64,000 nt of DNA, taken from assembly GCA_047601445.1 (NCBI GenBank), contig JASGJH010000001.1:64001-128000 (forward strand), read 5' to 3'. The notes beneath the pieces were generated by a model. It was not told where the DNA came from and did not search any database. It was given only the letters and a program-made list of their open reading frames with translations. The DNA comes from Myxococcales bacterium (lineage in GTDB: Bacteria; Myxococcota_A; Polyangia; Polyangiales; DASUME01). Of the stretch, positions 1 to 64,000 are shown one piece after another. The number at the start of each line of letters is the position of its first letter. Position 1 is the stretch's first letter. Position numbers and translations under genes: made by a program.

Positions 1-723
1 AATCAAGGCCGGCGGATTGACCGAAGCTGAGCAGGCAGAATTGTTCGACTCCCTCTATCTTCAACTTCACGAGACTATCACCCTATTAGCTCACGTCCAA
101 ACCCATGCCAACCATAGATTCATCTACCCAATGTTCTGTGTGGCGGCTCATACCGGGGCCAGGCGGTCGGAGTTGATTCGCATGAAGGTGGCCGACATCG
201 ACCTCGCCGGACGAATCGTCACGATTCGGGAACGCAAGCGTGTGAAGGGGCAGGCAACAACTCGCCGAGTGCCCATGTCAGCCTTTCTGACCGCCATTCT
301 CGCACAGTGGCTTGCGGACCATCCCGGCGGACCTTGGCTGTTCTGCCATGAATCGACGATCGCCCATAGCCGAAAACGCAGCTTAACCACCGGTCACTTA
401 GGTGAGCGGACTCGCCCCAAGAACGGTAACGAGCGAAAGTCCAGGGTCCGCCAAAGGAACCTGCCGACCTCGCGGCTTTGACGAAAGACGAAGCCCACGA
501 CCATTTCAAACGCACATTAAAGGGAAGTCGCTGGGATGTGCTTCGCGGCTGGCACACGCTCCGGCACAGCTTTATCTCGGCTTGTGCAAGCAGGGGTGTC
601 GATCAGAGGCTGGTCGAAACGTGGGCAGGTCATATGTCGGCAGACATGAGCCGCCGCTATGCCCACCTCTATCCCAGCACCCAACTGGAAGCGTTGTCGG
701 GCGTGTTCGACAACGTAGCCTAA
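1..723 (+). CDS. Tyrosine recombinase/phage-type integrase, C-terminal part (5' end outside window; frameshift near 478)
   Basis: HTGARRSEL (catalytic Arg box I) in ORF 17-481; WHTLRHSF and WAGH...Y (box II) in ORF 478-723. Confidence 0.9.
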
Positions 724-986
724 GAGCGACTAAGGGGCAGCAGCCCTTCGCGTTGATAGCGGATCAGTTCGGCATGGCTGAATACCCAGGCGGCATGGGG
801 ACCGCGCCCCGATCCACGTTTCTCGCCCTTGACGCGGCCCAGCCGTGCCCATTCGCGAACGGTAAAGCATGCTTTGCCGACCAGCCGGGCAAATTCCTCG
901 ACTTCGTAGAAAGCCTTCACGGTCTGCCGGTCCATGAGCGCCCTTAGCATCCTTTCAATTCTCTCTAACCTTTCGTCGAGCGTCAT
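720..986 (-). CDS. Small helix-turn-helix DNA-binding protein, excisionase-like
   Basis: YEVEEFARLVGKACFTVREWARLGRV HTH_17-like motif; convergent with and overlapping the integrase stop; start could be further upstream (to 1031). Confidence 0.75.
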   Translation of the reverse strand: MTLDERLERIERMLRALMDRQTVKAFYEVEEFARLVGKACFTVREWARLGRVKGEKRGSGRGPHAAWVFSHAELIRYQREGLLPLSRS

Positions 987-1234
987 CGAATGGCTTCTTT
1001 CTTCGGTCGGCATTGTTGCTCGCATGATCAACTCTCGGCCACGTACATCGTAGGCGTCAGCATCACGTCAAACGTCTTTGATGATACGTTTTTCTAGCGA
1101 TGTCGAACTCGTGTATAGCTTATGGGGCGGACAAAGGTAATCGATGGATATCCTTGCAAGTTTGCTCCTTGGACATTTAGCTTGGCCTTTTACAGACAGG
1201 CGTGACGAACGCCATTAAGCCGTAGTGGAACCGT

Positions 1235-1711
1235 TCAATTCATTTCCAGCACCTTCGCCGGCCCATGCGCTGGCATCGGCTCATCTCGTTCATCCGCCTC
1301 GGGAAACTCAATCGCCGTGATGACGGGTTCTTTCCCGTCTAAAAAATCTCGTTCTGCGTCGAGCTGCATCACCCACAGGGTCTTGTGCTGATGGATGTAA
1401 TCATAGATTTCGCGGAGGTTTCGCCCGCGAATCAGCACGGTCGTCGTCTTCGAGCCGACGAACCGCAGTGCAATTGCCTGCCCCCGCCGGTCGATGGTGA
1501 AACGGGAGTCCGAATCTAAATCGGCATACTGAAAAGACCGGCAGCCAGTCGCGCCCAACAGGCAATGCAGCGTGTACACCGGCTGTGCCCGCTTGGCATA
1601 GGCTTTGTACGCATCACTGGCTGTTGGTAATACAGGACCGTCGTCGCCGCCGGCAGCGTCACGCGACGTGGTGGCCCGAGCCAGGTAGTCTTTCAAGTGC
1701 TCATCGGGCAT
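1235..1711 (-). CDS. Hypothetical protein directly downstream of the relaxase
   Basis: Clean ORF from MPDEHLK; start overlaps the inferred relaxase 3' end. Confidence 0.55.
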   Translation of the reverse strand: MPDEHLKDYLARATTSRDAAGGDDGPVLPTASDAYKAYAKRAQPVYTLHCLLGATGCRSFQYADLDSDSRFTIDRRGQAIALRFVGSKTTTVLIRGRNLREIYDYIHQHKTLWVMQLDAERDFLDGKEPVITAIEFPEADERDEPMPAHGPAKVLEMN

Positions 1712-4409
1712 ATCCCGGTTCCCACTGCCGCGGCCGAGCGGCCGTGAATACGTCGCGTGCCTTCTCGCCAAGTTGACGGTAGCGAGTGCGCAATTCCCGC
1801 AGGAATAGTTTCGCCTTGCGGCGCAGCCGGCTAGGCTTTGGCTCCTGCAGCAGTTCGCTTGCCGATTTACGTGGTTGACTGCGCTGCACTGCTTCCCGCA
1901 ACTGAGGCCAAGCTAGGTCACTGTAGATCGAGCAGGATTCACGCTGCGGCTGCCACTCACAAAGAACGTGGCCGCATCAATGGCCGGCCGCGACTCATGC
2001 CCCATCGCAATGAGAACCCGATCGACGGTTCGGCCTTGCGAACCGTAAGAGGTACGGGCGTAATCGTGGCTGATAACACCCACATCGGTCTTGAGTACCC
2101 AGCCATTGTTCAGCCGTATGCAATCCTCAGTCAGAGCCGTGACCGTATAAGACCTGCCATTATCGAGCTTATGCCGGCCCGTTTGGTCTTTGGCGTTGTT
2201 CGTCATCCTGATCTTGTCGCCGACGGCGAGTTGGATTTCATCTTTACCATAGACCGAGAAATGGTCGGGCCGCAGTGTGTAGCCGCCAGCCTGAAGCTGG
2301 CTGGCTTCGATGCGCTGGCCGGCTTTGAACGGCCCGCTGTTGCGGTGGAACTGGATGATTTCCGTGCCGGCATAGTTCCCCAGGTCGGCCTTCTCGGCAT
2401 CGGTCCAGTGCAGCGGCTTGAGCTTGAGGAATGTCCTGTCTTCTGTGCCGATTTCGTTTCGCTGTTTGAGCTGTTCTCGAATCTGGCGGGTGATTTCGTC
2501 GCACGCCGCGTGGACAGGGGCGACGATGAGCGTATCTTTATGAGCATCGAGGCCGGCGAAATAGTCGCTCACCAATTCGCCGTAGCGATCGACAAGATCG
2601 GCCTGCTTGATCCAACCCAGCTTATGCAGGATGTCGAAGCCGGCCCCGATGTCGCCGCGATCCATCGCGATCACCGCTCGCTTATAATCAGCGTGCTTTT
2701 GTCGCCAGATTTCTTTGAGTTCGGCAACGGGCAAGCCGGCGAACTTTTGCAGTACGTCGTAGATAGCACCCCGTTCGACGGCCTGATGCTGCTGCGGGTC
2801 GCCCTGCAGAATCACGCGAGCGTTGAGCTGCTCGGCTACGTCAAACACTTGCCTTAACTGGCGAATCGGCATCAGCGCGGCTTCGTCGATGAAAATCACA
2901 CCGTCTTTGGCCCTCGCTTGAAGGCCATTGGTATCGCTCAGGAATTGTGTCACCGTATCCGCATCGGCAAAGCCCTTGGAGCGAAGTGTATTGCGCGAGG
3001 CATCGCCGGAGGGTGCGAGCATCACCACCAGCTTGTCGATGCCGACCACGGCGGCTTGCGTGGCCTCGGTCTTACCCGATCCTGGCGAGCCCCTGACTAG
3101 CAACACCCTGTCGGGTGTCCGCCAGAGGTGTTCGATCAAGGCGTGCTGTTCGGCCGACAACGTCAACCCATTCCATTCGGCCGGAATGGGTTTATCCGAC
3201 AGCGGCCGGCAGGTGCCACGCCCTTCGCTGGCAAACCCAATGCACCGCCGCTCTTCCGCCAGCACTTCGGCCGTCGTCGCTTCGCCATCGCGAACGAGCA
3301 ACTTCTGTTGCGCGGCCGATCGTTCTACGTCTTCGGGCAGCGCGTTTCCCATGCACCGTTCCATCGCGGTGACTTCGAGCGTCGTCACGGGAACGACCGA
3401 GTGCCGCGTGAAGTGATGGTCGATGCTGTACTGCATCGCCTCCTCGACTTGTGGCTCGCGTGCGGAACACCCTCGCGCCACGGCGACGCGAATGGTTCTC
3501 TCGATCTGGAGCCGTTCATCGTCAGTCAGACGGGCGTTCCAATATGCTCGCAAATCATCGAGTGTCAGGTCTTTCCGTTTATTCTCCCGGTATGTGGCTC
3601 CGAGCTTGTCCTTGGCTATGGTATCGGTAACACCTAAGCGCTCGGCGACCTGCTCAATCTTCTGCGTGCGCCGGGAGAATTTTTCGATGGCCGAATCCGG
3701 GATACCTTTAATATCCCAGCCCACATAGCGTCGGCTCCCTTTGCTATCGCGCTCCCATTTGGTATCGATGGCGTAGCCGAGGGCGGCCACTTTGGCGGCG
3801 AAACGCTGGTTGAAGCGACGGTCGAAATACTTCCGCTCATCCATGATTGGCCGAAACTTCACGGCCTTCCATTTGTTCTCTTTTCTTGTCCCAGGTCAAA
3901 TTGAAACACACCACGTGGATATGGCGGTGGCAGTCGGGCATTTTGTCGGTTTTTGATGGCCGGGTTTCGGCATGCTCGACGGCATAGCCCACAAGGTTAC
4001 CGGTAATACGGTCGGCTTGCTGTTTCCCTTTACGAACGCGGGTAGTTGCCTTGCGTTCCAGGTCTGCGATGGTCTCCTTGGTTGCTTCCCACAACGCGGT
4101 CTGGATGCGCAAGTCCCCTTGCTCCAGTGCAAGCGTCACGCCCTTCGCGCAATGCACATTGATGTCCCACGCGGGCACACGCCCTACGATGAGCTTTGCA
4201 GTCAGTTGGCTGCCTGAGTGCGGATCGAGACCCTGAATGAGTCGGCGGAACTGCTCGTAGTCGGGCGTGTCGTGGAGCTTGAGTAGTTCAGCTCCCCGGC
4301 CCACCCATTCGCGCCGCAAATCGCCGTCGGCCATGTAATAGCCAGCGTCGGACTTCGAGTAGTACTGTGCCGCTTGCTTGGCGTTGACGATTGGCTGGAT
4401 TCGCAGCAT
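1701..4409 (-). CDS. MobF/TrwC-family conjugative relaxase-helicase (split by frameshifts near 3850 and 1930)
   Basis: N-terminal QYY...GYY tyrosines, HAETRP...PDCHRHIH HUH motif, KFSRRT, Walker A GSPGSGKT, IDEA, GDPQQH, YARTSYGSQGRTVD helicase motifs. Confidence 0.9.
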
Positions 4410-4590
4410 GTTGGTTGCCCGTCTTGAGAGAAGAACGAGGAACCATATTCGCCAAAAGCGCGAAGATCAAACTGAAAAATGCAGTCAGGCAGCAGCAGCC
4501 AAAAAAGTTACAGACTGATGCCCTTCGCCGTGCCGGCGAACGATTACGCGGGGGAAGTCAACTGGCTTGTTTCTCCTGGTACATGAACGA

Positions 4591-4605
4591 TTAACGCAAA
4601 GTTAA
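4591..4605 (+). promoter_or_regulatory. CtrA-box-like motif TTAA-N7-TTAA
   Basis: TTAACGCAAAGTTAA about 20 bp upstream of the pilin-like ORF. Confidence 0.4.
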
Positions 4606-4625
4606 GTAACATGATTTAACGTCAC

Positions 4626-6560
4626 TTGATGGCTTTCTACCCCCGTTACGCACCGAGTCACGGCCAGCACCCTGCATCAAGTGGCTTCTCGCTCATCTGG
4701 ATGAGCATCATGCTCACTGCGGGCGCGATGGTTTTTGCCTCGCTGCTGCCCGGCAATGAAGCCGGTGATTACAACAACAAAATCATCAATAACAACAAAA
4801 AACTACAACGCGTCGAGGAAGCGATGCGCACGTTCATGGTCACCAATGGCCGTCGCCCATGCCCGGCTGATGGTTCATCGGTACCCGGCCAGGCCAACTT
4901 CGGGTTGGAAGCGGCTACGCCTGGGAGCTGCACCGGCTCTTCACCCGCCGCACCACTCGGGCCTGATGATGCTACCGGCTACATCGTCGGCGGTACCATC
5001 CCCACACGTTCGCTCCATCTCGATGACAGTTTCGCGTTTGATGATTTTGGCCGCCGATTTACTTACGTCGTCGACAAGCGCGCCACAGCAATGGCGAGTT
5101 GTCTGGCGCTGGAAGTCAACCCGAAGACACGCACTGGCAAAGGCGGCGTCGAGATCCACGACAGCAGCGGCACGAAGACCGACCAGGTGATGTATACCTA
5201 TATCAGCCATGGCCCCAGCGGCTATGGCGCATTCCCCGAGCAAGGCAGTAACGCCGCCGGGCGGGTTAACAGCGGCAGCACGAATACATTGAAACAAATC
5301 AACGCTGGTGTCGACGTGGGCGCGAATCCGGGTACATCGACCTTCACGTACAGCACGACTAACTTTACCGATGTCAAAATCCGCAATGATCGCGTGTTCG
5401 CTTCCGGCAATGACACGGGATTCGATGATGTGCTCTTCTACCGCGAGGATATCGAGAATACCTGCTGCTTGGGGTGTATTTGCGACGTCATTACTACTGG
5501 CGCCGACCTGGTAGTAGGTTGGTTTTATGCCTCTGGCGGACCTTATGCCTACCAGTATAAATGTGGCGGCTGGCAACGGCTACCGCCAGGCACATTTGAT
5601 GTGGAAACAGGCGGCGGGATCACTAACGCTAAATTTTCGGGCGATAATCAATACCTGGGCGTGAGCAGTTGGTCTGGCATTTATATTTATAAACAGAACA
5701 AAACCACTGCGACTTTTACTTATCTGCCCTCTTCAACCACGGTTGGCAACACAGGAAGGCCCAGCATAGCTTTCCCGTCCTCTATGGATTACGTGATGAC
5801 TGTAGGTTGCAGCACTCCCTATATCAGTTTCTTTAAGCGCACCGGCGACAGTTTCTCCTTATTAGCCGGCCAGCCGGACACCATACCACCCATTACGCCG
5901 TCTCCACCATGGGGTTGTTACTACTCTTATGCACCTTCGCTGGCTGCTGCTTCGCCTGACGGAAATTATTATGCTGCCGCCTGGGATGGCGGCGCTATCT
6001 ATATGTACAAGCGATCGGGCGATACGTTTTCGCTGCTGGGCAACACAAAATTCGATCCGGCGTCAGCCGTGTCATCGTGCGGCGGCGGGTTTGATTTTTC
6101 CCCTGACGGGAAATATTTTATCGGAGGAGGAACAGGAGGCGGCGGTGGCGACGCCTCGCTTTGCGTTTACAAAATCAACAGCGCTACCGATACGTTTACC
6201 TTGCTCCCGACCCAACCAGTGGCCCCTGGGTACGGCGGCACCGGTGGCAGTCATGCCACCTTTACCGCCGATTCAAAATACGTTGCGATCGGCACCTACT
6301 GGGTGCCTGATAATGCAATCTGGTCGATCGACAGCAGCACCGATACCTTTACCCTGGCCGGACCGGTCACTGCCCTTCCTCCCGGCGGCGGCACCCAAAC
6401 CGGTGCTATCGGCTTTTCGCAGGATGGAAAATACTATGTCTCAGGCTCTAACTATTACCCTCAGCTCTATATCTCCAATGTGAGCGCGGGATCGATCACC
6501 ACTCCCAAGCTCATCGACACGCTGCCTGCCGGCGCTAATGGCAGAGCCTGGCGGCATTGA
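4626..6560 (+). CDS. Prepilin/pseudopilin-like N-terminus fused to a WD40-like beta-propeller
   Basis: GFSLIWMSIML type IV pilin-like cleavage/TM segment (lacks Glu5), GRRPCPADG, DDFGRRFTY; repeated FSPDGKY/FSQDGKY/ASPDGNY blades. Confidence 0.7.
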   Translation: MMAFYPRYAPSHGQHPASSGFSLIWMSIMLTAGAMVFASLLPGNEAGDYNNKIINNNKKLQRVEEAMRTFMVTNGRRPCPADGSSVPGQANFGLEAATPGSCTGSSPAAPLGPDDATGYIVGGTIPTRSLHLDDSFAFDDFGRRFTYVVDKRATAMASCLALEVNPKTRTGKGGVEIHDSSGTKTDQVMYTYISHGPSGYGAFPEQGSNAAGRVNSGSTNTLKQINAGVDVGANPGTSTFTYSTTNFTDVKIRNDRVFASGNDTGFDDVLFYREDIENTCCLGCICDVITTGADLVVGWFYASGGPYAYQYKCGGWQRLPPGTFDVETGGGITNAKFSGDNQYLGVSSWSGIYIYKQNKTTATFTYLPSSTTVGNTGRPSIAFPSSMDYVMTVGCSTPYISFFKRTGDSFSLLAGQPDTIPPITPSPPWGCYYSYAPSLAAASPDGNYYAAAWDGGAIYMYKRSGDTFSLLGNTKFDPASAVSSCGGGFDFSPDGKYFIGGGTGGGGGDASLCVYKINSATDTFTLLPTQPVAPGYGGTGGSHATFTADSKYVAIGTYWVPDNAIWSIDSSTDTFTLAGPVTALPPGGGTQTGAIGFSQDGKYYVSGSNYYPQLYISNVSAGSITTPKLIDTLPAGANGRAWRH

Positions 6561-6831
6561 GAAATCTACTCCTTAAACTACTGCTCAGGCAGGCACCTCA
6601 GTCGACAGCTTTTTCTTCATGCCTTCAGCAAACAGCCCTGGCTGTTTATTTGTGCAAAGTTATTCCGCACGGTGTACTTCCAGTGCGTTTTGTGGATAGA
6701 GGCAAATAACCTCCTTTATGAGCCCCTAGCCGCTCCGCTCCCGTTTTCGCCCGACATCGTCAGCGAAGAAACCTTTTGACAATCGCTCTCGTTTCTGGCA
6801 TTGTCGAAGGAGTTGGGCAACTACGCGGGTA

Positions 6832-7107
6832 ATGGGCATGGAGCAAGGATTTAGGGAAGAACCGAAGGTTTACCGAGCGAAGGTCGATTCGTCAGGCAGG
6901 ATTCTTCTGCCGCTGGAACTTCGGTCGCAGCACGGAATCGGTCTAGGTGATTCCGTGATTCTCGTCGATGAAGGCAAGGGCGTCGAATTGAAATCGGCGG
7001 CGGATGCCATCCGCGACGCCCAGGAACTCTTCAGGCAAGCGGCACCGCCGGAGCGCGTGCTGTCGGACGAGCTGTTGCAAGAAACGTCGCCAGGAAGCCG
7101 AGCGTGA
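6832..7107 (+). CDS. AbrB/MazE/SpoVT-family antitoxin
   Basis: KVDSSGRILLPLELRSQHGIGLGD AbrB signature; overlaps the downstream PIN gene. Confidence 0.88.
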   Translation: MGMEQGFREEPKVYRAKVDSSGRILLPLELRSQHGIGLGDSVILVDEGKGVELKSAADAIRDAQELFRQAAPPERVLSDELLQETSPGSRA

Positions 7108-7487
7108 GTGAAGTTGCGCTCGACGCCTCAGCGCTACTGGCCTTCTTACGCAAGGAGCCCGGCCAGCAAGTTGTACGAAAGCATCTCGCACAATCGATCA
7201 TCTCCACCGTGAACATCGCAGAGGTACTTGGCAAAGCGATCGAGCGCAAAATTGGCTTGGACGTAGCCATCGCGAAGATTCGTGCGTTGCCCATTACCAT
7301 TGTTCCGTTCGATTTCCAGCAGGCGGCTATCTGCGGCACGATGCGTGAGCCAACGCGGCACTTGGGGCTTTCGCTCGGCGACCGTTCCTGCTTGGCGCTG
7401 GGTTTAGCTCGTAAAATCCCAGTGCTGACGACAGACGAAGAGTGGCTAAAGGCCGATTTGGGCGTCGAAGTTCGGCTGATCCGGTAG
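7104..7487 (+). CDS. vapC: VapC-family PIN-domain toxin
   Basis: LDASALLA, NIAEV, LSLGDRSCLALG, VLTTD PIN motifs. Confidence 0.9.
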   Translation: MSEVALDASALLAFLRKEPGQQVVRKHLAQSIISTVNIAEVLGKAIERKIGLDVAIAKIRALPITIVPFDFQQAAICGTMREPTRHLGLSLGDRSCLALGLARKIPVLTTDEEWLKADLGVEVRLIR

Positions 7488-7491
7488 AGCA

Positions 7492-8477
7492 ATGGTTGCA
7501 GATGAATTGATAAGCAATGCCATTGTTCCCGCGCCAGCGAACGCGATCTCCGCCAAGGCCATGTCTCTGCTCATCTGCCTCGCCGGTCCCCGCGCTGAAT
7601 TCGCGTGGGACGAATTTTTTTCCGGCCAGCTCGCCAATCGGCATACCAAAGCTGCCTATCTCTTTGCCGTACGCCGCTTCCTGACTTGGGCAGAGCGGCG
7701 CACTCGGCAGATCAATGACATCACGCCGGGAATGATTGGGATCTATTTTGGCGAGCATCCCGGCAGCCTGCCGACCAAGAAGCTGCATTTGGCAGCCCTC
7801 CGAGCTTTTTTCGACCTACTTGTGAATCGGCACGTCATCATCCTGAATCCTGCAGCCACGGTTCGCACGGGAAAGCACCAGGCGGTCGAAGGTAAGACGC
7901 CGGCAATATCGCCTGATCAAGCACGGGCCTTACTTCAATCGATTAGTGGTCCCTCTCCCACCGCACGCCGCGACCGAGCCATTCTTTCGACGCTCATTTA
8001 TACGGCCGCGCGTGACGGGGCCGTCGCGGCACTACGCATCAAAGACCTCAAATGGGATGGCACGCAGTACAAGTTGCGGTTCCTCGAAAAAGGCGGCAAG
8101 GAGCGGTTGATTCCAGTCCGTTACAATCTTCAACTCGACTTGCTGCAATATTTGGAGTGTTTTGTTTGGCAGGACGAACCGAGCGATGCACCGCTCTTTC
8201 GATCCGTGGCCGGCCGCACCGGTCAACTCACGAAGCGCCCATTCGGAATGTGGATATTTGCCGAATGATGAAACGGCGGCTACGCGAAGCCAAGCTGCCT
8301 ATGGACCTGTCGCCCCACTCTTTCCGCGCCGCGACCGTCACGGATTTGTTGTCGCAAGGCGTGCCGCTGGAAGATGTTCAATACCTTGCCGGGCACAGCG
8401 ATCCAAGAACAACACGGCTCTATGACCGTCGGCAACAACAGGTCACGCGGAATACGGTGGATAGGATTTCGATCTAG
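7492..8477 (+). CDS. Tyrosine recombinase/resolvase, XerD-like (frameshift near 8240)
   Basis: RDRAILSTLIYTAAR, EKGGK, SPHSFRA, QYLAGHSDPRTTRLY. Confidence 0.9.
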
Positions 8478-8809
8478 CTGGTCGGCGCACCCCGTGCGTC
8501 CGACAAACGGTCGTTTTTCGGATGCATTGCCTGCCAGGATCGTATTTGAACCGTAACCGTCCAGAAATTGCGTCCAGAATCAGCCACTGTCCAGAAACAA
8601 TTGAAGACAGTTTTTGGATGCTAAATCGCACGGCTGGCAAGAAATCGCCGTCGATACAATTATTCTACCGCAGCGACTTGCCCCGAAGAATCAAGTTACT
8701 GACGCACCTTGTTCGGTCGGCCACGTCCTGCAATAGCCAGCTAAGCTTGCCTTGAGTCTCTCGATTAATCGATCCGAATACGATTACGCAGTGAAATGCC
8801 CAGCACATC

Positions 8810-8842
8810 AAAAAAAAGAGCCGTCCTCTTACGATGACGGCT
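8810..8842 (-). terminator. Rho-independent terminator of the tracrRNA
   Basis: 7-bp stem AGCCGTC/GACGGCT followed by C and 8 T on the minus strand. Confidence 0.8.
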
Positions 8843-8919
8843 GGTTGCTCCGTAGAGCAGTGCCTGCGAATGTTTCTTCTTGTTGCGAAAAGAATTCGCG
8901 GGCTGAGATTGGTTACACT
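8810..8919 (-). ncRNA. tracrRNA (5' end uncertain, may extend to ~9064)
   Basis: Minus strand reads anti-repeat AGTGTAACCAATCTCAGCCCGCGA-ATTCTTTT-CGCAAC (8919-8882), then AAG, hairpin TGCTC/GAGCA, hairpin AGCCGTC/GACGGCT and a U8 tail. Confidence 0.88.
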
Positions 8920-8994
8920 GCTCGTGATTCTACATGAATCGCGAGCAGATGCAACCAAATACATAAAACACAAAAGGATCCGGAGGCTGAGGGT

Positions 8995-9030
8995 AGTGCA
9001 ACCAATCCCAGCCTGCGACCAGTCCGCAAT
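8995..9030 (-). repeat. Orphan degenerate CRISPR repeat upstream of cas9
   Basis: AGTGCAACCAATCCCAGCCTGCGACCAGTCCGCAAT matches the array repeat at 30/36 positions without gaps. Confidence 0.9.
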
Positions 9031-9371
9031 TTCCGGATTACGGACGATTAACTCGTCTCGCAACTAAGAAATTATGTGTACCGGATTACGACTACTGTAC
9101 ATTGACTTGACACATCGTACAATGGGCCCTGAAGTTGGGGGACATGAAAGCGGCGTCGAGATGCATTGCATCAAGTCCGTCAGCAGTTTGACTGGGGTCG
9201 CAACCCAGTCAAACTGTGAGCGTCCATAGCCTGTCGGAACGGACTCCAACACCGTTCAGCCGCACATGTCTCTCCTTTTAAGAGGATAGCATGCTGGTTT
9301 CAGTTCAGGTATCTCGCGACTCATGCGATCAAGGAGCGCAGCGTCGGCCAAATTAATGTGACGAGGAAATC

Positions 9372-12300
9372 ATGGGCGATTTTGTTTTGGGTCTCGACAT
9401 AGGCTCGAACTCGATTGGCGGCGCACTCGTTGACGAGTCAAATCAAAAGATTCTCGCGAGCTTCGTTCGCATCTTTCCCGAAGGCGTTGATCGCGATCAG
9501 ACGGGTGGTGAAGTTTCAAAGAGTGTGGCCCGCAGAATTGCCCGCGGGATGCGACGCCAGATTGCTCGTCGAGCCAAACGAAAAAAACTGCTACGAACAG
9601 CACTAGCAAAGGCGGAGTTGCTTCCGGCTGATCCTGCAGAGCAACGAAATCTTGATCAACTCAACCCATACGAGTTGCGGCAGAAAGGATTGACCTCGAA
9701 GCTCACGCCGTATGAATTCGGGCGAGTGCTCGTGCATCTCAACCAGCGACGCGGTTTTTTGTCGAACCGCAAAGCTGACCGGGGTAACAAGAAAGAAGCC
9801 TCGGTAATGCTTCAAGCCATCAGCGATTTAGAGGCAGAGATCAAGACAGCAGGGCATGAAACACTTGGCGAGCATTTGGCGGCGTTATACCTAGCCGCCC
9901 CGACCGAGCGAATTCGTGGCAAGCATACTCGCCGCGAAATGCTGCTGGCCGAATTCGAGGCATTGTGGAAAGAGCAGAGCAAGCATCACCCAAAGCTGCT
10001 TACGAACCAATTGAAGTTCGGCAGTCGCGGGCAAGCCAGCTATCCTCGCCCGCATGAACGAGTTGGCGGCGCTGATCAATGGCTCGCTGATTTTGGACTG
10101 TTCGGCATCATCTTCTTTCAGCGGCCGATGTATTGGCCAAAATCGGTGATCGGACAGTGTGAATTGAACCCGAAGATGAAGCGCTGCCCGCGGGCAGATC
10201 GCGCAGCGCAGCGATTTCGTGTTTTGAATGAAGTAAACAATTTACGAATCATTGCGTGCGACGGAGAAATTAAAGAGCTAACGTCGCAGCAGCGAGAGAA
10301 GTTGCTCAAATTGTTGAGCCAAAAGGAATCCGTAACATTCGATGACATCCGCAAGAAATTAGGGCTGCTCGAAAACGACGGTTTCAATCTGGAGGAAGGT
10401 CAGCGACGAAAATTGCTAGGAATGCCAACCGACGCAACACTGGCCAGCAAGCGATTTTTTGGCCCGAAATGGCATGAACAGCCTGACGAATGGAAGGATC
10501 ACGTCGTTCGTTCACTCATTCATGACGACGAAGCCAAATTTCTAAAAAGCTGCCAGTGAAGAGTTCGAGATCGACTCTGAAGTGGCGGAAAAACTGCTCG
10601 ATGCCTCGTTGCCTGAAGGCTATGCCAGCTACGGACGCGAAACGATTGAACGCCTCTTACCACACATAGAAAAGGGACTTCCCTTGATGTCTCGCGACGG
10701 CCAGCCGTGCGCGATCCGGTTGGCTAACTTTGTTCCCGTGTTCGAACGAATGGTGAAGAAGGGGCAGTTTTTGCCGCAACCGCCTGAAATTACCAATCCG
10801 CTCGTTCGACAAGCACTGTTTGAAGTCAGGAAACTGATTAACACGGTCCTTCGCGAGTATGGGAAGCCACGTGCAGTTCATATCGAGTTAGCCCGCGAGG
10901 TGAAAGGCTCAGGAGAGCAGCGAGTTGCCCGCACGCGAGATATGCGCGATCGAGAGAGGAAACGAGAAGAGGCCGCAAAGCGGATTGTAGAACATGGCGA
11001 GAAGCCTACGCGGGGAAAGATCGAGCTTTATCTTCTATGGCAAGAGCAGGGCGAAGATTGCATGTATTCAGGGAGGAAGATTGGGATTCGACAACTCTTC
11101 GGCGGCGAAGTGAACATTGACCACATCTTGCCCTATTCCAAGAGTCTTGACGATTCGCTCATGAACAAAGTCGTTTGTTTTCGCAAAGAAAACGATGACA
11201 AAGGCCAACAGACGGTTCATGAGTGGCTGGCCTCTACGAATCCCCAAAAATACGAGCAGATTCTCCAGCGGGCAGCGAAGCTACCAATCGATATTCGAAA
11301 TCGAAGTGCGCAAAAGCTGGCGCAGAAGACTTGTGAGCTCGAACAGTTTATCAGTCGACAATTGACTGACACGGCCTACATCACGGCTGCTGTTGTCGAA
11401 TATCTCAAAGTGCTCGATTTGGATGTTCTCGGATCGAAAGGGCAGTTGACCGCTGAACTGCGTCACCAATGGGGCTTAAACGACGTGCTTCGTGATGATG
11501 GCTTGAATGTCAAAAATCGTGAAGATCATCGACATCATGCCGTGGATGCCATCGTGATTGCCCTAACCGACCGCAAACGGTTGCAACGACTTGCAAAATG
11601 TAGAGGCAATGATGAGTTGACGCCCCCTGATACCGGAAAGTGGAAGTCGTTCCGTGCGGATGTCGAAGCCGCAATCAACGGAATCAAGGTATCTCATCGA
11701 GTGCAAAGAAAGGTTTCCGGCGCATTGCATGAGGAAACAATCTATGGACCAACGCCGAATGTGGGTGAATTTGTCTGTCGTAAGCCGCTGCTTTCGCTAA
11801 CAGGGCCGATGATTGCTGATATTCGCGATCCCGAAGTGAAACGAATTGTGATCGAGCGATTGGTGAAGTGTGGCATTGATCACGAGGCTGTCTCGAAGAT
11901 TCCCAAAGAAGTTTGGAATGAGCCGCTATATATGACTCGTAAGCTTGGCCGCATCGCTTCGGCACCAGCAGTCATTCAGAAGGTGCGATTGGTTCGTAAA
12001 GATGAGACGATTCGGCGGCTTCGCGGTGAGGGACAGTTTATTAAGCCTGGCAGCAATCACCATGTTTGTATCTTTGAAATGACAGACGAAAAAGGAAAGG
12101 TGCGACGGGAATCCGTTTGGGTCTCCATGCTGGAAGCAGTGCGACGCATCAAAAGCGGCGACGAAATCATCCAGCGAGTTCATCCATCGCGGCCCGAGGC
12201 GAGGTTCGTCATGTCGATCAGCCGGGGCGAAATGTTCCTAGGCACTTTCAAGGGTCAAGAAAGATTGGTTTGGTTCAGAACGGGAGCTTCAACTCAAGGG

Positions 12301-12435
12301 CAGCTATATTTTGTCGATCATACCGACGCAAGGCCGGACAAAACTGCCACGAAATTCGTTGCCACAGCAAACTCATTGAAAGCTCGCAAAGTAACCGTTG
12401 ATCCGTTAGGCCGTATCCGTTGGGCTAATGATTAA
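9372..12435 (+). CDS. cas9: Type II-C Cas9, ~1020 aa (one frameshift in the A-run at 10544-10548)
   Basis: RuvC-I VLGLDIGSNSIG, Arg-rich bridge helix, HLNQRRGF, RuvC-II IELARE, HNH NIDHILPYSKSLDDSLMNKV, RuvC-III HHAVDAIVIA; removing one A joins the two frames. Confidence 0.96.
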
Positions 12436-12550
12436 GATTTCTCACGGCAAGACTGGTAATTGCCGTTCGCTCGAATTAGCGTGGCGCGAGTAGGAAATGA
12501 CCTCTCGCGCCACGGATGGTCCTTCGCTCCTTGTTTGCGAGGACCGCCGA

Positions 12551-13516
12551 GTGATTAAACGCACCATCGAGATTTCGCAGCAGCCGGCTCATGTGACGGT
12601 TCAGCATTCGCAATTGGTGCTGAAGCGCGAGGGGAGTATTGTTGGCCAAGCCCCGTGCGAGGATGTGGGGGTGGTGCTGGTCGATCAGCCACAGGTGACC
12701 TATTCGCACGCGGCCCTGGCGGCTTTGGCCGAGTCAGACGCGGTGCTGGTGGTGTGCGGGCGGAATCATTTACCAGTCGCAGTGCTGCTGCCGCTGGCTG
12801 ATCACACGCAGGTGGTGTGGCGGATCAACGAGCAGCTGGCGATCAGCCGCCCTCTGAAGAAGCAACTGTGGCGGCAGCTCATTCAGGCCAAAATTCGGGG
12901 GCAGGCGAGGAATCTAGCCGGGGGAAGTCCTGCGCGATCGAAGCTGCTCGATTATGCTCGGCAGGTCCGCTCCGGCGATCCAACTAACCTGGAGGCGCAA
13001 GCGGCCCGCGTCTATTGGCAGAACTGGCTGCCGGAAGAAGTGTTTCGCCGCGATGCGGATGCCAGTGGTCTGAACGCTCTTTTGAACTATGGCTATGCGG
13101 TGATGCGGGCGGCTGTGGCGAGGGCCTTGGTCGCTGCGGGATTGATGCCATCGGTAGGTTTGCATCACAGCAACCGGAGCAATGCGTTTTGTTTGGCCGA
13201 CGATGTGCTAGAGCCGTTACGGCCGCTAGTCGATGACCGGGCGCGGGAGCTTTATCGCCAAGGCTACGATCAGCTCGATGTCGAGGCGAAGGCGGGGCTA
13301 CTCAAGCTACTGGCCGAAGACGTGCGACTGCGTCGGGCGGACAGCACGACGGAAACGGGGCCGCTAATGGTGGTGCTGCACCGCTATATCGCCTCGCTCG
13401 TGCACTGCTTTCAAGGCGAGACGAAACGCCTAGAGATACCGGAGATGGTCGATTCCCCGGAGATCGACCATCAGCCGCAAGAGGCAACGCCCGAATCTCT
13501 AGTCCCCAGCCCCTGA
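12551..13516 (+). CDS. cas1: Type II CRISPR-associated Cas1
   Basis: EAQAARVYW, NALLNYGYAVMR, GLHHSNRSNAFCLADDVLEPLRP; GTG start at KRTIEIS inferred. Confidence 0.95.
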   Translation: MIKRTIEISQQPAHVTVQHSQLVLKREGSIVGQAPCEDVGVVLVDQPQVTYSHAALAALAESDAVLVVCGRNHLPVAVLLPLADHTQVVWRINEQLAISRPLKKQLWRQLIQAKIRGQARNLAGGSPARSKLLDYARQVRSGDPTNLEAQAARVYWQNWLPEEVFRRDADASGLNALLNYGYAVMRAAVARALVAAGLMPSVGLHHSNRSNAFCLADDVLEPLRPLVDDRARELYRQGYDQLDVEAKAGLLKLLAEDVRLRRADSTTETGPLMVVLHRYIASLVHCFQGETKRLEIPEMVDSPEIDHQPQEATPESLVPSP

Positions 13517-13528
13517 CCCCAGCTCATC

Positions 13529-13857
13529 GTGCTTATAAGCGGATACCGTTGCATGTGGGTTCTGGCCATGTTCGACCTACCGGTTGATACGAAGAAGTGC
13601 GCAAAGCATACGCCCAGTTCCGCAAAGGACTGCTCAAGGACGGCTTTACGAAGATGCAGTTTTCGGTCTATGTTCGCCATTGCCCGAGCGAGGAGAACGC
13701 TACGGTACATATGGCTCGCGTGGAAAAAATGGTGCCTCCCGATGGCGAAGTTCGGATCATTACCCTTACCGACAAACAGTTCGAGCGGATGCGCATCTTT
13801 TGGGGAAAAATGCGCAAGGCAGTCGCCACACCGCCGCCGCAGCTTGAACTTTTTTAG
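13529..13857 (+). CDS. cas2: Cas2 (frameshift near 13597)
   Basis: MWVLAMFDLPV followed by FRKGLLKDGFTKMQFSVYVR...ITLTDKQF...QLELF. Confidence 0.93.
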
Positions 13858-13907
13858 CCACGGCGCGATCGTAAGTTGTTGCCAATCAGTCGGTTGGGAG
13901 AGGATCG

Positions 13908-16900
13908 AGTGTAACCAACCTCAGCCCGCGACCAATCCGCAACCGCAGCACGACGCTGTGCGCTGTCGATAAGAGTGTAACCAACCTCAGCCCGCGACCA
14001 ATCCGCAACCGGCTGCCGCGATCTTGATCTAGCAACGGAAGTGTAACCAACCTCAGCCCGCGACCAATCCGCAACGCAATGTGGCAAGACGGCGAACGGT
14101 TGCGAAGTGTAACCAACCTCAGCCCGCGACCAATCCGCAACACAGCGAACGCTCGTTCGCCTGCCGGCAGCAGTGTAACCAACCTCAGCCCGCGACCAAT
14201 CCGCAACCCGGGAACCGGTTTCAACATCCGAGGCTAAAGTGTAACCAACCTCAGCCCGCCGACCAATCCGCAACAGGCAGATGATGACAGCCAGACGCGA
14301 GGCAAGTGTAACCAACCTCAGCCCGCGACCAATCCGCAACTTCACAAGAATGGCGAACTGCATACTTCTCAGTGTAACCAACCTCAGCCCGCGACCAATC
14401 CGCAACTGTCTGTGACTTCTACAGAACAATTGGTGAAGTGTAACCAACCTCAGCCCGCGACCAATCCGCAACCCTTAGATTGCTCTTCGGAATTCTCTTG
14501 GGAGTGTAACCAACCTCAGCCCGCGACCAATCCGCAACTACAACGAAAACTGCACCATGAAGGGCCGGAGTGTAACCAACCTCAGCCCGCGACCAATCCG
14601 CAACACCGAACAGGCGTGGCGATTTAACGCCCGTAGTGTAACCAACCTCAGCCCGCGACCAATCCGCAACGAGTCTCGCAATTGGGAGCTTATCTCCCTG
14701 AGTGTAACCAACCTCAGCCCGCGACCAATCCGCAACTTACCCAACCGGCTGGCCATCGCACGGCTCAGTGTAACCAACCTCAGCCCGCGACCAATCCGCA
14801 ACTCTCCATCCATGCCAGTGCTCCATTAGGTGAGTGTAACCAACCTCAGCCCCGACCAATCCGCAACGTTTCGATTGATTTAACGAATCCGCTCATGAGT
14901 GTAACCAACCTCAGCCCGCGACCAATCCGCAACAGACGTTGACGCGAGCTTGATCGAAGCCGTAGTGTAACCAACCTCAGCCCGCGACCAATCCGCAACC
15001 TAGCAACAGCGCCATATCCTAATCAAGCCAGTGTAACCAACCTCAGCCCGCGACCAATCCGCAACTTCGTCATCTGACAGCATCAATCGACGGACAGTGT
15101 AACCAACCTCAGCCCGCGACCAATCCGCAACGCACAGTGCGCAGAATGTCTTCGTTCTGTCAGTGTAACCAACCTCAGCCCGCGACCAATCCGCAACTAA
15201 GCCATACCGTCCGAGGTCTTCGTAGCTAGTGTAACCAACCTCAGCCCGCGACCAATCCGCAACAAGGGTTGGTGTACTTATTCCAATCTGTTGTAGTGTA
15301 ACCAACCTCAGCCCGCGACCAATCCGCAACATTAGCAGGTTAGGTAAACCCTAGTAGCTAAGTGTAACCAACCTCAGCCCGCGACCAATCCGCAACGTGC
15401 TGGGTCTCTCCGATCTTTTGAAAAATAGTGTAACCAACCTCAGCCCGCGACCAATCCGCAACGCTCAACGTCACATGGACGCGAGAGACGCCAGTGTAAC
15501 CAACCTCAGCCCGCGACCAATCCGCAACGGTTGTGGTTCCGAATGAGACAGAAGAACTAGTGTAACCAACCTCAGCCCGCGACCAATCCGCAACTCAGGG
15601 TTGGCGATGGAAGAAGGCACAAGGAGTGTAACCAACCTCAGCCCGCGACCAATCCGCAACGCTGGACGAGTGGGTTGCTTTTACATTTTCAGTGTAACCA
15701 ACCTCAGCCCGCGACCAATCCGCAACAGCCTATGAATCTGTAAAAGCCGTTATGTAAGTGTAACCAACCTCAGCCCGCGACCAATCCGCAACTTAGCTTC
15801 GCTGGTTTCAATTAGCTGCTCGAGTGTAACCAACCTCAGCCCGCGACCAATCCGCAACGGCAGCTAACATCTCAACCGCCTCGATCGAAGTGTAACCAAC
15901 CTCAGCCCGCGACCAATCCGCAACGCTGCAACATGTTTTTCCTCAACGTGGTGCAGTGTAACCAACCTCAGCCCGCGACCAATCCGCAACGGCGAGCGGC
16001 AAATGCCGAACGAGCTTCGCAGTGTAACCAACCTCAGCCCGCGACCAATCCGCAACTGGGCCGCCGGCCGATTGCCAGGCTACGAAAGTGTAACCAACCT
16101 CAGCCCGCGACCAATCCGCAACTCGGGTGAAGTCGGTCGCATGAATCCGGTCAGTGTAACCAACCTCAGCCCGCGACCAATCCGCAACCGGCATTGCGTG
16201 CGCGAGACGGTGCGAAACAGTGTAACCAACCTCAGCCCGCGACCAATCCGCAACTGTAATGGCGTCGTACAAAGTTCCTGCTCAAGTGTAACCAACCTCA
16301 GCCCGCGACCAATCCGCAACTGCGAAGATTGCCAGTGCTGACCTGAAAAAGTGTAACCAACCTCAGCCCGCGACCAATCCGCAACGTGGCTGCCGGCTCT
16401 GGCGTCTGCGATTCGAGTGTAACCAACCTCAGCCCGCGACCAATCCGCAACTATACGGTCAAAAACAAGGGCGCAGGCCTAAAGTGTAACCAACCTCAGC
16501 CCGCGACCAATCCGCAACTTGTGCTGGCCGCGGCGCTTTGTCGTCCTAGAGTGTAACCAACCTCAGCCCGCGACCAATCCGCAACCGTGGATAGCGAACT
16601 TTGGCCAGCAGCCTCAGTGTAACCAACCTCAGCCCGCGACCAATCCGCAACATCACTGTGGAGTCTATTGGACCGGTCCTGAGTGTAACCAACCTCAGCC
16701 CGCGACCAATCCGCAACTGTTTCGTGACGCTGCGGATCCCGGTTGCCAGTGTAACCAACCTCAGCCCGCGACCAATCCGCAACAACGTGTCAAAGCTCAT
16801 CGCGCGATCTCGAAGTGTAACCAACCTCAGCCCGCGACCAATCCGCAACTGGGTCTTAGCGATGCCAGCAAACAACTGAAGTGTAACCAACCTCAGCCCG

Positions 16901-19900
16901 CGACCAATCCGCAACTATAGTGATACACATGACGCACCGAGTTGGAGTGTAACCAACCTCAGCCCGCGACCAATCCGCAACGGGCGCTGTGGGCGCGATA
17001 CTGCTAGCGCCAGTGTAACCAACCTCAGCCCGCGACCAATCCGCAACTGTTGAGTTGAAGGGTAATTATGTCAGTCAAGTGTAACCAACCTCAGCCCGCG
17101 ACCAATCCGCAACTTCCCAGGACAATCCACCAAAGGTTAATCCAGTGTAACCAACCTCAGCCCGCGACCAATCCGCAACAGTTTCTACAGGATCAGAAGC
17201 AGAGACAACAGTGTAACCAACCTCAGCCCGCGACCAATCCGCAACTTCAGTCGCAGGCTGCTAGTAGCTCTAGGGAGTGTAACCAACCTCAGCCCGCGAC
17301 CAATCCGCAACTCTGGAATTTATAGTAGCCTCCATATTGTAGTGTAACCAACCTCAGCCCGCGACCAATCCGCAACTCTGCGTGAAGCATGGGCGAAAGT
17401 TCGCGAAGTGTAACCAACCTCAGCCCGCGACCAATCCGCAACTCTCTAGGAGGTCGGCAGGATGGCAAAATAGTGTAACCAACCTCAGCCCGCGACCAAT
17501 CCGCAACGGTCAGCAATTTGACCCTTTGCTGATCTTAAGTGTAACCAACCTCAGCCCGCGACCAATCCGCAACAGCGATCTGTCAGGATTGACCGTGATC
17601 GGCAGTGTAACCAACCTCAGCCCGCGACCAATCCGCAACGTCGGAGTTGTGCATACCAACGGCCTCGAAAGTGTAACCAACCTCAGCCCGCGACCAATCC
17701 GCAACCCGCTTCAAAGATGACAGCGAACGGCGCATAGTGTAACCAACCTCAGCCCGCGACCAATCCGCAACGGTGTACGCGGTTGGGGCTTGGTTGGTGG
17801 GAGTGTAACCAACCTCAGCCCGCGACCAATCCGCAACCGTGGCGGTTGACGGCGTTGACGTGACTGAAGTGTAACCAACCTCAGCCCGCGACCAATCCGC
17901 AACACCACCCCCACCGCCGCCTCACCCACGCCAAGTGTAACCAACCTCAGCCCGCGACCAATCCGCAACCGTCTTCCGGCTGGTCGTATTGATCCGAGTA
18001 GTGTAACCAACCTCAGCCCGCGACCAATCCGCAACAGCGCGGTAATGCTAATGAGCGCGGATACAAGTGTAACCAACCTCAGCCCGCGACCAATCCGCAA
18101 CAGCGGTGCGGTTACAGCCAATCTGCGCATGAGTGTAACCAACCTCAGCCCGCGACCAATCCGCAACTGTTACCGAATTGGCGAGAACTTGCCAAACAGT
18201 GTAACCAACCTCAGCCCGCGACCAATCCGCAACTCCATTTACCTGCTACGGACTCTTCCCATAGTGTAACCAACCTCAGCCCGCGACCAATCCGCAACGG
18301 TGAGTATGTCGCCTGCGTTGAGCTCGGCAGTGTAACCAACCTCAGCCCGCGACCAATCCGCAACGCGATCAGTAGGAGGTATTGGGCCAAAGGTAGTGTA
18401 ACCAACCTCAGCCCGCGACCAATCCGCAACCCAAGCGGCTCTTGATAGTGGAGAGACCGTAGTGTAACCAACCTCAGCCCGCGACCAATCCGCAACATGC
18501 ATCTAAAGTTCAAAAACATAAATCAAAGTGTAACCAACCTCAGCCCGCGACCAATCCGCAACAGCGGGATGCGCCACGCCCACGGTCCGCTGAGTGTAAC
18601 CAACCTCAGCCCGCGACCAATCCGCAACGGGTAATAAACCGTCAGACGCAGCGATTAAGTGTAACCAACCTCAGCCCGCGACCAATCCGCAACTGTTGGC
18701 TCAACTACAGGTGCAACGCCTGTAGTGTAACCAACCTCAGCCCGCGACCAATCCGCAACGAGCGGCCATGCCGGCAAACTCGTAGCTCAAGTGTAACCAA
18801 CCTCAGCCCGCGACCAATCCGCAACTACAACTTAACGCATTTCAATTCACAACTCAGTGTAACCAACCTCAGCCCGCGACCAATCCGCAACGCGAAGCCG
18901 GTTGGCCAGTCTAGCTCTATTAGTGTAACCAACCTCAGCCCGCGACCAATCCGCAACTGTCGGCTCCGTAGGGGCAAACCGAGACGGAGTGTAACCAACC
19001 TCAGCCCGCGACCAATCCGCAACGCTGAGGATGCGTATCTGTTTCAGTGCCGAGTGTAACCAACCTCAGCCCGCGACCAATCCGCAACGCAGCATGGTTG
19101 TCGTCAGCGCCGGATAGGAGTGTAACCAACCTCAGCCCGCGACCAATCCGCAACCGCGGCCAAAGCATAGAATGTTTCCTGTGCAGTGTAACCAACCTCA
19201 GCCCGCGACCAATCCGCAACCCCCTCGCGTCCCTTGGCCAACATCGCCTCAGTGTAACCAACCTCAGCCCGCGACCAATCCGCAACTCGCGCGTTGCTGC
19301 TGGACAAGATTTGTTTAGTGTAACCAACCTCAGCCCGCGACCAATCCGCAACTTGTATCATGAACACAATTTGAAGTTTCAAGTGTAACCAACCTCAGCC
19401 CGCGACCAATCCGCAACACCAACACTGACTTAACTACCAAAGGATAAAGTGTAACCAACCTCAGCCCGCGACCAATCCGCAACTCCGGGGTCCAGTTGTG
19501 GTCATGCGCCAGCAGTGTAACCAACCTCAGCCCGCGACCAATCCGCAACGTTCGTTCGTCGTGGCCAATTCGTGGTAGTAGTGTAACCAACCTCAGCCCG
19601 CGACCAATCCGCAACCGATTGAACCTTGCCACTCTTGGGCAAAGCAGTGTAACCAACCTCAGCCCGCGACCAATCCGCAACTGATTGGTCGTCATCAACC
19701 CACATTTTCAAGTGTAACCAACCTCAGCCCGCGACCAATCCGCAACGAGTGATGAGTTGATCCCGTAAGTCGCGAAAGTGTAACCAACCTCAGCCCGCGA
19801 CCAATCCGCAACGCAATTGGACTGGCCCTGCTGTTTCGTTTTAGTGTAACCAACCTCAGCCCGCGACCAATCCGCAACAACGCAGGCTACGTCCTCTACG

Positions 19901-21102
19901 ACACCGGCAGTGTAACCAACCTCAGCCCGCGACCAATCCGCAACCTGAATTAGCTTCAGGAATTAGACAACTAAGTGTAACCAACCTCAGCCCGCGACCA
20001 ATCCGCAACAAACCAGGTACAGGTAAAAAGTATCTGTCAAGTGTAACCAACCTCAGCCCGCGACCAATCCGCAACGTAAAGTAAATAGGGTACAACTCAA
20101 AATCTAGTGTAACCAACCTCAGCCCGCGACCAATCCGCAACGCATGACGCCAGCGATGTCGTGATAGGTCGAGTGTAACCAACCTCAGCCCGCGACCAAT
20201 CCGCAACACCTCTGGGACTGTATCGCCAGAGGGTTTTAGTGTAACCAACCTCAGCCCGCGACCAATCCGCAACTCCATGAGCACAGGCCCCGACTTCGGC
20301 TGTAGTGTAACCAACCTCAGCCCGCGACCAATCCGCAACACCTCTGGGACTGTATCGCCAGAGGGTTTTAGTGTAACCAACCTCAGCCCGCGACCAATCC
20401 GCAACTCCATGAGCACAGGCCCCGACTTCGGCTGTAGTGTAACCAACCTCAGCCCGCGACCAATCCGCAACGGCACGGATGCTATGGAACTTCGCTGGTA
20501 CAGTGTAACCAACCTCAGCCCGCGACCAATCCGCAACATGGAGCCGTATTTGAAACGCGGCAAATTGAGTGTAACCAACCTCAGCCCGCGACCAATCCGC
20601 AACGGCGCGGCTCAAGGCGATGGCATTGGCCGAAGTGTAACCAACCTCAGCCCGCGACCAATCCGCAACAGGATCAATTAGAGCAGCGCACCCGCTCCTA
20701 GTGTAACCAACCTCAGCCCGCGACCAATCCGCAACAATCGAACTGCGGGACCGCATCTATTTGAAAGTGTAACCAACCTCAGCCCGCGACCAATCCGCAA
20801 CCATTAGCTCGCGGTCCAGGGCTTGGTGATGAGTGTAACCAACCTCAGCCCGCGACCAATCCGCAACGGCAGCTAACTAACATGCTTCACCCACGCCAGT
20901 GTAACCAACCTCAGCCCGCGACCAATCCGCAACCCCACGATGCTTTCCCAGCACGTCGCTTGAAGTGTAACCAACCTCAGCCCGCGACCAATCCGCAACA
21001 GCCAACCTGGCTTGATCGCCGCTTAATGCAGTGTAACCAACCTCAGCCCGCGACCAATCCGCAACGTGCATGGGGTGCTAGGCACGACGTATGGTAGTGT
21101 AA
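13908..21102 (-). CRISPR. CRISPR array with ~109 repeats of 36 bp and ~30-bp spacers
   Basis: Repeat AGTGTAACCAACCTCAGCCCGCGACCAATCCGCAAC with ~66-bp period from 13908 to 21065, plus a truncated AGTGTAA at 21096-21102; count estimated from length; crRNA strand inferred from the GTTG start and tracrRNA polarity. Confidence 0.98.
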
Positions 21103-21476
21103 TTGCACTTCGCACTTCCGTTCGACCGGGTGCATTCCAGGCTTCGCGTTAGCTGCGGTCGCTCAAGCCGACGGACTAGCATCCCCTTCCCGCCCCCTGG
21201 TGCTTCCGGCTGCTTGCCGGCAACGGTCACCTGCGGCGACGTGAATTTCTTGGGAGTGCGGGGGGAGCATCCCCCAGGCCGTCAAGGCAACCGCTGCGCT
21301 ACGGCCGGCGCGGTCCCTCCCAATCTTCCGCGGCTAGCGCCTTGTGCAGACCGGTGGCCCCCCACGCCGGCCGTCCTTGACTGCCTGCCCCCTCTGTGTT
21401 TGGGCCTTCGTCCCCCTCGCCCAAAGGAATGTGCGAGGGGCACTTTCCATTTCATTCCAAGAGGAGGAACCAGACC

Positions 21477-22382
21477 ATGACCGCTACTACCACTACACCG
21501 CGAGTTGACGTTTATACCCGCGTCACCAATCGCATCATCGAGGATTTGGAACAAGGCGTCAGATCGTGGCAGCGGCCGTGGGATGCTGCGCATACGGCCG
21601 GCAGGATCACCAGGCCGCTACGCCACAATGGCGAGCGGTACAACGGCATCAACATCCTGCAGCTTTGGTACGCAGCTGAGACGAGCGGCTTTGCCTGTCC
21701 AATTTGGATGACCTATCAGCAGGCCATTGAACTTGGAGGGCACGTCAAGAAGGGGGAGCATGGCACGCCGGTGGTGTATGCGTCGAAATTCATCAAGAAG
21801 GAAACCGCCGACAGCGGCGACGAGGTAGAACGGGAGATTCCTTTCTTGAAGGAATACACGGTGTTCAATGCTGAGCAGTGCGACGGCTTGCCGGAGCGGT
21901 TTTACCAGCTCCAGCAGCAACCTACGGAGACCATGCAGCGGATCGAACAGGCTGATCGGTTCTTCTCCAACACGAAAGCCGACATCCGGCACGCCGGCAA
22001 CCAGGCTTGCTACAGCGTGACGGGGGATTACATAAGAATGCCTCCCTTTGAATGTTTCCGCGATGCGGAGAGTTATTGTGCTACGCTAGCCCATGAAATG
22101 ACGCACTGGACCCGGTACCCGTCACGGCTCAACCGCGACTTCGGCCGCAAACGGTTTGGCGATGAAGGTTACGCCGTTGAAGAACTAGTTGCGGAATTGG
22201 GAGCCGCTTTCCTGTGTGCCGACCTGTCGATTACCGCGGAGCCCCGCCCCGATCACGCCGGTTACATCGAGAATTGGCTGACGGTGTTGAAAAACGACAA
22301 GCGGGCCATTTTCAGTGCCGCAAGCCATGCCAGCCGGGCGGTGGATTTCATGCACAAACTACAGCCCACCGATGCAACTTGA
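21477..22382 (+). CDS. ardC: ArdC-family antirestriction/ssDNA-binding protein with zincin-like domain
   Basis: YNGINILQLW, WMTYQQA, VKKGEHG, YTVFNAEQ, LAHEMTHW, YAVEELVAELGAAFL; SD GAGGAGG. Confidence 0.92.
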   Translation: MTATTTTPRVDVYTRVTNRIIEDLEQGVRSWQRPWDAAHTAGRITRPLRHNGERYNGINILQLWYAAETSGFACPIWMTYQQAIELGGHVKKGEHGTPVVYASKFIKKETADSGDEVEREIPFLKEYTVFNAEQCDGLPERFYQLQQQPTETMQRIEQADRFFSNTKADIRHAGNQACYSVTGDYIRMPPFECFRDAESYCATLAHEMTHWTRYPSRLNRDFGRKRFGDEGYAVEELVAELGAAFLCADLSITAEPRPDHAGYIENWLTVLKNDKRAIFSAASHASRAVDFMHKLQPTDAT

Positions 22383-22521
22383 TCCAACTCGTTCACCGGG
22401 CGTTCCATTGAATGGTACGCAATCCGGGCCAAATTGATCCCGCGAATCCAGACGAGAGCCAATAAAAAGGCCCCACGACGTAATACGGTGGGGCCTGGAA
22501 TTATCGGGCTTAAGTCACTGC

Positions 22522-22887
22522 TTAAGCTTGAATAGCCTTCAGGATTGCCGTAGCCGTTTCGTAGCTGCCAGCCGATGCCAAGAGCTGACGAGCGTGCTTG
22601 ATTGCATCGACCCACGAGGCCGGCGCGGCACTATTGCTCGGTGCGGGCTTGCCGGCTGCTGTAGCGGCGGCTGTTGCCTTGCGCCGGCCACGTTTGACAT
22701 TGGTCTTTGACTTGACCATGTAGATTTGATGGATGCTTACACTGTGGCCGAATTGCTTTTTAACTTCATCGACAATCTCTTTCCCTGCGGCTTTCGGCAA
22801 GGCTTTGACCACCATGCGAATCGCCAAACTCTTGTTTTGCTTGGGATCGGTCCTGTCGCCACTGAACGCAACTGCTTTCTTTGCCAT
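22522..22887 (-). CDS. Small basic Ala/Lys-rich protein, probably DNA-binding
   Basis: NKSLAIR...KEIVDEVKKQFG helix pattern and basic linker. Confidence 0.55.
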   Translation of the reverse strand: MAKKAVAFSGDRTDPKQNKSLAIRMVVKALPKAAGKEIVDEVKKQFGHSVSIHQIYMVKSKTNVKRGRRKATAAATAAGKPAPSNSAAPASWVDAIKHARQLLASAGSYETATAILKAIQA

Positions 22888-23239
22888 TCTTCGATACTCT
22901 TCGGCTTGTGGATAGGTTACTGAATTGCCAACGTATTTGTGTGCCAGTTGATCGTCAACCGTAGGTGAAAGGAAAGAGCCTCACATTGTGCCAAGTACTG
23001 ACGATTACAAGGCGATCAAAAAACTGTGAGATATGTAATGTTTCGTGATTTTCCCCTTGGACGGAACGTCAATCAGCCAGCACGGCCTACCGTATAGTCG
23101 ATAGCGCTTTTGGCTTCGCCGGCTTCCTGCCGGCGACCAGGGAAAACGCGGCCCCTCTCCCCTGGACCCCTCTACCCTCTTCTCTGTTGTTCCGTTTGAA
23201 GCAGTGTTTCACAGTGGATGCTCAACGGCATTTCCGAGC

Positions 23240-23557
23240 TCACAGCCCCGGCCCACGATAGGGCTGCAGTTCCATTTGTTTCATGTCGGTCAGAATGGCT
23301 TGCCAGGTTTGCTCGGCAAGCTTGCCATCGGCCAGATCGGCAAATTGCGGATGTCCCTTCCCCGGCACGTTGAAGTGCGTGCGGCAGGTGCAGCCGAGGT
23401 AGTCGTTGGCCACCGACGCGGACACGATAAAGATGTGGCTGCGGCCCGTGAAGTGGAACGTCACCTCGCCGCTGCTCTCGTTGGTAATTTCGATCCGCCA
23501 GCGGCGCGGTTGCACGTCGCGTTCGATCCATTGTTTGAGTTCATCCAGGCTCGCCAT
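23240..23557 (-). CDS. Hypothetical protein
   Basis: 105-aa ORF with protein-like composition. Confidence 0.45.
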   Translation of the reverse strand: MASLDELKQWIERDVQPRRWRIEITNESSGEVTFHFTGRSHIFIVSASVANDYLGCTCRTHFNVPGKGHPQFADLADGKLAEQTWQAILTDMKQMELQPYRGPGL

Positions 23558-23962
23558 TCGAGCTTGGTAGCGCAGTGCGGATCACCACGCAACAAAATAC
23601 GCCCTCTCGACCGTCCTGCCCCTCCTCCCCGTCCCAGCTTGCAATCAGCCAGTTAGCGGGCTGGCTTTGGCTCATCCAGCATCAGGCGTCTTCCCTTAGC
23701 AGTGCTAAGGTGGAGTTTTACCGTAAAACCACCCTTAAGAAACAACTCCTGCGACAGGGCTACCTGCGCATGATGGACATGTCTGCACTGCTCCATGTTC
23801 ACTTGTCGCCATGTCTACACGTAGCGAGTTCTACCCGTAAACATGGTGGCGTGTTGTATTCGCAACAGTTCATCAAGCATACGAATCTACCAATAGCAGT
23901 GTGGCCCCGTATCGTGTCATACAAGTTGACAAGTGACCTGATCTACATGTACGTCTTATCCT

Positions 23963-24589
23963 ATGCATGTGATTGCGGTTCTGTCTCAAAAGGGAGGAGC
24001 GGGGAAGACAACTCTCGCCGTCCATCTGGCTGTCGCCGCCGAGCAAGCGGGGCAAGCTGCCGCCATCATTGACCTTGATCCCCAAGCCAGCGTCACCGGC
24101 TGGGCCGATAGCCGATCCTCGGATGCCCCGGCCGTTGTTTCGGCCCAAGCGAGCCGCTTGCGGCAGGTGCTGGACGTGGCCGAACGGGGAGGGGCCGCAC
24201 TGGCCATCATCGACACAGCTCCGCACTCTGAAAGCGCTGCACTGGCCGCCGCACGTGAGGCGGATTTGATTTTGATTCCCTGTCGTCCGGCCATTCTCGA
24301 CTTAAGAGCAATTGGGCAGACAGTGGACCTCGCTCGCCTGGCCGGCAAGCCCGCGGCCATTGTGCTCAACGCGGTTCCGCCGCGTGGCACGTTAACGGAT
24401 GAAGCTGTCCAAGCGGTCGAAGCGTATGGCTTGCCGGTGGCTCCCATTTATCTGGGCCACCGCGCATGCGCTCGTGCATTGTCTCACGGCAGGTCTGGCG
24501 GCTCAGGAATTCGAGCCGGAGGGGAAGGGGGCAAAGGAAGTCGAACGGCTATTTCGGTGGACGCAACAACAATTGGAGAAACAACATGA
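23963..24589 (+). CDS. parA: ParA-family partition ATPase (short plasmid type; frameshift near 24467)
   Basis: QKGGAGKTT, IDLDPQAS, IIDTAP, ADLILIPCRP. Confidence 0.92.
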   Translation: MHVIAVLSQKGGAGKTTLAVHLAVAAEQAGQAAAIIDLDPQASVTGWADSRSSDAPAVVSAQASRLRQVLDVAERGGAALAIIDTAPHSESAALAAAREADLILIPCRPAILDLRAIGQTVDLARLAGKPAAIVLNAVPPRGTLTDEAVQAVEAYGLPVAPIYLGHRACARALSHGRSGGSGIRAGGEGGKGSRTAISVDATTIGETT

Positions 24590-24861
24590 CCAGCAAAAAA
24601 CCGAGCTTGTCGGCAGCTCTTCGTGAGGTTACGGAGCGACGTGGCCGACTGAAGTGGTCGTCGAGCAGCCGCAGCCGGCCCCCAAGGTAACGAAACCACC
24701 AGCCAGGCAGGGCACAAAAGTCGTGTCGGGCCACTTTGATCCGGCCGTGTCGAAGCAGTTGCGCCTTGCTGGCCATAGAGCGCGACACCAATCTCCAAGA
24801 CTTGCTGGCCGAAGCCATCAATGACCTCTTCGCCAAATACCAGAAGAGCCAGATCGCATGA
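24586..24861 (+). CDS. Ribbon-helix-helix partition partner, ParG-like (frameshifted)
   Basis: MTSKKPSLSAAL start overlapping parA; second frame VSGHFDPAVSKQLRLLAIERDTNLQDLLAEAINDLFAKY. Confidence 0.7.
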
Positions 24862-24916
24862 AGATACCAGCGACCACAGACGCATTCCGAAAAAGTGCCT
24901 ACAGCGACTCGGTTGC

Positions 24917-25522
24917 GTCAGGAGTTTCGACGGCGCGGGGAGGGGAGTCTCCTCGGTAAGCGGCAGTTCTTGTTGTCGCGAAGCGTCCTTGAGATGATAC
25001 GACCTCACGAACGCCAAGCGATCGCCATTGAACATAAAACGAATGTTGACAAAAAACACGCCGTCGCTGGGGCTGCGGTAGAGGAATTCCTTTTCAAGCA
25101 ACTCACGAACGCCACGTTGGTAGGTCCGGTCACTCATGCCGTCTCTTCGCTACGTATTGATTGAGTTTGATTTCGTCCGAGCCGGGATTGGCCCGCATCT
25201 GGTAGTAAACCAGCTCGAACACCTGAATCCCAGTCTTCGAGAGACCGGCAGCCTGCCGGATGCCATCCAGAAACAACTTCACGAAGTGCGTGGTATCGAC
25301 TTCTTCTTCCCACCAGAAGCCCATGCCCCCGATGCCTTTGATTTCGCCGGTGCTGTTATCGACGATGACCGAGGCTTTGCCCCCCGGTACATGGAACCGG
25401 CGGCTGCGACTGGGGATCCCAGTCGTCGAGGGAATGCTGGGGTTCGTGCGATAGACGGGAAAGCCACGCTTCGTGCTGATCTGATTCGTTGGAAGTGTCG
25501 CCAGTTGGCGTTCATCCGTCAT
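24917..25522 (-). CDS. RepL-like plasmid replication/maintenance protein (frameshift near 25135; 3' end approximate)
   Basis: EVDTTHFVKLF, SDRTYQRGVRELLEKEFL HTH, FFVNIRFMFNGDR. Confidence 0.7.
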
Positions 25523-26048
25523 TTTAAGCCTCCGATTTTGTCACTAGACAGTCAGGACACTGGCACATTAGCGACAAAGTGCAAGGGCTTTTTGACGGTT
25601 GGCCGACTGCTCTTGACGGGGGACCGTCAAAATCTGTCGTTTCGCCTTGAAGGAAATCAAAGACTTACGCGGTTCCCTTTTCTGTATTAAAACCCTCCCT
25701 GCAAATCCCGCCGCCGGAGCGCACCCCAACAGTGCTGCGCAGGCGGCGGGATTCCTGCGCCATTGCAAGACCACCGAAATGCTCGTGCTCTCGGTAGTCA
25801 TTCTTTTATTTTTGATGAATGCTCATTTGCATGCTTGACAGTCGGTAGAGCAGTTCTATAGATTTACCCCCCGGCCAGTTAACCCCTCTTGGAGAGCGGT
25901 TAACTTGGCCTATGCGCGAGGGGGCTAACGCCAGAATCCTAGGTAGCCACTACCCCCGGAACATCTTCTAGGCAAAACGGAACGCCCACTTCGCGTAAGC
26001 GGCTTTTCCGTTCCTACCCTCCTCACACTTTTTGCTTTCCAAGCATTC

Positions 26049-29000
26049 ATGCTTCCAGTGTGCGCTGACCCCAAGGACGTGCCATGCGCCTCTCTAACTG
26101 GCTCTTTTCCGTGCTTTCGTCGCAACTCAGCAGCTCGCCGAAAATCGATCCAGACCGACAGCGCCGCAATCGCCGAATGTTTCTCAAAACTTGGAAGGTC
26201 GTTATGCCCTGACCGCTTACTTCTACTCGGCTGGTGTCAGCTCATTGGCTAACGGCTTCGTCGAAGACCGGTTCGATTGTTTTCAACCGCGGCACCGACG
26301 ATGGCAATTTCACAAGTGACGACCTGACCATCCATTACACCCTGAGCGCGGCCACACGTGGCACGGACTATACAACCTCGCTGAGTAGCAGCGGAACTGT
26401 GGTCATTCATGGAGGGAGTGATTCGGTGGAGTATGACGTTGTCGGCGTTAACGATGACATTACGGAAGGGGATGAAACCATCACGGTGAACATCACTTCC
26501 GTATCAGATTCGTTGAGTCGGACCTATACAACGTCGGATGGTGAGACCTATTTGGACCGGTCACATCGATGACAACGGCGACGGGCGATACGCCCAGCAC
26601 GCCCACGGTCTCAATCGTCTCCAACGGCAACGCCTCAGAGTCTGGTCCGACGAGCAATACCTTTACCGTCTCTCGTACCGGTTCGACGAGCAGCTCCTTG
26701 GCCGTCAGCTACACAGTGGGTGGTACGGCCAGCGCCGGTCCCGATTACACCAGCCTGAGCGGGAGCGTCACGATTCCAGCCGGCTATTCGTCGGCGAACA
26801 TTACCGTCACTCCACAGCAGGATTCGACCTACGAGGGGAATGAAACGGTCATCGCCACGCTGACGGACGGTGGTAGCTACGATCTGGGCACTCCCTATAC
26901 GGCCACGATGACGATCAAATGACAACGACTCGCAGCCGACGATCAGCATCGGGGACTGGTCGGGATTGGAGTCGAGCATCTGCTCCGTTCCCGGTGACGT
27001 TATCCAATCCTTCGAGCCAAACAATCACCGTCCATTATGCCACGTCAGACGGCTCAGCCACCGCTGGCTACGATTACACGTCCACCAGTGGAACGGTGAT
27101 GTTCTCCCCTGGTGTCACCAGCCAATCGATAAGTGTCACGATCGCGCACGATTCCACGGACGAGACGGATGAAGACTTTGACGTTGACCTCTCCATCGAA
27201 TGCCAGCATCTAGCGACGGCTCGGCCACGGGGACCATTCAAGACGACGATGGGCCGACCATCTCCATCAGCGATGCGACTGCCGTAACGGAAGGTGGCAC
27301 GCTCAGTTTTACCGTTAGTTGGAGTGCATCCAGCCCACAAACGGTGACGGTTTATTACTCCACGCAAGATGGCACGCAACTTCCAGCAGCGGCGATTACA
27401 CCGCGATTAGCACGACGATGCTCACGTTCACGCCAGGTACGACTTCTCAGTCCGTGAGTGTGGTTACACACCAAGATTCACGCGATGAAGCCAACGAGAC
27501 GGTATATGTAAACCTGTCGGGTCCCACCAACGCCACGATCTCCGACTCTCAGGGGACGGGGACCATGAACGACGACGATCCCACGCCCACGGTCTCCATC
27601 GACGACGTGTCCATCTCCGAAAGCGGCGGAGTGCTTACCTCACGGTCTATCTGGACGCTCTCAGTGGGCAAAACGTCTCGGTCCACTATGCTTCGTCCAA
27701 CGGGTCTGCAACAGCCGGTTATGACTACACTTCCGAGAGCGGCACCGCCACGATCTATGAAGGGCAATGGAGCACGCTCATCGAGATTCCCATCACCAAC
27801 GACAGCATTGACGAAGATGATGAAACTTTGACCGTAACGCTCAGTTCGCCGGTCAACTGCACCATCGACGATGGGACGGGAACGGTCACCATTCTCGACA
27901 ACGTACTGCCCCGACGATCAGTATCGGAGACGTGACGGTCAACGAGTCTGCCGGCCCACCAATTTCACCGTGACTCTTGCCTCCGCCAGCGGCAAAGCGG
28001 TCTCGGTGGGTTACGCGACTGGACGATGGGTCCGCCGTGGCACCCGACGATTATGAGGACACCAGCGGCACCTTGAATTTTACGGCTGGTCAGACGAGTA
28101 AGACGATTTCGGTGCCCATCGCCAATGATTCACTCTATGAAGATTACGGAGAACTTTTTCGTCAACCTGTCTGGTGCGACTAATCCACGATCAGCGATAG
28201 CCAAGCGCAAGGGACGATCACCGACAACGATCACTGGAGCGTCTCCATTCAAGCGGTTGCCGATGCGTTCGAGACGGGCGAACAAGACGGTTCGTTCGTC
28301 ATCACGCGGTCGGGTGAATCCGATAAGTCAAATGCTCTGACTGTGAACTTTACAGTTAGCTCTTCCAGCACGGCCACCCCAGGTGTGGATTACCTAGATT
28401 CTCTCCGGAACATCCGTTACGATTCCGGCTGGCCGAAGCTTCGGTAACCCTTCCCGTGTCGGCCATTGACGATTCGCTGGTCGAAGGAAAGGAGTCGGTC
28501 ATCGTCGAGCTGGACGATGACGCTATCACTACCGAGTTGGTGGTTCCGATGCGGCCACGGTCTGGATCATGGATGACAACGTGCAGCCGACGGATTCTCA
28601 AACCTGCGTACTGCGCTCCTTCCGGGACCGGTGTCCTACCGCAGTTAGGTTTGGGAGAGGGGAAGGTTGTAGCTGCCGGCACGCCCGCGGGTTCGCTCGG
28701 GGCGGGGATGGGTGTCTCGGCCCTCGGTGGACTCGTTAACCTATCGTCCGGTGATCCACGTCCCATTGTCGCGATCGACACGACATTTACCTATCATAAC
28801 CACCGCGCCGACGACGTTAACGGCGAGCTCACTATCGGTGGAGTGGCTGGTCCCGTGGTTTACTACGCATCCAACGGGGTTTTCACCTACCGCTTCGTAT
28901 CGATTTGCGTCGCAGGTTGATGCCTCGTCTCTGGCTACGGGTCGCTATGCCTGGACGTATGAAATCGTTCAGACTTTTGGCACGGGAGGGATGCCCAACG

Positions 29001-32000
29001 CACTACCCGCACATATAGCGGCTACATCGATATCAATAACCTGAGCAGTAGCTCCTTTGGTAATCGATGGACGTTAACTGGCCTGGACCGCTTGGACGGA
29101 AGCAACTCGGGCGGCCAATTGCTCGTAATGGGGGGAGGGAAACATGTTGTTCTTCCCCTCCGACGGTTCGGGCGGCTATCTGCACGCTAACGGAGACGGC
29201 GACAACTCCACCCTAACACATAACAGCGATGGTACGTTCACACTGAGTTCTCGCGACGGCAGCCTCAGCAAGTTCAACTCCAGCGGTGTCTTGACCGAGC
29301 GTGATGACCGAGCCGGCAATGCCGTGACGTATCACTATTCGAGCGGCAATCTGAGCTACGTCGAAGACTCCGCGGGACGCACGGTAACACTGGGTTATAC
29401 CAGCGGTAAAGTGACCAGCATCACCGATCCGGCAGGCCGCGTCACCACACTGGCCTACGATGGCTCTGGCCGGCTGACGTCGGTGACTGATCCCGATCCC
29501 GATGGGTCTGGTTCGGCGACATGCACCAGACAACCTTCACCTACAATTCGACGACGAGTCTTCTTACGGCATTTGACGCGGGCGATAGTCAGACGGCCAG
29601 CCTGGCTTACAACACCGATCGAACCCTACAGTCGGCAATGCGCGGCAGCGGCGTGGCGCAAGCGTATGCCCCGCAGCAAGCCGCCGGTCTCGTACTTCCT
29701 TCCACGGGGGTCGGCACAAGTGGCACTCCCGCAGTGCTCTTTCTTACGTCCAACGTCAACGGCGCGACGACCGATGGGCTGAGTCAGACATCGACGTTTA
29801 CTGCCGATCCGCGGGGCCTCATGCTCACATCAACTGATGCCGCCGGAAATGTTACGTCTTTCGTGCGCAATGCCGACGGCCAGATTACGCAACAAACGGA
29901 CCCCGATCCAGATGGTTCTGGTTCGCTCCCCGCGCCGGTCACGACGTATACCTACGATTCCTACGGCAACACAACCGGTATGACGCATCCCGATGGCTCG
30001 ACCGAAAGCTGGACCTACGATAGTACGTTCCATCAGCTAACGAGCCACACGGATCAGTTGGGCCATGTTACGTGCTACACCTTGACTTCCAACGGCCAAG
30101 TGGCCACGGAACCAGAGAAGTGATCGGAGCGGTGGATGGAGTGGGGAATTCTGAGACCAACGACCTAGTCACTTCCTATACCTACACCGCTGCACCTAGT
30201 AGCATTGGCGACCCACCAGCCGGATTAGTTGCAACGATGACCGATCCGCTCGGACGAGTTACCGCCTACGAGTACGACCGGCACAGCAACGTCCTGAGCA
30301 TCACCTATGCCGTGGGGACTGACGACGAAGCCGAGGTGAGTTACGAATACAATTCGGCTGATGAGCCGACAGCGTCGATCGATGAGCTAGGACGACGGAC
30401 CGAGTATGCCTACGACGATGCGGGCCGAAACTCCGATGACGCTCCCTGACCCGGACGGCAGCGGCTCATTAACTTCCCCGGTGTTTTACTACACGTACAA
30501 CGGCAATGGCCAACTCGTTACAGAAACCGATCCCTTAGGGCATGTAACGACCTATGCCTACGATAGTCGCGGACGACAAACGTCGGTTACCTCCCCCGAT
30601 CCCGATGGCAGCGGCTCGCTGACCGCTCCAGTAACTTCGAGCGCCCCTATGACGACAACGACCAGTTGACGAGTACGACCGATCCACTCGGTCACGTCAC
30701 CACCTATGACTACAACTCGATCGGGCAGCAGACCTCGGGTTACGCTCCCCGATCCCGATGGGAGTGGCTCGCTAACAGCTCCGGTTTCTTCCTCGACTTA
30801 CGATCATCTGGGGCGAGTCATCACGACAACCGATCCGTTGGGGATGTCACCACTTACGCCTATGCCGACTACGGCCGTCAGGTCACCGTGACCTCGCCCG
30901 ATCCCGATGGCAGTGGTCCGTCGGCCAGCCCTGTCACCGTGACGTATTACGACGCGGCCGGTAACGTTAGTCAGCAGGTCGATGCCCTTGGTGGCGTCAC
31001 TGATTATGCGTATGACGATGCGGGTAGGCTCCTGACTGTGACGCAACCCGACCCTGATGGTAGTGGTTCGCTGACGCGGCCCGTGACGACGTACACCTAC
31101 GATAAAGCCGGTAATCTACTGACGACGACCGATCCGCTGGGCCGTGTCACCACTCGGGTTTATGACAATCGCAATCGCCTGATCGAAATGGACCAAGCGG
31201 ACCCGGACGGCAGCGGCTCGCTCATCTGCCAGTGACGACATACGTCTATGACGCAGCGGGTCAACTGACGAAGCTGCCCCACTGCTCGAACGGACAACAA
31301 GCTACGTGTACGACAATCTGGGCCGCCAGATCACCGTCACTCAACCCGATCCCGATGACAGCGGTTCCCTCTATTCGGCCCGTTTCGCACTACGCTTACG
31401 ATGCAGCCAGCCGCCTCACCAGCATGACCGACGCACTCGGGAATGTGACTACCTACGCCTATGACAACTTAGGGCGCAAAACGAGCGTAACCCTGCCTGA
31501 CCCGGACGGCAGTGGTTCGCTCACCGCCCCGGTCAGTTCCAAACGTTTACGATGTGGCGAGTCGGGTTACGTCGAGTACCGACACGATGGGCCGCGTCAC
31601 CACCTATGTCTATGACAACCTTGGCCGGCAAACCAGTGTTACGGCCCCGGACCCAGACGGCAGCGGCTCGCTTACTTCGCCGCGGTCACTTCCTACGTCT
31701 ATAACGCTGCCAGCAACCTTACCAGCATGACCGACCCGCTGGGGCATGCGACGACGTACACCTACGATCATTTGGGACGGCAGACGAGCGTTACTGACCC
31801 TGAGACCGGGGTAACCAGCTACACGTATGACGCTGCTGGTGATCGGCTCACACTGACTGATCCCATCGGCAACACCACAACCTGGGCCTATGACAAACTC
31901 GGACGGGTTACCAGCGAAACAAACCAGCTTACGTATGCCCGGCCTTACGAATACGACGCGGTGGGCAATCTGACGCAGAAGACTGACCGTGACAGTCGGG

Positions 32001-35000
32001 TTACCCAATACGTCTATGACAACCTGAATCGCAACACGGCTGAAAATTGGCTGGATGGCAGTTCCAGCATCATTTACACGATCAGCTTTGAGTACGACGC
32101 GGCAGGCCAGCTTACCGAGGCGGCGAAATCCGGCCGCTACGTACACCTACACGTATGACAACCTGGGCCGGCCAACCGCACAAAACCAGGAACTGGATGG
32201 CCTGACGCCAGAGTTGGAATACCAGAGTCAGTACAGCGCCTTGGGGTTGCTAACTCAGGTCCAAGCCCAAATCGGTAGCACCAACGATTTCAAGAATACC
32301 TATGAGTACGACAACCTGCAGCGGCTGACGATCCTGACGCAGCAGGGGGTTAGTGGCGGCAATGCGGTAGCTGCGAAGAGCAACGACTTCAGTTACTACG
32401 CCGACGGCCAATTCAAACAGATTGACCGCTACGCAAATACGGCGGGCACGCAGCACGTTGCCAGCACCTTCTATGGCTACGACGGAATGGGACGGTTGAC
32501 GAGTCTCATTCATTCGACCGACTCAACAGCTCCTAGCAGTGGCTGGGGGAGCGGTGCGCTTTCCAGGGCATCAGTTGACCTACGATGCAGAGAGCCGAAT
32601 CACAGCCAATAACTCAAAACTTGACGGTTCGACCAGCTACACCTACGACAACACCAATCAGTTGACCGGTGCCGACCATCCCTCAGGCCAAACGGACGAG
32701 AGCTACACCTACGATGCCAACGGTAACCGCAACAACACCGGCAATCAGATTACTGACAATAACCGGCTGACGTTCGACGGTACGTATCTCTACGAGTACG
32801 ACGGCGAAGGGAATATGACGGCCCGCACCAATGTCAATACGCGAGCACGAACCACCTATGAATGGGATTATCGCAATCGCCTGACAGCCGTCAATCAACT
32901 GACGGCTCAGCCCTTTGAAGACGACGGTTTCGGCACGATGTGGGGTTGGGGCGAAGAGTAGCGCCAGACTTTAGCTATGGAGGCGGCGTTGGCTGGGGCT
33001 CAGGCTCGGGAAGTACCTCCGCATCCTTTGAATATGATGAGGAGACGAGTTACGACTCGGGCCTTTCGGCAACCGTGACCTCGGCCACCGAAGGCAGCGA
33101 TATTCTGGTCGATGTTTCGTCAACCGGTTCGTACCCCGATAGCGAAGGTCCACACGTCAATTTTAGCTACCTGGTGGAAGACGTTTCGGCAATCGATGGC
33201 GTTGACTATACGAATCCTGCTGTCACTTGGCAAAATGCTTCGACCTATGATTCGGGCGACGGCTATCAGATCGTCATTCCCACCACAGCGGATACGGTGG
33301 CGGAAGTGACTAAATCCATTCGGATTTTTGTTCGGCTCGATGATGACCATAGCGCGGTCTTCGAGCTGGAGGCGGATATCTACGACGATGACGCGACGAG
33401 CACTAACGTGGACGTGGTCGCTCAACCGGCGACGGAGGGAAGCGATGTCGTGCTGTGCGTTTCCGGCGATGTGGCAATGGATTACGAGTATTACGTCGAG
33501 GACATGTCGGCCATCGCCGGCGTGGACTACATCGACCCCAACTATACGAGTTCCAGCAGTTGGGCTGCCGTCGGCAGTGGGGGGCTGATCACATTCCAGA
33601 CGTTTGCGACCACCAACAATACCGAGTATCAGCCGCCGCAGTCCTTCAAGATTCACGTTCGTGTGGCAGGCGATCCGGCCAGCGAAGTCGAGGTCGAGGC
33701 TGACATTCTGGATGATCTGGCCGATACGCCCTACGACACGGTGCAGACGGTGCAGTACGAGTACGACCCGTTCGATAAGCTCGTCAAGCGTTCGTTTGAC
33801 GACGATGGCGATGGAGCGGATGACCTCACCGATAGCTACTTCTCCTGGCTCGGGAATCAGATGGCACTGCAGTTCCCGGGGGACTCGGCCAGCGACCTGG
33901 CGCACCGTGACTTGTGGGGGCCGAATGTCGATCAACTGCTGGCCGATGAGGCGGTCTCCAGCCTGTCATCAGCCGGCAGCGTGATTTATCCGTTCGCCGA
34001 TCAGCTTGGTACTACAGAGGACTTCACTCTTGCCGATGGCGGGACCGCGCCACGACTATCGCTAATCACCGCGTCTTTGATTCCTATGGGAACATCACCA
34101 GTCAAACCGATAGCGGTGTGACGATTGCCTTTGGTTACACCGGGGCGATGTTCGATGTGGACACAGGTTTGCAGTATAATCACGCCCGGTGGTCACGAAT
34201 ACAGAGCTAGGAAAGTGGATCAGCGAAGACCCAACCGGACTACGGCCCGACACAAACCTGTCGAGGTATGTCGGTAACAGCCCGACGATCTATGTCGATC
34301 CGAGTGGCCTGTGGAAGCGCAATGCGTGGAGCCGTAATGGTGACGCCTATGCGGGTGATGTAATTGCGGAACGGGATGGAGAACAAGTCTACACCGCAGC
34401 GTACCTAGTGACTGGGAGATGGGTCGGACTACATTGGCCTTCCCGAATTTAGTCAACCAGTAAAAAAGGATTGCAAGTTTCCAATCAATGGCCTGCTCAA
34501 GAAGTTTGAGAGCCGGCTTCTCGCGTAAATGTTCGTAGCACGACCCAGTCATTCAAGGCTGTTTTCCCTCAGGCGAACCAGACTTTTGAAAATGGCAGCG
34601 ATCCTCTTAATGCGGCTGCTATAAACACTTACTTTCGGGGGTGCAGGCATCGACGAGCAGATTGCCTTGGTGCAGCCATACTCGTCCTAGCTTAAAGGGC
34701 TGCTCGACACGTTGCTGCCGGGTGAGTTTGACAAGTTATATGATCTATCAAGGATACCACTCGAACCTTTAACAGGGGCTGTGCCAAAGCCAGGCGATTG
34801 GGGCTACATTCAAAACGACACGAACTATCTTACCGTGCATCCTTATGGAGGCTACCAAGGCGAAAATGTTATTAACGTCGGCTCAGATCAATGGTGGGGC
34901 TTTCCAGGTGGTACCAACACGTTCCAAGGCTGGGTGAAGACTCTGATTGACCAAATTCAATTCTGGATTAGCCGATGACAAGCAAATACATACGATTCCG

Positions 35001-35129
35001 GGGTGGGTGCCATCAAAGCATGAGTTTCTCAGTGTTGTAACAATTGCGCGCGGGCGTTTGATCTTAGGCGGAGTACAATGCCAGCAGGTACAAATCGTGA
35101 TAGATAATGCTTGCAGGCGAGTATTATAG
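26049..35129 (+). CDS. Giant secreted Calx-beta/YD-RHS polymorphic toxin, heavily frameshifted
   Basis: LEGRYALT planctomycete export-like motif near 26190; Calx-beta repeats (T.DGSATAG.DY, EGNETV); YD repeats; RHS core WISEDP...YVGNSPTIYVDPSGL at ~34215-34311. Confidence 0.85.
29485..31680 (+). repeat. Eleven PDPDGSGSL-type coding repeats inside the YD region
   Basis: Copies near 29490, 29900, then about every 150 bp from 30445 to 31650. Confidence 0.8.
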
Positions 35130-35140
35130 GAGAGTATAGG

Positions 35141-35916
35141 ATGCTTTTTAGGACATTCATTGTATGTGCCGTCTGTTGTGCGATTACATGCAAAAAGTGC
35201 TGTGCCGACCAGAAGCCAACTGGGGAAGGAGGTTGGCTTCAATGAACTACCTGAGCGAACTTGAACGAGAGTACAAAGCACGGGTAGCACCACTTGCGAA
35301 CCTGCCGCCTCAGGAAGGTAAGGATCGCTATGAAGCAGAGATGTTACAGGCACAAAAGCTGTTCATAGAGCGTGTTGGTGACGATGAAGTTGCGCAGAAG
35401 CGGCTCATTGCTGCCATTTTGATGGTCCCGGACAATGGCTTTGCACACATCGCTCTTTGTCAGCTAATCGAACTTCTCGCGAGGCAAGAAATGCGTGACA
35501 AACTAGTTGAAGTTCTGTCGAAGCGATGTCCAAGCAAGTTCGGCTTGCATATGGGCGTTGAGGATTACTTAATCATTCTTCGGAATAAGGAACTTAAGGA
35601 GGGGACGCTAATTTTATGTGATGCTTTTGAAAAAGCGACAGACGAGGACGCTAGGCACTCATTAGCAGACGCAATCCGTCGCGGGTTTAAGTTTGCCGGG
35701 ATCACTTCAACCGATGATACACAAGTGGTTGATCAATGCCGTCGATGGTTCAGTACGAATTATCGTGCCTACGAGCCGAATACACGGTATTTGGGCCATT
35801 TCAATCAAAGCAAGTTTCCTTATGACACCGAAGGCGTGCTCGTCACGAAGAGAGAAGCCGAGAGAAGAAGGAATACGCTCAAAGACACTACATTGCCGCC
35901 AGGACAACCGCAATAG
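35141..35916 (+). CDS. Candidate immunity protein
   Basis: Immediately follows the toxin tip; lower GC; helical protein; start either 35141 (signal-like, frameshifted) or 35242. Confidence 0.5.
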
Positions 35917-36130
35917 CCGACGATTCTGCACAGTAGCCCGTATGGTGCAAAAATTAAACGGCTATCAAAAAGCTAAGAAATACTTGGGAGGAGCGACATT
36001 CACTCAATCAGTTTTGTTTGCGAGGAGGGCTATTTTTGAAGCCAACGACTGAGCCTTCATCGACACTTCTGCGAGAAAAGAGCGGCAGCCGCACAGCGCC
36101 GAGCGTCGGAGCAACAGAGGGTTGCAATGT

Positions 36131-36350
36131 TCATGCGACGGCTCGGTAGTAATGCTTCAAGAGTCCACTGATCCGTTCGCGACACACAACTGCACCGTCG
36201 GTAGAGCCGGCCAAGTCGTCCGGATCGCTAGAACCGCAACCGATTCGCGCACAACCAACACTTTCAGCACTCGGTTCTCGGTTTGCAGGTACTCCATCAG
36301 CTTTTGCTGCTCGGGATTCACCCACTCCGCCAGGTACAATTGCCACATGA
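36131..36350 (-). pseudogene. Internally deleted integrase-core (rve) transposase remnant
   Basis: N-terminal-type QQKLMEYLQTENRVLK adjacent to C-terminal-type CRERISGLLKHYYRAVA. Confidence 0.6.
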
Positions 36351-36828
36351 GTGCAACATGCTTATCAAATAGAACGCGAATTTCGCTAGAGCAGGTCTCG
36401 TGCCAATTTGCCGGCATCTGCCAGTCCAGCCCAAAATAGTTCAATAGCCGTCCAGTCACCCCGAGTTAATTTCTAACCAAAGCCATCATTTTTTTGCGTT
36501 GGGAATTGCTCGGGCGTTGGCTGCTCTCGGATCGTTCAATCGCGGTTTGATCGTCGGCGTGTTTTTTTCCCGAAGCTGCTTTTCTCCCAAAGTCGTGGCT
36601 GCAGTCCGTTGCTCGATTCCGTGCAGCTAGATTCGTGGTTTCGGCTTCGAGAATCCGAATTGGCAACAATTTGGTAACAGCATTGGCCGCATTACCCCCA
36701 CACGACTACAATGTTGCCGAATTGGGGGCGACGAAGTAACCGCCTCAGAACTTAGTATTTACCCGTCATTTCAACGCCAAAGCCACATTACCGCAGCACG
36801 AGCGAAGCAGCCAAAGAAGGCACTCAAA

Positions 36829-36883
36829 CCAGACTTAGGATCTGGTGTCGCAAGACGTGCAGGTTCAAGTCCTGTCTCGCGCA
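36829..36883 (+). other. 3' fragment of tRNA-Leu(TAG), putative att site
   Basis: Anticodon arm CCAGA-CTTAGGA-TCTGG, long variable arm, GGTTCAAGTCC T-arm and acceptor 3' strand, but no recognisable D-arm upstream. Confidence 0.8.
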
Positions 36884-37112
36884 CTTATAATCAGTCTTGC
36901 TGATGTTTTTACGTCTGAAAATCGTTAAAGGCAAAATTAATTTCGCGTTGCATTTTATTGTTGCTTTGAGGGCTAGGCAGCCAATACTCAGCAATGAGAG
37001 CGGTGCGACGGTTTCTTGTGTCCAACGCTTTGATAGGCAGCCTTAGAGATGCTGCTATCTGGATTTGCTGCCCCACAGGGAGTCGCTTCGGCTCGTGGAA
37101 GCTGAAGGGTCA

Positions 37113-38503
37113 TTACTTACACCAGAATGGTTTGTAGACGCGGCCGAGGATGGAGGTGCGGGTGATGCCGGGGGAGTTCCAGTCGCGGCTGTCGATGGAG
37201 ATTGGTTGATTGTCGCCGAGGAGTGCAAATTGATTGGGAAGGAGAGGGGTGAGGGCGTTCCCACGAGCGGCAGGCCGTGGGAATCGAGGTAGTAAATATC
37301 TCGCCAGATGCGAAGTTGCTCGACTTGCAGGCCAAGGCCGCGGGTGCCGATGGCGAGAGGATAGAGCGCGGGAGAACTGCCGGCAACGGATCGCTCATAA
37401 GGATGCACCAAGATGGCTTTACCTTGAACGGCAAGTAGCACTTGCTGATCGCAGAGACCGAATTCGAGATCGAGCGGGTGCTGAGTGAATTTGACTTTAT
37501 GCGGTTGATCACTGACGGCTTGGCCGTTGATGCGTAGCACGACGCGCGGAGTGCGGCTCGATTTCAACTTCTAACCGCTGCAAGCCATCCGTCGCGGCGA
37601 AGGCCAAACTGCCTGTTCCACTGGCACCTCAACTGGCAGGTGAGCAGCACATCATGGACGGCATTTAGTGCTCGGTGAGTTTCCGCTTGGTTGTAGCTGT
37701 CGTTGTCGGTGATTGGGCTGTTCACACCGCGTGAACGAACCTCAGCTGTGCAGGGCCAGTGCTCGTATTCCAGCCAATCAAAGCCGGTTGAGGGGGCAGT
37801 GGCCGGTTCGATTTGCACGCCAGTGGCGGCGAATTGCCAACGAGCATTGCCGTCGCGCGGCTTCCAGCGGGAAGGTAGGCCAGCCGTGAGGTGCGGCTGA
37901 TAAGCGTTGTCATGAACAAGTAACCGCAGAGCGTGAAATTCGGCTAACGATTTGCGAATTAATCGCTGGCCATCGTACAGATCTCCATCGCGAATGATCA
38001 GTCGCTCGCCTGGCAGCAGGGCGATGCGTTTGACGGCCAAGTCAGCGGAATCGCCCGGAGCTTCCAAGGCCACAACACTGCTGCGGCGGAAACGGCGAAA
38101 AAAAGGTTGCCATGAATCGATGAACACTCGATCGGGCGGCAATTCCTTTGCTTCAGTTAATGAATTATGGATAAAACCGCAATTGGGACAGGCGGCTTGG
38201 TGATCGGGCGGCACGTGATCGGCGTCACAGCTAAATTGAAAGCCACAGTCTGCACAGACAACTGCAAAATGCCGGCCGTAGAGGGCTGGCGCCATGGAAG
38301 GACCAATGATTGTAATTCGCCTGAGCAATCCCTGGACAAACGACAGCCGTACGCCTGCGAGAAAACACCAGAGTAACCAGAACCACAACAATGCCGCGGC
38401 GCAATCGCCTGAGCAATGGGCTGTCATCGGCTGCCATTGCAGGAGAAGCGGTAATAGCGGCTGCCGGACCAATGGTCTGCGTGTTGGTATTTCTATTACC
38501 CAT
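37113..38503 (-). CDS. Signal peptidase I (S26) family protein, planctomycete type (frameshifted)
   Basis: GPSMAP serine motif, CxxC pairs, VKRI...PGE lysine motif, C-terminal GDNQPISIDSR. Confidence 0.8.
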
Positions 38504-38520
38504 GACCTACAAAAACTTGA

Positions 38521-38877
38521 TCATGAAAGCTCGCTGCGGAACACAAAAAATACTGCCCCGCAGAGGCAGAGGGCAGCCCACAAATAGTCGAGCTTGATCG
38601 GTTCGTGCAAATACCAAATTGAGAAAGGAACAAACACACCGAGTGTGATCACCTCTTGCATAATTTTAAGTTGGCCCACGTTGAATGCTGCATGTCCAAT
38701 GCGGTTGGCTGGCACTTGCAGCAAATACTCAAACAGGGCGATCCCCCAACTCACAAGTGCTGCAATGTACCAGGCGTGGTCCTTTAAGCTCTTCAGATGG
38801 CCATACCAAGCGAACGTCATAAACACGTTCGAGGCGATAAGTAGCAGGACTGTTTTCGACAGTACAGGCAAGTTCAC
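38521..38877 (-). CDS. DMT-family small membrane protein (DUF486-like)
   Basis: SNVFMTFAWYGHLK, FEYLLQVPANRIG, QLKIMQEVITL. Confidence 0.88.
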   Translation of the reverse strand: MNLPVLSKTVLLLIASNVFMTFAWYGHLKSLKDHAWYIAALVSWGIALFEYLLQVPANRIGHAAFNVGQLKIMQEVITLGVFVPFSIWYLHEPIKLDYLWAALCLCGAVFFVFRSELS

Positions 38878-39021
38878 AGCGCGCTCCCAGACGTTTGGTC
38901 GATGGACAAATGCCGCTTATTTCGGCGATACACTTATCGTACCAAGAATGGCGCAATACCAAATGTGAGCAGACTTTCTGCCGTACCAAACAGAAGAACA
39001 GCAAAAAGCTGGTGACCAACT

Positions 39022-40041
39022 TCAGTCGGTGGTCACATTTTGCCCATCGTCGCGCAGGCAGAGTCGCGTAAGATCGATTTGTGTGAGGGTCTGGGTAATG
39101 AACCGCGTTGAACCATCCCCCATCGCAAAATTTGCCCCATTCGGATGGTTGCTGCCAAACGCACAGATACGTTGATTGTAAAGCGTCTGCTGAAACGTGC
39201 CGCTCGATGTACCCTGGGGAATGCGGTAATTGATCAGTGCCGCAGCACTGAGCGTGACGTCGCCAGCAGCCAGTCGCCCGCCAGAGGGTGCCCACCAACC
39301 AACGGCAGAAATTTTATTGAGTGCCGTGCTAGAGCCACCGCCGCCTCCTCCGCCACCACCACCAGATTGCCCTACCAGCGAATCATGCACCGGATCGGTA
39401 TGGCTTCGTTCGCCGAACAAAATAGTATTGGAAAGGCCGTCAGAAACTTCGGCCATACGAATCGGTTGGCCACCAGGATTGGTCTCTGAACCTGGGCCGA
39501 TGACATGAAAAATGCCGTCGTTCGTTGCTGTGGCTGGATCATACGATCGTGCGCCGCCATTGCCTCCGTAACTTGTCAATGCGTAAAGCGCGCTGCTGGT
39601 TGCGATCGGGTTTTGCGGTAGATAGTCCGAAGGGCAAAGCAAGACTTTGATTTTTTGCGCCGTCTTGGCACTCGTTCCGCCAAGTGTGTTATTTACGGGA
39701 TCGGTCTCGTCCCACCCCTGAACCAAACTCGCTTGTTCCAAATACGGCATCAGTTTCACATAGAGCGAAATGCCTCGATATTGCGGCGCGGCCGAAAACT
39801 TCATTTGGTACACGCCAGGAGGAAACGCTTTGTTTGTGTCGTGAAAGCTATGAGACGCCAGGCCGAGTTGCCGCAGTTGGTTAACACATTGCGTGCGGCG
39901 GGCCGCTTCGCGAGCCATCTGCACGGCCGGCAGGAGCAATGCAACTAGCACTCCAATAATGGCGATCACCACCAACAATTCAACCAGCGTAAATCCACAA
40001 CGGGCCAGAGTGCGACACATGCGTGCTTGATTGCTTGTCAT
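39022..40041 (-). CDS. DUF1559 prepilin-type protein
   Basis: [53 protein letters not shown]. Confidence 0.95.
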
Positions 40042-40046
40042 AGGGT

Positions 40047-40461
40047 TTATTTCTTCTCAACCAATTCGATTTGCTGCGGATCGCTAACTTCGATGCGTGG
40101 CACATCATCCACGACACTTACAACTCCCTTCACACGGATCAGCTTGCCGCGAAAATGCTCTTCGAAATCACGCACTCCTAAATTCTGAAATTGGGCGGCC
40201 CCTTCGCGATTGATGACCGTGGCAAAAATTTTTCTCGCTGCGAAAATCGAGCTCCGCATCAAGATAAATTTCGCCCCGTTTTTCCAAACGGTCTTTCGCT
40301 GTTTTGACTTCCATCTCAACCAGAATCTGCTCACCCACCTTCTTGCGAGCCTCCATCGGAGTCAGCGGCTTGGGCGGGGCATCGTCGGCCTGAACTAAGG
40401 AAGGGATAGCCAATGCCGCCACGGCAAGCGCAAGCACAACTGTGCAACGAATGGAATTCAT
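40047..40461 (-). CDS. Secreted OB-fold-like protein (frameshifted)
   Basis: Signal peptide; two overlapping ORFs ending [10 protein letters not shown]...[11 protein letters not shown]. Confidence 0.55.
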
Positions 40462-40524
40462 GATCTTGTGCCCGGGGAGGAGAGGCTGGCGAGTGGCATA
40501 ATAGTAGCGTAAAATGTCACCATT

Positions 40525-41599
40525 ATGCCAGGGGACGAACGCTTAAACAGCCGCGTAAAATCACTCCGCCAAGCCCGTGGCTGGACACAAGACGAGTTGG
40601 CGCAGAGCTGCTGGCCTGTCACGGACAGGCGTCAGTGCGATTGAAGCTGCTCGGCTGGTTCCTTCGGTAGCGGCAGCTCTCAGCTTGGCTCGGGCTTTGG
40701 AGTGTTCCGTCGAAGAATTGTTTGCCCCGCGAACAATTTCGCGTGGTACCGAGTTCGCTTGGCTACCGATAGCGTTTCCTTGTCGCTATTGGATGGCGGA
40801 GGTTGGGGGGCGCACATTGCTCTTCCCGGTAGAAAGCGGTCCGTGCGGCAACGTATTGCATGACGGCATCGCTCGGCACGCGAGCGATCTGCCACAACGT
40901 GGCGAGTTGGCTCACAGAACCCTGGTTCCTGCTTCATGCGACCCAGCCGCCGGGCTGCTGGCAACCCTGTATCAGCGAGACAGCGGCCACCGAATGCTGA
41001 CCTTCACGCGATCGAGCAGCGAAGCTCTCGCACTGGTCGAACAGAGATTGGCTCACGTTGCAGGCGTTCATTTGGCCGCTGCAGACGACAACCGCGGCAA
41101 CGCGGCAATGATCGCTAGTCACCAGCCGCTGTGCGAGTTGGAGTTGCTGCACGTCGCGCGATGGGAAGAAGGATTGGCTTGCCACCCGCGGCGCAGGATT
41201 CGTTCGGCTGCGGCGGCGGCCAAAAGCAAGCTGCGATGGGTCGGCCGGTCGGCGGGGGCCGGGGCGCGGCGTTGTCAGGACGAACTGCTTGGGAGGCGGC
41301 AAACGCCTAAACAAGTGGCCCGCGATCATCGCGGCGTCGTTGAGGCGATTCGTGGTGGCTGGGCTGACGTGGGGGTCTGCCTGCGTCTGGCGAGTGAAGA
41401 AGGACAACTTACATTTCTGCCGATTGGCGAAGAAAATTACGACCTGTGTTTTCGCCGCGATCAAGCAGCCGATCTGCGGATCGCCGCACTCCACAATACC
41501 ATCCGTTCGGCCGAATATCGCCGACTGCTGGGCGACTTGCCCGGTTACCAACCACAGTCGCACTTGGGAGAAATCGAGCATGTTTATCGCGACCGGTAA
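40525..41599 (+). CDS. XRE HTH plus periplasmic-binding-type (molybdate-binding-like) regulator (frameshift near 40600)
   Basis: GLSRTGVSAIEAARLVPS HTH; SSSEAL, AHVAGVH, WEEGL, ADVGV, EENYDL. Confidence 0.8.
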
Positions 41600-42433
41600 G
41601 CGAGCTTGTTTTGTCGCTGCGTTGTCATTGCTTGCTGCTTCCTCAACATTTGCTCAAGAGCGACAGCTGGCTTCGTCGTCCGTCGTGCGGTGTGCGGTTT
41701 CCGGCGGCCTCAACGAGATCGACTTTTGGCCACAACTGGCCGATCGCTTTCAACGGACCACAGGGCATCGCCTGGAAATCGCAGCGACGGGGCCGAAGCA
41801 GGTTATTTCTGCGGCTTTTTTGTCGGGCGAAGCCGACGTGATCGCCATGCACACCAGCGACACGATCGTCAACCTTGTGGCCGATGGTCATGGTGAAAAC
41901 TTACAACCATGGGCCAAGAGAACGATTTTGTCATCGTTGGTCCAACCAGCGACCCGGCCAAGATCAAAGGCGAAAAAGACGCTATTGCCGCCTTGAGCAA
42001 GATCATCGCCTCGAAATCAAAACTGCTGCTCCATGCCAGCAATGGAGCCAACGAGCTAGTGAGCGATTTGCTGTCAGCTGGCGAACTGGAACTTGATCCA
42101 CAAACGACGATCAGCCTTCCTGGCGACAAACATCGTCAAATGCTTAAGCGAGCCGCGGCCGAGCAAGCCTACACGATTGTTGGACGCATCCCTTTCTTAA
42201 GTGGCAAGCTTGAAGCGGGTCAAATGGCAATCATGGTACAGGGGGACGAACGGCTACGTCGCACTTATCTGGCTGTTGTCTCCACTCAGATTAATGACAG
42301 CCAAAAAGTTACGGCTGCTCGCCGCTTCGCCACATTCCTCCGCGAATCTGCCACGCAGCAATTCATTGCCGAATTCGGCCGCGGCAAATTCGATGACCAA
42401 CCTTTACTGTTTTCAGTCAAGGTCACCCCGTAG
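41580..42433 (+). CDS. Substrate-binding protein, TupA/tungstate-like (frameshifted)
   Basis: Signal peptide, GEADVIAMH, NDFVIVGPTSDPAKI, QFIAEFG. Confidence 0.7.
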
Positions 42434-42462
42434 TTCTGGTTATTTTCAACCAGTTAGCTGAC

Positions 42463-43458
42463 TTACGGCTTGAGCACGATCTTGCCGCAGAGTGTGCCAG
42501 ATTTTTGGAGTGTGTTTTCTTCTTGCAACTTGTGAGCGGCGGCGGCCTCAGATAGGGGCATTACACGGCTGATGTGGGCCTTGAGTTTGCCGGCGGCGAG
42601 CCAGTGGTTAATATCGTCGGCACAAGCTCTTTGCTCGCCGGCTGTGGCCTTGAACATCACGAAGCCGTGAAGCGAGCAACCTTTGACGTAAAACGGGCCA
42701 ACGGGAAATTGCGGGCGGGCGTCACGTCCAGCCATGAGAATGATGCGGCCGCGTTCGCCCAAATACGAAACAATTTTGTCGAAATCAGGCTCGCGGACCG
42801 TTTCCCAATAGACATTGACGCCGTTGGGCACAGTCGCTTTCACGGCAACAGCCACGTCATCGGTTTTATAGTTGAGCGGCAAATCGACGCCGAGTTTTTT
42901 CAGGACTGCAATTTTTTCGGTGTTGCCGGCGGTTGCGATGACGCGGGCGCCAATGATCTTGGCCATTTGCACTACCAGCGAGCCAACCCCCCCGCTGCCA
43001 CCGTTGACGAAAATGGTTTCGCCCGCTTCCAGCCGGGCCTCGCGAACGAGCCCCAAATGGGCAGTGATACCGACGAGAGCACACGCAGCGGCCTCTTCGT
43101 CGGTGACGTTGGCCGGCGTGGAATAGAGCCACTGCTCATCGACGGCTGCGTATTCGGCAAAAGTTCCCTGGCGGCCAAGCAAGCCTTGATTGGAGCCCCA
43201 CACACGATCACCAACTTTGAATCGCCGTGACTCAGGACCGACGGCCTCAACTGTGCCGGCCAGATCACAGCCGATGATGAACGGCTTGGGCAATTCCCAA
43301 TAGTTCGCCCCATTACGAAGATAGGTATCGATTGGATTTAGCGCCACCGCACCGACGCGTACCAAAACTTGCGAACCCGTGGGTACGGGCTGCGGCACAT
43401 CGCCGAACTTAATGGTCGATTCGGCCGGTCCAGTAGCTTCGATATACGCGGCTTTCAT
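42463..43458 (-). CDS. NADPH:quinone reductase (zeta-crystallin/MDR family)
   Basis: LNPIDTY, GCDLAG, GTFAEY, VNGGSGGVG, GKIVL. Confidence 0.92.
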   Translation of the reverse strand: MKAAYIEATGPAESTIKFGDVPQPVPTGSQVLVRVGAVALNPIDTYLRNGANYWELPKPFIIGCDLAGTVEAVGPESRRFKVGDRVWGSNQGLLGRQGTFAEYAAVDEQWLYSTPANVTDEEAAACALVGITAHLGLVREARLEAGETIFVNGGSGGVGSLVVQMAKIIGARVIATAGNTEKIAVLKKLGVDLPLNYKTDDVAVAVKATVPNGVNVYWETVREPDFDKIVSYLGERGRIILMAGRDARPQFPVGPFYVKGCSLHGFVMFKATAGEQRACADDINHWLAAGKLKAHISRVMPLSEAAAAHKLQEENTLQKSGTLCGKIVLKP

Positions 43459-43638
43459 GCGAACTCTCGACGTGTAAACAACGACAGGAAACGGCGACAG
43501 AAGATTAGCAGTCGCCATCGTAATGCTTGCTGGCGATGAAGAAAACGACAGAGACAAGGCAAGCAGTTGCCAGGCAACGCCTCGAACGATGCAAGAATTT
43601 TCTGGCCAGATTCGTCGCAGTGCAAAACACTGCACCGT

Positions 43639-44712
43639 TTAGATCGCCGAAGGCGCGGTGGCTTCAGTCGGTTGTATCCCATCGGTGCCTGATGGCAGCT
43701 CTTTAGCCTCGTGCATGAGCTCACGAACCTCTCGGCGGCCGGCGAGCCAGTATCCCAAGCCAATGGTGGCGATGCAGATCTGCACGATTCGATAGGTCAT
43801 GGCGACCAATAAACCCATGTTCGGCGGAGCACCAGGAGGAGAGACCGCTCGCAAGAGTAGTGTGATCACGACCTCATAACTCCCGATCGGCAGCGCACCC
43901 GCGATCATAGATGGAGGGACAATCACAAAAATCGAACTGGCTGGCGGACGATACTCGGGTGCGATGCCGATGCCAAGTGTTACTAACCAGACGAAGGCGA
44001 TGTACGACAGATGCACGATCAAGCTCATCCCGACCGCTGCCGCCAGCAGATCGAGTCGCTGACGATAGTGCTGCGCATTGCACCAACCAATTTGTGCAAC
44101 ACCGGACCAAACAATGGGACATGTTCGAGCAGATCCCACAACTTCGATTGTGTGACCGCGGGGATCAACAAGCAGGCAAGCCCGATCGAACCGGCGAGCG
44201 CAGCGAATTGAGCGCCACGAGCAAATTCGACGAATCATTGCCTGCTCGCTTTACTCCCAACTACGCCACTTGTTCGGCAGGCAATAGCAACGAGGCAATT
44301 GCAGCGAGCAAGAGCAACGCGTAAAGTCCGAGCACGCGATCAACCAAAACGGAAGCAACCGCTTCGTCTTCCTCTGCGGATTCCGGTGAATCAGCATCAC
44401 GGATTTGAGCGAATCGCCCGCGACCAAACCTAACGGCAACAAATTAGCCAGATACCCCAAAAACCGGTGGAATGTTTCGCCAATAGTGAACGACAGGCCA
44501 ATCGCCCGCACCAACAACTGCCAACGAAGAATGGTGAGCGTCACGGCAAACAAGCAGACCGGCAAAGCGGCTGCTAAGACCCGCCAATTCTTCTCTCCCT
44601 TTAGAAGCACAGTAAATTTTGGATCGGATGCTGCAGTCACGGCTAAATAGCCGATCAACACTGCCGAAACTCCCAGCTTCAGAAAGGTGGAGAGGACTTT
44701 TTTTGCTTGCAC
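43639..44712 (-). CDS. Lysylphosphatidylglycerol synthase TM-domain (flippase-like) membrane protein (frameshifted)
   Basis: LRWQLLV, LGYLANLLPLGLVAGD, LVAMTYR; hydrophobic throughout. Confidence 0.75.
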
Positions 44713-44872
44713 GAGAACCTCATTCCTTCCCTGGAGCCCTGGCTGAACCTCTGTCGCTGCCGAGCGTCCTTGACACTGCGAAACAGCACTGATAGCTTCA
44801 CCTTACATCTGGTTCAGGCCGATAAAGACCAAGCGGTTTATCCAATATTAGCCCGCAATCAGCAAGTTCGAC

Positions 44873-44945
<73 letters not shown>

Positions 44946-45260
44946 CTGCAATCATAAGTCCTTGTCAGATAGTTAGTTAAGAAACGTCTGGCAAGCAATC
45001 TACGCGACCTGCTCTATGGTCGCAAGGGTTACAAAATCTAGGCTGTAACCCGTGGGGGATTCGAGGGGCGTGCTCAGCCCCCTGCCCTCCCGCTCAGCTG
45101 AGGCTCTTCGTCGAGCATTTCCAGCCGGAGCCAGTCCAAAAAGTCTCAGAGTCTCACCCAGCACCGAGACGCCCCAGGATCCTTGTTCGGGAGGCGGTGA
45201 GGACGTGCGTCTTGTGCATATTCAATCCTCGACGAGCCGCCAAGTAGAATATTCGCAGAT

Positions 45261-45659
45261 TCACCGGACGATTGGGTTTGCGGAGCCAGCCACCGTCGAT
45301 GTCGGTGCCGAAAAGGGAGTCCGCACGTCGAAGGTAATATTAACCAATTCGTCCTTCGCACCGACCTCTACGCCAAATCGATTCGCAGGTACGTCTTCCC
45401 CGTCGAAGGTCACGCGGTACTTTCCCATAGGAATGTGTTCCAACAAAAACATTCCGTTGACAACATTTGTGCCGCGAAATTCTCCGTCCGCGAAATGTAG
45501 AAAAGCTCGTCCATCTGATACTGGCTTGCCTGCCACAAGAAAGAAACCCTGTAATTTCGTCCCGCCGAGTCGTGGAATGGAGTTCCAGCACCGCCACCAG
45601 CATGAACCCATTGCCACGGTTACTGTCAACCACAGCAAATCTCTAATCGTAAAGCGCAT
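45261..45659 (-). CDS. Small protein with MRFTIRDLLWL head and carboxypeptidase-regulatory-like beta domain
   Basis: SD GGAGGA; GKPV...NGMF...GKYRVT pattern. Confidence 0.55.
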   Translation of the reverse strand: MRFTIRDLLWLTVTVAMGSCWWRCWNSIPRLGGTKLQGFFLVAGKPVSDGRAFLHFADGEFRGTNVVNGMFLLEHIPMGKYRVTFDGEDVPANRFGVEVGAKDELVNITFDVRTPFSAPTSTVAGSANPIVR

Positions 45660-45769
45660 AAAAGTATTCCTCCGATTGGCAGGTGAGTACGCCATACGCA
45701 CGGTTGAGTCAATGCGAATTCGATAACTTCTGTAGCCCCCCTCACTGGCGGGCGGTAGGATGGGGCCGG

Positions 45770-46078
45770 ATGGACAGCTTTTTAAGAACCTCGCTCGCAT
45801 CGCTCCATCGCCACTGCGACCCGCCTTGGTGGCTGAGGCTCCAATATAGATTCCTAAGTTTCTTTGACCGTGATGTCGCCTACGATGAGGAAACGCAGAG
45901 TTGGTATCGAGCTATGCGTGCGGCTGTCCAATCCATGACGCCAGAAGAACGCTTAAATCCTGAGATGATCGACGGCGGTCGCATCCTTAGGATCGCCTCC
46001 GGCAGCGGTGTTGCCCGCAAAAATGTTCGGTGGGCCAAATCGTGGTTGGCGATCTGGAAACAGAACCATTCGTCGTAA
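45770..46078 (+). CDS. Stand-alone SRP54/Ffh M-domain-like protein
   Basis: AVQSMTPEERLNPEMIDGGRILRIASGSG matches the Ffh RNA-binding motif. Confidence 0.65.
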   Translation: MDSFLRTSLASLHRHCDPPWWLRLQYRFLSFFDRDVAYDEETQSWYRAMRAAVQSMTPEERLNPEMIDGGRILRIASGSGVARKNVRWAKSWLAIWKQNHSS

Positions 46079-46089
46079 TAGTGGTCCCC

Positions 46090-46437
46090 ATGCAATACCG
46101 CCTCCGCACGCTGCTGACTCAATTCTCGCTGAGAGATTTGTTCTGGCTTGTACTGATGGCGTCAGTTCTTAGTTATGGCTACCGTGATCGTCGAGCGATG
46201 GAAGCTCGAATCGCGGAAATGAAAACTCAGACTGAAAATGAATCGGCAAAGCTCATGAAGGCTACGGCGGCAAGAGATTCCGAAAGGCTAATGTATAGAA
46301 AATGGAGCGATGAGGCTAAAAAAGAGTTTGCCCAATTGAATGAGTTCATAAATGAAGAAAAAGAGGATCGCAAGCAGAGACAATTAAATGATGCCAAGCT
46401 AGACCCGTCGTTCCCGGTCTATTATCCGCCGCGATAA
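46090..46437 (+). CDS. Small membrane-anchored coiled-coil protein with YRLRTLL/FSLRDL head
   Basis: CCCCATG start, TM segment, charged helical tail. Confidence 0.6.
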   Translation: MQYRLRTLLTQFSLRDLFWLVLMASVLSYGYRDRRAMEARIAEMKTQTENESAKLMKATAARDSERLMYRKWSDEAKKEFAQLNEFINEEKEDRKQRQLNDAKLDPSFPVYYPPR

Positions 46438-46450
46438 AACGAGCTACCCC

Positions 46451-46675
46451 ATGCCCCGCTACAAACTTCGCACGCTGTTGATTGTCTTGGCGATTGGGCC
46501 GCCGGCTCTTGCGATTTTTTGGTGGTTTTCTGATTCGATCTTCAGTGTTGTCGCTTTGGGCTTCTTCCTTTTATTCTTTGTGTTTTGGTACTGCAAACTT
46601 TGTGACGCACAGACACGCGATCCGAGAACACGAGGCGAAGGTGGCGACTATCCAATCTATCCCGGTCCGGTTTAG
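46451..46675 (+). CDS. Small membrane protein with MPRYKLRTLLI head
   Basis: Two hydrophobic segments; head shared with the next ORF. Confidence 0.6.
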   Translation: MPRYKLRTLLIVLAIGPPALAIFWWFSDSIFSVVALGFFLLFFVFWYCKLCDAQTRDPRTRGEGGDYPIYPGPV

Positions 46676-46680
46676 CCCCC

Positions 46681-46917
46681 ATGCCCCGCTACAAACTTCG
46701 CACACTGTTGATCTTGCTGGCCGTGGCGCCACCGTTGATTTGGATGTTACTTCTGGCATATCAAGCCTACGGGATCGTAATCGCGGTGCGTTACATCTTG
46801 GAGCCTTTGATCGTATTCCCAATGGTTGTGGGGATATGCTGGGTTTTGTTATGGGTTGTCAAAGAGTCGGTTATCAGAGCAATTAGGTTCTCTCAACGTA
46901 GGCAGCCCAAGCGTTAA
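46681..46917 (+). CDS. Small membrane protein with MPRYKLRTLLI head
   Basis: Two hydrophobic segments; head shared with the previous ORF. Confidence 0.6.
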   Translation: MPRYKLRTLLILLAVAPPLIWMLLLAYQAYGIVIAVRYILEPLIVFPMVVGICWVLLWVVKESVIRAIRFSQRRQPKR

Positions 46918-46942
46918 GCGATGCAGCAAAACGGCGAAGTTC

Positions 46943-47320
46943 TCAGGCCGAACTGCTTGGCTTTCTAATAAGCGATGTGCTGGCCCGTTCGTTTCGTTGC
47001 CCGTGCATGAAATCATAGAGTTGCCGGGCCGCGGATTCCCATTGACCGGAGCGGGCAGTGGCGATAACTCGCTTCAGCCGCTTGGATGCGGCGGAAGGCA
47101 GATCTCCGGCTGACTCATACTTCATCAGACGCTGCTCACACGCCATTAGCTTCTGCTCGTCTCGGGCGGTAACAGCTGTGAAGAGGCCATCCACGGTCTT
47201 GAAAACTTCATTGTTGGATGAGAGCTGCGGTTGCTTGCCAAAGCCATACCAAACGCGGCCCGTGATAACGACCAGCAAAAGTCCAAGAAGAGTGAGAGCG
47301 ATTTTGGTGCGAGGAGTCAT
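46943..47320 (-). CDS. Hypothetical membrane-anchored protein downstream of a DUF1559 gene
   Basis: N-terminal TM segment, helical body. Confidence 0.6.
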   Translation of the reverse strand: MTPRTKIALTLLGLLLVVITGRVWYGFGKQPQLSSNNEVFKTVDGLFTAVTARDEQKLMACEQRLMKYESAGDLPSAASKRLKRVIATARSGQWESAARQLYDFMHGQRNERASTSLIRKPSSSA

Positions 47321-47469
47321 CGAAGTAAATTTCGGGCTGGTTGTTCTGATTTAAGATGCTTGCCTGAATTGCAGTCCATTCGGAGTTTCTAATGGTTCGC
47401 TCTGGTTCCCTTAGCGACCCGCAGCTACCTCGATTGGCACGCGGCCCACTGCCATCTATCCGCTATTGC

Positions 47470-48550
47470 TTAATCGCCACTGATTGCGTCCCCGCTATCG
47501 CGGGTTGAAAGAGCGACCCAGGTGTAAGGGTTGATGAACGCACTGGCGAAACGGACGGCTGCCGTCTCCCATCAGAACGTTGCATCCTTGTGGATGATCG
47601 CCCCACATCTCGTCGGTATGACCGAAGGGGTTGTTGGGAGCGTGAATGATGACTTCGGGGTGATCGTGCGTATCGGGGCCGCTGTGAACGCCAACAAGGC
47701 AGCCAGCGCCATTGTTTTCAGAGGGCCAAGGACGAAGATCGAGACGCGGTGGCGTCACTGCATTCGGCACCACGCCAACCCAGGTTTTGTTGCTTAAAGT
47801 CGAACTGTGCTCGCCTAGAAATACAGTGTTTGAAAGGCCGTCGCTGACCGAAGCAACACGAATGCGGGAGTTGCGATAGAACGGGCCATCGATTCGCGCG
47901 GGTTGGCCGCCGTTCTCCACCACCGGTTCTGGCACGTCGTAGTCAAAACAGTAAGCGGTTGTTCGTCCCCACGGCTGATGAATACCGGCGTTGGTCACAT
48001 AGTGCGAGTGGGCAAAGCGAATCGGCGGATTGAAATCAACTCCGTGGCGCTCGTCGGCCCCTTCGCGTTGCACGTTGAAGCCGCTGTTGCCGCCTGTGGC
48101 CGAAGGGCAGAGAAACACTGAGACCTTGGCCTGAGCCGCGACCGTATTAGCGGGTGCCCAACAAGGAGCGCTAAAACTGAACTGCTCATAAAGGCCCTGC
48201 TGCTCCACAAACGGGAGCAGCAGAGCTCCCCAAGCGAACCCCGAAGGTCCGTTGCGGTACTCATCGCCATAGCTGATGCCATTGGCTGAGCCGTTCGCAG
48301 CCGGATTGGCGGTGATGTAAGCGGGCGGAAAGATCTTGTGGCTGCTCTCATAGTTGAGCAGGGCCAGGCCGAGTTGCTTCAGCTTGTTGCTGCAACTGAT
48401 TCGTCGTGACGACTCGCGGGCTTGCTGCACAGCCGGCAAAAGGAGTGAAACTAGTACGCCAATAATGGCAATCACGACGAGTAGTTCCACCAGCGTGAAA
48501 CCGGAGTGGCTACAGACTCGCCCAGACGGTCGGTTGGAAGGCGACGACAT
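47470..48550 (-). CDS. DUF1559 prepilin-type protein (frameshift near the 3' end)
   Basis: [39 protein letters not shown]. Confidence 0.93.
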
Positions 48551-49199
48551 GAGGACAGTTTTTGTTTTCCAACAATTTTGTTTTTGTTAACAGAATAGAT
48601 TATTTTGACAATTCAAAAACATTACGGACAAGGTGTCAAGTGGCCGCCTCTATAAATCCAGCTCGATCGCCAATGGGGCGTGAGCGTCAGAATCGTAGGC
48701 ACTACCCCTGCATGACGTTAACTCGCCCTGACCTCTGGGGACCTCGATACTTAACCCGAACCAATCTCCCAGGCTACAACGGGAGTCTACTCGCCCTAAG
48801 CTTGCCGAATCCCGCGTTAATATTTCAACAAAAAATCCTCTTGCAAGCGCTAATACCCAAGTTGCAAGTCATTGTTCAGATTTACGTTGTGACTTTTTCT
48901 CTATGGCCAAGCCCTAATAGTAAGGGCCGTATTAGTGCTATAACCTGGCCACTTAAAGCGCAATGATTTTCCCTTCGATCTACAGTTATTCAACTCAAAA
49001 AAGATTGCAAAACCTGGTCGCTAACCGAGTAGCAGCGCGCTTCGACGAACCAGCCACCCCTCTGAAACACCCATTGCAAAATGGGATCAAAAGTTGGCGC
49101 GAATTCCGCCTCGATTTTCAAGAATTTCCCAAATTTCCGCATTTGGGGGATGCCAGCGGCTCATTGAGTTCGGCCGCAAATGGCCAAGACGATCGCTCA

Positions 49200-50167
49200 A
49201 GTTCACGCCGCTTGTGCCGCTGTGAATATTCGGCAGCGGACGAGCGGGGCGATTTTTTGGTTGATTTGAGCGAGTGTGGCGCACCACTGCGGTTAGTTCC
49301 GCGAGCCGAATGCTGGCGTCGGTTATGCGTCGTTCATGACGTCGAGTGGCACCGATTTCCAATAGAGCCGTAGCCCGGCCGGCAAGGTCTGCGACCGAGG
49401 GGCGCACGATCAATTCGACGGCGGATGCTCAGGGCGTGAAAACCGAGGCTCAGCGCCACCCCGTTCCCCGCGGCATATCGCCAGAAGAGGCGTTCGCTCG
49501 CGCGGCCGGTTGAGAATTTGCCAACGGCAGGTTGCGGCGCTGTGCCAACCTGAATCAATCGTGCGGCGGGTTCCGCGTGGTGTGCGCGACCGAGCGAACG
49601 GATCGCTAGGGCGAGATCCGCATCGGCCAGGGAATCGCCCACATGAATATCGAAGCCGCCGAGCGCTACCAGCACTTCGCGACGGTAAAACGCGGCTTGC
49701 AGCGTAGGCCCAAGATCTTGGCTCGCAAGCGTCCCTGCGCCGGGCGAAGCGATGCGAGGATTCTTGAGAACGCGGCGATTTCCGCCGAGCGTCCACGAGA
49801 GTCCCGCGGAAATCAGTTCGCCACTATCACTCATTACCAGCGGCGAGACGGCTGCGACATCCGGATCGTTAAAGTGTTCGAGTGCGGCATCGGTCCAACG
49901 CTCGGTCGCTTCCAGACCACAGCCAACAATATGCAGCACATCGCTCGTGGCCAGATCCAGGCTGGCGTTCACCAACTCGATGAGCGAATTGCCGCTGGTC
50001 TCAATGAAGCTCACTTCGTCGGCCAGGTTGTAAGGATCGTCGTACGGCTCGGTATGCACGACGAGCACTTCGCAATCGGCCGGTCGGTGCTGCAACACGG
50101 AAACGAGCGCACCGTCGAATTCGGCAGTGCCGCCCACGCACGGAATCACGATCGAAAGCCGAGGCAC
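49200..50167 (-). CDS. Glycosyltransferase family 2-like protein (3' end approximate)
   Basis: RLSIVIP, EVLVV, AFYRREVLVALGGFD, DADLAL. Confidence 0.75.
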
Positions 50168-50506
50168 TGGACATTCCTTTGTCAAACGGCGAGTCAGCAG
50201 TGTGAGCAGTTGGATGCCTGCGCGACTGCAGCCGAAAGCTGCCGTCTCGACTATCTTCGGCGGCAACTGGCGGGGCGGATTACGCAATTTGCCGCGTACA
50301 CGGCACAGCATGCATCACCGGAGAGATGAAAACTTCAAGTGCTAAGCACTCGCCACTAAAGGTCCGTCAGCTATGTACTTATCTATGGTTTGTGCAATCG
50401 GCGCGAGATCGGTGATCGTGAGTGGTTTCCTATTAATAATGCGTGTTAATTCTTACCGGCCGGATGGCACGATAAAGCCATTCGCATCAATGTAGAAATC
50501 CGACCA

Positions 50507-51419
50507 CTAAACCACCTGCACCCCCTCGGTCCGCGTGCGTTCGCTGAAGAGTTCGCTCAGCCGATTCGTGAACGGACTGCGCTCGCCGTTGCCGATCGTG
50601 CGGCCATCGACTTTGGTTACAGCAGCTAGTTCTCCCATCGTGCCCGTGCAGAACATCTCATCCGCCCGATAGACCTCAGTGAGCGAGAGATCGCGCTCGG
50701 CACACAGAATGTTTTCTTTCTGGCAGATTTCTAACACGACGGTCCGTGTGATCCCCTCCGGGCAGGCCACCGTGCGCGGGGTCGCCAGCTTGCCACGGCT
50801 GACGATAAAAATATGCGTGGCGTTTGTCTCGGCAACGAAGCCCCGCGTGTCGAGCATGAGAGCGTCGTCAGCTCCGGCGACATTCGCTTCGATCTTGGCC
50901 AGGATCGATTGAATCAGATTGTTGTGGTGAATTTTGGGGTCGAGGCAATCGGGCGGAAAGCGGCTGCACGCTGCTGGTGACGAGCGACAGACCGGCTTTG
51001 TCATAGACCGGCGGCTTATGTTCGGCCAGTACGATTAGCGTTGGTCCAGCTTGATTCAGCCGCGGGTCCATGCCGCTGGTGATTTTTACACCGCGCGTTA
51101 GCGTCAGACGAATGTGCACGCCATCGATCATTTGGTTCGCTTTGAGCGTGCGGCTGATTTGCTCGATGATTTCGGCGTGCGATGGAATCTGAGTAAACGC
51201 CAGGGCCAACGCAGAGCTACGCAACCGATCGAGATGCTCGTTCAGCCGAAAGATGCGGCCGCTATACAGCCGCAGTCCTTCCCACACGGCGTCGCCCCCC
51301 TGCACGACCGAATCAAACGGGCTGATCCCCGCTTCATCGCGATGGACGAGCCGGCCGTTGATGTTGACGATCAGGTTGCGATTTGTTCGTGGAATTTTTG
51401 GAGCATTGTTGGCAATCAT
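50507..51419 (-). CDS. Aminotransferase class IV, branched-chain type (frameshift near 50975)
   Basis: GDAVWEGLR, HLDRL, KIHHNN, GFVAE, EGITR, ADEMFCTGT. Confidence 0.92.
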
Positions 51420-51496
51420 AATTCGTAGGGTGCATAAGCGGAGCGCAATGCACCGATCAGGTTAGGTGCATTGCGCGAGCGCTGATGCACCCTACG

Positions 51497-52236
51497 TTAT
51501 CGCAGCCTATGTTCGTAGAGTGCTTCGTAGTGCGGCAGGCATTCGGCGGCGAGTGCTTCCAGTCGCGGTGGCAAATCAATCTGCTTGGGTTGATACGGCC
51601 GAAAGCCCGTCGATTTCTCGACTTCGCCGTACCAGTGTTTGGCCCAAACGCCGTCGGTCGAACGTGGTCCTGGCGGCCAGGAGAGCATCGACTCTGGAAA
51701 ATCGATCCCAGCGCATCGCACAGCAGGCCGAGACAGTCGCCGCGGATTGCGCAGCACGTCGGCCGAGTCGAGCACCGGCGGCACGTGCCCGGTCTGCTGG
51801 CGGAAGTAGTTGAAAATTTCGCTCTGCTGCGGAAAGCCGGTGTCTTCCAGCGTCGGTGTTTCGACAATCTTCGTGTACGACGCCAAGACTTGGCGTGGAT
51901 GCCGAATCAAAAAGCAATTCGTGAGCTGATCCAGCCACGCTCGATCCATCTGCGGCAGCAGATGGTGGGTCATATGCTTTTGGTAGAAGACCGGCTTGCC
52001 GTCTGTGCTTCCTTCCGTCAACTTCCGAGCGACCTTCCGCCAATCGGCCTCACCAGCCGCGATCACTTCGTCTGCGCCCCGGGATGCTCCTTTTGCGTCA
52101 CTGCTAAATAGTGGGGATACAACGGCTCATCCACCACCAGGCAATCATCCCGATTGCCCCACGACCGCATCATGGCTGTCGAGATATTCCTCGGCCCCGA
52201 CCACATGGCGATACGCAGGGGAAACGGTGAGGTCAT
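51497..52236 (-). CDS. Sulfotransferase-like P-loop protein paired with the aminotransferase (frameshifted)
   Basis: RIAMWSGPRNISTAMMRSW, QKHMTHH, FLIRHP, WAKHWY..V.KSTGF. Confidence 0.8.
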
Positions 52237-52824
52237 CGGTGAGATACCCTAAGCAGCAAGCACCAAGCTTCAAATTCCAAACAGACTCAAATTACCAATT
52301 TCAAAATGAACAAAACTTGCCCATCCAATCCGCGATGACTGGTTGGCTTGCCCTGCTGTGTTGGCTGTTATGCACGGATAAACACTTTTTTTGGCCGCGA
52401 ATTCACTCTGGTTTTTCAACGCAAGGCATTTACGGCCAATAGTTTGCGTCAAACGCACCGACGGGCAGCGTTATGCAAATTATGCACGCCATGCATAACC
52501 GCTTTACCGAAATAATTTTTGACGCCGCACCCAGCCGGAGCTGGCGCGATTGCCAGAACCTCCCACCTATTTGCCCTCAAACAGCCGACACGCTTCGCTA
52601 CTGAACAGATGATCCAGTAACCGTGGTTATTGTTCCCGACGGAGAAGATTTTTGCAACTCATTTCGGAAATTGCCAGCCGCCCGATGGTGAAAGCACTGC
52701 CCTGTTTACTGGGGCACGGGGAGTACGATTGGCGTCAGTCATCAGGTCACACCGCCATCGAATCAACGCTGTTCTCTGGAATGGATGTTTGTTGCCATCC
52801 ATTCCATGGTAAAATTGATATTCC

Positions 52825-53387
52825 ATGAGCACCGGCCTAAAAATCAGCTTTGACGAATACTCTCGCTTGGTCGAGCGTGGTCTTCTGGACGAATTGCGCG
52901 ATCGCCGCATCGAACTTATTCATGGGAAGTGGCCGAAATGCCTGCGCCTGGTCCCAGCCACGCCGAACTCGTCGATCGTCTTACCGAATGGAGCCTGGAC
53001 CAAGCCCCGCGCGACTAGGTTCGTGTCCGCACGCAGAACCCGATCGGCATTCCTCGCCTGCAGAGGTGCCACTGACCAGACATCGCCTGGGTCCATCGCG
53101 GCGATTACTCCCGCCGCCATCCGCTCCCTCAAGAAACACTGCTGCTCATCGAAGTTTCCGACAGCAGCCTCGCCTTCGACCTCGGCGAGAAGGCCGCACT
53201 CTACGCAGAGGCCGGCATCCGCGAATACTGGGTCGTCGATGTTCAGGATGAGTCCCTCATCGTCCATCGCAATCCATCCGGACAAGAATACCGAGCGATC
53301 AGCACTCAGCGTCCACCCGACGAAATCCACCCCGACGCATTTCCTTTGATTTCGCTTTCCCTGGCGAGGCTGTTTGCCAGGGAATAA
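52825..53387 (+). CDS. Uma2/DUF820-family endonuclease (frameshifted)
   Basis: IELIHG; LLIEVSDSSLAFDLGEKAALYAEAGIREYWVVD in a shifted frame. Confidence 0.85.
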
Positions 53388-53481
53388 CGCTTGAAAAAGA
53401 AACTGGCATTTGCAAAGACGCCTGTGGGAATCCTGGATGCCTGCGATTGCTCTCAGTTTGCTGAGGCACGACGAGTGCGCC

Positions 53482-54747
53482 TTAAGCCCAGCCGGCCCGT
53501 CCGAACGTACCAGGTAATTCCCATGCAACGATTATTAGCATGTTTGCGATAATGAGCATCCTGCGACTAATTGGCCCCTCAACCGCATACCTGATTGTGG
53601 CGTCAATATCCTTCGGATTCGCAGGCACCGTGTAGTGGACGAGGCCATACTCTCGTTGATTGGCAGTCGGAAGCCGGTCATCCCCCACCAGAGTTCCAGG
53701 CGTAAGTTTTTGGGAACAAAATCTTCATCAGGCGTATGTGTCAACTCGCAAGAGAGAAGCGAGTAATGGCTCTCCAGCAGCGCCTGATCGGAGGGTGGCG
53801 AAGGGCCAAACCACCATTGGTGATGCTTTACGACTATTTTGAATGGAAGGTAAACACCGCTGGTTTGTGAAACCAGCCGATGGTCACTGGCCGTGCTCGA
53901 CGAAACCAGATTGCCTTCTTTGTCAAACTCTTCTTGTCGTCGAATTGCAAAATTCAACGCCGGATCGAGATAGAACACATGCTTTACTATCCAACGAAGA
54001 GACCGTAATCGTGTGGCAACTTGCGTCATCAACACTCCCCATACCGTGAGTGGCTTTTGCTCCGGGCTGCGAAACTCGATTAAGAACGAGCGACTCGATT
54101 CGTGGCTGCGCATATTCAAACTCATTGGTAGGTACGCGGATTCCTGCTTCCTGCCAATAATTATGGCGCCAATTAGGAGCACAATGCCCTTTCACATAAA
54201 AGTCCTGCTCCTTAGCATTTTTTATCGCATGCTCCAAGCTGTACACGAGAAGATCATCTGGCCTGTCATCGCTGTGGCGATCGTAAGTAAATAGGTGTGT
54301 TCCATTGTACGATTTCAACTGTTCGAGCAGGCTATATCCAGTGATCTGAAATTTGATCTTCGAAGCCGCGGCAATGTCAACCTTCCCCTCAGCATCCAAA
54401 ATGGGTTTAACGTTTTTATCTTCCGGTTCAATCGCAGCCAGCAAAAAACCGAGCCGAACATAGCTCTTATCGCCGTCAATTGCGAACGATGCCGTCTCCT
54501 CTTTGAAGAATGAAGTGTCGTCGGGAAGCATTGGAAAATGAATAATAGCATGGAGGCGTTGCGAATCCATCAAAGGAACTCGTTGCAGCTTCCACTGTGC
54601 CTTACATGGGTCGAGTGCTGCCGCATTGGAAGCGGAGTGCCGCCACAACAGATTCTGGAACCTGCGCGACTCCCGGTGTTGCCAGCAGAGCATGTATGAA
54701 GAGCAAAGTGGCCAACGAAAAACAACGACGAACTGCAAAGAATGCGT
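53482..54747 (-). CDS. Hypothetical exported protein (frameshifted)
   Basis: Overlapping minus-strand ORFs 53923-54738, 53535-54182 and 53482-53688; N-terminal signal-like and C-terminal TM segments. Confidence 0.45.
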
Positions 54748-54818
54748 TGTTGCCTGTCGTTGCGTTCACGATTCGTTCCTTTTGCCAAAAAAGAGGAAGA
54801 GGACGTCAAACGTGAGAG

Positions 54819-57133
54819 CTACCGGTCCTGATAAACCCGCGTGCTTTCCTCGCGGGTGACCGGCGTTTGCCATTCGTCACAGGAGACTTGGACGCGGACG
54901 ATTTGGTCGCCGGGTTGGCGGCCTTGGGCTTGGACCTTATAGATCACTTCCTCTTGCGGATTCAGCCGGGCGAGCGGCTCGAAGACAATTTGTGTGGCAT
55001 CGCCGGCGGCGCGGGTGGGGCCTTCGCCGTTCACCGCAGCCATGCCGGGGGGCATGAGCGAGGCGACGCGGACGTTGGTGGCGGCCTTCGTTCCTTTGTT
55101 CATCACGCGAATTTCAGTACGTCGTTTCGCTGCCAACTTCGATCACTTCGTCGAGGTCTTTCACCGTGTGAACCAACTCGGCTGCTTGTTCGACGTGGAC
55201 GACTTGCTCGTCCTTCGCAGAGAGTCCCAACCCGCCGCGCCCTTCGATCCGCAGCGGCTGATCTCCCCGGCTCGACCGGAACCATCGTCAACTTCACCGC
55301 CCCTTTCGTGCCCGGCGGCAATTCGGCCAGGCTCCAGTAGGCAGCGTGCGTGGACGGATCGTATTGCCCTTGCGAATCGGTCGAAGCGAAACGCATTCCC
55401 CGCGGCAGAAACGCGGCGAGTTCTACATCGCGTGCCGCGGCTGTGCCGGGATTGGTGATTTGCAGCGTGTAGGTGGCCGGGCGTTCGAGGAACCGCACCT
55501 TCGGCCCTTCAACAGCCACCTGCAACTGCGGCGCGACCACTTCGATTTGCACGGCATGCTTTGAGGCCAGGTTCGCATCACCGCGAACATTGATCACATT
55601 TTGCACGATGCCTTGCTTCTCTGCCCGGAGCGAAAGCTCCAACCGCTTCGATTCACCCGGACGGAGCGTGCCCACTTCGTATTCGAGTTGCGAGCCGGAA
55701 ACATGCGTCAACCCCGCCGGCACGTCTTCTTCAATGATCACTCCGGTAGCGGGGCCGGTGCCGGGGTTCGACACAGTGATGCCCACGGTAAACGATTCAC
55801 CGATCAATACTTTGGGCGGAGCCGAATGCTCGATCGTCAGTTGCGGCCGCGTGCAGATCGAACGGCTGGTCGCCGCCGCGGCGAAGGTCACGTGAGCCGT
55901 GCTGCCAATTTCTCCTTCGGTGTGCGGCATCACTTGCAGTGTGATTTGCGTTTCATCCCCCGGCTGCATTGTTCCCAGGTTCCAGACCAGCGAGCCATCG
56001 GCCGCTTGCTGCGGCTGTGGGCGGGCATCGACCAACTGCGTCCCCGCCGGCACATGATCGGTCACCACCACGTTCGTCGCTGGCACTTGCCCCGCGTTGC
56101 GAACGTACAAGTCAAACGTTGCCGGCTTGCCGACCTGAATTTCCGAAGGGGGAAGCCTTTTCGAGTGCGATGGAGGGCTGCTGTGGTCCTTCCAAATGCC
56201 GTTCGCCTGGAGTGGGGGCGGCGAGGCGATTTCCTGAGAGAGCAGCCGATGGCAGGCTCGTGCTGAGCGAAGCATTGATCGCACTGCCAGCCGCGGAACC
56301 AACAGCCGCACTGCCAACTCCCAATGACCGCATTCCCGGCGAAGCTGCCGCATAGGGGTTGCTGCCGGTTTCACTGGTTGGCAAGGTATTGGGCGGAAGC
56401 GCGGTAGCGGGGGGCGATAGACTCGTGTCGTTGGTCGAAAGTTGAGCCGGCGGCGAACCATAACCACCGGCGGTGCCGTAGCGATTGGCATACGGGTTCG
56501 GCGTGTCGTTGGTCTGGTGCTAATTCATTGGCACTGGGCGTCGTCGTTGTCGGCGGCGACTTATTGCTGCCGTATCCGCCGGGCGAGTTGCTGGCAGCCG
56601 CGTATGGCGATTGGCTTAGCGGCGCATACGCCGGAGAAGTTGCTGGAGCACTGTTGGTTTCTGGTTGAGGGGCACTTTCGCGATAGATATTTGGCGGCAC
56701 GGAATCGTTGCCAGTGGCGGCGGAAGTTGGATCGCTGGGCACGCCAGCATTCTGCGAAGCTGCTCCATAGCCACCATATTGCGAGCCGCCGGAGCCATAA
56801 GCTGAGTTCCTGCCGCTCGCTTGGCCATAGCCACCGGCCGGATCGTTACCACTGGGCAAAGTAAGGATTTGTTTGCGGTTGGGTTGCCGGCGCGTTGCCA
56901 CTGGCCTGGTATTGAGCAAATTGATAGTTGCCGTTTGTCGGCTGCGGAAGCTGATCGTCACTCAGCGTTGCTCCGATCGGTTGAACCGTGCCCCCTCCGG
57001 TCGCGTCAACGCCGGTGGAAACTTGCTGTGTCGGACCAGCAGGCGCTGGCGAGCTGAAATAGCCCACTCCCTGCCAAATGCCGACGCCGCCGACCAAGGT
57101 CGTTAACGACCCCACGGCGATTTTCATGTTCAC
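54819..57133 (-). CDS. DUF11-repeat protein with low-complexity N-terminus (frameshifted)
   Basis: Repeated V.N.G...A.NV...D.VP.G motifs, LVWNLGTMQPG. Confidence 0.85.
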
Positions 57134-57327
57134 TCGCTTGATCGCGAGTTTAGTGGCTTCAATGAGTCTGGCGCATCGGATCGCGTCCCTGCGGCTAAAG
57201 GCCGATAAATTGCGGAGATTCGCGGCGAGTGAATACCAAACCGCGTCAGCAGCGCAAAGGGCAATGGCACTAGCAGCGTGTTACAGCAGGCTGCTAATTA
57301 CCAACTCAGAATCGAACGCCCCGACGA

Positions 57328-58629
57328 TTACCCCCGCCGCGCCGGCCGTTTGTTGACGGTCATGCTGACATCGGCGACCTTGCCAGTCTCTTCGAGAGCG
57401 ACGTGGAATCGTTGCTCCCCTTCAAGCCGATGGACCGTCATGTGGTAGGCCTTGGCAACTCGCGCCAGATAGGGGCGTTCTTCGGGCGATTTTGGTGCTC
57501 GGATCTTGCCCCACGAACCGTCGCCCAGATAGACCACGCCGTATTTGTCGATATGGCCCCCCTTGAGTGGATGGGTACGCTTGAAGGTGTGATCGTGATG
57601 CTCGAGCACGGCATCGACATTGAACTTCTCAAAGAGTGTGCCTAGAACTGCCGTTGCTCGTAGCCAGTCCCCCCTTCGCCGACTTTATTATCCGTGCGCG
57701 GTATGACGGATACGCCGGCACATGGTTAGCCACAATCAAGTGCGGTCGGTCTTGCCGCTCGGCCAAGGTCTTGGCTAGCCAAGCCGTTTGCTCACCAGCA
57801 ATCGGCGCGATGTGTCCGGTATCAAGCAGCACCAAGCTCAGATAATCGCCAAAGTCGAGAACGTCGTAAGTCTTCTCGCGAAACAGGCCGTCAAACACGC
57901 TCAGGTACGACGGCGATTTTTCGCGGGTTCCTTTGTAGCCGCCATCGACTTCGTGATTGCCGATGCACGAGATCAGGGGAATCAAGCGTCCCTGCGGATC
58001 AACCATGTGCTCGCGGTAGTTTTGCAGGAACTTGAGAAACGTCTGCGTGCGCGGTGCCGTTGTCGTAGGCCAGGTCACCTGCCGATCAGCGCAAACTGTG
58101 GCTCTTGCTTGGCCGCGATGATGTTCGTGCTGATCGCGTGGGCATCAACACCGCTGTCGCCTCCCGAAACCCACTGGATCGTGTCGTTCGCCTTGGCCGG
58201 CATCGTGCGGAAACGATAGTTCGTTTCGTTCTTGCCGACTTGGAATTGATATTCAGTATCGGGGATCAATCCCGTCAATTCGCAACGATGGACTTTCAGC
58301 TCTGTCTTCGGAAACGGCTTGGCAACTGTCTTGGCTTCTCGCGCTATTCCTTGCCGCTGACCGGCGGCGACCCGAATTGTCGTGCCCGCGGCCTCGGGAC
58401 CAACCCACTGCACCGTCATCGTCGTCGTCGGATCCTTCTGCCACGTCAAGAACAAGGACGCCAGCGGATCCTTGCTCACCGCGGGCTGTTTCGTCTCTTT
58501 CTCTGGGTTGGCTTCTTTATCCGTATCCTTTTCCTTTTTCTCCTGCGCCAGCAGCGAATGGCTGAACGACAAAGCCGCCATACTGCCCAACGAGGAACCA
58601 AGAAACGAACGACGATCGAAGGAGGGCAT
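57328..58629 (-). CDS. Tat-exported metallophosphoesterase, purple acid phosphatase-like (frameshifted)
   Basis: DRRSFLG Tat motif, Fn3-like LTGLIPDTEYQF, GDS, GNHE, HVPAYP, EHHDH, YLGDG. Confidence 0.85.
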
Positions 58630-59008
58630 GGCAGAACCTTGTTTTAGGTAGGAAAGAAAGGCGGGTAGCCACTACGATACACTGCGGCTTGGCAAACTGC
58701 ACCAGCGGCCCACCGATTCTCACGAAATTGAAAAAGGCTGAACCCATTGTTCGAGATGAAGCGTGCGCTAATTTTTGAACAAAAAGCATCACGATCCAAT
58801 TCGGCAGATTCGCGAAAAATCCCCTGCAACTTCTCTTCCGAAACTTAACGGCCAAGGCAATCGCAGCAAACACGCGAAGGGTTGACCGACGAACGACGAA
58901 TGCAGAGGAGGCCTGACCGATCGCGGTCGAAACAAAGCTGCCGCATTCCTTTCTGTGAGAGTATTTCCAGTTCGATGTGATTTTTTTGCCCAATCGTGAT
59001 GTAGATCC

Positions 59009-59595
59009 ATGAGACATTGCTTTTGTCTGCCGCTGCTGATGTTGATCTCGAGCCTCGTGACACAACTTCGTGCCGCGGATGATTTGCCGGGATTGATGGG
59101 GGCCAGGCGAATTGTGTTTTTGGGTGACAGCATCACGTATGGCGGTCAATACATTGAAATCATTGATGCTTATCTGGCGGCAAGATTTCCCGATCAGCCG
59201 CATGAGGTGATTGACCTGGGGCTGCCAAGTGAGACGGTTTCTGGTTTGTCGGAACCCGGACATGCCGGTGGCAAGTTTCCGCGGCCGGATGTGCATGAAC
59301 GACTTGTGCGTGTGCTGCAAAAAACCAAACCCGATCTGGTCGTGGCTTGTTATGGTATGAACTGTGGCATTTACCATCCCTTTAGCCCAGAGCGTTTCGA
59401 AAAGTTTCAAAGCGGCATCACTCGTCTGCATACTGAGGTGGAAAAAGCAGGAGCGAAAATTGTGCATGTGACACCGCCAACGTTTGATCCGCAGCCGATC
59501 AAAAGCCGCACGCTGCCAGCGGGGCTTCCCGAGTATCAACAACCATACGAAGGCTACAACGAAGTGCTCGACCGCTACTCAGCCTGGCTGCTTTC
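59009..59595 (+). CDS. SGNH/GDSL hydrolase, C-terminally truncated at a junction
   Basis: FLGDSIT, GLPSET, CYGMN blocks; the DxxH block is missing. Confidence 0.85.
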
Positions 59596-59599
59596 GCAT

Positions 59600-62500
59600 C
59601 CAGCGTCGCCACATCGGTCGACAGCGGTCCGGTCCCTGCGGAGCTTGCGGGATGGCAGCAGTACCGAGCCAAGGTGGAGGGTGCGTTTCAGCGATTCTTC
59701 CGTTCGCCTGATTCATCACGATGGGTCGTGCAGTCCAAGGACGGAACTCGTTTGGAATTTCGGGAGCATGTACCTGCAGAACGAGGCCGCCAGCTGCGAG
59801 AGCGCAGTTCAGGTAGATCCTGAGGATAAGAGACGCGCGTATTTTCGTGGCCGCTGGTGCGGATGAAGTGATCCGCACGGCTCCACGGTGCAATATCGCT
59901 ATCAGGAGGACGGCAGCTCGTTGTACCCGAGCGCCATCTACTACACGACCCAGCTCGTTGCGGAGGGGGCGAGGCCGCTAGCGCACGAGCTTGCGCCGTG
60001 GAGCTGAGCGAGTACGCCCATCGCGTGTCCTTCGTTTACGAAGGGCGCAGCGACGTGACCTCGAGCTACGTAACTACGTGGCGCACGGAACGCAACCTGC
60101 GTCTCAAGCGCATCGAGCTCACCAGCGCGGTGTCTGACATCGGCACGCGGGCTTTGGTGCGTCGCTACCATTTGCGGTACGAGCCGACGAGCTATCACTC
60201 GCTACTCGCTTCCGTCCAACTGGAAGGCCGTCCTTCCGCTCGCGAAGGCACGTTCGGCGTCGTAGTCGGCGAGCCTGCCGTCCCGGAGACGAGCCTGGGC
60301 GATGCCATCATCGGCGATGTCTTTCCGCCCATGACGTTCATCTATTCGCGTCCCAATGCGACGTCTGGACAGGTCACCGGCTTCGGCGGCATCGACAGCA
60401 CCGTACACCGCTCGAGCTCGAGTCCGATCATTCCGTCGATGAGGGACGCGTCGACTTCTTCGACGTGAATGCCGATGGACTTCCGGATCTCTTGGTCACC
60501 GATCCGGCGAAGTATGGCGGCGGAGCGGGCGTATATTTCAATGGCTTCGCAGGCAACACCCCGGGGACTCCGGCCGCGTTCTCGGTGGGGACTGCGGTGA
60601 GCATCCCGAGCGGGCTCGGTTCAGTGCTGAACCTGAGCAGCGCCAACATCGTGCCCATGGACGTGGATGGCGATGGTCGCGGCGACATCTTGCACATGCC
60701 GCGCACCGCGAATTACGGCTATTTCGTGCTCAGCAAGCAGCCCACGCCAAGAGGCGCTGCCTATCAGCCGCTCGACGGCTGGTCGTTCGTGCACGTCAGT
60801 GATCTCCTGCCAGCTGGGGTGACCGACCCGCGCATCGACTTGGGCGCGGATGGCGTTTCTATCCGGACCCTCGACGTCAATAACGATCACTTGATCGACG
60901 TTGTGCGAACGACTGGAAGCCAGCTTCAAACCTGGCTAAATCTCGGCCGCTATCCTGGAGGCGAGGGGCGCTTTGGGTCGGCGTCCTCGGCGGGAAGCGC
61001 CTGGAATCTCAGCACCTCACCCGTCGAGTCGTGCCTGCCGTATGCCGGCCAGGCGATCGACTTCGGGGAATCGAACCTGCGCATCGCAGACATGAATGGC
61101 GATGGACTCGCCGACATCGTCAAGATCGCGAAGGACGACGTAGTGTGGTGGCCCGGACGCGGTGAAGGTGCGTTCGGCGACGGCAGCCATGCGTGCAACG
61201 ACCAGAACCGCAGCAAGCGCCACATACGGATGGGCAATCCTCCGCAGGAGCTCAATCCGGATCTCGCGGGCATGCAGATGGTCGACGTGAACGGGGATGG
61301 AACCACCGATCTCTTGCTCGTAGGGAAAGACTTCCTGAGCATCTGGTTCAACGAAGGGGGCACGGCATTCTCCGAACGGCTGATCGTCGACAGCACGCCT
61401 TTTGCGGTCGACGTGCTCGATCGCGTGCGTGTGGCGGATATCGATGGCTCCACGACCGCCGACGTGATCTATGCAGAAGGTGGACACTATCGCTGGATCG
61501 ACCTCATGGGAGGCGTGCGACCGCGTTTGTTGACCGGCGTGGACAATGGACTCGGTGCTTTCACGTCTCTCCAGTATGCATCGAGCGCCGAGGACTACCT
61601 GCGCGATCTGGCGAGTGCCCGAAGCTGCGACGCCTCGTTGGCCGATTGCTTTACTTGGCATCGCGAACCGCTCATGCCAGGTGCGAACGAAGCCGGTTGC
61701 GACGCCCAGATTGCGTCCCATTCGGACGTTTGCGCGCACCGCGTAGCCGGTAGCCCCGTGTTGAGCTCGGTTGTTCGGCGGGTCAGTACGACCGACCGCT
61801 TCGATGCCATGGGTGTCGAGGCGACCGTCAGTGAGACCGAATACCGCTATCACGACGGGTACTACGAAGGGATTGAGCAAGAATTTCGCGGCTTCGGAGC
61901 CGCCGATGCGATTGCCGTAGGCGACCAGTACGAGCCGACGTCCATCACGCGTTCCTATTTTCATCAGGGGCGAAGGCCCAACGAGATTGCCGCGGACCGG
62001 CTGGCAGACAATCCGAACGAAGCGCTCAAGGGACGCGAGTACCTGAACGAGAGCTCCGACCAGAACGGGAACTATCTCAGCACACGTCACGCCACGTACA
62101 CCGTGCGCCGAATCATGACGGGCCTAAACGGAACGTCAATTTCGTACGCATACGTGAGTGGCAGCGAAGAGTTTCGATACGACACCACGAGCCGGGCGGG
62201 CTCTGCCACGACCGTCGAAATGCAGAGCGTTCTGCGGGAGGAGGCCCGCGAAGGCCGTGGTGTGAATGCCGTCTACGCGGCAGCTGCCCAGGCAGGCGAC
62301 GCGCCCCACGTGGTCATTGCACGACAGCTGCGCTTTGCGCGACTGCGGTCCACCACGGATGTGGTCGACAACGTGGGCAACGAGGTTCAGCGCACGGCGT
62401 GGGGACGAAACGGGACCGGCGAGTACGGCGAGACCGTTGGTGACGAGCGCATCACATCGGTCACCTTGCCTACGCGAATCGCGGATGCGACCTGCTCCAA

Positions 62501-64000
62501 CTCGGGTTGGATGTGGCGTGGGGCAGAGAGCTATGTCGCCGACGCCGGTGGCCAGTACGACCGCACGCAGAACGATTTCTCGACCTGCGGCGATCTCCAG
62601 ATGAGCGGGAAGATTGCCAGCCTTCCCGCCGCCGGTGCGTTCGAGTTCGCTGGTGGTGGCGGTGCGCAAGGATTCACGCATGCCAGCGACATGGAAGTCA
62701 GCTCCTGGACGCTCGATCCCTGGGGACAGGTCGTCGACCACTGCCGTGGCGGCATCGTGGGTGATCAAGTCAACAACCCCTGCCTGCGTCTGTCGCGCTT
62801 TACGCACGATCCGGTCTACGCAGATTACGCAACGGCCGAGGCCATTGCTGTCAGCGGAACCGGCGGGAACTTGCGGTTCCTCGTCTCTACTGGAGTCTGG
62901 GACCGTGGTCTCGGACAGCTTCGCGCAGTTACCGACGCAAACGGCCATGTGAGCGAGACCAGCTTCGACGGGCTCGGCCGGCTCACTTCCCAAATCTTGC
63001 CGGCCGTCAAAGGTTGCGAGGGCACTCGGGTCCCGACCATCCGCGTCGACTACGCACTCACGAGTGCACCCGCCACGACGCCCTTGAATCGTGCCACGAC
63101 CACCACTTTCCTTTCGTGTGGCAGCTACAGCGACCCGGATAGCCAGGTCGTTTCGCATTCCTATGTCGACGGCCTAGGTCGGATCCGCGCGACGCTTGCG
63201 GAGGGCGAGAGTGATTCGCAGGCATGGGAAGACAACCGAGGCCATGCGTTCGTCCTGTCGGGACGTCAGATCCTCACCAAGCAAGGCAATCCGCGGCTGC
63301 TCTACCAACCGGCGTACTTCGACGGCAGTCCCGATGACTACGCCGCGGTGATCGCGCGACCTGCGTCACCCTACAAGCGCGCCCTCTTCGATGCGTTCGG
63401 CCGCGCCACGTTGTCGATCAACGAAGACAACACGTACACCTCGATCAGCTACCACGCACTCAGTCGTGATCTCTGCGACGAAGTGGACAACGGCTTTACG
63501 GCCGACGGCAATCAGGCCTTCAATGGCACTTGCACGACCGAACGCACCGACGGGCACGGACGGGTCATCGATCAGCAGCGACGACAAGTGACCGCATCGG
63601 GTGCGCGCGAGCACCACCGCCTGTTCACGTACTATCGCGGGGACGGCGCGGTCGTGCGCGTAGTGCGAGCGTTGACCGGCGACAATGTACTTCGCTACGA
63701 AGGCGCGGCACTCGGCGCGTTCGTCGAGCGACGTTTTCACTACGATTCAATCGGGCGCCGCATCGCATCGGAAGACCCAGACACGGACAATCGTGACGAG
63801 ACCACCCTCACGCGTCGTACTTGGCGCTACCTGTTCAATCGGGCTGGCGATCTGATCGCAGTCAGGGATCCGCGCGGTTGTGGGCAGAACTTCTACTACG
63901 ATCTCGCGGGGAGGTTGCTCGGCGAGGCGTACGTGTCGTGCAGTGAGGCGCAAGTCGGAGAGAGTCCCAGCGCGGACATTCCGACGGGCAGTGTGTCTCT
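59600..64000 (+). CDS. SpvB/TcdB-middle/FG-GAP/YD-RHS toxin-like protein, lacking its N-terminus and running off the window
   Basis: QQYRAKVEGAFQRFF, DVNADGLPDL/DMNGDGLADI FG-GAP repeats, VDNGLG, YHDGYYEGIEQEFRGFG, YVDGLGR, YDLAGR. Confidence 0.85.

Follow-up and report, generated by a model that had tools for sequence, protein, structure and literature searches.

Between the tracrRNA and cas9 of a type II-C CRISPR-Cas locus there is a solitary (orphan) CRISPR repeat adjoined by a guide-like stretch, and repeats of this kind recur at the same position in related loci. The element is real, and its placement across this Cas9 family is non-random. It is best read as a scaRNA-like guide-repeat unit that was captured upstream of the tracrRNA, in a manner resembling the tracr-L of S. 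pyogenes. Tentatively, and with somewhat less than even confidence, we propose that Cas9 is guided by the unit, or was until recently, to the promoter region of the locus in which the unit lies. The stretch of DNA analyzed here, hereafter the window, is 64,000 nucleotides long, and coordinates given with no locus prefix refer to it.

The locus and its orphan repeat

The locus consists of a tracrRNA, cas9, cas1 and a CRISPR array, which are laid out as follows along with the elements found between tracrRNA and cas9.

8810..8919, minus strand: tracrRNA, short form, upstream of and divergent from cas9
8920..8994, minus strand: linker of 75 nt from orphan repeat to anti-repeat
8927..8954, minus strand: likely short-tracrRNA promoter, read by eye; TTGCAT (8954-8949), 16 nt, TAGAAT (8932-8927)
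8995..9030, minus strand: orphan CRISPR repeat, oriented as in the crRNA; 30 of 36 positions shared with the array repeat
9031..9060, minus strand: guide-like stretch adjoining the orphan repeat; 5' boundary putative
9079..9090, minus strand: candidate target, 11/12 match to the guide 3' end
9096..9123, plus strand: promoter-like site facing cas9, tool-called; TGTACA, 16 nt, TACAAT (9118-9123)
9372..12435, plus strand: cas9 (type II-C); Pfam Cas9_a, HNH_4 and RuvC_III
12497..13516, plus strand: cas1; Pfam Cas_Cas1, E 5.9e-25
13529..13972, plus strand: ORF in the cas2 position, so placed by position alone; overlaps the first repeat
13908..21065, crRNA sense on the minus strand: CRISPR array, 109 repeats of 36 nt, 107 of them identical

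As assembled, the cas9 frame is broken by one extra base in the A5 run at 10544-10548, which divides the gene into ORFs at 9372-10559 and 10546-12435. With A4 in place of A5 the two frames join, and conserved residues and motifs are found across the rest of the gene; the break is either an assembly error or a very recent break or inactivation. A Pfam search of the ORF in the cas2 position gave zero matches. The array spacers are 30 nt in most cases, and two spacer sequences are present twice each. Past the cas-distal array end, at 21066-21110, a decayed repeat remnant (3' TTACACT) is followed by exactly 30 nt and then by the first full repeat, so that this end looks like the old (trailer) end, and spacer entry would be next to cas2. 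A few hundred bases past the tracrRNA, an ORF at 7492-8268 shows weak phage-integrase matches, its SAM-like N-terminal domain being above the Pfam cut-off and its catalytic domain just below it. As the CRISPR locus is also missing from 9/9 same-genus genomes searched, these observations suggest that it lies on a mobile island.

The tracrRNA is recognizable as that of a type II-C system by an anti-repeat complementary to the array repeat, by its position adjacent to cas9, and by conserved 3' hairpins and a terminator. Its parts are the anti-repeat (8919-8882), nexus-like and terminal hairpins, and an eight-T run (8817-8810), with the terminal hairpin and the eight T ending the RNA at approximately 8842-8810. 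A covariance model, R1, trained on three tracrRNAs (those of the window and of the related loci L001 and L002, in which the tracrRNA is conserved) scores 124.2 bits on 8811-8919. A scan of 8000-17000 against Rfam returned no tracrRNA family and only two sub-threshold microRNA matches. The predicted duplex of array repeat and anti-repeat has an energy of -58.3 kcal/mol, the whole repeat being paired save for one internal loop. The earlier note on this DNA had described the 75-nt linker, the anti-repeat, the tracr hairpins and the terminator in the same places, and both the covariance model and the eight-T run bear it out.

The orphan repeat lies on the tracrRNA strand, with the anti-repeat 75 nt downstream of it, and it is far above chance, with a local alignment score of 45 versus a shuffle maximum of 21. 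Sequence comparison confirms the earlier note's account of it as a 30/36 copy of the array repeat in which all of the changes are transitions; these fall at positions 1, 9, 17, 23, 25 and 32. When 31 related array repeats are compared, the orphan's bases at positions 17, 23 and 25 prove to be the usual state, and these three therefore speak neither of decay nor of adaptation of the orphan copy; the changes specific to the orphan are those at positions 1, 9 and 32 only. With regard to pairing, the anti-repeat forms G:U pairs at the sites of A23G and A32G, and an A:U pair at that of G25A. These two wobbles and one improved pair had been claimed before and stand; the account had omitted, however, that G1A and G17A yield A.C mismatches and that T9C falls in the internal loop. 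G1A costs the first pair of the stem beside the guide, and the first 11 pairs of the stem contain three nonstandard pairs with the orphan repeat versus two with the array repeat. The orphan repeat:anti-repeat duplex is nevertheless predicted at -48.8 kcal/mol, so a repeat-like segment able to pair lies upstream of the anti-repeat on the same strand, as in tracr-L. Pairing as good as the orphan's was reached by 5% of 3000 random 6-transition mutants of the array repeat and by 1.8% of 3000 random 6-substitution mutants.

At the 3' end of the repeat, a -10-like hexamer reads TACACT in the array and TGCACT in the orphan copy, a change that the earlier note had also seen. The best-conserved bases of the hexamer are position 32 (A in 30/31 related array repeats) and position 36 (T in 31/31), and the orphan-specific changes within it are A32G in the window and T36C in two other carriers, L034 and L038. 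Judged by sequence, these changes would fit a loss of promoter constraint with pairing kept, and chance alone would be only mildly unlikely to produce them. In general, a conserved -10-like hexamer (TACACT, TACAAT or TACCAT) closes the repeats of this Cas9 family, and a whole promoter was called by the scan tool inside the orphan repeat of a further carrier, L035. Repeat-internal crRNA promoters are known from Neisseria, and by analogy the repeat ends of this family would fit such promoters.

Compared with shuffles, no second repeat segment in the tracrRNA-cas9 gap rises above chance. A patchwork of repeat fragments (GTTGCG at 9064, TTGGTTGCA at 8958 and AATCCGGAA at 9039) was discarded, all of its members being at chance versus shuffles, and the sole piece reaching p ~0.03 in such a comparison is a 20-nt anti-repeat-like segment at 8991-8972. 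The gap also contains, at 9184-9215, a perfect 13-bp inverted repeat with a 6-nt loop and no flanking T run, the arm of which is unique in the genome; a protein might bind there.

Recurrence and candidate targets among related loci

The Cas9 family to which the window belongs is found in Planctomycetota and Omnitrophota genomes and in metagenome contigs. Our comparison set numbered 70 loci counting the window, each with a model-found tracrRNA on the minus strand upstream of cas9 (the weakest of these model matches having E-values of 0.28-0.61). The gap between tracrRNA and cas9 is 32-132 nt in 67/70 loci, none of which holds an orphan repeat there; the long gaps are those of L034 (436 nt), L038 (438 nt) and the window (452 nt). 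Solitary repeat-like segments were flagged in 6/70 loci. The flag in L049 proved to be a second tracrRNA copy and no orphan repeat, and those in L076 and L095 are arrays cut by the contig end; this leaves the window, L034 and L038 as the only three of the 70 with a crRNA-sense orphan repeat, which is always in the tracrRNA-cas9 gap. (The tandem tracrRNA copies of L049 lie upstream of cas9 at L049:1478-1585 and 1616-1712.) A fourth carrier contig, L035, was found by BLAST of the window's gap against all loci. Its orphan repeat is 34/36 identical to its own array repeat and lies 273 nt upstream of cas9; the contig ends 48 nt past this repeat, so that no tracrRNA is seen on it.

The nearest relatives of each carrier lineage are compact: L024, L020 and L002 for the window, L039 (95% identical) and L037 for L038, and L042, L040 and L026 for L035. 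As such, the gains of the insertion in the three lineages look independent. A quick maximum-likelihood tree of 69 rows (a quick search only, from which L032 was dropped as too short and L035 was left out) requires at least two changes to account for the window and L034/L038, and by BLAST there was no homology between the window's insertion and those of L034 and L038 outside the repeat. From the compact relatives, the tree and the lack of shared insertion sequence we conclude that the orphan-repeat layout arose, or was kept, at least three times. The earlier note had named conservation of the orphan repeat in relatives as a point on which its proposal could fail, and the repeat does recur at the same position and orientation in three lineages. 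In two of these lineages the interval from the orphan unit to cas9 includes a tRNA gene with the same orientation as cas9 (L034:2059-2130, L038:6861-6934 and L035:216-298), the genes being tRNA-Ile, with anticodons gat and tat, and tRNA-Arg-like; no tRNA gene was found in the window between 8000 and 10000.

Closer kin of the window's own system were not encountered. None of 60 relatives (0/60) holds the region, a single 45-nt match being cas9 coding sequence, and this Cas9 occurs in 0/400 genomes of the order. The best Cas9 identity is 57% both in the genome collection (5 loci) and in metagenomes (among the best 80 of 466 relatives), and no relative close enough for guide-target covariation was found in the genome collection, the order genomes or those best 80 of 466 metagenomic relatives. 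The insertion itself has no second copy in the genome.

In the window, the guide matches 9090-9079 over 10 contiguous nt, or at 11/12 with a mismatch at seed position 2, exactly as first described. The PAM-side flank of this site is CACATAAT (9078-9071), which overlaps a -10-like CATAAT. When 60,000 12-mers were drawn at random from this genome, an 11/12 match turned up in the 340 nt upstream for 778 of them (1.3%), on the same strand in 590 cases, compared with 0.15% under a uniform expectation. The overlapped hexamer is oriented toward the orphan unit and away from cas9, as is the protospacer-sense strand, and the predicted promoter that does face cas9 begins 6 nt past the match.

The strongest evidence on the question of a target is that of L035. 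There, the guide has its last 12 nt, up to precisely the boundary with the repeat, perfectly matched on the plus strand at 152-163; a tool-called promoter (146-173) directed toward the tRNA gene and cas9 has this site between its two hexamers. A perfect inverted 12-mer within 272 nt is expected by chance in 75/400,000 trials with this genome and in 125/400,000 with the family loci (1.9e-4 to 3.1e-4). With a convincing match of this kind in a cas9-facing promoter, it is plausible that promoter-directed regulation of the type first proposed for the window exists in this Cas9 family. The guides of L034 and L038 show 9/10 matches only, at non-homologous sites and with a chance expectation of ~0.02 each; that of L038 doubles as the closing stem of a predicted RNA hairpin, and no convincing local target was found in L038. 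As for a seed match in relatives, upon which the initial proposal also depended, a perfect one is present in L035, and L034 and L038 have the 9/10 ones only. Between the latter two loci, guide and orphan repeat are conserved, and the sequence just past the repeat has diverged.

The flanks of the four candidate sites all have TA at positions 5-6; since these flanks overlap -10-like hexamers, the shared TA does not establish a PAM. In the window's own genome the spacers, queried as 26-28 nt, have no match longer than 21 nt outside the array. Comparison of the array with phages and with plasmids gave 7 weak records each, none with E <0.2, and comparison with 400 genomes of the order gave two weak matches and no protospacer, the first being mostly repeat sequence inside a coding region and the second 32/37 nt only. 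Three spacers gave 0 matches in IMG/VR, as did the conserved tracrRNA motif. When a PAM was sought by homology, only the HNH and RuvC parts of this Cas9 aligned to solved Cas9 structures; the PAM-interacting part did not. None of these comparisons yielded a PAM.

Transcription, folding and competing readings

Within the linker, 7-8 nt upstream of the start of the anti-repeat, lies the putative short-tracrRNA promoter, the -10 hexamer of which is surrounded by a 7-bp inverted repeat. The scan tool does not call this promoter, its first hexamer matching at 3/6 bases; at the equivalent position there are TTGACA-type promoters in L001 and L002 and a tool-called promoter in L038. Upstream of the guide, the two divergent -10-like hexamers of the earlier note are found where it placed them. 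That on the minus strand, CATAAT (9076-9071), is without a -35 hexamer, and that on the plus strand belongs to the tool-called site facing cas9, which matches at 9/12 bases (shuffles average 0.8 sites per region). On the minus strand from 9125 to 8920, the scan tool called neither a promoter nor a terminator belonging to the unit itself. By eye, there is an 8-bp stem with a 15-nt loop, but a U-rich tract does not begin until 8 nt past it. An alternative guide register, built upon a -10-like TACAGT (9099-9094), 29 nt and GTTGCG at 9064, was set aside as its support ends at that hexamer.

A long RNA starting at 9064 is predicted to fold its orphan repeat onto the anti-repeat, with a minimum free energy of -110.2 kcal/mol and a z-score of -8.9. 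The fold suggested in the earlier note, 9064 to 8810, therefore does form the repeat:anti-repeat stem, but the stem is lost at some other 5' ends: in the ensemble, the orphan repeat pairs with the anti-repeat over 21.5-21.6 of 36 nt for 5' ends at 9064 and 9070, 8.5-11.9 for 9080 and 9110, and 0.4-1.6 for 9060, 9088 and 9094. For the long RNA of L038, 31.9/36 orphan nucleotides are predicted to pair with the anti-repeat at all three starts tried. In the predicted folds of both the window and L038, the guide seed itself is paired.

Taken together, it is reasonable to envision a mechanism in which a scaRNA-like guide-repeat unit (a cr-like RNA) would have come, by insertion, to lie between cas9 and the promoter of the tracrRNA. 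A transcript begun upstream would then be either a long tracrRNA bearing guide and repeat at its 5' end or a separate cr-like RNA, both of which could base-pair to the anti-repeat and be loaded into Cas9. As the complementarity is only ~11 nt, binding to 9079-9090, within the promoter region that separates the unit from cas9, would occur without cleavage, and the bound Cas9 would lower transcription from the unit and, probably, of cas9 as well. The sequences show the architecture, its recurrence among relatives and, in one relative, a convincing target; for this organism we infer transcription of the unit, loading of Cas9, a fitting PAM and repression. The module in the window may be weakened, given the seed mismatch, the lost first stem pair and the cas9 frame break. 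As for the original proposal of a guide-repeat-tracr fusion that autoregulates cas9 and/or itself, its shared strand, the recurrence in three lineages, the target in L035 and the good pairing all speak for it, but the seed mismatch and the dependence of the fold on the 5' end count against it in the window. A broader claim, which we regard as unlikely on balance, is that a guide and full-length repeat were captured upstream of a tracrRNA at least three times (twice with a tRNA gene) and that each such unit self-targets and represses promoters of its own locus; this Cas9 family would then show how tracr-L comes about, and the window's guide would aim at its own promoter, placing guide RNA and Cas9 in one negative feedback loop.

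It is conceivable that the orphan repeat is instead a non-functional, decaying leftover of a spurious duplication or recombination, and that the nearby 10-nt identity arose by chance or duplication. Solitary repeats of type II systems have been judged mostly spurious duplications by Shmakov et al. (2023, PMC10120712), and many features of the window's copy are of the sort that a remnant would display: a seed mismatch and a ~1% chance rate for the match, three orphan-specific changes with the first stem base among them, no promoter called for the unit, a fold that varies with the assumed 5' end, a cas9 that is frame-broken in the assembly, and no second repeat or fragment above chance in the gap. 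A remnant would not, however, be expected to recur in position and orientation in three lineages whose nearest relatives are compact, to pair with the anti-repeat better than 95-98% of random mutants do, to be conserved in L034 and L038 beside diverged sequence, or to be accompanied in L035 by a perfect 12-nt match in a predicted promoter. On this evidence, we consider an inert remnant somewhat unlikely.

The unit may also act at the level of RNA only, through an anti-repeat occupied in cis or a cr-like decoy in trans that titrates tracrRNA or Cas9 and has no DNA target; such titration would tune crRNA loading or spacer acquisition. The strength of the orphan repeat:anti-repeat duplex is in keeping with this possibility, as are the robust stem of the long L038 RNA in a locus lacking a convincing local target and the pairing of the guide seed in the predicted folds of the window and L038; Cas9 sequestration by guide-like RNAs is, moreover, among the routes reported in a recent preprint (bioRxiv 10.64898/2026.06.01.729453). 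A pure decoy would have no need of the L035 match, though, which stops precisely where the repeat begins and is, at 12 nt, as long as non-cleaving guides typically are, and the pairing in the window is not robust in silico, so that we judge a purely RNA-level role improbable.

Last, that the unit is an ordinary extra-array guide, serving as immune memory of a mobile element or regulating a distant gene as the Francisella scaRNA does, would accord with its full-length repeat and spacer-sized 30-nt stretch and with the distant genes upon which known scaRNAs act (PMC10120712, PMC13431127), but is highly improbable, given that matches anchored at the guide 3' end in the 9.5-Mb genome are neither beyond chance nor better than the local one (the exact 12-mer occurs once, as itself, versus 1.1 expected, and looser classes number 2, 4 and 1 versus 3.0, 5.0 and 0.56 expected, the unit itself counted in each), that the last 24 nt of the guide have 0 exact matches in IMG/VR, and that similarity to the 104 array spacers nowhere exceeds 9 nt.

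Returning to the preferred reading, in which the unit directs or recently directed Cas9 to promoters of its own locus, we find the pattern across the family to be more interesting than the window's own copy, and the close carrier/non-carrier pair L038 and L039, together with the perfect match of L035, constitutes ready test material.

Comparison with known systems

The mechanism of Cas9 self-repression by tracr-L has been established in the type II-A system of S. pyogenes; as described in the bioRxiv version of Workman et al. (2021), the promoter matches of tracr-L are 11-15 nt and non-cleaving, and repression fell sharply when any one of the 9 bases at the target's 3' end was mutated. The 12-nt promoter match of L035 fits within this range. 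A preprint of June 2026 (bioRxiv 10.64898/2026.06.01.729453) describes tracr-L in type II-C systems and Cas9-regulating scaRNAs as predicted or reported, and suggests that tracr-L stems from a scaRNA unit inserted upstream of the tracrRNA. The three insertions described here look like such an event. In type II-C Neisseria, scaRNAs have been predicted or studied (PMC6199352, PMC13431127), and according to a 2025 paper (PMC12477760) homologues of tracr-L were not seen in Neisseria small-RNA data.

Like tracr-L, the window's element is a same-strand 5' extension of the tracrRNA comprising a short guide and a repeat-like segment, with the promoter of the short form (putative in the window) inside the extension and a partial match (11-15 nt for tracr-L) within a promoter region; the carriers here also share with it a longer tracrRNA-cas9 gap and a patchy presence across the tree. 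Unlike tracr-L, the window's system is II-C and its repeat is a full-length one of 36 nt, not a short degenerate stem; the guide's match is broken by one mismatch in the seed and falls on the same strand as the putative promoter of the unit itself. Furthermore, tracr-L was demonstrated by experiment, whereas the window's element is known from sequence alone.

With the Cas9-regulating scaRNAs of the preprint, the loci here have in common a guide-plus-repeat unit within the locus and the cas9 promoter as (candidate) target. That work tolerates no more than one bad pair among the 11 bp with which the stem begins, and asks for 11 nt or more of perfect match in the interval from the unit to the cas9 start (bioRxiv 10.64898/2026.06.01.729453); the window falls short on both counts, with three bad pairs (its own array repeat has two) and 10 contiguous nt matched, and L035 has the required perfect match.

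The scaRNAs of Francisella novicida (II-B) and Neisseria meningitidis (II-C) resemble the window's element as Cas9-linked, repeat-like small RNAs outside the array (PMC13431127). Each of them is ended by a terminator of its own, the array is close by, and they target distant genes or mRNA. In contrast, the window has no called terminator after the orphan repeat, and no distant target was found for it in the 9.5-Mb genome. The regulatory mini-arrays of PMC10120712 likewise combine an extra-array repeat-like element with a partial match to a cas-locus promoter; they consist of two repeats flanking one spacer, whereas the window's gap shows a single detectable repeat.

If the unit works as proposed, Cas9 that represses itself by means of a natural guide would be known from an environmental type II-C lineage as well, and the step put forward for the origin of tracr-L, the insertion of a guide-repeat unit upstream of a tracrRNA, would still be recognizable in the loci described here.
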